Shown: piece by piece, positions 1 through 64,000 of the stretch | Layout: each line of letters begins with the position of its first letter | How positions within the stretch are numbered: position 1 is the first letter of the stretch | The notes under the pieces: generated by a model | What the model saw: the letters and a program-made list of their open reading frames with translations, nothing else | Told to the model about the DNA's origin: nothing | Database searches by the model: none | Origin: Eledone cirrhosa | Lineage: Eukaryota | DNA: 64,000 bases | NCBI GenBank assembly: GCA_964016885.1 | Contig: OZ024743.1 | Span: 54,436,001 to 54,500,000 of the forward strand | Reading direction: 5' to 3' | Translations under genes and position numbers: made by a program

Positions 1-126
1 TATGTATACGATGCAAAACTGGTTCTTTGTTCCCTTATATATTAATACTATTGATACTCTGCTCCCCAAGAGCATCGAGTGCTCATTCGGCATACCGCCT
101 ACGGATGCAATTGATTCGCACCTTTA

Positions 127-222
<96 letters not shown>

Positions 223-309
223 CGTTTCTGAATTTGCTTAGCAAGATTCTTATCTTGATGGCGTAGGACAGAACAAAGTAGAGGCACAAAACAAAGAGAA
301 GAATCCCCA

Positions 310-352
310 GTCACTGAACAGGTCACAGAATGTGTGACGAAAGAACTTTGAC
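310..352 (+). ncRNA. Degenerate minimal hammerhead ribozyme (G8>C)
   Basis: gtca-CTGAACA-g-gtcaca/gaatg/tgtgac-GAAA-gaac-TT-tgac; the same family 3' end recurs at 9181-9410. Confidence 0.5.
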
Positions 353-510
353 AATATATGAACAACCGTCCGGTTGTGGAACCAACCAACCGGAAATTTA
401 TAAATTCTTAAATTTATAAATTTAATTTATAATAAATTGGAGTGAACGCAACTGGTGCATGTGTTTCTTATTGGCAACATGGCCCTCCCAAAGTATAACA
501 ATATATATAT

Positions 511-564
<54 letters not shown>

Positions 565-733
565 CCTATGTTTCATTGTGGTTTCCAGAGTCAGGTTCGA
601 TCAGTAATCGATCGTTCCTCGAAGTGATCGACAGTGAAACATATGTAATATGTAATTAAATATGTATATGATGCAACACTGATTCTTTGTTCCCTTATAT
701 ATTATTATCATTATTATCATTATTATTATTATT

Positions 734-1953
734 GTTCTTTGAGTCTCATTCATTGATGTTAATTAAATGGAAAGTCTGTTTGAATGAATATCAACCCACT
801 ACCTGCAACCTCAGACATTCAGGGCATATCGGAGGGTTCTTGCCGTTCCCAGCAAGCATGCTTTTTGAAGTGTTCCAAAAAGCGGGGCTGGACTAATCTT
901 CTTTAACCATATCTGGAAACTTTTTGAGATAGTACCTAGTGCGCCTATGACAATCGGGACCACTTTGATTTCATGGCAGTTCCAAATCCTTTTTACCCCC
1001 CACTTTAAGTCCTGGTATCGATTAATTTTCTCCCTCTCCTTCTCTTGCACTCTCGTGTCGAATGGGCAGGCCACATCTACAAACAGGCACGATCTTTTTT
1101 CCTTGTCCACAACCACCAGGTCAGGCCTATTGTGTTCTAATTTCTTGTCCGTCTGTATCCTAAAATCCCATAGCACATTCACCTGATCGTTTTCTATCAC
1201 CGACTCTGGCTTATGTTCATACCACTTCTCAGATGTGGTAAATTGTTTAGTTTGCAAAGATGCCAGTGGATCACTTTGCCTATCACATCATGTCTCCAGC
1301 CTTTATAGTGAGTCTGGGCTAGGTGGTTACAACCGGATACAATGTGAGCCACAGTCTCCTCTCTCTCTCCACAGATACTGCACAGTGAGCTAGCCTCCTC
1401 CTTGTCAATATGGTGTTTCACCCACTTCATTCTGAGGGCTTGCTCTTGAGCATCCATTAGCATTCCTTCTGTAGCTTTTTTAAGGTCTCATCTTTTTAAC
1501 TAGTTCCATGTCTGTGGATCTCTAAATTCCGTTTTCTTAAAGAAGGTACCATGAAAGGATTTTTCATGAAGGTTGCTCTTCCTCCTTGTTGTTATTTCCT
1601 CCTTGGTCATCCTCTGGTCTATTGTCTTTTCCTTCAGTACAATTTTGAGCACTGTCAGTCACGTATTTGTGTAGGTTGTTTTTCTCCATCTGAACACAGT
1701 CCTCTATTCTGATAAGACCTCTTCCACCTTCAGATCTCTTTAAGTAGAGTCTATCAACATCACTCCTCTTGTGGAACATGCTGTAGATAGTCATTAGCTT
1801 CCTAGTATTCCTATCTATTTCTTTTTGTTCAGCAACATTCCATTTCAGAATTCCCGCGCTGTACCTAAAAATAGACACAGCTCGGGAATTTACGGCACTT
1901 ATGACATTCCTACTGCTTAGATGTGATTTTAGTATGTTCCTTATTCTCTTGAT
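734..1953 (-). mobile_element. 5'-truncated, decayed R4/Dong-clade non-LTR retrotransposon (C-terminal CCHC finger + restriction-like endonuclease), copy 1
   Basis: ORF fragments CSICGEREETVAHIVSGC, RHD, RPDLVVVD..DVACP..EK..Y, LQKACLLGT; 3' end abuts a (TAA)n tract at 700-733; frameshifted. Confidence 0.9.
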
Positions 1954-1967
1954 TTATCATTATTATC

Positions 1968-2147
1968 GGTGGATTGGCAGTAATGGTAGAGGGTCAGACG
2001 CCATGCTTTCCAGCTGAGTTCAAATCCCGCCGAGGTTGACTTTGCCTTTCATCTTTACGGGGTCGATAAAATAAAGTACCAGTAATGCACTGTGTTATTG
2101 CTGGCCTTGTGCCAAACGTAGAAACAATTATTATTATTATTATTATT
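1968..2147 (+). mobile_element. tRNA-derived SINE family 1, internally deleted copy
   Basis: A-box-like TGGCAGTAATGGTAG, B-box GAGTTCAAATCC, core GACTTTGCCTTTCATC..GGGGTCGATAAAATAAAGTACCAG, (ATT)n tail. Confidence 0.85.
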
Positions 2148-5100
2148 GTTCTTAGAGTCTCAGTCATTGATGTTATTTAACTGGAAAGTTTGTTGAAATG
2201 AATATCAAGCCACTACCTGCAGCCTCAGATATTCAGGACGTATCGGAGGGTTCTTGCTGTTCCCAGTAGGCATGCCTTTTGAAGTGTTCCAAAAAGCGGG
2301 GCGGGACCAATTTTCGTTAACCATCCTTGGAAACTCTTTCAGATAGTACCTAGTGCGCCTATGACAATCGGGACCACTTTGACCTCATGGCAGTTCCAAA
2401 TCCTTTTTACCTCCCACTTTAAGTCCTGGTATCGGTTAATTTTCTCCCTCTCCTTCTCTCGCACTCTCGTGTCGAATGGGCAAGCTACATTCACAATCAG
2501 GCACGATCTTTTTCCCTTGTCTAAAACCACCAGATCAGGTCTATTGTGTTCCAGTTTCTTGTCCGTCTGTATCCTAAAATCCCACAGCTCCTTCACCGAA
2601 TCGTTTTCCATCACCGACTCTGGCTTATGCTCATACCACTTCTCGGAAGGTGGTAAACTGTTTACTTTGCATAGGTGCCAGTGAGTCACCCTGCTCATCA
2701 CATCATGTCTCCAGCCTTTATAGTGAGTCTGGGCTAGGTGTTTACACTCGGATACAATGTGAGCCACAGTCTCCTCTCTCCACAGATCCTACGCAGTGGG
2801 CTAGCCTCCTCCTTGTAAATATGGTGTTTCAGCCACTTCGTTTTGAGGGCCTGCTCTTGCGCAGCCATTAGCATTCCTTCTGTAGCCTTTTTAAGGTCTC
2901 CTCTTTTCAACCAGTTTCATGTCTGTGGATCTCTAAATTCAGTTTTCTCAAAGAAGGCACTATGAAGGGATTTTTCATGAAGGTTGCTCTTTCTCCTTGT
3001 TGTTATTTCCTCCTTGGACATCCCCTGGTCTATTGTCCCCTCCTTCAGTACAATTCTGAGCATTGGCTCCCTACTATCAGTCACGTATTTGTGTAGGTTG
3101 TTTTTCTCCATCTGAACACAGTCCTCTATGCTAATAAGACCTCTTCCACCTTCAGATCTCCCTAAGTAGAGTCTATCGACATCACTCATTTTGTGGAACA
3201 TGTTGTAGATAGTCAATAGCTTCCTATTCTTCCTATCCATTTCTTTTTGTTCAGCAACATTCCATCTCAGAATTCCCGCACTGTACCTAATAATAGACAC
3301 AGCTCGGGAATTTACTGCACTTATGGCATTCCTACTATTCAGAGATGACTTTAGTACGCTCCTTACTCTCCGAATGTATTCAGATCTTATCAGTTCCTTC
3401 ATTTATTATTATTATTGTTCTTTGAGTCTCAGTCATTGATGTTAGTTAACTGGAAAGTTTGTTGAAATGAATATCAAGTCACTACCTGCAGCCTCAGATA
3501 TTCAGGACGTATCGGAGGGTTCTTGCTGTTCCCAGCAAGCATGCCTTTTGAAGCGTTCCATAAAGCGTGGCGGGGCCAATTTTCTTTAACCATCCCTGGA
3601 AACTTTTTGAGATAGTACCTAGTGCGCCTATGACAATCTGGACCACTTTGATTTCATGGCAGTTCCAAATCCTTTTTACCTCCCACTTTAAGTCCTGGTA
3701 TCCTTATATATTCAGATCTTATCAATTCCTTCATTTTTTTGTTCTTGATGTCATTAGCCTCCAGAACACCCAAATACTTGTATCCTTCTTCAGTGTAAAT
3801 TTCCTTTATCATCTCACCTGTTGGTACCTGGATTCCGTTGCTTCTGCTCAATTTACCCCTCTTCATCACAAGGACTCCACACTTACTAATACCAAATTGC
3901 ATACATATATCATTGCTGAAAATACGGACACTGTCAACAAGCACATCCAGCTCCTTCTCACTCTTCCCGAAGAGCTTAAGATCGTCCAAGAAGAGGAGGT
4001 GATTGATGGTAAGCTCTCCCTTTCCCAACTTGTATCCTGCACTCACTTTTCGCAGTATAATGGTCAGGGGCATCAGGGCAAGGACAAACAACAGAGGGGA
4101 CAGGCTATCTCCCTGGAAGATACCTCTCTTGATCTTCACGTTTCCCAAGGATTCTACAGCTGATGTTAACTCTGTTTTCCAGGACTTCATACTTTTGCCC
4201 AACAACTGTCTGATGTTATCTGCCACCTTGAAGATCTCTAGGCTTTTTGTAGTCTATCCATCCCATGGCAAGACCAGTGTGTCTCCTCTTGCAATTCCTC
4301 ATTACCATCTTATCAATAAGTAACTGGTCCTTTGTACCACGGGACTTCTTTCGGCATCCTTTCTGTTCGTCCGGTAACAAGTTGTTTGTGTGGAGGTGAT
4401 GGTAGATTTCCTCAGACATAATGCTTGTCAACAGTTTTTACATTACGGACAGACATGTGATAGGTCTATAGTTGGTAACATCATTACCCTTGATTCGGTC
4501 TTTCATTACCAGAACTGTGGTACCTTTTGTCAACCACTCTGGTACCTCACCTGACATCAAGCAGTCATTGAACATGGTTGTCAGTTTCAGGTGGAGGGAT
4601 GTTATATTTTTAATCCAATACCCCTGCACACCATCTGGACCTGGGTTGGTTAGTGTTTTGGCCTGCCCTTAAGAGTTTCAACTGTGATACTCAAATCAGT
4701 TTGTTGGTGTGCCTGTTCACTAATCTCCTTTTGTACTGTCTCAATCCACACTGCCTGGTCATTATGTTTAACATCCTGCTCCCATATTCCTCTCCAGAAT
4801 GTCTTAGTTTGTTCCGCCTCAGGAATCAAGTCGTTGCCGCTTTCTTTCCCTTCAAGCTGTCCAAACAGCATCTTCTGGTTGTAGTCAAACATGCGGTTCT
4901 GTCTATACTGACTGACTCTGCTCTCGTATCGCCTAATTTTTGCACTCTTTGCTACAATGCGTTGCTTCAGTTCCTCTATGATAATATTTAGCTTTTTCCT
5001 CCTAGTTTTGTACTTTATTTCCAGTCTATTTTTAGTGTCGATGTTTTTTAGTGTCCCATTCAGTAGGGACTCAAGCTTTCCAATGTCATTTCTCATTTCC

Positions 5101-5960
5101 CTGATTTGACCATTCAGTCGTTTCTTCCACCAAGGTTCTGATCTTTCTTGTTTGTTGTTTCCTCTCGCTTTTATGCCAAGTAATTTCCTCACTGCATTTG
5201 CTGTTGTTTTGAGGATATTGTTGCACTGGTGAAGGCTCCTCGCCTCAAGGTATGGGATGACTTTGTTTACCTTAGCTGTTGTTTCTTTTAACTTTTTCCT
5301 GTCTACAAATCTTAGGTTCATAGGTTTCCCACTATCATTGTTCAATTCATCTACCACTAAGTTTATGATATCAACCAAATCTTGTTCTAGCCCGTCAGCA
5401 TTCATCTCCTCAATGGCCGTATCTTTGTTCCAGGTATTATTTATTTCAGCATTCAGATCATTGTCTGCTTCGGTTGGTTCCTCCGTTCTCTCAACCTCTT
5501 CACCTTCATTTCCCACTGGCTCGTTTGCCTGGCATACTTCACTCTCCATTTCCAACCTAATCTCTTTGCTCAGTTCCTCCAGTTCCAGCTCGCTTATCCA
5601 CCCATTAGTTCTTTTTACCTGAGCCTGCCCGGCCAATTTTTGTTCATCTAATTTAAATAGACCAATCTCGTTCCAGATGTTATGCATCCGTTTCCTATAG
5701 CCTTTTTCCTTTGGGTTACTCTTCAGGTAACATTGCATAACAGTTCTATTCAATTCTTTCGTCCAGTTGGTTCTGGTCCCTTTCCTTCTTCTTCTTCTTC
5801 CTCCGACACCAGCAGTATTTGGTTGACAGCCAGGTCCCTGCTGCTGAGTCAGGGAGCACCTGCTGGGTGAGAGTCTGTCACATGACATTCCAGTCTCCAC
5901 TTCACCGTTATTCGAACTGTTTAGTTTCGACGTTTAAACACTCTTATCGAGGATTGGTGA
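2148..5960 (-). mobile_element. Near full-length decayed R4/Dong-clade non-LTR retrotransposon (N-terminal domain, RT, CCHC, RLE), interrupted by a short self-insertion
   Basis: N-terminal RTNWTKELNRTVMQCY..GYRKRMHNIW (4650-5900); RT motifs NYRPIT, EQKG, GIFQGDSLSPLLF, HLLFLDDLKLF, YKYLG; RLE RPDLVVLD; (TAA)n tail at 2127-2147; multiple frameshifts. Confidence 0.92.
3405..3708 (-). mobile_element. Short 3'-end fragment of the same Dong/R4 family nested in the long copy
   Basis: Matches 2148-2433; (TAA)n tail; flanked by a 28-bp direct repeat at 3377-3404 and 3709-3736 (1 mismatch). Confidence 0.85.
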
Positions 5961-6863
5961 ATGTATGGTTACATAACCACCGATGATTTCATCACCCCCC
6001 GGTGATTTTAATGTGGCACTATCACGCTGTAGACGAACATAAATAAACAAACAAACAAATAGGTAAAAAAAAAAAAAAAAGAATAAGCATAAGTTTCATT
6101 GTAATGTAATGTTTGAATGTCTGACTCAGTTTTTTTTTTTCCTTCTCTGTCTGTCTGTTTGTTTTTCTTTTCATTTTTCTTTTCTTTACGTTTTTCGTTG
6201 TTGCTGTGCTGTTTTGATTTTGATTTTTGCTTTTTTGATTTTTTGACCGGGTCATCAAATCAGTCTATTTATATCTTTTGATGCCTTCCTCTTTTAGTGG
6301 GGACACTACGATGCATGTCTTAGCAGGAGGTAGTGGGAGAGAATAGCGGCGGTAGTGATAATGAGGCAGTGGTGGTCGTGGTGGTGGTGCTGTGCTAGTA
6401 GTACTTAGCAGGAGGTAGTGGGAGAGAATAGCGGCGGTAGCGATAATGAGGCAGTGGTGGTGGTGGTGTGATCGTAGTACTGTAGTGATGGTGTTGAAGT
6501 TGAAGTAGAAATAGAAGTTGAGGTATCTTGACTAGAGTTTTTGGCGTGGTAGTGGTGATGGTGGCGGTGGTGGTGTTGGTGGTGAAATTATTTGCCTGTC
6601 TGTCCACTTAGCCATTTAGCTATTTAGCCATTTTGCCATTTTCCTCTTTTTCGACTATAACATTTCTGATACAAAATTAAATATTAGATTTTGGGGCCCT
6701 ATGCCTTAAAGTGATGAGTTATGGCTTGCTGAGCGAGAAAACGGTAATCTTATACGTCATTTGTAATAAGAATTATTCTATGACAGTTGTTTTAAATAAG
6801 TAAAAATCAAAAACTACGGGAGCGATTCCATAACGATATATATCCACCATGTGCGTTTCCTTC

Positions 6864-6897
<34 letters not shown>

Positions 6898-6902
6898 GTT
6901 AT

Positions 6903-6979
<77 letters not shown>

Positions 6980-7034
6980 TCTCTTTACTCTTTTACTCTT
7001 TTACCTGTCCCAGTTCAGGCTGAGGCCATGCTGG

Positions 7035-7105
<71 letters not shown>

Positions 7106-7920
7106 ATGGATGCATGATAAAAACGACATAAATAGAACAAGGAAATAAAGCGCTAGAAAAGACCGAGAATTGAATCGCCTGAGAAGTTAAATCAAGCAAA
7201 ACAGAGAGCGAAAAAAAAAGGTATATAGTGAGCAAAATATATTAACAATAACGCAGAAATATGTATAAATTTGAAAGTAAGCTGTAAAGCGCAGGCGTGC
7301 CTATCTGCGACGTTTTTCATTCTATTGGGCTTTATATACGCAACCTATTGGACTATTTCATATCCAAACATGTGTTGAAGCTAACATATTTACAAACATT
7401 ATATATCTATTATTATGTTGTTTATTATACATTTCACTGCAGTTAATCCTGAAAAGAGAAAACAACAAAGATATTTTTTAAATCTTTGAATATAAATTAC
7501 AATGAAAATCAAAAGCTATAAGAAAAATACCATTCACTTTATGTAAGGTAAATATGTATTATATATATATTATATGTGTGTGTGTGTGTGTGTGTGTTCC
7601 TGATGTATATATATATACACACATTCACACATACATACACACATATGTGTGTGTATATATATATATAAAAAGAAATAGGATTTCTCTTCAAGCATAGCTT
7701 TATACAATATGTATAAATAATTCGTATCTCCAAAGAAATACGGTTTTAGGAAGCCGTAGCTATGTAAACACCGGGGGGGGGGGGGGCTAACACCCTCTGG
7801 TGATCCATCAGAAGTAAGGGGGACAACCGTCTATGTATTTCGGAGGGACCGAAAACAATGAAATTAAACAAAATACGGGTAATTCATAGTAAAACTCATT
7901 ATTTTACGATCGTTTCTGGG

Positions 7921-7993
<73 letters not shown>

Positions 7994-8119
7994 TATATAT
8001 ATATATATATATACATATTTATATACACACACACACGTACAGACGCACGCACACACACTCGCTTGAGAGGGATTTTTTCTATGAAGAGCTACTGCAGTCC
8101 AGCCCTGCTGAGAGTTTCT

Positions 8120-8596
<477 letters not shown>

Positions 8597-8601
8597 CAGA
8601 A

Positions 8602-8635
<34 letters not shown>

Positions 8636-8649
8636 GTATATAACAAAAG

Positions 8650-8822
8650 AATTGTGGTAAGGAACCGGATGGACCATAACGTACCAGAGTACTCAATACT
8701 TAGGGTAGTAGAGTGGGAAATAGGAAAAAGTATGACCCCGACGGCAGAGCTGAAGCCGTTTCGACGGCTGTTTCTGGAGTCCAGAAATAGCTCTGCCGTC
8801 GGGTTCATACTTTTTCCTATAC
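8650..8822 (-). mobile_element. Short HHR-family-B element with inverted 5' end
   Basis: Homologous to 20916-21031, 27258-27466, 57025-57198; internal inverted repeat 8720-8751 / 8789-8820. Confidence 0.7.
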
Positions 8823-9006
8823 TATATATATATATATAGAGAGAGAGGTAAATATACACGGGTGTGTATGATTGTGTATAGAAGATTATATTAATAAAAG
8901 GAATTCCAACCTTGTCTGATTTACTCGTTTTATTTACAACCCTTTAAAATTTATAGTGGTATTAGAATGAAATAGTATGGTAGAATATTAAATGTTAAGT
9001 GTTAAT

Positions 9007-9045
9007 TGAACAAGTACTTTCATGCTTTCGCAATCTTCAGGTTCA
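9007..9045 (-). ncRNA. Minimal type-I hammerhead ribozyme
   Basis: Minus strand tgaac-CTGAAGA-ttgc/gaaa/gcat-GAAA-gtac-TT-gttca; palindromic stem III. Confidence 0.8.
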
Positions 9046-9120
9046 TATTCTGTGGTGACAGTCAAGTTTGAAATGTTCAACTGTGTTGAAAATTGCAAAC
9101 TTGACTATCACCACATATCA

Positions 9121-9159
9121 TGAACCTGAAGATTGCGAAAGCATGAAAGTACTTGTTCA
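9121..9159 (+). ncRNA. Minimal type-I hammerhead ribozyme
   Basis: tgaac-CTGAAGA-ttgc/gaaa/gcat-GAAA-gtac-TT-gttca; right arm of the 8988-9178 palindrome. Confidence 0.8.
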
Positions 9160-9405
9160 ATTAACACTTAACATTTAACAGATGTGCAGCGAAAGAACTT
9201 TGATAAACTATATATATGTGTTTGTGTCTATATTGTATCTGTATTATTTTTGACCGTCGGTCAGTCAATGGCAACATTGAGGACCGAATAAATTAGATTA
9301 CCGATATAAAAGACACAGAAGCGAAAAGCGAAAACCAACCAAACAGTGAGTGTGTTCTGTTATTAATTCTGGCAATATTACACAAATATGACCCTCCCCA
9401 AGTAT

Positions 9406-9497
<92 letters not shown>

Positions 9498-9599
9498 ATA
9501 TAGTATATTTATGATATATGTGTGCGTGTGAGTACATGGGTTGTATATACAGATCAAAACTATAGCGTTGTCACGTATTGGTTCACGTTGATGTTTGCT

Positions 9600-9890
9600 T
9601 GGGAATTACGTCAATGGTACACGTGCCTTTGACTACTAAAAGCGTAAGTTCGACTCTAGGTGATGCATTGTGTCGTTGAGCAATTTATTTCACGCTACCC
9701 ATGTTTACTCAGCTGAGGAAAATGTGTTACCCTGTGATTTGAAAAGTCCAGCGTCTCTTCACAGTTTCACGCAGAATCTCCCTGAGAACTACGTTACGAA
9801 TATTAGTATCTGTGAAATTCCCGATCACTTGCTCGATAAAATCTCAACGAGAACTCTAGATTTCGGAACCGACGACGTCCAACAAAACAC
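9600..9890 (+). mobile_element. Decayed SINE family 2
   Basis: B-box-like AGTTCGACTC; 3' end similar to 12120-12240. Confidence 0.5.
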
Positions 9891-11140
9891 ATACATACAT
9901 ACATACATATATACATTCAGACATTCTTACATACATACACGCTACATACACACTTACATGCACACATATATCCACAGATACATACACACATACACACATA
10001 CATACATACTACACGCATACATATATACACAGATACACCCTTACACATAGATACAATCATACACGCACACATACATACATACACACACATGCATACATAC
10101 ACACACACATATATACACAGATATATACACACATAGATACCTACATACATACACGCACACATGTTCACATACAAACACACACATACATTCATAAACACAT
10201 ACATGGTGGCTGCCAACTCGTTTTCGAGTACGGCCACTACCTTGTATCCATGTAGGAGAACCCCTACCGATGCGCTCAACGAGTGTGACTTTTTAGTCCA
10301 GCCAGCGACTTGAAAACTCTGGTTCAAACACTACACTTGTGACAATTATTGACACATAGTGCTGGGCCCATGGTACCATGTGACGACAAGTGCAGAGAGA
10401 TCTCCAGATATAAAGCAATGCCTGTGCCGTGAAGCTTTTATAGTGAGCAAAGGCACTGCACAAAGCCAGTCCCACTCTCTTAACCAAGATAATATTTACC
10501 AAAAAGAAGAACAAGTCAACATCATTGGATACCATCAGGGTTGCAGGTGTTATATCAGAGTTGTCCTTCTCCTAGAATTCTGCCTTGACAAAGGCTAAGG
10601 GGTCATCTCTCCCGGAATTCTGCCTTGACAAAGGCTAAGGGGTCATACATACACACATACATACATACACGCATACATGTATACACAAATACATACACAT
10701 ACACATATACATACGTACACACACATACTAACATACATGCATACATTCATACACACATACATACCTAAATACATACATACACACTCACATACGCACATAC
10801 ACGTACATACGTATGCACATACATACACACACATACATATATACATGCATACATACACGCATACATGTATACACAGATACATACCTAAATACATACATAG
10901 ACACACACACATACATACATACATACATACATACATACATACATACATACATACATACATACATACACACACACATACATACATATACACACACACATAC
11001 ATACATATATACATACATACATACATACATATATACACACATACATACACACACACACACACATACATACATACATACATACATACATACATACATACAT
11101 ACATACATACATACATACATACATACATACGTATATACAC
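9885..11140. repeat. (TACA)n/(CA)n microsatellite fields flanking a unique ~440-bp insert
   Basis: Direct reading; insert 10203-10645 ends in a ~32-bp direct duplication. Confidence 0.9.
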
Positions 11141-11562
11141 CCAAACATAAGTGAAATATCTTGGTAAATCTGAGAGAGTATTAAAAATTAAACAGAAAGG
11201 AAAAACCTAAAAAAATATTTCCTTAATCTTTAACTTAATCTTGAGGGGCTATTCTTTTTATAATTTTTTAAATTTTAATTTTGAAGAATAAAATAACAAC
11301 ATTTGAATATATATAAATATCCGAAATCATTAGATGAAAATATGTTTGTCTTCCCACCCCGCATCCACTCCTCATTCTCTCCTCCCCTACATATTTCATT
11401 TAAGCCGAAAAGGATTTAATTACTTTTTTGTTTTAATTTTGTTATTAAATTTTTAATTTATTAAGATTTTATCTTAATTATATTCATATCCTTTTTTGTT
11501 TTTGTACGTTTTTTTTTTTGTTAAAAAAAAATTATTTTTTCATCTTAATTATATTTATATTA

Positions 11563-11720
11563 AAGGCGGCGAATTGGCAGAGTCGTTAGAGCGTCGGATA
11601 GAATGCTTTGCTGTATTCGTTCTAGCTCTCTACTCTCTAATCCCGCCGAGGTCAACTTTGCCTTTTATTCATTCAAGGTCAATAAAAATGTACCGGTCTA
11701 GTACTGAGGTCGATTCTTCC
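11563..11720 (+). mobile_element. SINE family 1, decayed
   Basis: GGCGGCGAATTGGCAGAGTCGTTAG head; CCGCCGAGGTCAACTTTGCC core. Confidence 0.75.
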
Positions 11721-11912
11721 TCTATGTCTCATACTTCCAATCTCTCACTTTTTATCTTTCACTGAAAGAAATCTGCTGTGTTCAGACCTGGAAAGCAGAT
11801 GGGCTCCATTAGATGTAAAGACATTCTCTACAGTCGCTGTGGTTCAATGCAGCGCCCCTACGTCTCATTGAGAAGTTACGGGGCCATACATATATTGTTC
11901 TTTAATTTGTAG

Positions 11913-12240
11913 ATGCAGTATGGCTGAATAGTTAAGGATTTCACTTCGCAAACTTTAGGTTCAAGGTTCAATCCCACTGTGTAGCATCTTGGGAAAGTTT
12001 AATTGCATTGAAAGTAAAATTGTGTAGTCAGAAACTATTTGGAAGCCCACCTGATGGACCTGTGATTATAAGAGATAACTTTGTCACACACTATGTGACG
12101 GGGAATTGCCATAAGAATCATGTTAAGGGTACACGTACTTGTGGAATGTTCAGCCACTTACACCATTACTTCACGAGCAGGCTGTTACGTTTCTAAAATC
12201 ACTGGAACATTCATCGCCGAAACCGACGGAAGACCATTCT
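11913..12240 (+). mobile_element. tRNA-derived SINE family 2
   Basis: TGGCTGAATAGTTAAG A-box, GGTTCAATCCC B-box. Confidence 0.65.
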
Positions 12241-12823
12241 AGTTCAAATTCTTTCCTGTTGGCAACGTGATCTATGAATCTTGTTTTTCATAAAATTACT
12301 TTCATTGTTTGTTTACACTGATTAACAATTAGTAAATTCTTAAAGAAGATAAACAAATATTTGTTTCAGTAGAAGAATATCAACAAACAGCAAAGAGTAA
12401 AAGGGTTTAGAACAGAATAACTTCTGTCTTTTAGATTCCTCGTCCTCTCTGGCTATCTCTATATATGTATATAGCATACAAAAGTAAACTTGTCACCTAT
12501 AGTAAACTTGTCATATTATATATTCTGTAGCAACTGAGACATAGTTAGCACGATGTTTGTTGTTAGACAACTTCAAGAAAGATGCACAGACCAACATCAT
12601 GACTTGTTAAAAGTAAAGAGGAACTTCCATAGTTAGATTGAAAGATTCATGATTCTTGAAGGATACAGATGAAGGAAAATATAATTAAATTTTATCAGTT
12701 ATCAATATTTGGGATTTTGTTAAATTTTAATATGATACCGTAATGAAATATGTGTTCTTACATTCTATACAGATTAACTCCTGTTAAAGTTTGATATGTT
12801 CTACTGTACGTTAATATGATTTG

Positions 12824-12929
<106 letters not shown>

Positions 12930-13062
12930 TTCACTATTTTTTAATAATTAAATGCGATGCTCGGATTTATTCCTTGAAATTTTCTTTGAGCTTATTCTAC
13001 AGGTGATGAGGCGCGCATGTTCCAGATTTTCTCAAACATGACATCATATATAATAGTAAATG

Positions 13063-13139
<77 letters not shown>

Positions 13140-13557
13140 TAGAGAGAGAAAGAGGGAGGCAGACAGACAGCTAGGTATTATTACATATATGAGTGTGTAT
13201 GTGTGTATGTGTGTATGTATGCGTCTATGTGTGTGTATGTTTGAGTGAGTGTGTTTACCTGTGGTTCCATAATTCTATTGAAAAACATACACTGATACAC
13301 ATGTTTTAAACGTTGATCCGGATTTTACTGTCTACACTTCTTAGTGTGGCCAGGCTAATCCTACCTAAAATAGACTATATGGAATTCTACATGAAGCGAA
13401 ATAGTTTTCTATCAGTATCTATTTCTGTTTCATTCCGATCCGCTCATCAATGTAAACCTTCCTGTGAATTAGACCCTCGTAGGTTCTCACAACGGCTCTT
13501 CTAGCTGTTCTAAAGTCAAAACAAAATAGTAGCAAGGTAGCGGCTCCCTCGTGTAAT

Positions 13558-14030
13558 CTTCTTCTTCTTCTTCTTCTTCTTCTTCTTCTTCTTCTTCTTC
13601 TTCTTCTTCTTCTTCTTCTTCTTCTTCTTCTTCTTCTTCTTCTTCTTCTTCTTCTTCTTCTTCTTCTTCTTCTTCTTCTTGAGAGGGTCATGGGAACAGA
13701 GTCCTAACACACACCTTCCCGCGGATCCTGTTAGAATCAACCATATCCACTGATCCGACTGGATATTATCCAATCAACTTGCCCGGCGTCTACCCCTGAG
13801 TCTCCGGTCGGTTGGTTGGTTTTGTCTGTCCAGCGATTCTATCCTGGGACTTTCTAACCTCATGCCCATACTATCGAATCTCTAAGCTCTCAATTCGGAG
13901 AAGTAGCAGCTCTACTTGGAGTGACTCTCTGATCTCCTAGCTATACACTCTATCGATTAATGTTGTTCTAAACACCCTTCGGAGGAACCTCATCTCGGTC
14001 GCTTGTATTTGCGATCACATTCTTGTTACT
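13558..14030 (-). mobile_element. RTE-like LINE 3' fragment with (GAA)n tail
   Basis: Minus-strand LLLRIE..GH..R..W-type RT C-terminus; homologous to 48058-48560; tail 13558-13680. Confidence 0.7.
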
Positions 14031-15364
14031 CTGTTACATATGGTGAAATCTTGTTACCAATAATTATTCGGTCTTGTCGCTTACCTTTGCCGATCATTCA
14101 GTACAAGGTACCACTCTCAGTTTGTTTGATGATGAAAATCGCACCTTATACTTAAGAATTGCAGAAATGTAACTAAGCTAAGAATTTTTAAAAATTATAA
14201 GTGTCGGTTCGACCTCTGTCGGTTTCAAATGGTTCGAACGATGGAACACGTCTGCTTGTGAAAGTAACGCGCCAAAGGCTGAGAGTTCCACAGACACACG
14301 TACATAACGCAATTATCAGGATGATTTAGCATGACAGGATGATTTAGCATGACAGTAATAATAGGAATGGAAATCGGTAATTTTTCTAGATTGTCTCCCT
14401 TGATTTAAAAAAAATAGAATTAGTCGTTTAGTTTATATATTGAGACCCCAACCGATCCTATTTATTTTATAACGTATGGGATTTCTAGTAATGTACTTTT
14501 TTTGTCATGTATTTTTGTCATGTATAAAGAAAATTGTCTGTTGCAGGAATGCTACCACTTTAAATATAGTTTCATCGGGACTAGAATAGCAACATTTTAT
14601 AAGCGCGGTTGAGTACGATTATTCGAGAACCGAGTGTATGTGGCAAGACTGTGTCTATCTTTGAATTGCAAGAACAAATTTTCTTTCCAGCTGAGTGGAC
14701 ACAACGTTCCAGGGGAAATCAAATTCATGATCTTACAACATTAGATTCGAAGATTAATAGCATTGTTGGGTAGAAATGTATTAAATTAAATAAACCACCA
14801 AACCAATTATGTTGGTGAGAGTTTATATTGTATAATGTTCGCTTGTTACGAGTCTACTGTTCATTTTCATAAATTTTGTACACGCTGATCTACAATGTAT
14901 ACGTCAGACAGAGAAGGAATTGAGATTTGAGCTCACAACCTAACTAACGATCGGGTGCTAAACACCCTAACCACTAAACCACACGCCTTCATTTTCTTCT
15001 TATTATATCTGTTGAGATAATAGATGTCTATTGTTTACTTGTCAAAATAACACTTAAGACTCGAGTGAAACAGGCAAAGACAAGAGTTATTTTCTATCTA
15101 TTCAACCTTTGTTTACTTCCGATAATTCACATGGAGGAGAAATTCACTAGCATTCTTCACGCGGTGTCATCTCAAGTGTGCGTTTCACTCGAAGCTATTA
15201 ACATGCCACCCATTCGCTTTACGTCAATTCTAAAGAATCATAACTATTCTGCCTGTCTCCCCCCCCCCCTCTCTGTGAGTAGCTCTCTCGCTCTCTCTAT
15301 CTATCTACATATATATCTACATATCTATCTACACACACACACACACATACAAATAAATATATAC

Positions 15365-15413
<49 letters not shown>

Positions 15414-15428
15414 AATATATATATATGG

Positions 15429-15515
<87 letters not shown>

Positions 15516-15558
15516 TATATATATGCATATATGTGTATATATATAAACATATGTATAC

Positions 15559-15661
<103 letters not shown>

Positions 15662-15907
15662 AAGCGAGAGAGAGAGAGAGAAACGTATACCAGAACCAAG
15701 GTTTTTAATTACAGACAATTCTGTGAGAGATGATCAAAAGGTTTAGAGAATATTTCACAGAAACATTTTCTATTCTTTCTCAAGCAAGGCGGGGAGCTAT
15801 GTTTAGCTTTAATTGGTTGCATGTGAACAGCAGTAAACAATTATCTTTTAAGCAAGGAGAGGGAGAAGGGGAGACAGAGAGGTAGACAGTGAGACAGAGA
15901 GAGTGAG

Positions 15908-15953
<46 letters not shown>

Positions 15954-15980
15954 GTATATATATATATGTATATATATCTA

Positions 15981-16080
<100 letters not shown>

Positions 16081-16320
16081 AAGAGAGAGAGAACTAAGTT
16101 TAGATTTGACAGATTACTCGTAAACAACGATAAACAATCACCCCTCAAGTTTAATATCGTAAACACAAATGTAGAAAAAGACATAAAACTCTAATTCTTT
16201 TGTGACAGAGAACTGACAATAAAACGAACAAATTTATAGTTGCCTTTGTTATTGCTGTTATTATAGTTATATTTTTGCTGCCGTTGTTTTTTATTGTTGA
16301 TGTTGTTGTTATTATTGCTA

Positions 16321-17016
16321 AGGCGATGGATCGGCAGTATTTGTTGAGCGTCGGACAACATGCTTTGTGCCATATAGTTACGTTATGAGTTCAAATCCGG
16401 CCGAGGTTAGCTTAGCCTTTCATCCTTACGGGGTCGATAAAATAAAGTACCAGTAATGAACTGGCCTCGATTTAATCGACTTTCATTTCCTCCCCATACT
16501 TGGTGGCCTTGTGCCTAAATCAGAAATTATTATTACTAGGCGGTGGATTGGCAGTATCGGTAGAGCGTCGGATAACAGGCCTTACGGCATATAGTTTCGT
16601 CCTATAACGTTCTGAGTTCAAATTACACCGAGGCTAGCTTTGCCTTTCATCCTCACGGGGTCGATAAAATAAATCACCAGTAACGCTCTGGGGTTGATTC
16701 ACTCGACTTTACCCTTCCCATTAAAATTGCTGTCCTTGTGCCTAAATCAGACAAATGTTATTATTTTTATTTCTATTATCATTATTCATATAAGGACTGT
16801 AGATTGACAGTATAGGTAGAAAGTCGGACAAAACGCTTTACGACCTAGAGTTACGTCCCTTTACATTCTGAGTTCAAATCCCGCCGAAGCTAGCTTTGCG
16901 TTTCATCCTCACGGGATCGATAAAACAAAGTACCAGTAACGCACTGGAGTTGATACAATCGACTTTACCCTTCCCTCAAAATTGCTGGCCTTGTGCCTAA
17001 ATCAGAAACCATTATT
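16321..17016 (+). mobile_element. Three head-to-tail SINE family 1 copies
   Basis: Three GAGTTCAAAT B-boxes and cores (~16388, ~16615, ~16870), each ending ..GCCTAAATCAGA..ATT. Confidence 0.9.
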
Positions 17017-17251
17017 CATGGAGATCATAATAGTGTAATAAATGTAATATTATGCTGTAAAAAAACAGCTAAACGAATGGAGGAGCATAAATATGCAAAG
17101 AGTAACACATTAAGTATTGTGTAATAAAAATACTACAGACAAATAACAGTTCGTAACACTGGAATTATATGTACGTGTATATATGTGTTTGTGTGTGTGT
17201 TTCTGTATGTGAGTCTGTACATGTGAATTAATGCCCCCTACATATATACTC

Positions 17252-17312
<61 letters not shown>

Positions 17313-18430
17313 TACATACATACATTCATATATACATACATATATACATACATATATACATACATATATACATACATATATACATACATATATACATAGG
17401 TACGTATGTATGTATGTATGTATATATGTATGTATGCATGTATGTATGTGAGTATGTATATATGTATGTATGTATATATATGTACGTATGTATGTATGTA
17501 TGTATGTATGCATGCTTGTATGTATGCTTGTATGTATGTATACATGCATGTATGTGCGTATTGTGTGTATATATGTATGAATTCATGTATGTGTGTGTGT
17601 GTGTGTTTGTGTGTGTGCAATGTATGTATTTATATATGTATATATATATATGTGTGTGTGTGTATGTATGTGTGTATGTATATATATATATGTATGCGTG
17701 TGTGTATGTGTATGTACGTATGTATGTATGTACGTCTGTATGTACGTACGTATGTATGTACGTACGTACGTATGTATGTATGTATGTATGTATGTATGTA
17801 TGTATGTACGTACGTACGTATGTATGTATGTATGTATGTATGTATGTATGTATGTATGTATGTATGTATGTATGTACGTATGTATGTATTTTGCACGACT
17901 GTCAACTATACGAATGGAATGTTAGTGTTATTCACTAGTGTTACAGTCAGTCAGATGGCAGTTCCGATTCGCTAATTTCCAGATGCTTACCAAAGGCGAA
18001 ATACATTTAAACAATGTTCACTAATAACAATAGCAAAATATAGCAAACAAACGCATCAAAATTAAGTAAAAATAAAACAGAATGCAAATTAAAAAGACAA
18101 AAATAAGTGTTAGGGAGTAAAAAAAATACGAAAAGGCAAATGTGACGACATCGCAATCAAAATAGTTGTCTAGTCAGAAGATAGGCGGCATCGTAATGGA
18201 ATCAAAAAATACAAAATGGCGGTAAAAGGAAATTACACAGAAAGAGGGGAAAATAAGCAACGCTATATAAACAAGAATAAGAACTATAATAACAACAACA
18301 AAAAGAACTAGAACTACAAAACAACGACGACATTTACTAGAAAAACAATATCAACAAGCAACCAGTACAATACTAGAGAATATCAAGAAAAAGAGGGTAT
18401 AATATATATAAGTATGTATATCTGCATATA

Positions 18431-18536
<106 letters not shown>

Positions 18537-18602
18537 TATATGTATACATGTATATATGTATATATGTATATATGTATATATTGTATATTATGTATATATA
18601 TA

Positions 18603-18697
18603 CAGGGTGTCCCCTAAAATGTATACACACTTCAACAGCATTCTATATATTGCTTCTACAGGTAATCAAAGTGTGTATAAATTTTTGGGACACCATG
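18603..18697. mobile_element. Tc1/mariner-type MITE
   Basis: TA|CAGGGTGTCCC..TATACACACTT ... AAGTGTGTATA..GGGACACC terminal inverted repeats inside (TA)n. Confidence 0.7.
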
Positions 18698-18702
18698 AGT
18701 GT

Positions 18703-18860
<158 letters not shown>

Positions 18861-19394
18861 TTATATATATTATACATACATACACTGGCACATATATGTG
18901 TGCGTGAGTGTGTATGTATAAACAGCCATGCATACACGAAGAGATGCTGACAACTTTGTCTGTTTATTCAAGCTGTTGCTATATTCACGTCGTTGTTTCG
19001 CAACTACAGAGCTCTTTATGACGGCTGACAATGTTACATTCATTAAAAATATACTGACTTCTCGTCTGATTAACTATGTTATAAAGACATGCCAGCAATG
19101 AGGAAATCATCAGTGGGATTGATCAGTTTGCTAGAAAACGAATTCATCTCTTGAGTAATCATCTAGACAAGAGACACTGGAATTATTCTCCTAATGCCAT
19201 GTACAGTTTCCTTAGTGTCAAACACAGACTTCGAAATCCGAATGTTTTAGTTGGAAAGTAAAATAACCATTGTGGTATTTCATTCAAGGCGTTTTAATGT
19301 TCTCAGATTGTAGTAAATAGTTGGCAGCATCATTACTGGTACCATAGTTGTAATTTACAGATACATGCATTTTGACAGACTCACACGCACATAC

Positions 19395-19583
19395 AATAAT
19401 TGTTTCTGCTTTAGGCACAAGGCCAGCAATTACTCAGTACATTACTCGTACTTTATTTTATCGACCCCGTAAGGATGAAAGGCAAAATTAACCTCGGCGG
19501 GATTTGAACTCAGACTGTAAAGGGACGTAGCTATGCTAGAAAGCATGGCGTCCGACCCTCTACCGATACTGCCAATTCACCGA
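19395..19583 (-). mobile_element. SINE family 1
   Basis: Reverse complement of the 20098-20285 copy. Confidence 0.88.
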
Positions 19584-19584
19584 G

Positions 19585-19696
<112 letters not shown>

Positions 19697-19704
19697 AAAT
19701 GCGT

Positions 19705-19746
<42 letters not shown>

Positions 19747-19835
19747 AAAAATTGAACGGGAACAAAACAGAGAGGCAGTACGAACAAAGGTTTATTAGTT
19801 TCACGCTCTTGAGAGTGGGGTGGTGTATATATATG

Positions 19836-19883
<48 letters not shown>

Positions 19884-20097
19884 TTTATATATATACACAT
19901 ATATATTTGATATTTGATATTGTCTATAACAAACACGCATTTTATTCTATTTTATTCATTTATTTATTTTTTTTTTTTACTTCTTCATTTTATTGTATCG
20001 TACCTTATTATTTTATTATTTATTTTATCTTATTTTTTTTATATTTTATTTCTTCATTTTACCTTATCTGATTCCATTATCTGTTTGGCACCCTCCA

Positions 20098-20285
20098 AGG
20101 ACGTGAATTGGCAGTATCGGTAGAGGGTTGGATGCCATGCTTTCTAGCATAGTTACGTCCCTTTACAGTCTAAGTTCAAATGCCGCCGAGGTTAACTTTG
20201 CTTTTCATCCTTACAGGGTCGATAAAATAAAGTACCAATAATGTACTGGTATTGCTGGCCTTGTGCCTAAAGTAGAAACAATTAT
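20098..20285 (+). mobile_element. SINE family 1 with 22-bp target-site duplication
   Basis: ATTATCTGTTTGGCACCCYCCA at 20076-20097 and 20281-20302. Confidence 0.92.
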
Positions 20286-20688
20286 CTGTTTGGCACCCCC
20301 CACCACGTGAAAGGGTTGTGGGATTGGTGCTAACCCACACACTCATTCTTCTAAAGACAGCAGCAGTAGAACTAAGGCTAACCTGCTAGCTGACCCCCTA
20401 ACAACAATAAACACCAGGGAGGAGGTCAGCTGTACTTAACAAAAACAACCACAACAGATTGTCTTGCCTCAGAAAAAAATTTCTATAGACTTTTGACTGA
20501 GGAATGTTATCACAACTGACCAATGGGAGGAGAGAGTATCCTGTGATGCCGAAATTCGTTTGTTCGAATTCATATGATTCCAGTTCCTCAGAGAAATAAC
20601 AACCCAAACAAGAGCTGGACATGTCGGAGTATTGACGGAGTAAAACACTTTAACAACATGTGTACCTGTCTCTACCACACCAATTCGA

Positions 20689-20743
20689 ACTGCCTGAAGA
20701 GGTCACAGCCAATGATGGCTGTCACCGAAATATGTATAGCAGT
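20689..20743 (+). ncRNA. Type-I hammerhead ribozyme in Penelope-like remnant (~20570-20897)
   Basis: actgc-CTGAAGA-ggt.acagcc/aatgat/ggctgt.acc-GAAA-tatgta-TA-gcagt. Confidence 0.85.
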
Positions 20744-21042
20744 ACATCTTTAATAAACGAAGTCAAATCTTTAATATTTGACTTAATTACTTTATTTTAC
20801 ATTACTCCGGAGTAACCAAACCAACCTGCGTACTTCGTCGAGTGCTCCAATTTGCATACTGAGGTATCGGTAAATAACCAACATATACTCAAAATTTACA
20901 CATATATATAACAATGAAAGTGTGGTAAGGAACCAGGTGGACCATAAGGCGCCAGAGTACTCGATAGTAGGCGTCCGGATCTAGCTGTCAAACGGCCGGA
21001 GCTCAGCCGTCGGGGTCCTGACTCTTTTCCTACACACACACA

Positions 21043-21163
<121 letters not shown>

Positions 21164-21379
21164 AATACAATTCGTCTCCTTATCAACTGCCTCTATTACA
21201 TAACACCCTATTACTTAAGATCCTGTCTGGCGACATCTTGTTAGTTGTGTGATTGTAGCATCACGTAATTATTAACACCACAGAAATGTATATTACAGTG
21301 GATTAGGCAATAAAATGAATTATGAATTTCTGCATCCTGCCTTCGCATTTTTATCATTAATGTACGTATAGATGTAGTT

Positions 21380-21612
21380 TCATGCATTTAACATCTATGT
21401 GCAACTATTGGTTTCGGGGTCCAATTATGGCCACCACTATATAGTGGAGGATGGTCAGTCAAAAGTACGGAAAACGATGTATTCGACTAAAGGAGTTTCC
21501 TTTTTCGTATTTTTGTCCGAGTGCCAGATGAGAGGCCAGTTGGGAAGAGTCTCCTCCACTATACAGTGGTGGCCATAATTGAACTCCGAAGCTAATCGTC
21601 GCACATACATGC
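21380..21612. repeat. Imperfect ~230-bp palindromic element (MITE-like)
   Basis: caattatggccaccactatatagtggagga ... tcctccactatacagtggtggccataattg inverted arms. Confidence 0.7.
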
Positions 21613-21749
21613 TAAGTGTATGAAACTTTATTTACACACTATATATATATACATATGTACATATATGCGTGTATATATATATGTATATATAAATATATAT
21701 ATATACATATGAAAATGTATGACCCCGACGGCAGAGCTCAAGCCATTTC

Positions 21750-21858
<109 letters not shown>

Positions 21859-21976
21859 GATATGATTCCAGTTCCTCAGTGAAATAACAACCCAACCAGG
21901 AACTGGGCATATCAGGGTATTAACAAAATTATACACCTCAACAACATATGTACTTGTCTATACCACACTAATTCGG

Positions 21977-22031
21977 ACTGCCTGAAGAGGTCACAGACAA
22001 AGATGGCTGTCACCGAAATATATATAGCAGT
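21977..22031 (+). ncRNA. Type-I hammerhead ribozyme, second copy of the 20689 family (element ~21861-22168)
   Basis: actgc-CTGAAGA-ggtcacag..ctgtcacc-GAAA-tatata-TA-gcagt. Confidence 0.88.
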
Positions 22032-22168
22032 AATAAACGAAGCTAAATTTTAAACATTTGACTTATTTATTTTACATTACTCCGGAGTAACCAAACCAAA
22101 ATGCGCACTTCGTCGAGTGCTCCAATCTGCATACTTAGGTGTTGGTATACAACTAACATATACTCAAA

Positions 22169-22224
<56 letters not shown>

Positions 22225-22347
22225 AACTTCAGTATGCAGAGTAGAGCACTCGAGGAAGTGCACATGTGGGTCTGTTTACTCCGGAGTATATTTATAAACA
22301 TGATGTATAAGTCAACAGGTTAAAATTAACTCCGTTTATTCATAGTC

Positions 22348-22406
22348 GCTGTTATATATATTTCGGTGATAACCGTTATGCAACAGCTATGACCTTATCA
22401 GGCAGC
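22348..22406 (-). ncRNA. Degenerate hammerhead (G8>A), diverged inverted copy (element ~22228-22570)
   Basis: gctgc-CTGATAA-ggtcatagc..gttatcacc-GAAA-tatata-TA-acagc. Confidence 0.65.
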
Positions 22407-23149
22407 TAGAATATTTGAACAGAAAAAAACCCCCAGAAAAACAAGATGAAATAAAACTTACTTCTGTTGTTTCGATTCATTGGTATGATCCGAGCTGAAT
22501 TTGGTGTTACTTTCTCAAGGCTCCGGTATAATATGATTTAGAATGAACGAACTTACAGCATCAATTGAAGTAACAACTTTTTATTATATGTATATATATG
22601 TGTGTGTATGTGTGGGGTGTGGTGGAGGTGGGTGTAACTTTATATTGTATTATTAATATAAAGCAAAAAAAAAAAAGGCAAGAGGATAAAATGCGAAAAA
22701 GAGAGGAAAGAAAGAATCAGGAAATAAATGTATGAACATTTTAAGTCAATGATTAATTCGTACCTAAATATGGAAAAAGAACAAATATTCAGTCTAAATA
22801 TTCATTTTCATCACTAAACTTGTGTTATAAATGACAATCGGATTTAACATCGACGTAAAGGAAAGTGAACAAAAGAAGAAAAGAAACTTTCTTGTCACCG
22901 GTTCAAAAAAGATTTATCAGAAATTGCTATTTCCAAAACTTCGAACGAACACAGATTATATTCAGAAGTACAGCTTTTGTAAAGACTGTCAGCATTAATT
23001 CATTAATTATAGGCCAATGAAAATTACATTCTATGCTTGAATTATATAAACTCCAAATATGTTATGCAAGTGAGCAAGTGTTTTTCTTATTTTCATTTCT
23101 GAAAGAATGTAAATGTCAATAGTACCATTAGTTAAAATAAGTTACAGCC

Positions 23150-23870
23150 AGTTACTGTAACATGTGTAAATTTATATACTGCATTCGCCTTATGAGTATG
23201 GGGCTGAGATTGGAAACGAGTAAGACGAAGTATCTGGTAGAGAACATCAAGGCACCAAAGAAGATTGTGAATGTGGGCTTGAAGCCGCCGGAGTTGGTTG
23301 AGGACTTTTTGTATCTGGGAGCGAGGATTAGAACACAGAGGAAGATGAAGTGGAATGGAAGAGCAAAGCATGGGCAGCGTGTCACCGTTTGAGGTCGGTG
23401 TGGAAGTTGGACCTTTATAAAGACCTGAAGATCCGTCTCTTCGTCGTTACAGTGGAGTCTGCACTGCTGTAAGTGTCTGAAACCTGGGCACTGACCAAGA
23501 GACTCACTTAGATAGTGGAGAGGTATTGCACGAGAATCCTGAGGATGGCTCTCAACATTAACGAGTACGCACTGAGGATGAAAACTCAAAGCTGTACGGG
23601 AGCCTTCCAAAAGTGAGCTTGAAAGCAACACAGAGGAGACTGAGGTTAGCTGGACATGTTCACCGACATTTAGAGCTGAGACAACACTCTGTGGTCCTGT
23701 GGGAGCCCATACACGGACACACTGGTAGAGGGACACTGAGGATAACATACGTTGATGTCCTAAGGATTGGGGTCTCCGGGAGACGCGGGACATAAAGCCG
23801 ATGATGAGGGACAGAGAGCGCTGGAGAGAACTCGTCCATGGATCCCGGGAATTCTACCCACTCTAATAAA
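23150..23870 (+). mobile_element. Decayed RTE-clade LINE 3' fragment
   Basis: GLRLETSKTK, VEDFLYLG, LKIRLF..VESALL..ETW, RRLRLAGH..R..VVLWEP motifs across frames. Confidence 0.8.
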
Positions 23871-24369
23871 AAGAAAATAATAAATTCCCCCTAAAATATT
23901 TTCCTTTAAGAAGGCAATCTCACGTATTCTCCAAATATTTGCTGATCTGTTATTTGTAGACATTCTAGTTATAGGTTGTCATTCTGGGATGATATATAAG
24001 TGGTGATGATATGTTCAATACTTATATTCGAATACACATTTAGTATTTTAGTTGCCATATTTAACTTAACTAATGGGTTTTTAAAATAGAATTGTATCAA
24101 CGTGTTTGGTAGAACTATCAATAAACATTTCCATTTTCTTATGGTTAGTAAAAGCTATATTATCAACTAAATTAGGTTTTTAGGAGTATGAAATGTTAAA
24201 TGTTTTTTTATTAATAAACCAATGCTATTTCTGCTTTAGGATGAATGGTGTAGCTACCTGAATAAAAAGCAAAGTCAAACTCAACCTGTGCGCGTATTTT
24301 TTATTGACAGCATGAATTTCCCAAAGTACACATGCACACAGATATGCACGCGCACGCGTACACAAGTGT

Positions 24370-25600
24370 ATTTAGGATAGTCCAGTCGTTTTATGCATAC
24401 GTGAAAGGTGTCGTTCATTTGGATGGCTCTTCTTCGGTGGCATTTAACATATGCAGCGGTGTGAAGCAGGGCTGTATGCTAGCCCCCACCCTGTTTAGCA
24501 TCATTTTCGGAGTCATGCTAAAATATGGATTTGGAGAGTAAACTGAAGGTGTCTACCGCTACACCAGATCAGACAGGAAGCTGTTTCGTCTGTCAAGGCT
24601 GAAAATGAAATCCAGGGTTCGTCAAGCACTCATCAGAGAAATGCTGTTTGTGGATGACACAGCATTGGCAGCGCACTCTGAGGAGCAAATGCAGCACCTC
24701 ATCAACATACTCTCGAGGGTCTGCAAGGAATCCAGCCTGACTATTAGTCTAAAGAAAACCAACGCACTGGGCCAAAGTGTCACGCACCAACCTATCATCA
24801 CCATCAACAACTATGAGCTGGAGATGGTCCACGAATACATCAACCTTGGCTCCACCATCATTGACAGCCTCTGTTTGGACCCCGAAATTAGCAGGAGAGT
24901 TGGGCGAGCAACCTCCACATTTGGCAGGCTAGCGAAATGTGTCTGGCAGAACAGAAAACTAACCAGAAACACCAAGATGTCTACAAAGCATGTGTCCTCA
25001 GCACGTGACTTTATGGCAGCGAGACATGGAGCCTCTACTCCAGAGAGGAGAGGCGTCTCAATGTCTTCCACCTTCGTAAGCTGAGATGCATTTTGGATAT
25101 CAAGTGGACCGACCGGGTCCCCAACACCCTGCTCAAATGACACCATCTGCGCTGGCTCGGTCACGTACATCGTGTTCCGGATGGGAGGATCCCAAAAGAC
25201 CCACTGTACGGGGAATTGGCCACCGGCACTAGAGCACGAAGATGACTTCATCTGCGTGTCAAAGACGTCTTCAGGGGGAATATGAAGTCAATAGACCTGA
25301 ACACCCAGAGATGAGAGGGGGATGCTAATGATCGCCCACGATGGAGACGAGTACTGCACAAAGGGGTTGGAAGCGAAACTGAAACTTGCCTCCGAAGAAA
25401 AGCGTGCTCGGGAAAAGAAGAACACGGTAGCAACGGAAGCGATCATCTACAAATGTAGTCACTATATATAGGACTTCCACTCTCGTGTGGGCCTGCACAA
25501 CCACAGTAGACACTGCTCTGCTATCAGCAACTGACATAACATTCTCCAGGCGCAGATCCATGGTCTCTCGAGACGATTGGATGCCAATAATATTAATAAT
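24370..25600 (+). mobile_element. Decayed RTE/BovB-like LINE 3' portion
   Basis: GVKQGCMLAPTLF, MLFVDDTAL, ISLKKT, YINLGSTI, PKD.LYGEL; 3' end with (TAA)-like tail. Confidence 0.9.
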
Positions 25601-25625
25601 ATCGCTCTCATCCTCTCTCTCTCCT

Positions 25626-25659
<34 letters not shown>

Positions 25660-26368
25660 TATATATAGGTTTTACATCCAAATATCACCAGTGTAAGACC
25701 ATATATATATTTCTACACTACATTACTTCCACCTTCACTACTACCTTCAATACCACCACCACCAACACTAATACCACAAAATTATCCCTGCAATTAGCAA
25801 CACTATTGCCATCCCGACCATCATCATCTTTACCACTCCCACCACCACCACCATCACAACAACAACAACAACAACACAAAGAACCACTACTCCCACTGCT
25901 ACACATATCTCCTACACTAAACCCACTAATACAATCTAAAGTAACACAACTATACGTTACTCCCAACACATACTAACTCTCAGGGTCACAACACCAGCGC
26001 TTCACCAATACTACACATACCTATACACACATATACGCATATAATATAGCCATACTCAGAAACATGCACATATATACACGCGTTTACACACATAGAGACA
26101 CACATACACGTACACACATACATACGCGCGCACTCATACACATGTAATACATACACATACAGACATCTACACGCCCACACATACATGCACACATATACAC
26201 ATGTATATGGAAAATACCCACCCCACACATACATGCTCCCATACACACACGTTTACACGCATACATACACACGTACACATGCACCCACACATACATACAC
26301 ACACATTCACACGAGCCACCGACACAAACACACACACACACACGCACGCACGCACGCACGCACACACG

Positions 26369-26411
<43 letters not shown>

Positions 26412-26674
26412 CACTATCAGCACCATCAATCAAACAACACAACGTGAGAGCAGGCATGAGAAGACATACATTTTTGCGTTCATCCTTTTCAACAGGTTCC
26501 TTCAAGGTTAATGGACTCACGAAAAATGTTGCCAACCATTCATGATTCATAAGCCAATGACACACTCTCTATACTTCGGATCATGTGCCCCTGAACAATG
26601 ATTCTATTGGTCAATTGATCATGATAGACCCAACCATGTGACATACTCTTTCTTCTATCTATCTCCCCCCCCTT

Positions 26675-26711
<37 letters not shown>

Positions 26712-26741
26712 GAAAAATATGGGAAGAAGGATACTGCGTGG

Positions 26742-26774
<33 letters not shown>

Positions 26775-27257
26775 TGTATGGATGGATGAATGGATGGATG
26801 TAAAATGTAAACAGAAATAACAACACAATCGTTACAGTATATGGAAGGAAATAATGAACAACTTAGGAAAATTAACAGAGGATAAGACAACGAACGAAAA
26901 CAAGGTAAAACGAAAAACAATTTTTTAAGGGGAACCTTAAAAAATTGTTTTTTAAGAAAATAAAAATACAAACGAAAGACACAGAACTCCAGGATCATTG
27001 ACCGTTGAGGTGGACATTGGCAGTTTCGACCCCTACCAACGGTACTTCTCATACACCCGGGATCACAGCGTCTGACACAAGCCAAACGCTGTCCAATGGA
27101 GTAAAAGACGAAAGGCAAAAGATTTATTTTTAGCAATTAAGCCACAACAAGTACACATAGAACTTATCTGACGTCAGGAAGACGTGTGGTGCTTCTTATA
27201 GCACGAAAGACTCGAAAATGGGTTTCATACATATATATGTATATATATATATATAAC

Positions 27258-28472
27258 GAAGGAAATGTGGTAAGGAACCAGGTGGACCATAACGCACCAA
27301 AGTACACAATACTTAGGGTAGTAGAGTGGGTAATAGGAATGAGTAGGACCCCGACGGCTGAGCTCAAGCCGTTTCGACGGCTAATTCTGGACTAAATGAA
27401 CATTTTTATCCTGGTATATGAATAGCCGAGCTTCTCAGGAGGTAATTCCATATATGGTAAAAGTGATTGATAGAATTGGCCGACTCCGCTTTTTATAGCA
27501 GATGTGATAGACCCTGGATACTTGCTTTCTTATCCGATGGCTGCCCCTTTTCCGTGCTTTCTGCAGTTCTTAGTGGTATCTTTGCTTTAATTTCTCGTAT
27601 ATCAGTATTTATTTTTTTGCGGGGGGGGGGGGGGGGGGATTCTGAATTCATTTTCCGTATCAAATTTTTCATATATTTCGTACGAGCATTTATGTAGTTT
27701 GCACTAGAATTTTTGTATTGTAGCGGCACCCGTAGAGATAGTATTAGTATTCTTTTTCGGGATTCTGAATGATTATTTCGTATTAGTTTATTTTTTGCAC
27801 TGGGTGGTTGCTGGCCTTGTGCCTGGGGTGGAAACGGTTATTTCGTATTAGTCTCGGGACTCTGAATTGTTATTTCGTGGTAGTTTCTTTAGTATTTTGG
27901 CCCCCCCCCCAACTTGTTGACCCGTCACCGTAAGATATACTCGGTTGATTACTACTACCTCTTAAAAGGGTCTCATTATAATTCCGTCCCACCTAGTAAA
28001 TTTTTCTATAGTCTAGCAGTACCAGTGAGAGACCTTATGGCTGTCCTTAGGGAATAGTAACCAGAAATTTTTTTTTTATATTTAATTGTTTTTTTAATAT
28101 TCTCGGTATTTTTCTATATATTTACCCAATATTGTTTTACTTGTTTCGACTTCCTCCCCCTCCCCCTCCCTAGTTTACTTCCTTGAACTCCTGTCCTGCT
28201 ATCAACGCACGACTGGGTTTCCTCCACCCCCTCTCCCTCTTTCTTCTACTGGCAGGTTCAGCTACCCCTTCCTTCCACAAATTGCTATGATAGAATTATG
28301 TGTCACAACAACAAACTTTTGACCAATCCTTGTGACACTCACTTTTACCATATATGGAATTACCCCCTGAGAAGCTTGGCTATTCATATACCAGGATAAA
28401 AATGTTCATTTAGTCCAGAATTAGCCGTCGAAACGGCTTGAGCTCAGCCGTCAGGGTCCTACTCATTCCTAT
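27258..28472 (-). mobile_element. 1.2-kb non-coding HHR-family-B element with ~135-bp inverted terminal segments, flanked by (TA)n
   Basis: 27333-27466 is the near-exact inverse of 28339-28472; HHR-like fold in both; no credible ORF. Confidence 0.75.
28362..28457 (+). ncRNA. Hammerhead-like fold with variant core (CUGAGAA) and long palindromic stem III
   Basis: acccc-CTGAGAA-g..ggcta/..../tagccgtc-GAAA-cggcttgagctcagccg-TC-agggt; mirror copy on minus strand ~27347-27442. Confidence 0.55.
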
Positions 28473-28489
28473 ATATATATATATATACA

Positions 28490-28551
<62 letters not shown>

Positions 28552-28825
28552 TATATATACAGAGCATTTGATGTTATTCCAAATTGAAGGATAAGTGTTT
28601 CAAACTTTATTTTATCATGAGTTAAAGGTCTATAGATTTTCCCTGGATTTTACTAAATTCTGTGGATGAATTTATATCCTGATTCTCTTTTGAGATGAGT
28701 TTGAGTTATTTTTCCTAAATCTTTCGTTAACTACTTTTCCCATCTTGACGTTATAGTCGCATATATGTTATAGAATGCCGTTAGCTTCTTGCTAAAACAA
28801 TCTCTATACCTCTCATTTATATACA

Positions 28826-28914
<89 letters not shown>

Positions 28915-28934
28915 TATATACATATATATGACGG

Positions 28935-29380
28935 AGTCAATAAGATAAAGTACCAGTAACATATGGAGTGTCAATTTAATCGACTTTCCCCGCACACAAA
29001 ATTGTTGACCTTGTGCCTAAATCAAAAACCGTTATTAACATTGACAGGATCGTTAGGGTGTTAGTTAAATGCTTTGCACTATTTGTGTCGATACTTTATG
29101 ATGAGAGTGTAAATCCCATCGAGGCCAATAAAATAATGTACCAGTTATGTACTTGTTCGATCTATCCGACTCAACGCACCTTCAAAGAATTGCTGGTCTT
29201 GTGCTTCAATAAGAAATAATTTGTATTATTGTAATGCAGGATATTATATATTCGTGGTCTGAGTTCAAATCCCGCCGAGGTTGACTTTGCTTTTCATCCT
29301 TACGGGGTCTATAAAATAAAGTACCAGTAATGCACTGGAATAATTAATGGCTTTGTGCCAAAAGTAGAAACAATTATATA
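28935..29380 (+). mobile_element. Cluster of partial SINE family 1 copies
   Basis: Repeated AAGTACCAGT..CCTTGTGCC tails; intact core 29258-29378. Confidence 0.8.
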
Positions 29381-29699
29381 TTCGTGGTGGTGTACAGAGC
29401 TAGTTGCTGTTATTTTGTCCGGGGTTAGTTAATATAGAGTTGAACATTGATACAAAATCATTCTAGTCGGGACCACCAGTCTTTCCTGGGTGAGTATGAG
29501 AGTAGACATCACAGATATGATTTGGTTGCTATTTCTAACAGGTCGAATAATCATGTAGAAGCTCCCTCATTGACATGGCTGGGGGTGATGATATGTTGTG
29601 GTAGTGTTCTCGTGATATTGTTGGTGTGCTCGTGGTCGTGTATGATTGAGCATGGGTGTTGTGATTGTTTAACCATAGGTCAATCGACATCGAACAGGT

Positions 29700-30043
29700 G
29701 ATGGTGATGATGATTGTGGTGGTGGTGGTGGTGTTGGTGGTGGTGTTTGTATAGGGGTTAAATGTGTGATCATAGTTATATATATATTAAAAATTAATAA
29801 GCGGGGGGGGGGGAGTTATTCGAGACCCGAGAGTGCATTACTTAGACTTCGATTCCATTGGAGTTGCAGCTAAGGTGGCGGTTGTAGTACTTTCGGTACT
29901 GATGTTGGTGGTGATTGTTGTTGGACATGGTGTTGGCGGTGGTATAGATGGTGGTGGTGTAGGTGATAGGTTATATATATATATATGGTGGTGGTGGTGA
30001 AGGTGATAGGTTATATATATATGGTGGTGGTGTAGGTGATAGG

Positions 30044-30093
<50 letters not shown>

Positions 30094-31331
30094 TATTGGT
30101 GGTGGTGGTGTAGGTGATAGGTTATATATATGGTGGTGGTGGTGGTGGTGTAGGTGATAGGTTATATATATGGTGGTGGTGGTGGTGTAGGTGATAGGTT
30201 ATATATATGGTGGGGGTGGTGGTGGTGTAGGTGATAGGTTATATATATGGTGGTGGTGTAAGTTGAGCTAGTATATGTGGATCGTGCTGTCGGTCGTGGT
30301 GGTGGTGCTGCTGCTGCTTGTGGAGATGGTGCTGGTACTGGTGGTGGTGGGGTGGGGGTGGGGGTGGTTTTAATATTAATGGTGGTATGTTAATGTAGTC
30401 TGGTGGCCATGCTATATATACTAGTGGTGGGATGTAGTGGTGGAGGTACATAGAGTTGGTATGTAGTAACGGGACATGTATGTAGTCAGTGTGGTGGTGG
30501 TGGTGGTGGTGGTGGTGGTGGTGGTGATGGTGAATGGTGGTGGTGGTGGTAGTGCTGGTGGTAGTGGTGGTGTTAGTGGTGGTAGTACTGGTGGTGGTGG
30601 TGTGGTGGTGGTGGTAGTAACGGGACATGTATGTAGTCAGTGTGGTGGTATGTAATAGTGAGAGTGGTGGGGCTGCTATTAAGTCGGTGGTGGCGGTGAG
30701 GAGTAGTCAGTATAGTGGTAATTTGTCAATGTGGCGGTGTTATGAAGTGTTGGTGGTGGTGGTGGTGGCGGTGGTGTTGGTGGTGGCGGCGGTAGTGGTA
30801 GTGGTAGTGCTGGTGGTGGTGGTGTTGGTAGTGCTGTTGTTGTTGTTGGTGGTGGTGCTGGTGGTGGTGCTGGTGGTGGGGGTGAGGGTGATGGTAAATG
30901 GTGGTGGTGGTGGTAGTGGTGCTGGTGCCGGTGGTGGGGGTCGTGGTGGTGATGGTGAATGGTGCTGGTGGTGGTAGTGGTGGTGGTAGTGGTGGTGGTA
31001 GTGGTGGTAGTGCTGGTGGTGGTGGTGGTGGTGCTAGTACCAGTGGTGGTGGTGGTGGTGGTGCTGGTGCTGGTGTTGGGGGTCGTGGTGGTGATGGTGA
31101 ACGGTGGTGGTGGTGGTAGTGGTGGTGGTGGTGGTAGTGGTGGTGGTAGTACTGGTGGTGCTGGTGGTGCTGGTGGTGGTAGTACTGGTGGTGGTGGTGG
31201 TGGTGGTGGTGGTGATGGTGAATGGTGGTGGTGGTGGTAGTGGTGGTGGTAGTGGTGGTGGTAGTGGTGGTAGTACTGGTGGTGGTGTGGTGGTGGTGTG
31301 GTGGTGGTGGTGGTGGTAGTGGTGGTGGTGG

Positions 31332-31362
<31 letters not shown>

Positions 31363-31720
31363 GGTGGTGGTGGTTGTGGTGGTGATGGTGAATGGTGGTG
31401 GTGATGGTAGTGCTGGTGGTAGTGGTGGTAGTACTGGTGGTGGTGGTGGTGGCAGTACTGGTGGTGGTGGTGGTGGTGGTAGTACTGGTGGTGCTGGTGG
31501 TGGTGGTAGTACTGGTGGTGCTGGTGCTGGTGGTGGGGGTCGTGGTGGAGATGGTGAATTGTGGTGGTGGTACTGCTGGTGGTAATGGTCGTAGTGGCAT
31601 GTAGTAGTAGTAGTGACGGTGGCATTACTGGTGGTGGTAGTGGTGCTGGTGGTGCTGGTGATAGTGGTGATGGCAGTGGTGGTAGTGGTGGTGGTGGTGG
31701 CATGTAGTAGTAGTAGTGAC
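29700..31720. repeat. (GGT)n-rich low-complexity array, including a GGTGTAGGTGATAGGTTATATATAT minisatellite at 29950-30260
   Basis: Direct reading. Confidence 0.95.
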
Positions 31721-32154
31721 GGTAGGGGTTTGTCGTAGAAGTGATGTTTGTAATATGTAGTCAGCGTGAGGATGTCGTTTAACATCTCACACACGCACAT
31801 ACATACACTTTCTCTCACACACACACACACGTACACATACATACGCACCTCTGTATAAAGGGGTACAACTGGTTGTTGTTGTTACTATTACTGTGGTAGC
31901 ACCTAATTGTCTGTGTCATGTTAATGTGCTCACTACATACGATCGTGTCACACACAATCTAGAAATTATCGTGTCACACACAATCTACAGGATCTGTCAA
32001 CACATGAAATGGATCGGTAAACAAAGAATAAACTAAAAAATACAAGCAAATGTCTAAGTAAAACATCATCATCATCATATCAATAAGAAAGGGGGGGGGG
32101 GGGAGAAGTGGAAAGAGAGAGAGAGAGAGTGAGAGCGAAAGAGAAGCAAACTAG

Positions 32155-33200
32155 AACTAGTTTAATAGTGTAGTTTAATACAGTGTAAATTACTACAGTA
32201 TTGTTTAATGGGTGTAATACAGTGTAGTTTAATACAGTGTAAATTACTACAGTATTGTTTAATGGAGTGTAATACGGTGTAGTTTAATACAGTGTAGATT
32301 AATACATTATTGTTTAATGGGGTGTAATACAGTGTAGGTTAATACAGTGTAGATTAATACAGTATTGTTTAATGGGTGTAATACAGTGTAGGTTAATACA
32401 GTATTGTTTAATGGGGTGTAATACAGTATTGTTTAATGTGGTGTAACACAGTGTAGTTTAATACAGTGTAGATTAATACAGTATTGTTTAATGCGGTGTA
32501 ATACAGTGTAGTTTAATACAGTGTAGATTAATACAGTATTGTTTAATGGGGTGTAATGCAGTGTAGTTTAACACAGTGTAAATTAATACAGTATTGTTTA
32601 ATGGGGTGTAATACAGTGTAGATTAGTACATTATTGTTTAATGGTGTGTAATACGTTGTAGTTTAATACAGTGCAGATGACTACAGTATTGTTTAATGGG
32701 GTGTAATGCAGTGTAGTTTAACACAGTGTGAATTAATACAGTATTGTTTAATGGGGTGTAATACAGTGTAGATTAATACATTATTGTTTAATCGGGTGTG
32801 ATACAATGTAGTTTAATACAGTGTAGATTACTACATTATTTCTTAATGGGGTGTAATACAGTGTAGTTTAATACAGTGTAGGTTAATACAGTATTGTTTA
32901 ATGGAGTGTAATACAGTGTAGATTGATACAGTATTGTTTAATGGGGTGTAATACAGTGTAGTTTAATACAGTGTAGTTTAATATAGTATTGATTGATAGT
33001 GATGTATAATATATTGTACTATAGAATACTACAGTGTACAAAAGTGTACTGCAGTGTACGTGTACTAATATTTTATACATTCAAGCTTGATACAGTGTAC
33101 TGTAGTGTAATACAGTGTACTACAGTGTAGGTGCACTGAAGTTTAATACTGTGTAGCTTGACAGTGATGTATAATACAGTGTATTATAGTGCACTACAGT
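32155..33200. repeat. ~50-bp minisatellite built from TAATACAGTGTAG subunits; decayed continuation to ~34720
   Basis: Repeated gtgtaatacagtgtagtttaatacagtgtagattaatacagtattgtttaatggg. Confidence 0.9.
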
Positions 33201-33500
33201 GTCTGAAGTATCTAGTCTAAAGTCTGTCTCAAGCCAGGAGGTTCGTCAGGCCGGTGCTTATCTCAATTTCGTGGCGTGAAGCGACTGAATGTACAAGGCT
33301 ATCCCATGGAAAGGTTGCCAGTCAAGCACAAGGTTAAACTCCCAGCTATTGCCGATACTCATTTTCAGTTGAGTATACTGGAGCAACGTGGAATGAAGTG
33401 TTTCGCTCAAGAACAGAACGCACCACCCAGCCCAGGAAATCTACCCACGACATTATGATCGTAAGTCCAACAGCTTTACCACTAGGCCACACATCTCCAC
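33200..33500 (-). mobile_element. SINE family 2
   Basis: Minus-strand GTGTGGCCTAGTGGTAAAG A-box; TTCTTGAGCGAAACACTTCATTCCAC core. Confidence 0.75.
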
Positions 33501-34359
33501 GTACTACACTTACTACAGTGTAGGTGTACTAAAATTTAATAAAGTGTAGCTTGATAGTGACGTATAATACAGCGTAATAAAGTGTAAGTGTACTGTAGTA
33601 CACAAAATATTGTAGCGTAATGCAATACAATGCACTGTAATGTAATTGTAAGGTGTTGTAGTATAGTTTAATACTGAGTTAAGTATAGTATAGATTATAA
33701 TGCACAATAGTGCATGCAATACATTGAACTATGTTAGAGCACACCATACAATAGTTTAATACAATCTTAACTATAATAAAGGAAGGAGTGCGGGACTGCG
33801 TCCAGAATATATTTTTTTACCCCATTTGGATTAAAGATTCACTTCTTTAAAATTTTCAAATGTCAACACTTCCGGTTATATTATAACACTTATAAAAACA
33901 TCGCTTATATTTCCGTCGCTAATTTTCTCCAAATGCAGTTTATATATAATATCGTCTTTTTTAAATGTATCATAGATTACTTTACTGATTACAGAAATGA
34001 GTGTAACACAGTCTCTCTTCAATTTCTGTGTACTATATATAGGGTAATATATTACAATTGGCTGCAGTTAGTTTAATACTGTACTAGAATATAGCAGAAT
34101 ATAAGGTATTCTAGAGTATGTACTAGAATGTAATGTATAGTGTGCTATAGTATAATAGCCAACAATATTTTGGATGTAGTCTAGTTTAATACTGTAGTAA
34201 CATGTAGTTAGTATACAGTGTACTGTATAGTAATGTAATATAAAATAGTTAAATAAAATGTAGTTTAATACAGTGTATTATAGTGTTGCAGTTTAGTTTA
34301 ATGTTGTACTGAAATGTATCATAGCAGAATATAATGCATTCTAGTGTAATGCACTAGAG

Positions 34360-34505
34360 CAGGCATAGGCAAGTTTTTTTGAGCAGTGGGCTGCAGAGGA
34401 TGTGGGTCATCCGAAGGCGGGCCGCACTACTGAAGAATTCAAGGCAATTTTGAAATTAGGCGTGCCATTCAGAAATATGAACGGGCCGCGGTGTGCTCCT
34501 GCCTG
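34360..34505. mobile_element. hAT (Charlie-like) MITE
   Basis: CAGGCATAGGCA..TGCTCCTGCCTG termini; imperfect 8-bp TSD cactagag/tactagat. Confidence 0.6.
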
Positions 34506-34968
34506 TACTAGATTGTAATGTATATTATACTATAGTATCATATCCAGCAATGTGTTAGATGTAGTGTAGTTTAATATTGCATTAAAGTATAGTATATTAT
34601 ACAGCGTACTCTAATGGTAAGAAACTCTCAGGAGAGAAGAAATCCCACTCTTGTAGTGTAGTTTAATATTGTACTAATGTGTAGTATATTATATAGTGTA
34701 CTGTATAATATACTATATATATATAGAATAACTATGAAGCTTGTTTCCTTCCTTCTACGGTTAGCTCTACTCTTTGTTGTTATCCTGTCTCACTCGCTTT
34801 ACGCGTTTTAATTGTCCTAATAACTTAATTTAGTTATTATTGCACCGACGTGAGGTATATGATTTTTAATGCAATGAAATATCTATGATCGTCGGCAAAT
34901 CACTGATGAGGGACTTATTTTATTACATGTTATCCATGTGCTACCAGCAGTATTTTTCTCCCCATTTT

Positions 34969-35021
<53 letters not shown>

Positions 35022-35090
35022 TATGAAGAGAGAAGAAACATTTAGATATAATTAGTAATAAAATGTATCATACCTAAACTGTTCCTAAAT

Positions 35091-35178
35091 TCCTCGACTA
35101 CGTAGTTTCGTGGCATAAACAAAAACAATATATCAAAGATATAGAGTCCTTGCGAGGTCTGCCGACTTATCAAGAGGA
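35091..35178 (-). ncRNA. Hammerhead ribozyme, U3-A8 core variant
   Basis: tcctc-TTGATAA-gtcggca/long loop/tgccac-GAAA-ctacgtag-TC-gagga. Confidence 0.75.
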
Positions 35179-35681
35179 TACCTCATTTTACTAGTCTCAA
35201 GAACGCGTCTATACGACGTGAGAAAAAATCCCAAAAGGCGGAGGGGGAGATAGTCACGCGATATAACGGTCGAGAAACAGAGCTAAGCCTCTTATAACCA
35301 CGAAGAAAATACCACGGAGGCGGAGGGGGTATTCATATCGAGGCCGTAGAAGAGGTAGTGAAGAAGGCGAGAAGTATGAGTAATGGAAGCTTTCCAGTTG
35401 TCCCCACACCTCAAAGATTGCTCGACCAGAGGGAGTTATTAATATATTTAGAAACACACAGATACATGCGGACGCACACATATATACATGAACGCATCCG
35501 CACCCAACTGTGAGTTAAGGGTGCCAACTTCACCGATGTTGCTCAATGAATGACTGGGACAGACCAATTCAGTTTGAACCAGACTGAACCAGTATCAGAG
35601 TTAAAAATACATTATGAAGAGAGAAGAAACATTTAGATATAATTAGTAATAAAATGTATCATACCTAAACTGTTCCTAAAT

Positions 35682-35769
35682 TCCTCGACTACGTAGTTTC
35701 GTGGCATAAACAAAAACAATATATCAAAGATATAGAGTCCTTGCGAGGTCTGCCGACTTATCAAGAGGA
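35682..35769 (-). ncRNA. Hammerhead ribozyme, U3-A8 core variant (second copy)
   Basis: Identical to 35091-35178. Confidence 0.75.
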
Positions 35770-36102
35770 TACCTCATTTTACTAGTCTCAAGAACGCGTC
35801 TATACGACGTGAGAAAAAATCCCAAAAGGCGGAGGGGGAGATAGTCACGCGATATAACGGTCGAGAAACAGAGCTAAGCCTCTTATAACCACGAAGAAAA
35901 TACCACGGAGGCGGAGGGGGTATTCATATCGAGGCCGTAGAAGAGGTAGTGAAGAAGGCGAGAAGTATGAGTAATGGAAGCTTTCCAGTTGTCCCCACAC
36001 CTCAAAGATTGCTCGACCAGAGGGAGTTATTAATATATTTAGAAACACACAGATACATGCGGACGCACACATATATACATGAACGCATCCGCACCCAACT
36101 GT

Positions 36103-36211
<109 letters not shown>

Positions 36212-36433
36212 TATTAGATATAGTATATTAATATATATATATATTAGATATAGTATATAGTATATTAGATATAGTATATTAATATATATATATATTAGAA
36301 AGTGAGGGTTTTTTTACAAAATGAAAAATAACCGAGGTGTCCTTCACGAGTGAAAGTAGAAAGAAAAAGAGATGAAATCGAAAATGCAACTGGAGTCTTA
36401 TTTTTTTTAAAATATATATATATTTATTTGGTT

Positions 36434-36471
36434 CCTTTACCGGTTTCGCAGTTCTTCTGCTTATCAAAAGG
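36434..36471 (-). ncRNA. Minimal hammerhead ribozyme, U3-A8 core variant
   Basis: cctt-TTGATAA-gcag/aagaa/ctgc-GAAA-ccgg-TA-aagg; all stems perfect. Confidence 0.85.
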
Positions 36472-36779
36472 TGAGTTGAGATGGAGGGTCTGTGGTTTTT
36501 CTCACATGTGAGAAAAACCACAGATCCTCCATCTCAGAAAACCACCCGGTGGGCGGTTTTCTGCTAGCAAATCTAGTGTATATACTGATATTGTTGAGAT
36601 TTGGATGAGAAATGTTTTCGGCACCACATGTTCACCGTCTCTCGGTGTGTCTTTTATGCATGTATAAATATATATGTTATCTATACAGTGAAATCTTTGA
36701 AATAAATAAATGTTAAAACGAAAAAGGAGAAGAAGAGATTAGTGACGGAAATATAAACGGAAATATAAACGGAAATATG

Positions 36780-36898
36780 AACTGAGTTCAAATCCCGCCG
36801 AGGTAGACTTTGCTTTTCATCCTTACGGGGTCGATAAAATAAAGTACCAGTAATGCACTGGGTATTTGCTGGCCTTGTGCCTAAAGTAGAAACAGTTA
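36780..36898 (+). mobile_element. 5'-truncated SINE family 1
   Basis: B-box + core + tail. Confidence 0.85.
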
Positions 36899-37604
36899 TG
36901 ATATAACGATGGAAATATATAAATGTTTATTATAAAACGATGGAAATAGAAACGTTTATATATAATGATAAGCCGAAACACTCGTAAGCGGGAACACTCG
37001 TAAGTCGAAACACTCGTAAAGCGAAACGTATAAATAAAGATTAATGTAATGAATTTGAAAAGCATAGAGATTTGAAACCGCGTCTATTTGTTTCCTTGGC
37101 ATTTTTTACAGACGGACAGACAGACAAACAAACAGAGAAATGCCCATTATATATTATAAGTAGACTTGGCATGGTGTCAAGTCAGAACCGCCTCGAACTG
37201 GTTACTTCTGGCTTGTGCAAGGTGTCTCTATAGCAGCCAACGATTCCCTCGGCCTCAGTGACCAAAGTCAGTGGAGAGGGGAAGGTAATGTTTCTATAGC
37301 GACAGTGTTTCTCTTGGTAGTACCAAAGTGGAGAAAGGAAGGGGAAGGTAATATTGCTGTAGCACGTGTTTTAGCGTCTATTCACTCTCTCTCTCTCCAT
37401 CTCTCCGTTCCGCTATCCCCCTCTCGTAGTCTGTCTCTTTCTTTCACTCTCACTCTCTCTCTACGCGTGTGCAAAAAACATTCGCACGCGCGCACGTATT
37501 TCCACTGTCGGACAGACAGACAGAGAAATTGCTGGTTATTTATATAAGTAGATGTACTAAAGTTTAGCATATAATACAATGCAGTGTAATACAATACTTT
37601 TGTC

Positions 37605-38332
37605 ACAGGACCAGCAATTTGAAGGGAAGGGGAAAGTCGATAATAAAGTTACTGGTATTTTATTTATCGACGCCGTAAGGATGAAAGGGAAAGCTAACCT
37701 CAGCGAGATGTGATCTCAGAGCGTAAATGGCCGTAACTATATGCCACAAAGCATGTTGTCCGATGTTCTACTGATTCCGCCAATTCCTCAGTCTGATAAT
37801 GATTTCTTGTTTAGGTACAAGGCCAACAAATTTGGTAGGAGGGTAAAGTCGCTTAAATCAACCCCTGTGTGTTACTGGTACTCTATTTTATCACCGCATA
37901 AGGATGAAAGCCAAAGCTAACTTCGGTGAGATTTTAACACAGAATTAAATGGTCGTAACTATATGGCGCAAAGCATGTTGTCCGACGCACTACCAATTCT
38001 GTTAATCTACCATCCTCAGCGTAATAATTGTTTCTACTTTTGGCACAAGACCAGCAATTATCCAGTGTATTACTGGTACTTTATTTTATCGACCCCGTAA
38101 GGATGAAAGACAAAGTTAACCTCGGATTTCTACTATAGGCACAAAGCCATCAATTATGCAGGGAGGGGAAAGTCGATTAAATCGACTCCAGTGTGGCACT
38201 GGTACTTTATTTTTTCTACCTCTTAAGGATGAAAGTCAAATCTAACCTCGACGGGATTTGATCTCAGACGTAACTAAATGCCGCAAAGCATGATGTCTGA
38301 CACTCTACCAATCCTGCTAATCTACCGGCCTT
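37605..38332 (-). mobile_element. Four tandem SINE family 1 copies
   Basis: Four reverse cores (..AAGGATGAAAG..AACCTCG). Confidence 0.88.
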
Positions 38333-38686
38333 ATTGTAATAATATAATGTAGTGTAGTGTAATATAATATCAGGAACAATGCACAGTGGTTTAATATAGT
38401 ATGGTGTTAATATATTATATAAGATAGTGCAGTGTTACAATTATGGTGTAAAGAAAAGGTGTGAGATAAACAGAAAAACATCAATAATATATGTACTGTT
38501 ATAAGAATGATTTCTTATGTGGGAAGAAATTTATAGTGAGAGTGAGGAATAGAGTATGTATGAGGGAGAGCGAGAGGGGGAACAGAAGGATAGACAGAGG
38601 GCGAACAGAGTGATAGAGAAACAACAAGTAGATTAAAAGATAGAAAGAGAATTAGAGTAATATATATATATATATATACACAGACA

Positions 38687-38775
<89 letters not shown>

Positions 38776-38799
38776 AGAGAGAGAGAGAAACATAGATAT

Positions 38800-39178
38800 G
38801 TTTCTTTATTAGCCACAGGGGCACAAAAGAAGGGGACAAATACAAAAGGGGGAAGTTTACATACAATAAAAACGTGTAAAATACTATCACAAATGCAATT
38901 TAAAAATTAATCGATTTTCCCTAATAGGGGGAGACATTTAAAATGGGTAACACATACCCCCGAAAAAATGTGCAACCCTCATCTCCAGGAGTAGGAAGAG
39001 TTTGTACCCCCTTCCTCTATTCCTCTGTTTCCTCAACCTACAAGCTGATATAGAGAGAACACCCATTCACTCGGGCCATTCTCCCCACTTTCACCCACCT
39101 TTCATAAAACTTGCTGGGGTACAGCACCTCTCTCTCCACCCTGATTCTTCTTCCAAAGTGGTATTTGAAAAAAAGAAT
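38800..39178 (-). mobile_element. L1/Tx1-like LINE 3' end
   Basis: Minus frame FFKYHFGRRIRVEREVLYPSKFYERWVKV..SL*, then pyrimidine-rich 3'UTR with AATAAA. Confidence 0.6.
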
Positions 39179-39209
39179 CACATACATATACACACACATA
39201 TATATACAC

Positions 39210-39316
<107 letters not shown>

Positions 39317-39465
39317 TAAATTTTAAATGAGTGGCTGGTCGGGGAACGGAGTTGTATCAGATTCCAGTTGCTAATCACTTTACTGTGTGGTCCGTCACAT
39401 ATGGTCATAGCCGGCATGGACTGGGGTTGAACTCTGTCGATCGATTGGTTATTGATTAGGCGATA

Positions 39466-39576
39466 CCCGCTGATGAACCGACATGCGCCGATTGTGCATT
39501 GATGCATAATACATGCAGTAATAGAGTGCAGTGCACTCAATTGCTGCATTAAGTGTGGCCGAAACTCGAGTCCGGG
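39466..39576 (+). ncRNA. Hammerhead ribozyme with long stem II insertion
   Basis: cccg-CTGATGA-(84 nt incl. hairpin atgcagtaat.gagtgca/tgcactc.attgctgcat)-GAAA-ctcgag-TC-cggg; base of stem II imperfect. Confidence 0.7.
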
Positions 39577-39699
39577 AACTAATATAGACACCCGTTTACG
39601 TATGTTGTGTTGAAGCGAATAACTATGTGTATACTCTGGAATGTATTCTACATTATCTATTGTTAAATACGCTGGGTCCGTCAACTTATTATTATGATT

Positions 39700-40067
<368 letters not shown>

Positions 40068-40068
40068 G

Positions 40069-40103
<35 letters not shown>

Positions 40104-40139
40104 TCACAGACACATATATATAAATATATATACATATAT

Positions 40140-40189
<50 letters not shown>

Positions 40190-41829
40190 ATGAGAAGAAA
40201 GAAGAATACTGCGTGGTTGCACACAGGTTACATATGATAAAAATAGTCCTTCGTCAGTGATTTTCCAAGCATCATTGGTATTTCATCGCATTAAAAATCA
40301 GATACCTCAGGTTGGTGCGAGCAATAACTAAAATAAGTTATTGGGATCAGTAAATCGCCTAAAGCGAGAGGGACAAGTAAACAACATAGAAGGATAAAAG
40401 CAAACCAAAGAAAGGAAATAAACAAGCAACATGGTAGTCCAGTCAGCATAAACTGGGTAGATTTCATGAGCGAAAGGTACAGACACGTCCAGCGTGAGTG
40501 GGATGTAAGCAAGAAGAGACCCACTGTTAGCCAAACGGGAGGAAGTGAGAAGGGGAGAAACAGAGAGTGAGTGAGTGGAAGTGCGAGGAAGCGGTCAGTC
40601 GAGAGAAAGTATAACTGACAGAGGGGGCGAAAGAAGGTGAGAGAAACAGAGAGAACGGGGAAGCAGTAAGAGAGAAACAGACAAACGCAGCCGAGGTTAC
40701 TCCTTTCCCTACTCATTTTCGTGTTCTCTTTTTTTCTGAAAATCTCACACATACACACACACACAGATTTAGAAAAGAAAGAGAAAAGTGAAATGAGTGG
40801 GGAAGGGAGTAACATAAAACTGTTGAATCAAGTTGATGGTGGTATCACCTAATAACCAATCCTATCGGAAAGTTTCATAATCAACTTGATTTCTTACTTA
40901 CATATGCTGATCACCTGCACCACCACCACCACCACCACCACCACCACCATCATTATCATCATCAACATCATCATCATCATCATTATCCTCCCCTTTATCA
41001 CCTTTATAACCAACATCACCATCACAACTATGATCATCATCATCATCACCGTCATCATCATCATCGAGAAGAAGAAGAAGAAGAAGAAGAAGAAGAAGAA
41101 GAAGAAGAAGAAGAAGAAGAAGAAGAAGAAGAAGAAGAAGAAGAAGAAGAAGAAGAAGAAGAAGAAGAAGAAGAAGAACTACTACCACCACCAGCATCAC
41201 CATCACCACTACATCCAACATCACACACTCCCCAAACACTACACGTAGCATTCTCTTTTTTACCCTCTTCCATTGTGTGTGTAAGTGTCAAGCTCTGAGA
41301 AATATTGTCATTGACTAAACTAAAACTGGAACGAACAATGAACCAAAACCAAATCCCTATGTTCCCTAAAGAGTTACCTCCCTCACACCCTACCGAATCC
41401 TTTTTCTTATATACACCCTACCGAATCCTTTTTCTTATATACACCCTACCTAATCCTTTTTCTTATATAAATGAATTACCCCCTCTCATTTCTCTCTACC
41501 CTACCTGACCACCTTGAATTACCTGCCCCTGCATATTAACTCTCTAAAAAGGGAAATCATATCAAACCCCAGACTAACATTTGCCTCCATCATTGATCAA
41601 CTAAGCACTCTTGCCATAATAACACATTTTGAGCTGCTTATCTTCAAAACTATGCCTGTAAATAATATTTTTTTTTTTTTCCCATTATCTTATCATGTTC
41701 CACATTACCCCCTTTTTTTCTTTTTTCTTTACACTTAAAAAACCTTGTTTGTAAATAACATTATTCTTTCTTCACCATTTCCTTAACATGTTCAACATCA
41801 CCAACATTTTACACCAATACAAATTCCCC

Positions 41830-41866
41830 CCTTTGATAATGTATAACATGCTGAAACCGGTAATAG
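41830..41866 (+). ncRNA. Decayed U3-A8 hammerhead related to 36434-36471
   Basis: TTGATAA-tgtat/aac/atgct-GAAA-ccgg-TA; stem I eroded. Confidence 0.55.
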
Positions 41867-42043
41867 ACAATTATTAAATAAATAAATAAATAAATAAATA
41901 AATGCCATTGTTAATTAGTAAATAAATTAACTAATACCTTAACACTTCACACAGAAAAAAATAGAAAAAAAAAATGTTTCTTCCTAATAATCGTCTTTTT
42001 CTCCCTATTTTCATATATATATATATATATATACACACATCCA

Positions 42044-42158
<115 letters not shown>

Positions 42159-43428
42159 ACATACATACATACATAAACATATATATATGTAAATATATGT
42201 GTGTATGCATATATATATATAAATGTATATACATAAGTATGTATATATATATGTATATATATATATATATATAATATAATAAATAGACGCTCGGATTTGT
42301 TTTCCATCTGCCTGCATAAATTCCATAGAACTTTTCACAAAGTATACAGTTAATATTCAATTCTTTATCAATTTAGAATCTTTTCTCAAAGGCACATATA
42401 CATACACCTCTTTAAAATATACCCATCTACCTTACTTTAAAGGGCATTATACACTCTATAATACTCGTTTACTCATTACCCTCATCCTATCTTCTCGTAA
42501 AACAATAACATTTGTTTTTGACATTTTGAATATTCATCCGCAATCATTATTATTTTTTTTCCCTCTATCATAAATCTTTTTAATCTCAATTTCATCCTTA
42601 ATTTATTATTATATATTTTTTTAATATATACTCATATATTCTTTAAAATATACCCATCTACCTTACTTTAAAGGGCATTATACAATCTCAATTTCATCCT
42701 TAATTTATTATTATTTTTTTCTCCCCATCAACGAACTCATTATTAATACATATGAATTCAATATACAAACTTTAACTTCACATTATTTTTCTCAAATCCT
42801 TCTACACATAAACTTTTTCTCTTTGCTAATTTTAAAATTCCTACATTTCTTCTTTTGACGTTAGAATATTCACCCACAATTATTATATTTTTCTCTCTAT
42901 CTCCATACATAATTTCCCTTCGTTAATTTTCAAATTCCTTTAATTTATACATTATCTTCCAACGGTTCCCAACCTCTCTATATTAAAACATTATATCTTT
43001 TTCTCAGTTATAAAAACTATCTCTTTCTCTCTATCACCCATCTCTCCCTTTCCACCTTCACTCTCATCTCCTCCCCTTTTTTTCATCCTTTCCACCCCCA
43101 CCCCCCTCCCTAAATATAATATATTTTTTCCTCGCACATATCCTCCCTTCGTTAATTTTCAAAATTTTTAATTTATACAGTATCTTCCAACGGTTTTCAA
43201 CCCCTCTATATAAAATATATCTCCTCTCAGTTATAAAAACTATCTCTTTCTCTCTATCACCCATCTCTCCCTCTCATCTCCTTCCCTTTTCATCCTTTTC
43301 TCTCCCCCCCTCTCTAAATAAAATATTTTTCCCAATATCACACATCAATCTAAAACCACTTTTCATATGTTGATTTAAAACTGCACTATCAACAAGTGTT
43401 TTTTTAGCCTTCATATCATGTTCTCCTG

Positions 43429-43495
43429 TTTTATCTGATGAAAACACAAATATTATTGTTTGATGATGTTTGTTTTTGAAATGCGCATAATAAAA
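43429..43495 (+). ncRNA. Type-I hammerhead ribozyme
   Basis: ttttat-CTGATGA-aaacacaaatatta../..tgatgtttgttttt-GAAA-tgcgca-TA-ataaaa; element ends at (TA)n near 43620. Confidence 0.85.
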
Positions 43496-43618
43496 TATAT
43501 TGAACTCCTTTAACCATCTTTTGATCTTATATTATGCATACTCCAGTCCCACAAACTGTAGAGTGCTTCTTATCCGATATCTGCATTGCTTTATTGTACT
43601 ACAATAAAACTCACCTCC

Positions 43619-43693
<75 letters not shown>

Positions 43694-44066
43694 ACACTCA
43701 CACACGCACACACACGCACACACATATATATATATATATACCATTGTATATTGTTATCAACGTCTTATGGTAGTATTAAGCAGGGTTATATTGTTGTAGA
43801 CATAATCCTTGTGTATAGCTGTGCGGTAGAATGTGAGAAAGGGATATGATGAGAGAGAGAGGAAGATTATACCCATTTGGAGGAGTAGTGGAGAGATATG
43901 GTGAGGAAGTGAGGTGGAGGAGTGGTAGCAGGAAAGAGAGCTGAGCTGGAGGAATGATGCAAGGTTTTTTTGGGGGGGGGGGGGGTAAAAGCGGAATAGT
44001 AGAATGAATAATAGAACATCGAATAGATTAGTGCAGAGTGTGAGAGAAATGGTATGTTAGAGAGTC

Positions 44067-44112
<46 letters not shown>

Positions 44113-44207
44113 ACATATATATATATATATATACATATATATACATATATATATATATATATGTATATATATACACATATATATATATACATATATATAT
44201 ATACACA

Positions 44208-44257
<50 letters not shown>

Positions 44258-46049
44258 CAGAGAGAGATTGAGGGTTAGTGAGAGAGATACGGGATGGTAG
44301 TGGAGATGATAAAGCGTAAGAAAGACAGTGTGATAGAAACAGAGAGGGGGGGGGGGGCGAGAGAGATTTGCAGATGAAACAGAGAGGGGGATGGGGAAGA
44401 GTGAGAGGGGTACATTTTTGCTTCTTCATACATGATATAATTATAAATGTCTACATAACGCCGAAGAAATTCTTGCGAAGATATACAAGGTGTAAAAACA
44501 TCTTACATTCTTACACATACATTCAACACACATAAACACATACACAACAGTGGCTCACGCATATATGTAACGCACACAAACACATACACAACAACAGCAC
44601 ACAAATACATGTAACACATATAAACACACTCATAACAGGCGCACACACCATACACTCCCACACATACATACAACACACACAACGCACATACACACCATCC
44701 GCATACACCATACACTCCCACACATACATACAACACACACAACACACATACACACCATCCGCATACACCATACATTCCCACACATACATACATCACATAT
44801 AAACACATACACAACATTCGCACACACCATACACTCCCACACATACATACAACACACATAAACACATCCACACACACTCACACCCTACGCAGACATATAT
44901 ACACCAATACGAAAACGTCCACAGCAAAAGCATACACATATATACATAATCCTCAAAACAAATACACTCACACTACCACACACACACAAACAGTCTACTA
45001 CACACGTTAGAAACGTTCACACATACAGACAACACTCACAAATACACACTAAACAGCACACATGCAACATACGTTCACAATTACACGCAATTCACACAAA
45101 CACACAAACATTGACAAATAAACGCACACAGAAACACACATACCAAAAACACATACAGATACATACAAAACACATAAATACACATACAGACATATATGCA
45201 CACACACCAAATATAGGCAAATACATATGTAACACAAGATAAATCATCCACACAAACACACTAATGTATACACAAACCTTCACACAACGCACGTACATTT
45301 ACATATAAGCAAACACTCTCAAAGACATGCACATACACAAACGAAAATCATTTGATTAGAAACGTTAATTCTGGCCTATTCTTCATATTCAGTTGTTCAA
45401 TATATCCTTATTCATTTACTTAGTAGTTCTATGGAACATAAACACATTATCAACGGTTCAATATCACATGACTTCATTCATCGCTGTCATGGTTAGTGAC
45501 TTTTAACTCGTGATGGAATTGTAGGGGCGCCATACGTCTTGGCTATTCAAACATGGCGAACTCCATTTATCCGAGTCGGATCACAGACGATTTCTTTGAG
45601 AAAGCGCACGAGAAAAGGATATAAAAGGAAGAATCGACCCCACTACTGAACTGGTATTTATTTATCGACTTCGAAATGATGGAAAGCAAAGTTGGCCTCG
45701 GCTCGATTTGAAATCAGAGCGCACTCCATTGTGACAGGACACTGACTCGACCTTAATAAAAGTATTAATATATACTGTTGTGTTGAGTTCTCATTCCTGG
45801 AAGCGTGAACGGGATAGAACCAGTTTAAAATTAGTTAGACCATTACTCAACAGAGTACTCAATACTTGGGGTGTATGGCTATATTACAAAGAGTCGGAAT
45901 CCGACGGCTGGGCTAGAAAGTACCCCTCCGAGGCACATATCCAGGCAAGGTTGTTTGTGAAAGCCCAGTACATAAAATACATACCAGTCTCCCTCCTCCA
46001 CCGATGTTGTACAAGGGGAAAAGGCCAATGCCGATACAGCTAGGCACCA

Positions 46050-46210
46050 GTGATGTCGCAACTCATTCGTACATCTGATTGAACTGGAGCAGCATGAAAA
46101 AAAAATGTCTTACAGCAGAACACAACGCAAAGCCCGGTCCGAATATCGAACTCACAATCTCGTGATTGTAAGCCCGGCGCTGTAACTATTAAGATATGCG
46201 ACTTCAGTAC
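46050..46210 (-). mobile_element. SINE family 2, decayed
   Basis: Minus GAGTTCGATATTCGGACCGGGC; similar to 39960-40067. Confidence 0.7.
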
Positions 46211-46844
46211 GCACACACACACATGTATATATATATATGTGTGTGTGTGTAGAGAGAGAGACAGAGAGATGAAGAGGGAGAGGGGGGAAAGAGAGAGATA
46301 GAAGGGAGCGCAAGAATCATGTTACAGTCCAAGCTATGGAATTCTTTTGTCGTACGTAGCTGCCTCTATATTGGAATTTAAATGAGGTAGGTAGAGCTAA
46401 AATGGCGGACACATTATTTGTTGATATATGAGTTACAGAATTACTTTGCTTGAATGTCAATGATGTGTGAGATTGGGCTGAGCTAAAAGATGTAAGACAA
46501 TGATATAGATACAATGACTGTTCTTTATTATATCAAGCAACAATGATCTTTTAATAACATCCTGTAGCTTTCTTAGATAATATAACGAAACCTTTCATTA
46601 CAATGATGAATGATTGAGGTAATAACGACGATAGGTCTTTAATGTGTGTGTATTCATACATATATATATACATACATACGTATGTATGTATGTATATATA
46701 TGTATGTATAAGTGTGTGCAATATATATGTATATATGTATACATATATATGTATACATATATATGTATACACATATATATGTATACATATATATGTATAC
46801 ACATATATATGTATACATATATATGTATACACATATATATGTAT

Positions 46845-46877
<33 letters not shown>

Positions 46878-46878
46878 C

Positions 46879-47001
<123 letters not shown>

Positions 47002-47056
47002 GAGAGACAGAGAGAGGGGGAGATAGATTGATATATAGATAGATAAATATGCACAC

Positions 47057-47124
<68 letters not shown>

Positions 47125-48057
47125 ATGTGTATGTGTGTGTAAGCATGAATATGTGTGTGTGTGTGGGGGGGGGGGGGGCGCACGGTATGTGAACATGTTT
47201 CGATAAATCTCAAGTTGTGTTAATTAATACCTTTTGGGAGGCATGAATATCATTACATCTCTATTTAGTTCTCCTAATATCCCTGAAATTTTTGACATAG
47301 AAAATAATCTCGCACCACGGTTATGCCTCTTTACATACGTATAAAGTGACAACTTATTACATTGTTAAACTGTTAACAAATCACTTTATTGAGCGCTAAT
47401 AGCCACATACCTCGTGAGTAATTACGAAATTCCGCCAATTTTTCATTCTAATGATGGTTTTTAATATAGGCACAAGACCGGACAGTTTTTGACTAGAAAA
47501 GTACAAAGTCGATTAAATCGATCCCAGTACTTGACTGGTACTTTATGTTCCCGACCCCTGAGTAATGAAAGGTAAAGTTGGCCCGGTGGAAGTTGAATTC
47601 AGAAATATAAAGTATCATTAATTTTGTTGTTTTAAACAACAAATGTCTCTCCTATGTTCATGGCGAACACATCCACAAGGATATGAACCGAACGTGGAAG
47701 AGCCGAACTCCCACTTTCATCGCCTCCATCTCTCTCGCCATCCCTATCTCTCTGTATGGTGAGCAAATAGGCTCCCACGTGCTGGCCACCCCACAGCCCC
47801 GGCAGACAGAATGGAGAAGGTGGTTCCCCGGAGGATAAGGTGTTGCAATATAACGATTCTACCAATCCATCACCCTTACAATCACAACATAATTTGTTCC
47901 GAGGTAATCTTCTCCATCTTGTTTACCAATGGCCGTCGAGGTTATACAGCCATGTGAAAACACAACTTTGTATGTGGCTCGTTCATAACATAACCTTTTG
48001 CTATCGAATTAATTGACTCTCTGGCAATTAATTGACTCTCTGGTAATTATCGGATTA

Positions 48058-48560
48058 TCTCTTCTTCTTCTTCTTCTTCTTCTTCTTCTTCTTCTTCTTC
48101 TTCTTCTTCTTCTTCTTCTTCTTCTTCTTCTTCTTCTTCTTCTTGAGCGGGTCGTGGGAGCAGAGTCATCAAAAATTCCTTCTACCGGGTCCTGTTAAAA
48201 GAAACCGTTTCTAACTGATCCGGCTGAATCCCCAAGCGAGACCAGCCAAGCTCATGCATGTTATCCAACCATCTTTCTCTGGATCTCCTGTCGGTTGGTT
48301 TTGTCCATAAAATCTGTCCAGCGGTTCTTTCCTGAGACATTCTAACCACATGCCCATAGTATCCGAGCTGTGATCTCTCAATTCGGAGAAGTAGCGACAC
48401 TACATTGAGTAACTCTTTTATCTCCGAGCTACACCCTTCTATGGAATAACGTTACTCTAAGGACCATTCGGAGGAACCCCATTTCGCGATCGTATTCTTT
48501 TGGTCATTATCCAAGGTTCATGACCATAGGTGAGAGCAAAATTGAATAGTGAAATGAAGA
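48058..48560 (-). mobile_element. RTE-like LINE 3' fragment with (GAA)n tail
   Basis: ORF SLLLRIERSQLGYYGHVVRMSQERTAGQILWTKP..R.RW; same family as 13558-14030. Confidence 0.8.
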
Positions 48561-49793
48561 TAACGAGTTTGGTTTTTACACAACGAGTTTGGTTTTTACA
48601 ACTTCAACATTCGGTAATCAGAAAAAGGGAGGTCCCTTTTTCTGATTACCGAATGCTGAAGTTGGCACATCTCTGCATCAGGTCCTCCAATTCTTGGACT
48701 ACATTTAGTCTCCCGCCTTCCATCACTCGTGAACACATCTCGTCTTTTAACATTCCAGCTGACATATATTTCCCAGAAGAGTAAATGGAGGGAAGGTTCC
48801 TGGTGTATTGTATCCTCCAATAAAAGACTTTACGATGTACACTCAAGTAGATTGGAGACTTTGTTTCTTTTCAGGCACTTGTAATTGGCCTACGTAATTG
48901 TCAATCTAATAAGTCCTTGATATGGTTATAATAAGCTAACATGTCAAATCTTTTTTTTTTTTTTTCAGATTAAAGGTTCGGTTGAAGGTTTTTATTTCAC
49001 ATTGCTACAGTCTGTTCATTTGGGGAAAACGATTTAACTTTATAATTTCTGCCCTTTAGTTACTCATAATTTTCATTTAAAACATATTGAGAAAGGCATG
49101 AATATTACAACATTTCAGCAATACATTCCTTACTTGAAGTGTTCTATGAATCAATTGTTAAATCATCTTTTCTCACTTTCTCACTTACGTCCTCTCTTCC
49201 TCACTTTCTATAAATTATTTGTTCCATACATCCCTACCTTCTTCAGGTTTGTAAGTTATCTTATTCTCACATTATTTATCTCGTAATCTCCAACACCTTT
49301 TAAGATCAGACAGTAGTGATGATAATAAAGATTAGATACTTTGACAATTGTGATAATTTCAGTGTGACTGTCTTTATTAAAACAAGATAAACACACTTCC
49401 GGTGTCATGGCTGCTTCGTGCTGGGTGATTCCTATAATAGCTTAACCAATAACTTTTATTTGATACACCAACAACTCCGTCTCCTTTTAAACTCTTCTCT
49501 CTATTTTCCACTACTCATTCTTTCATTCTTTATCTTTATCAGTCTTTCATATATTCTTTGTTTTACCTTTCTTTGTGGTGTCCGTGTGTGTGTCTGTGTG
49601 TGTATGTGTGTGTGGGTGGGTATGTGTGTGTGTGTGTGTGTATGCATATGTGTGCGTCTATACCGTTTGTTTATACCATTGTGTATATATGCGTGTCTGC
49701 GGTGTATCTATGTGTGATTGTTTTTATTTTCGAAGTTTCTTAGTAAGCATTAGTGTGCTTCTATGCACGCGCGTGTGGAATGTATATGTATGA

Positions 49794-49859
<66 letters not shown>

Positions 49860-50081
49860 AAGAGAGAGAGAGTATCCAGTTTATCATTCCCTTTTTTCTT
49901 TCCGTTTTGCTTCACTTTTTCTTTCCTATTATTTCTTACATACCGATTTATATCTATTTCAGCTTATTTTATTCATTCATTGTCTACATTTAATATATTT
50001 CAGCTTATTTTATTCATTCATTGACTACATTTAATATATTTAAACCTCTTATTTTTTTTATATATTCACCTCACTGTGTGT

Positions 50082-50113
<32 letters not shown>

Positions 50114-50114
50114 A

Positions 50115-50292
50115 TTCATTTTATTAAGGCTAAATAGTGAGTCTAGTTACTCTGGAGTTAAAATAACCCTGTGATAAACAGGCGAAACAGGCGTAACAAG
50201 ATTCAATATTAAGTCCTAATAAAATGAATATTAAAACACAACTTCGGTATTGAGTATTCTTTTCTCTCAGTCGTTGACCCCATACGGATAAA
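50115..50292 (+). mobile_element. Fold-back pLTR-like remnant, same family as 55929-56138
   Basis: ttcattttatta...taataaaatgaa inverted ends; shared tail ctctcagYcgtYRacc.atacggata. Confidence 0.65.
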
Positions 50293-50491
50293 TATAAATA
50301 TATATATATATATATGTATACATAGATACATAAATATGTGTGTGTGTGTTTGTGAATGTGTTTGTGTGTGTGCGTGCGCGCGTGTGTGTATTTGCTAACA
50401 CGCCGGATTCTGGAGAAGATAAAACGTAAAAAGTGTGAATACTCTTTGTTATTCTTTTAGTACACAAAAAAAAAAAACTCATGAAATATTG

Positions 50492-50533
50492 CTCCTACAT
50501 GTTTCACCATTAAACTGGCCGTTCTTCAGAAGA
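50492..50533 (-). ncRNA. Partly decayed minimal hammerhead
   Basis: CTGAAGA-acggcca/gtttaa/tggt-GAAA-catg-TA-ggag; weak stem I. Confidence 0.6.
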
Positions 50534-50694
50534 CGAATTCCCATATTTTTCGACCTTGAAACTATAGTTAAAACATATTTATGTAAAACGCTGTTCACAT
50601 TTTTCTTATATTCTTTGCACTGGGATAATTGGTGGCCTTGTGCCAAAAATAGAAACAATTATTTACGTAATTAATTAAGTAGTATCTATTTATG

Positions 50695-50885
50695 GCACAT
50701 TTGGCAGTATCGGTAGAAGGTCGGACGCCATTCTTTGCAGCATGGAGTTACGACCCTTTATAGTCTGGGTTCAAATCCCGCCAAGGTTAAATTTGCCTTT
50801 CACCCTTATGGGGTCGATGAAATAAAGCACCGGTAATGCACTGGGGTAATTACTGGCCTTGTGCATAAAAGTAGAAACAATTATA
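50695..50885 (+). mobile_element. SINE family 1
   Basis: Full head, core and tail. Confidence 0.88.
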
Positions 50886-50972
50886 TTAAATGAGCATCGC
50901 CGCCCTGTGAATCATTACATTTCAGTTTGTTTATGACAGAAACGAAACCAGAATATAAATAGTAAAGACTTT

Positions 50973-51004
<32 letters not shown>

Positions 51005-51210
51005 TTTTTGATTATGCAGGACACAATTAATCCCTAAGCAGGGGTAGGTCCTGCCTAACAACGCTCGTTAGTGTCCCGCTCCATGTGTTTCTGACCGCCG
51101 GTCTCACTTGGGCCAGGCCAAGCTTAGATTGATCCCAACGGATATCCTCCATCCAAGTTCTTTTTGTTCTTCCTGGACCACTACTGCCTCCTGGATCGAC
51201 ATTCCTCACT
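50973..51210 (-). mobile_element. LINE 3' fragment (RTE-like) with (TGA)n tail
   Basis: G...PGRTKRTWMEDIRWD..KLGL....R.TW motif. Confidence 0.6.
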
Positions 51211-51414
51211 TTAAAATCATACGTTTATAAACACGGAATAAATTGGACAAGGAGAACATACCGACTGACGGAAAGCGACCATATACATAAACAAGTCCTG
51301 GAATTATACTGAAAACCATACAATCGTGCCCAACAGTCTAGCTACTAAGACTTCATAATAATTTAGTCATCAGTAAACCAACCAGCGAAAACATTATTCC
51401 AACTATATCTAATA

Positions 51415-52291
51415 CTAGCAGTAAAGCCCGGCGTTGCTCGAGGCTGCTCGGTAGCTGTGTTAAAGTTACAATGTCAAGTTCCTTTCTTGGCTTAAAAACT
51501 GTAGAATCTACAGTGTAGGCTTTCATGTGGTACTTTTGATTAATATTCCCTCAACCAACAGTATGCCTTATGAAGTTAAGAAAACATAACCATAACCCGA
51601 ATGTTAAAACAAAAGAGGATGCTGGGGATAAAAACTGCACTGGTAATCTATTAACAAAAACATCAGCGTAACCAAACTATCAGTTATTTTGAAACAAAGA
51701 AATTGGATGGACATGAAAAACAAAACAAAAAAATGCGTTATCCGTCTGTCGTTTAAAATCATTGCTTCTAAATGAAAATCTCATAAGGCTTTATTCGAGA
51801 TCAATGCTTTTTTTTACAAAATATTTGCTTGTTTTACGGTGTATTCAAATAGGCTTGTTTTCAAGTAAAAATAATTGTGTTAAAAGACTTTTTAATGGAA
51901 ATGAAGCAAAATGGAAGCTTAATGTTGAAACTTCGAACTCATGAATTTTGCAGGTTAATATTTTGCTGGTCCGAAAACTGTTCGCGTATTTTTGTACTTT
52001 TGCACGCGTCGTTTATTCGTAACGTAAATAGACAGAGTGACGCTATAAAAGGGAAATAACTCGTCCCTCATCTCTATTTATACATTTGAACTGAAAAATC
52101 AATACATTACAAATTCGATTTTTGCACTTGGCGTGGGTCGATTTGAAAATTTTTTGACCGATGTCACCGCCGGACCTTCATCTATAAGTGTAGCAATTTC
52201 ACCTAAATTTGAACGTACAGTTTAGGAGGAGATGTGTGCCGACCGTTTTAGTAGACAGACAGACAGACAACCTCAGTTTTATATCTATAGA
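51415..52291 (-). mobile_element. Non-autonomous Helitron, copy 1 (diverged)
   Basis: 5'-TC..(GTCT)n head; 3' hairpin C.CGAGCAACGCCGGG + CTAG; A|T insertion. Confidence 0.85.
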
Positions 52292-52403
52292 TTGTCTGGT
52301 ATCACACTTAAATTTCACTGTTGTTATGACTAAAAGAATTCCTGAATATAAATATAATATATAAATATCGTGGGAACAATTAAGATCATATAATATAGTA
52401 TAA

Positions 52404-53341
52404 TCTATATATATAAAACTGTGGTTGTCTGTCTGTCTATCGATTTTTGGCACACATCTCCTCTTAGAATCTCTCACGGAATTGCACCGAAATTGCTATA
52501 CTTGTACATTGAGCCCTAGCGAAGACATCGGAAAAAAAAATTTCAAATTGACCCACCCTATGTGACGAAATCGAATATAATGTATCGATTTTTGAGCGTA
52601 AGTTATCAGTTATTTCCCTTTGTTCTGTTTACATTGAGCGTCTTACGTAAAAAATTACGCTGGCTTTCTCAGCGTTTAAAATGACATTAACACAATACAC
52701 GAACAAAATTCATCAGTTCGAACACTAAGCTTCCGTTTTGCTTCATTTCCATTTAAAAGCATTTTAAAACAATATTTTTACTTGAAAACAAGTCTATTTA
52801 AAGACTACGTAAAACAAGCAAATATTTCGTCGTTAGGCGTGCAGACAGACAGTCGTGCAGAGAGGTGATATACGCGTGCAGACAGATAGTCGTGCAGAGA
52901 GGTGATATAGGCGTGCAGACAGACAGTCGTGCAGAGAGGTGATATAGGCGTGCAGACAGACAGTCGCGCAGAGAGGTGATATAGGCGTGCAGACAGACAG
53001 TCGTGCAGAGAGGTGATACAGGCGTGCAGACAGACATAACTGATAATTTGGTTACGCTAATGTTTTTCTCTGCGTTGCAGTGTTTACATTTTCGATCTTT
53101 GTTAATAAATAACCAGTGCAGTTTCTATCCCCAGCATCCTCTTTTGTTATAACATTCGGGTTATCGTTATGTTTTCTTAACTTCATAAGGCATATTGTTG
53201 GTTGAGGGAATATTAATCAAAAACACCACATGCAAGTCTGCACAGTAGACACTACAGTTTTTAAGCCAAGAAAGAAACTTAACATTGTAACTTTAACACA
53301 GCTACTGAGCAACCCCGAGCAACGCCGGGCTTTACTGCTAG
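52404..53341 (+). mobile_element. Non-autonomous Helitron, copy 2, with internal 37-bp minisatellite (52835-53035)
   Basis: a|TCTATATATATAAAAC...CCCGAGCAACGCCGGG-CTTTACTGCTAG. Confidence 0.9.
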
Positions 53342-54001
53342 TCTATATATATAAAACTGTGGTTGTCTGTCTGTCTATCGATTTTTGGCACACATCTCCT
53401 CTTAGAATCTCTCACGGAATTGCACCGAAATTGCTATACTTGTACATTGAGCCCTAGCGAAGACATCGGAAAAAAAATATTTCAAATTGACCCACCCTAT
53501 GTGACGAAATCGAATCTAATGTATCGATTTTTGAGCGTAAGTGACGAGTTATTTCCCTTTGTTCTGTTTACATTGAGCGTCTTACGTTCTGTTTACATTT
53601 TCTGCGTGCAAAAATTAAAAAAATTACGCTGGCTTTCTCAGCGTTTAAAATGACATTAACACAATACACGAACAGCTGTCGAGCCAGCAAAATTTTGACC
53701 TGCAAAATTCATCAGTTCGAACACTAAACTTCCGTTTTGCTTCATTTCCATTTAAAAGCCTTTTAAAACAATATTTTTACTTGAAAACAAGTCTATTTAA
53801 AGACTACGTAAAACAAGCAAATATTTCGTAAAAAAAAGCAAAAATTATATAAGTTTATTTAAAATATATGTATCTGTAAATTTCGTTAGGCGTGCAGACA
53901 GACAGTCGTGCAGACAGACTTTAAGCCAAAAAAGAAACTTAACATTGTAACTTTAACACAGCTACTGAGCGACCCCGAGCAACGCCGGGCTTTACTGCTA
54001 G
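53342..54001 (+). mobile_element. Non-autonomous Helitron, copy 3
   Basis: TC start directly after the CTAG of copy 2; ends CTAG|t. Confidence 0.9.
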
Positions 54002-54117
54002 TACTATATAAGCTTAAAATTATACATATACAAGCACATCCTGTAATGGCTGAATACATTTTTTCCATTTTAGTTCATGCTTTTAAAAATATAATTTTAA
54101 GTCTATATTATACTATA

Positions 54118-54777
54118 CTAGCAGTAAAGCCCGGCGTTGCTCGGGGTCGCTCAGTAGCTGTGTTAAAGTTACAATGTTAAGTTTCTTTTTTGGCTTAAAG
54201 TCTGTCTGCACGACTGTCTGTCTGCACGCCTAACGAAATTTACAGATACATATATTTTAAATAAACTTATATAATTTTTGCTTTTTTTTACGAAATATTT
54301 GCTTGTTTTACGTAGTCTTTAAATAGACTTGTTTTCAAGTAAAAATATTGTTTTAAAAGGCTTTTAAATGGAAATGAAGCAAAACGGAAGCTTAGTGTTC
54401 GAACTGATGAATTTTGCAGGTCAAAATTTTGCTGGCTCGACAACTGTTCGCGTATTGTGTTAATGTCATTTTAAACGCTGAGAAAGCCAGCGTAATTTTT
54501 TTAATTTTTGCACGCAGAAAATGTAAACAGAACGTAAGACGCTCAATGTAAACAGAACAAAGGGAAATAACTCGTCACTTACGCTCAAAAATCGATACAT
54601 CAGATTCGATTTCGTCACATAGGGTGGGTCAATTTGAAATATTTTTTTTCCGATGTCTTCGCTAGGGCTCAATGTACAAGTATAGCAATTTCAGTGCAAT
54701 TCCGTCAGAGATTCTAAGAGGAGATGTGTGCCAAAAATCGATAGACAGACAGACAACCACAGCTTTATATATATAGA
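54118..54777 (-). mobile_element. Non-autonomous Helitron, copy 4
   Basis: Near-identical reverse complement of copy 3. Confidence 0.9.
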
Positions 54778-55230
54778 TTATGAAATCTTCACTGTTTACA
54801 TAACACACACACACACACACACACACATTTCTGCCCAAGCGTGAAACTAACAAGTCTGTGTTTGTGTATCTCTTGTTTATTCTTGAACTATACGTATATA
54901 CTAGCTGGGCCCGTGCCGTCAAATGTGACTGCTGAAGAGTAGTTGTGTATTTGTATATACCTTTCAACTGCGGTCGGTTTATATTCTTGATAATTCTAAT
55001 TTATTTCGATATTGCTAGGGACTTGGTTCCTTGGACAACACATACACACAAACACTCACACACATATACAGTCACACACACAAACACTTACATACATAAA
55101 CAGTTACACACACATACACTCACGAAAGTGTAGCTAATCTAAGTACTCTAGTTAAAAATAGTTATTACATACTCACTCATCTACACAAACATACTCAGTG
55201 AAAATAATTATTACATGCACACATATATGT

Positions 55231-55367
<137 letters not shown>

Positions 55368-55874
55368 CATATGTATACATTTATATGTATGAGTAACAAC
55401 ACAGGTATAGCGAAAGCTGTTCTCTGTTTTCTACAGTTTGTCATAGCCCCCTTCCTTCATCACAAAGATGTGTGTATTTAATCATTATTTTGCATAATGT
55501 TTATGTATATGTGAAACTTAGATGAGTTAAGTCCCTTTGCGTGACGTACAAAAATACAAGAGCATTATATATTAGTAGATAATATGTGAGATGGACACAA
55601 TTTCTCCCAACGCGTATTTATATTTTTCGTATCCCTTACAGAATGCCCTCTAATGAAAAACTGGTATGTTAACGATGGAAATAGCAATCTATTGGAATGG
55701 TTATACTTATTCTTCATTTTTGAAACTACAGTCAGGGAAATTGTGAGACTTTGAGGCTTCATATTTTTAGTTTGCTTAAATGTGAATATATCGGAAAGTA
55801 AACTTGAGCAACGTAAAATCTTGATGACGGTGTAAGCCCAACGCTCTAAATATTAGGCCATGCACCTTCTCTCT

Positions 55875-55932
<58 letters not shown>

Positions 55933-55963
55933 TTTATTAATGTTAAATAGTTAAATAGTGAGA

Positions 55964-56011
55964 CTTGTTACTCTGGAATTTCTCTTGTTCATCACGAAGT
56001 CATCAGACAAG
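55964..56011 (-). ncRNA. Hammerhead ribozyme in fold-back element 55929-56138
   Basis: cttgt-CTGATGA-cttcgt..acaaga-GAAA-ttccagag-TA-acaag; mirrored GAAA-ctccaaaa-TA-acaag half on plus strand. Confidence 0.65.
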
Positions 56012-56132
56012 AACTCTGTAATAAACAAGCGAAACTCCAAAATAACAAGACTCGCTATTTAGTTTTAATAAATGGATATGAAAACTTTAGTTCTGTATTG
56101 AGTAATTTTTTTCTCTCAGCCGTCAACCACAT

Positions 56133-56177
<45 letters not shown>

Positions 56178-56200
56178 GGTGTGTGTGTGTGTGGGTGTGT

Positions 56201-56318
<118 letters not shown>

Positions 56319-56955
56319 TGTGTGTGAACAGTGATCTGTATCGACAGAGAGCCAAGTTAACTAGGTAAACATCAAATAACGTAACAACATATATCATTTA
56401 ATCTCCCTAAAATTACCAGAAGAAATACACCCTTCCTCTCAGTGTGTTTCTCTCGTAAATTCAATTTTACACCAGTTAAGAATCTTAAAATTCTATGATC
56501 TAATTTAATACCATTCCAATATTTTCTGCTTATGTTGATAATCCTATCTGCAAGAATATTCCACATAAACTTTATACAAATAATACCTCCCTGTCTCCTG
56601 ATCAATGTAATTCTTATCACATTACAAATAATATTAACAATAGAATCTTTATTTTTTTCCATATGAATTGTTGTAATCTGTTTGGAAAAATATTTTTCTA
56701 TAAATAAACAATCGATTGTGACATTTCATCGGATCGATTATTGGTACATCTTCAAGTTTTCACGAATAATAACTGGGTTTATGTCTTAAAAAGATAACTC
56801 TTAGTAAAACATAGTTTACACCACAGCTAATACATATGTCAATATTTAAAGTAAGGTTAACACTTCGGAATAGACTGCATGTGTCTGTAAGTATGTTAGA
56901 ATAATAGTTTCGAATTTAGGCACAAGGTAAGCAAATTTCAATAGAGAGAAAAGAA

Positions 56956-57023
<68 letters not shown>

Positions 57024-57024
57024 T

Positions 57025-57198
57025 AAAAGAGTCAGTCCCCCGACGGCTGAGCTCCGGTTGTTTCGACTAGCTGTCGAAACGGCGGGACCTCAGCCGTCGG
57101 GGTCCTGACTCTTTTCCTATTACGCACTCTACTACCCATAGTATCGAGTACTCTGGTGCGTTATGGTCCACCTGGTTCCTTACCACACTTCCTTCGTT
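57025..57198 (+). mobile_element. HHR-family-B remnant with inverted 5' end
   Basis: Fold-back centred just before GAAA-cggc..gccg-TC-gggg; tail TCGAGTACTC..GGTTCCTTACCAC. Confidence 0.72.
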
Positions 57199-57199
57199 A

Positions 57200-57357
<158 letters not shown>

Positions 57358-57417
57358 AATACTTCAACTAATAAGGTATGTTCCTTGGCTATGTCAACAT
57401 TTATAAAACACACTTTG

Positions 57418-57479
57418 TATTTTATCTGATGAAAGCGTACCAAAGTTTTTGGTACCCTTGAAATATATATAATAGAATA
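57418..57479 (+). ncRNA. Type-I hammerhead ribozyme (element ~57355-57617 between (TA)n tracts)
   Basis: tattttat-CTGATGA-aag.gtacca/aagttt/tggtac.ctt-GAAA-tatata-TA-atagaata. Confidence 0.9.
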
Positions 57480-57613
57480 AATATGGTTTTATAAATATAG
57501 TTTCCATTTATTTAATATCATTGAATATTTACTCCAGAAAATTGTCGAGTGCTCTGAATCAGTTATAAACATTTATATTTGATGAATTACCAACAAATTG
57601 AATATCCCTTCTG

Positions 57614-57699
<86 letters not shown>

Positions 57700-58081
57700 A
57701 CATCGACCCCACTTCTTCAATATTAGTTTATTTTTTCACCCTTGATGGAAGGCAATCTTGACCTCGACAGGACATCAACCCAGAACGTAAAGTAAAGAAT
57801 TTGAACGAATACCTCAAGACACTTTGTCTGACCTTCTGACAAATCAAACCATGCAACTAATTCACTGCCCTTTCTTATCATAAACAATAACTGGATTTTA
57901 AAAAAAATCATAATTTGATAACTCGCAGTAAAACATTTTAACTGTTTATAAAACAGCCACTATATATGCCAATAGTTCAAGCAAGGTAAATACTTCGGAA
58001 TATTCAGCATATGTCAGTAGTTATGCTAGAACTGGACAGCAATTTTTGTCTGGGAGGATAAGTGTCTCTGTGTGTGTGAGT

Positions 58082-58138
<57 letters not shown>

Positions 58139-60049
58139 TGAGAGAGATAATGAGAGAGCGCGTGTGTGTCTGTGTATGTGTGAGAGAGAAATATAGAGAG
58201 CGTGTGTGTATCTGTGTGCATGTGTCTATGTCAGTGTGTGTCTGTGAGTGAGAGCGTGTATGTGTATGTAAGTACATCTATGTGTGTCTGTATGTCTGTG
58301 TAAATATGTTTGTGTAAGTCTATGTGCGTCTGTGTGTGTCTGTATGTGTTGTCTCTGTGTGTTTAAGTATGTCTGTATGTGTAAAAGACCTTGTGAGTCT
58401 ATGTGTGTGCGTCTTTGTGTGTGTGTCTCTGCGTGTGAGAGAGCATGTGTGTGTGTATGTCTGTGTGTGTGAGAGAGCATATGTGTGTATGTAAGAGCCT
58501 GTATGTCTCTTTGTGTGTGAGAGAGAATGTGTGTGTGTATGTCTGTGTGTGTATGAGAGGGCATATGTGTGTATGTAAGAGCCTGTGTGTCTCTTTGTGT
58601 GTGAGAGAGCATGTGTGTGTGTATGTCTGTGTGTGTGAGAGAGCAGGTCGGTGTCTGTGTGTGTGTAAGAGCATGTGCGTCTCTGTGTGTACGTGTATGT
58701 GTATCTATCTGTGTATAAAAACTAGGAACACCAAAAGAAAATAATATCGTAAGGTATTTATTTCGAAGCAAAAATGTCTTCGTTCGTACATTGGTGGTGA
58801 CACCAGCCGTATTGAACCCTGCACCTTGATTCCCAGTTAAGCTGAGCAGTATTAATGACAAGTTCACTGAAATGATGATGAAGAATACAAACGACAGCTA
58901 CAACAACAGCACTGGCTCGAACGTGCTAGATTAACGATTCTGTTTGATGTCTTCTCAATTCTGACACTAAATCTATCGAACTTATTCTCTGGATTTTCAT
59001 CATGTGACTTACTATTATTATTCTTGTTGTGGCTGTTGTAGTTGTTATTGTTGCTGATATTGTTTGTTGTTGCTGCTGTTGTGGTTATTGTTGTTGTCGT
59101 TATTTTAATAATGGTTGTTGTTGTTGATGTTGTTGTGGTTGTTGTTGTTGTCACCGTTATTGTCGTTGTTTTAGTAGTGTCTGTTGTTGTTGCTGTTGTC
59201 GTTGTTTTAGTAATGGTGGTTGTTGTTGCTGCTGTTGTTGTTGTTGTGGTCACCATTGTCATCGTTGTTTTAGTAGTATCTGTTGTTGTTGTTGCTGTTG
59301 TGGTTATTGTTGTCACCGTTGTCGTCATTTTATTAGTGGCTGGTGGCGGTGGTGGTAGTGGTGACGTGGCCTTATCGTTATGGAAATGTTAGAAGATATG
59401 GCTATACTAGAAGAAGTAGTAGTGGTAATAGTTGTGGTATTAGATGTTATAGTATCGGTGCTGGTAACGATATCAATATTGATAATAATACTGATATTGT
59501 TGGCGTGCAAGTATAGAAATTTTATAAAAGTTTTTTTTCAAATATATATATATATATATGGGAATTAGTGTCAGTGTTCTGAAATAGCGATGTATGTATG
59601 AATGTATGTATAGTATATTTGATAATACACTGTATGTTTATTTAAAAACATTTTGAAGACCATTCGCTATGAGTTTAAAAGTTGTGACTATGTCACTTAC
59701 ATAGTCTTGCCAAAAACAAAGGGAAGCAACCGGCGACCGTTTCTCGCTCGTTAGTGGTTATCAAGATTGCATATCCCTTCGCTTCCGGCGAGACTTATAG
59801 AAGCTGGATTCTTATAGAATTCCAGTAATGTTTAAGAGCTGATTAAACAGAGCAGTTGCCGGTGCAGCAAAAATTATATATATATACATATGTATTAGGA
59901 TTGGTGCTCTGAAATAGCGATGTATACATGAATGCATGTATAGTATATTTGGCAATATGCCTTATGTTTAATTAAAAACATTTAGAAGACCATACGCTAT
60001 CAGTTTTAAAGTATGTCACTTACTTATTTTCGGTGAAAGAAGGGAGAGA

Positions 60050-60091
60050 AGCTGACAGTCTGTTTCACGCTGGTTGGCGTTCATCAGAGCC
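60050..60091 (-). ncRNA. Type-I hammerhead ribozyme in tandem monomer
   Basis: ggct-CTGATGA-acgc/caacca/gcgt-GAAA-cagactg-TC-agct; stem I extends past an internal loop (ggggag/ctctcc). Confidence 0.88.
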
Positions 60092-60390
60092 ACGCACTCC
60101 CCTGCTTCCGCCAAAAATTATAGAAGCTGGATTCTTATAGAATGCCAGTAATAATCAGGAGCTGTTTATACAGAGCGATTGCCGGTCCAGCAAAAACAAG
60201 GTATTAGGACTGGTGCTCTGAAATAGCGATGTATACATGGATATATGTATAGTATATTTGGCAATATACCGTGTGTTTAATTAAAACATTTAGAAGACCG
60301 CAATCGCTCTGTATAATCAGCTCCTGATTATTACTGGAATTCTATAAGAATACAGCTTGTATAATTTTCGGCGGAAGTAGAGGAGTGCGT

Positions 60391-60432
60391 GGCTCTCATG
60401 AACGCCAACCAGCGTGAAACAGACTGTCAGCT
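60391..60432 (+). ncRNA. Inverted hammerhead copy with G5>C core change
   Basis: ggct-CTCATGA-acgc/gcgt-GAAA-cagactg-TC-agct. Confidence 0.7.
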
Positions 60433-60545
60433 TCTCTCCCTTCTTTCCCCGAAAAGAAGTAGGTGACATAGTCACTACTTTAAAGCTGATAGCGTATGGT
60501 CTTCTAAATGTTTTTAATTAAACATACGGTATATTGCCAAATATA

Positions 60546-60580
<35 letters not shown>

Positions 60581-60881
60581 GTTTAGTTAGATAGGAAAGA
60601 ACAGTGGACTTCACTAAAGGCACGAAAGGGAAAGGTGGTGATGTTAAACCAAGCGACGGATGAAGTAATGTTGTCGTTGTTGTCTTTTGTTATTTTTCGG
60701 AGGCTGGGGCATAAGTCAATTCTGATAGAGCAGACCCTTAATCAAGGTCTAGGAATTTCTAGCCGTAATATCTTATATTTTCTTTTACAAATATGTTTAT
60801 CTCAGGTTCATTTGTCACTACATTATTTAACTCAAGAGAGAAATAGTGAGAGGGCGAGAGGGAGAGGGAGAGGGAGAGGGA

Positions 60882-60951
<70 letters not shown>

Positions 60952-61631
60952 ACTATGTAGGGGCAGATGCATACACTACTAGAGAATTTACCTATAAATA
61001 TTATCCAACACTATATGTAATAAACAAATATAAGCATTTTGTCTATATCATTGAAGGCAAAAAAGACCAGCTGGACCAGTTTCCAATCCTGGAGCACACA
61101 TTAATTGTGCTCAAACCTACAGCTTATGGTTTGATGTCGGTTGGTTTCAGTAAAGAGTGTACCAGTTGTTCGATCACCCGAAAAATCTGTATTGTCAGGT
61201 CTCGACTCCTCTCGGCACTTATAAATTTTAAAGATGTTTTCCAACGCCCTCGCTTATTAAATTTTGCTAATCCATCTCCAGCGAAACTTTATTTTAAGTG
61301 ATAACATTCCTGCAACAACTTCCTCTATAGATTAAAAAAACATTATACATGACAAAAACTACATTACTAGAAATCCCATATGTTATAAAATAAATAGGAT
61401 GGGTTGGGATCTCAATATGTAAATTAAACGACTAATTCTGGATTTTAAAAAAATCAACAGAGATAATCTAGAAAAATTACCGATTTTCCAACGCCATCGT
61501 CTATTCCAACCTCTACCCGTATTATTTGGGACCCAAGAGTACCTGAAATTAATGTGCAAGAGGGTGGACATTGCATAGAGAGGTGTACCATTAACATAGC
61601 TCTCAGGGAGATTCAGTATGCCACAGTCTGG

Positions 61632-61890
61632 TTCTTTACATTACAGGTAGAATACATTTTTGACATATATATATATATATATACATATTTGTATACATAC
61701 ATTATATATTATATATATGTATATACGTATACACTTATATATATATATACATATATACATATATATTATATATATGTATATATATATAAGTGTATACGTA
61801 TATACATATATATAATATATAATGTATGTATGCAAATATGTATATATATATATATATGTCAAAACTGTATTCTACCTGTAATGTAAAGAA
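61632..61890. repeat. ~260-bp near-perfect palindrome including its microsatellite interior
   Basis: ttctttacattacaggtagaataca...tgtattctacctgtaatgtaaagaa; interior variants mirrored. Confidence 0.9.
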
Positions 61891-62200
61891 TATATTATAT
61901 GTTATATATATATGTATATACATACATATATATATATAGATATATGTTAAATATTGTGTATATTATGTATTATATATTATATACGTGTATATACATATAT
62001 ACTTGGACTGTTTCACCTTCGCGTCTGAAAAGAAAGTATTGCCCTGAAATATGCTAAAATACACTACGTAAAACAATACTTAGTTTTGTTTCATTTGTCA
62101 TCATTTGCCCTTCTTTATTTTTCTACCGCATTGTACCGGCGTTAAAAAATGTTTCGGTCTTTATATATATATATATATATGTCTGTGTGTGTGTGTGTGT

Positions 62201-62243
<43 letters not shown>

Positions 62244-62536
62244 TGTGTGTGTGCGTGTGTGTGTATACATACATATATATATATATATATATGTCTGTGT
62301 GTGTGCGTGTGTGTGTATACATACATATATATATATATATATATGTCTGTGTGTGTGCGTGTGTGTGTATACATACATATATATATATATATATATGTCT
62401 GTGTGTGTGCGTGTGTGTGTATACATACATATATATATATATATATATACATAAATATATATATACATATATACATGTATCTTTCCTCTCTCTTAAACTC
62501 CACTTACTTCACTCCAACTCTTCTCCACTCCCTCTT

Positions 62537-62698
<162 letters not shown>

Positions 62699-62929
62699 GC
62701 TACTCCACAAAGACCGCTAGTCTCTATCGACATAATCTTGTTATGTACTTATCATAACGTGTTGAATTAATATCAGTCGCAGCAGTTTCACTTTCAGTTT
62801 TGACAAACATGAAATCTACAAGCGGCTCACTGAAATTCTATTGATCTCCCACCTTGTCAATATTACTACCTATCACCAATACCCGCCCAACCATCTTAAC
62901 ACGTCTCCTCCGGCATCACATACTCACAA

Positions 62930-64000
62930 TAGTATTGTTGTTATTGTTGTTGTTGTTGGTGGTGGTGGTGGTGTTGTTGTTGTTGTTGGTGGTGGTGTTG
63001 TTGGTAGTCTTTTTGTTGTTGGTTGTGGTGGTGTTGTTGGTAGTCTTTTTGTTGTTGTTGGTGGTGTTGTTGGTGGTGGTGGTGTTGGTGGTGGTGGTGT
63101 TGTTGGTAGTCTTTTTGTTGTTGTTGGTGGTGTTGTTGTTGGTGGTGGTGTGGTTGGTGGTGGTGTTGTTGGTAGTCTTTTTGTTGTTGTTGGTGGTGTT
63201 GTTGTTGGTGGTGTTGTTGGTGGTGGTGTTGTTGGTGGTGTTGTTGGTGGTGGTGTTGTTGGTGGTGGTGTTGTTGGTGGTGGTCTTGTCGGTGGTGGTG
63301 GTGTTGTTGGTGGTGCTGTTGTTGTTGGTGGTGGTGGTGTTGGTGGTGTTTTTGTTGTTGGTGGTGGTGGTGTTGTTGTTGGTGGTGGTGGTGTTGGTGG
63401 TGTTTTTGTTGTTGGTGGTGGTGTTGTTGTTGGTGGTGGTGTTGTTGGTAGTGATTTTGTTGTTGGTGGTGGTTTTGTTGGTGGTGGTGTTGTTGGTGGT
63501 GGTGTTGTTGTTGGTGGTGTTTTTGTTGTTGGTGGTGGTGTTGTTGTTGGTGGTGGTGTTGTTGGTAGTGGTGTTGTTGGTGGTGGTGTTGTTGTTGTTG
63601 ATGGTGGTGTTGTTGGTAGTGTTTTTGTTGTTGCTGGTGGTGGTGTTGTTGGTGGTGGTGTTGTTGGTGGTAGTGTTGTTGTTGGTGGTGGTGTTGTTGT
63701 TGGTCGTGTTTTTGTTGTTGATGGTGGTGGTGTTGTTGATGGTGGTGGTGGTGTTGTTGGTGGTTGTGGTGTTGTTGGTAGTGATTTTGTTGTTGGTGGT
63801 GGTGTTGTTGTTGGTGGTGTTGTTGGTGGTGGTGTTGTTGTTGGTGGTGGTGGTGTTGTTGTTAGTGTTGTTGGTAGTGTTGTTGGTAGTGGTGTTGTTG
63901 GTAGTGTTGTTGGTGGTGGTGTTGTTGGTGTTGTTGTTGTTGGTCGTGTTTTTGTTGTTGCTGGTGGTGTTGTTGTTGGTGGTGGTGTTGTTGGTAGTGT
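62930..64000. repeat. (GTT/GGT)n low-complexity array
   Basis: Direct reading. Confidence 0.95.

What the first reader, a model, noticed from the sequence alone, without database searches (positions are those of the whole stretch)
27797..27842. SINE fragment with pure A>G hypermutation: candidate retroposed ADAR-hyper-edited RNA
Seen: this stretch reads gcactgggtGGttgctggccttgtgcctGGGgtGgaaacGGttatt. The consensus of other copies in this window (19395, 36855, 38025, 50839) is gcactgggtaattgctggccttgtgcctaaagtagaaacaattatt. That is 8 differences in 46 nt, all A>G (27806-7, 27825-7, 27830, 27836-7). The changed A runs follow T or C, while the run after G (gaaac) is spared. The flanks (27540-27900) are unusually rich in tcgt/ccgt and include a long G run, as expected if CA>CG and A-run>G-run conversions extended further. 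The fragment lies inside the inverted-repeat-bounded HHR element 27258-28472. Established: ADAR disfavours a 5' G, inosine is reverse-transcribed as G, and coleoid cephalopods edit very heavily. Inference: an edited transcript was written back into the genome. The edited strand (+) is opposite to the inferred element sense, so the history may involve two steps.
Basis: partly seen in the sequence, partly recalled or inferred. Interest (0 to 1): 0.85.

Follow-up and report, generated by a model that had tools for sequence, protein, structure and literature searches.

The report
RNA editing inherited by jumping genes
A 46-letter piece of a short repeat, carried inside two unrelated jumping-gene families, has gained A-to-G changes step by step in each family, likely because the enzyme ADAR edited their RNA and the edited RNA was copied back into the genome, which would make RNA editing a heritable source of mutation.

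Summary
The eight A>G differences are real, but this is not one hyper-edited retrocopy. The fragment is a SINE 3' end inserted, with a 15-nt target duplication, into the 3' UTR of a Penelope-like family (at least 334 copies), on its sense strand. An empty-site subfamily roots a ladder: SINE-identical A state, mosaic A/G copies, fixed Gs. Four Gs are family-wide, three are shared with a sub-lineage, one is private. In 97 copies sampled without regard to the fragment, 8 of 13 fragment A columns carry shared Gs versus 7 of 208 elsewhere; T>C 0 of 14; the A after G stays A in all. A second, unrelated LINE family (404 matches) captured the same SINE end independently and shows five changes, all A>G. 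About 30,000 free SINE copies show no such bias. Best explanation: ADAR editing fixed by repeated retrotransposition (0.8); the duplex partner is likely antisense SINE RNA (inferred). Editing in RNA was not observed here. The flank claims and the opposite-strand claim fail. The scan noted a related single-copy L1 case in another genome. My searches found no paper showing ADAR shaping retrotransposon subfamilies.

The parts
27797..27842 (+). 3'-terminal 46 nt of a tRNA-type SINE, captured in sense orientation; carries 8 A>G changes
   Evidence: matches positions 142-187 of a natural 187-nt free copy
27806..27807 (+). two Gs fixed on the family trunk (basal copies and free SINE have AA)
27825..27827 (+). 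three Gs: 27826-7 family-wide; 27825 gained repeatedly
27830..27830 (+). G in T-A-G context, gained in several lineages and in the second host family
27832..27832 (+). the A with a 5' G; never changed to G in either host family
   Evidence: A in 99 of 99 rows and 68 of 68
27836..27837 (+). 27837 G shared with a five-insertion sub-lineage; 27836 G private to this copy
27773..27787 (+). left copy of the 15-nt target-site duplication of the SINE insertion
   Evidence: empty-site copies hold it once
27838..27852 (+). right copy of the target-site duplication (first 5 nt overlap the SINE tail)
   Evidence: a contig skipping 65 nt here
27468..28472 (+). 5'-truncated 3' UTR of an autonomous Penelope-like retrotransposon family (Hydra-type motifs), sense strand
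27258..27469 (-). inverted copy of the element's 3' end including its tail; makes the 137-nt inverted repeat
27227..27256 (.). (TA)n target microsatellite, left flank
28470..28559 (.). (TA)n target microsatellite, right flank
27622..27639 (+). unstable G homopolymer that predates the SINE insertion; not an editing product

Best explanation
A SINE 3' end inserted into the 3' UTR of a Penelope-like retrotransposon and then gained only A-to-G changes in steps across subfamilies, likely because ADAR edited that stretch of the element's RNA, likely where it paired with antisense SINE RNA, and the element's reverse transcriptase would copy each inosine as G into a new germline copy. Edited copies became source elements, so edits were inherited and added to in later rounds. 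The same happened independently in a second (REL-type LINE) family that captured the same SINE end. Shown: the insertion, the direction A to G, the confinement to the SINE piece, the strand, the neighbour bias, the stepwise inheritance, the second family. Inferred: ADAR as the enzyme, the RNA stage, the duplex partner (cis read-through or trans unresolved).
For: Root: 58 empty-site and 28 basal matches; a tree built without the fragment orders empty, all-A, mosaic, G-fixed. Confinement: 8 of 13 fragment A columns have G in at least 3 of 97 copies versus 7 of 208 elsewhere (Fisher p 5.7e-8); T>C 0 of 14. Event rate: 41 A>G versus 4.3 expected by tree parsimony, the other 11 classes within 0.5-2.2 fold; a conservative spanning-tree count gives 15-16 gains versus 1-8 in each of 13 control blocks of 13 A columns. 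Basal subfamily: 26 of 39 changes are A>G; 14 of 25 insertions carry at least one, 11 at least two, in 11 different combinations. 5' neighbour events per site: T 16/4, A 23/6, C 2/2, G 0/1, the order reported for ADAR (PMC8586724, passages). Both arms of 11 of 11 inverted or tandem double insertions agree at every G, as expected for changes already in the template. Second family: 404 matches; in 68 copies G at five SINE A sites (53/66, 65/66, 63/66, 65/67, 66/68), no other majority change. Free SINE: 30,226 unedited-pattern versus 19 double-G matches, of which 11 are the two host families; single A>G 133 versus single T>C 154. Gs are in raw DNA reads of an independent study.
Against: The duplex partner was not found: the best partner inside the element is no better than shuffles (-23.6 versus -25.4 +/- 2.8 kcal/mol; 70 of 100 shuffles as good) and its As are not G-enriched; full-length copies of the second family hold no antisense SINE. 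Many copies sit in long inverted duplications that should form dsRNA, yet the rest of the element shows no A>G excess (0.22 versus T>C 0.32). The 41-event figure is inflated by a poorly resolved tree; the cautious ratio is about threefold, and the spanning tree needs 10 G>A losses. Only one 5'-G site exists in the fragment. Two trunk changes inside the fragment are not A>G (A>C at 27836, A>T at 27837). Whether this copy's three shared extra Gs are an independent gain or recombination with a sub-lineage is unresolved. I did not search the genome for ADAR genes.
Confidence: 0.8

Rival explanations
1. A reverse-transcriptase error hotspot: this sequence or its fold provokes A>G misincorporation during copying, with no deaminase involved.
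For: Changes arise at or before copying (arm pairs agree); trunk changes elsewhere lean to T>C, a typical copying error (21 of 69).
Against: The same sequence copied about 30,000 times as a free SINE shows A>G equal to T>C; two unrelated RTs give overlapping site sets; many copies gain 2-4 Gs at once; the A after G is spared.
Confidence: 0.07
2. Selection on ordinary mutations: host elements that lose SINE likeness escape SINE-directed silencing and take over.
For: G-rich lineages outnumber the all-A lineage (6 of 97 all-A). Selection may amplify edited variants even under the best explanation.
Against: Any change would reduce likeness, yet shared changes are A>G at 8 of 13 columns and T>C at 0 of 14; A>G still pairs as G-U, the weakest way to break a duplex; single dead-end copies also carry clustered Gs.
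Confidence: 0.05
3. Gene conversion or template switching from a G-bearing SINE subfamily, or between element subfamilies, made the mosaics.
For: Recombination between subfamilies could explain some haplotypes, including this copy and reciprocal types.
Against: No G-bearing free SINE subfamily exists: 5 free copies among 19 double-G matches, and 1 of 100 linked G among single-G copies. Mosaics that differ at adjacent bases cannot come from crossovers, and recombination does not create the Gs. The two host families have different G sets.
Confidence: 0.04
4. A DNA-level adenine deaminase or mutator (such as the both-strand TpA hypermutation noted in an earlier scan finding) acts after insertion.
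For: T-A contexts are among the most changed (16 events at 4 sites).
Against: One strand only, A-A contexts equally hit, free SINE DNA with the same sequence untouched, both arms of inverted pairs (opposite DNA strands) carry the same Gs.
Confidence: 0.03
5. One reading: one hyper-edited RNA, edited also in its flanks and on the antisense strand, inserted once at this locus; or an assembly artefact.
For: This copy has the most Gs seen in the family and one private G; a single free truncated SINE with 8 A>G of 9 changes does exist elsewhere (L246).
Against: 7 of 8 Gs are shared with other copies; flanks are not hypermutated; strand is sense; raw reads carry the Gs.
Confidence: 0.01

Closest known systems
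ADAR A-to-G hypermutation of retroviruses (Rous-associated virus 1, Felder 1994; avian leukosis virus, Hajjar and Linial 1995), as cited in PMC8586724 (passages read; originals not read)
   Same: Edited RNA reverse-transcribed into DNA, A>G clusters, 5'-G avoidance.
   Different: Those are single viral clones. Here the edits are germline, cumulative over subfamilies of two non-LTR-type retrotransposons, and confined to a captured SINE piece.
APOBEC 'DNA editing' footprints in genomic retrotransposon copies (PMC2873906, passages read)
   Same: A host deaminase leaves same-type mismatch clusters fixed in retroelement copies.
   Different: G>A from cDNA deamination there; A>G on the sense strand here. 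In the passages seen that paper treats A>G clusters in DNA as the control class.
Editing of SINEs embedded in long transcripts through inverted neighbours (PMC5625713 and PMC4982230, passages read)
   Same: SINE sequence as preferred ADAR substrate; octopus CNS has over a million hyper-edited sites; lizard Penelope is heavily edited at RNA level.
   Different: Those are RNA-level observations. PMC4982230 (2016) states that a role of ADAR in Alu subfamily evolution 'has not yet been determined'; here such a role appears recorded in DNA.
Genomic A-to-G substitution at cephalopod editing sites (PMC7703385, passages read)
   Same: Edited adenines turn into genomic G more often than other adenines.
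   Different: Explained there by selection on ordinary DNA mutations; 'reverse transcri' and 'retrotranspos' occur 0 times in its text. Here the route is likely direct copying of edited RNA.
Hydra clade of Penelope-like elements (PMC8557442, section 11 and passages read)
   Same: C-terminal GIY-YIG, CxCX5C linker, CxxC and CxH motifs, (TA)n targets, inverted truncated copies.
   Different: No canonical hammerhead core found in this family's 3' region; carries an edited SINE cargo.

Membership tests
ADAR A-to-I editing footprint | same-type A>G clusters on one (transcribed) strand | tested here: met
   strand from ORF
ADAR A-to-I editing footprint | 5' neighbour preference U/A/C over G | tested here: met
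   events per site T 16/4, A 23/6, C 2/2, G 0/1; A after G unchanged in 68 of 68 in the second family; only one 5'-G site exists
ADAR A-to-I editing footprint | heterogeneous, partial editing between molecules | tested here: met
   11 different G combinations among 14 edited basal insertions
ADAR A-to-I editing footprint | edited region lies in double-stranded RNA | tested here: inconclusive
   no significant partner inside the element or inside full second-family copies; an antisense SINE duplex would be -83.7 kcal/mol but was not located in a source transcript
ADAR A-to-I editing footprint | A in DNA, G in RNA of the same individual; dependence on ADAR | not testable with these tools
   needs matched RNA and DNA, or a knock-down
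Penelope-like element, Hydra clade | single ORF with RT then C-terminal GIY-YIG | tested here: met
   by motif reading of a 417-aa frame in L028; Pfam and PDB searches gave no hit for this partial frame
Penelope-like element, Hydra clade | CxCX5C linker; CxxC and CxH around conserved E and N | tested here: met
   seen in translations of L045, L046, L050, L071 and L003 region against the description
Penelope-like element, Hydra clade | insertion into (TA)n with inverted truncated copies | tested here: met
Penelope-like element, Hydra clade | canonical hammerhead ribozyme | tested here: not met
   no Rfam match, no core motif in three copies' 3' regions; 5' ends of full-length copies not examined, so clade membership stays a lead
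Penelope-like element, Hydra clade | RT phylogeny places it in the clade | not tested
   no reference sequences held
SINE insertion by target-primed reverse transcription | 5' truncation, intact 3' tail, target-site duplication, empty-site relatives | tested here: met
REL-type LINE (second host; R4/Dong-like label is recalled) | single ORF with RT, CCHC finger and restriction-like endonuclease | tested here: met
   1216-aa ORF, RVT_1 E 1.5e-28; C-terminal motifs read; clade not tested by tree

The most novel reading that the evidence does not exclude
ADAR is a heritable, site-directed mutator of retrotransposons in this germline: any SINE piece captured by a long retrotransposon RNA is guided to editing by the genome's pool of antisense SINE RNA, and successive edits define subfamilies and erode the element's SINE likeness, letting edited lineages escape SINE-directed silencing. 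Captured SINE pieces would then serve as dated fossil recorders of germline RNA editing.
Probability: 0.35. Interest if true: 0.9.

Novelty: new variant of a known kind. Interest (0 to 1): 0.76.

Why it matters
RNA editing is normally treated as non-heritable. A 2016 review (PMC4982230) calls a role of ADAR in retrotransposon subfamily evolution logical but undetermined. Here two independent families appear to record it with an outgroup, an internal control (the rest of the element) and an external control (30,000 free copies of the same sequence). It implies ADAR activity on retrotransposon RNA in the germline, gives named sites for a direct RNA test, and warns that subfamily-diagnostic changes used for dating can be editing products.

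Tried and rejected
RNA evidence: no RNA holder listed, so expression and editing were not tested. One laid raw run (X7) gave 0 reads, no test. The private G at 27836 could not be tied to this locus in reads, because reads come from many paralogs. Internal stem as ADAR substrate: first suggested by folds, rejected as unsupported by shuffles and unedited partner As. Family-wide hypermutation: rejected (A>G 62 over 220 A columns versus T>C 97 over 383 T columns in 30 copies). Three-letter alignment within the window found only the SINE piece, no edited flank source. Hammerhead: not found. Pfam and PDB gave nothing for the partial Penelope-like frame. Antisense-oriented SINE pieces with T>C clusters: none seen (2 double-C matches; 1 of 100 listed single-C copies had a second C), so the mirror-strand prediction is untested rather than met. 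The first event count (44 events, rate 1.71 versus 0.24) was set aside because that sample was chosen by G-containing patterns. Rows dropped: four poor rows, three basal copies outside the listed 100, one broken arm, duplicate rows, two tandem twins, three second arms. Literature: ten searches found no report of ADAR edits fixed along retrotransposon subfamilies; the library lacks most subscription papers. The SINE was not matched to a named family (one search gave no sequence test).

Full report
Observation. Against natural free SINE copies they differ at eight places, all A>G; A is the column majority at each among 134 SINE copies collected without regard to these sites (a few host-family copies were misfiled in that set, so its A>G rate is if anything inflated). 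The piece is the last 46 nt of a 187-nt tRNA-type SINE in sense orientation.

Context. The surrounding 866 nt is a repeat family: 43 listed matches at 89-97% identity from 3103 candidates, 40 scored, and 334 exact matches to a 34-place pattern. Longer copies continue upstream into an ORF with RT and GIY-YIG motifs on the same strand as the fragment, so the window holds a 5'-truncated 3' UTR of an autonomous Penelope-like element plus an inverted copy of its 3' end, in (TA)n. The linker and cysteine motifs fit the Hydra clade as described in PMC8557442 (section 11 read); Pfam and PDB did not hit the partial frame and no canonical hammerhead was found. The SINE piece is flanked by a 15-nt duplication, and 58 matches define an empty-site subfamily.

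The Gs are mostly inherited. Among 29 close paralogs G is the majority at 27806-7 and 27826-7; 27825, 27830 and 27837 are G in 4, 3 and 3; 27836 in none. A tree of 131 copies built without the fragment and rooted on empty-site copies gives a ladder: empty, SINE-identical all-A, mosaics, four Gs fixed, further Gs in sub-lineages. The window copy is the G-richest seen. Whether its three shared extra Gs are an independent gain is unresolved: three downstream diagnostic sites side with an older group, two with the G-rich sub-lineage.

The bias is confined, one-stranded and patterned. I sampled by an anchor upstream of the fragment: 120 matches, the first 100 listed, 97 distinct usable copies. Eight of 13 fragment A columns carry G in at least 3 copies versus 7 of 208 A columns elsewhere (Fisher p 5.7e-8); T>C does so in 0 of 14 fragment columns. 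Tree parsimony gives 41 A>G events against 4.3 expected, other classes 0.5-2.2 fold; this overcounts because the tree is poorly resolved. A cautious spanning-tree count gives 15-16 gains against 1-8 in each of 13 control blocks, with 10 losses needed. In 25 basal insertions 26 of 39 changes are A>G, in 11 different combinations. Events per site by 5' neighbour are T 16/4, A 23/6, C 2/2, G 0/1, matching the ADAR preference stated in PMC8586724 (passages).

Independent replicate. The double-G search found a second host: the 5' UTR of a LINE with a 1216-aa RT and restriction-like endonuclease ORF (the R4/Dong-like label is recalled). It has 404 matches and captured SINE positions 137-187 separately. 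In 68 copies analysed, five SINE As are G in the majority and nothing else has changed; the A after G is intact in 68 of 68. The G set overlaps but differs from the first family's.

External control. Free SINE copies are not biased: 30,226 unedited-pattern matches versus 19 double-G matches, of which 4 are the first host, 7 the second, 3 junction artefacts and 5 free copies. Single A>G at 27825 has 133 matches, single T>C at the next-door site 154, neither with linked second changes (1 of 100 listed each). So no G-bearing SINE subfamily could have served as donor. One free truncated copy has 8 A>G among 9 changes (L246). Raw DNA reads of an independent study carry both A and G at the family-wide sites, and a contig from a second organism has G at 27807 and 27826-7, which excludes an assembly artefact for the shared Gs.

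Mechanism. Shown: insertion, direction, confinement, strand, neighbour bias, stepwise inheritance, replication. Established: ADAR edits SINEs embedded in long transcripts through inverted neighbours (PMC5625713, PMC4982230, passages), and edited retroviral RNA is copied to DNA (cited in PMC8586724). Inferred: ADAR edits the SINE piece in the element's RNA, RT writes G, edited copies become sources. Because the bias stops at the SINE boundaries, the partner is likely antisense SINE RNA; a partner inside the element is unsupported and none lies in full copies of the second family. Cis read-through versus trans pairing is open. That long inverted duplications of the element left no element-wide A>G excess is unexplained; such RNAs may simply not be retrotransposed.

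Novelty. The ingredients are known. Ten literature searches found no paper showing ADAR edits fixed along retrotransposon subfamilies, and PMC4982230 names this as undetermined in 2016; most subscription papers were not searchable. The scan noted a single-copy L1 case in another genome, an unchecked AI note. Verdict: new variant of a known kind; mechanism confidence 0.8; interest 0.76.

Noticed in passing
L246:1486-1582 (minus strand): A free 5'-truncated SINE copy with 8 A>G among 9 changes: a true single-copy hyper-edited retrocopy candidate. L240 and L244 carry 3 A>G each.
   Followed up: partly
L237, L350-L353; G000:C1:131993000-132013628: Second host LINE family, in tandem arrays of about 5.3 kb within (TAA)n, with the edited SINE end in its 5' UTR; no unedited or empty-site ancestor was searched for.
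   Followed up: partly
window 27792-27797: The two independent captures start within 5 nt of each other (SINE positions 137 and 142), suggesting a preferred stop of reverse transcription near a short SINE hairpin.
   Followed up: no
L076, L094, L103: Further independent, longer SINE insertions into the same ATT-rich part of the Penelope-like 3' UTR; these copies look unedited. An insertion hotspot.
   Followed up: no
window 27470-28472 (family trunk): Outside the fragment, trunk changes lean to T>C (21 of 69) and A>T (14), unlike the C>T and G>A of terminal branches: a copying-stage mutation spectrum.
   Followed up: partly
window 27850-27882: A mild A>G rise just 3' of the fragment (12 events at 9 A columns, and a fixed A>G at 27879 on the branch that gained the SINE) may be spill-over editing.
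   Followed up: no
L137/L138: Tandem duplication of the whole SINE insert between its target duplications.
   Followed up: no
window 50609-50675: Another 5'-truncated SINE end with nearly the same boundary, unedited and not in this element.
   Followed up: partly
window 8613-8820, 20913-21032, 57038-57200: Related Penelope-like 3' ends in (TA)n from other subfamilies.
   Followed up: no
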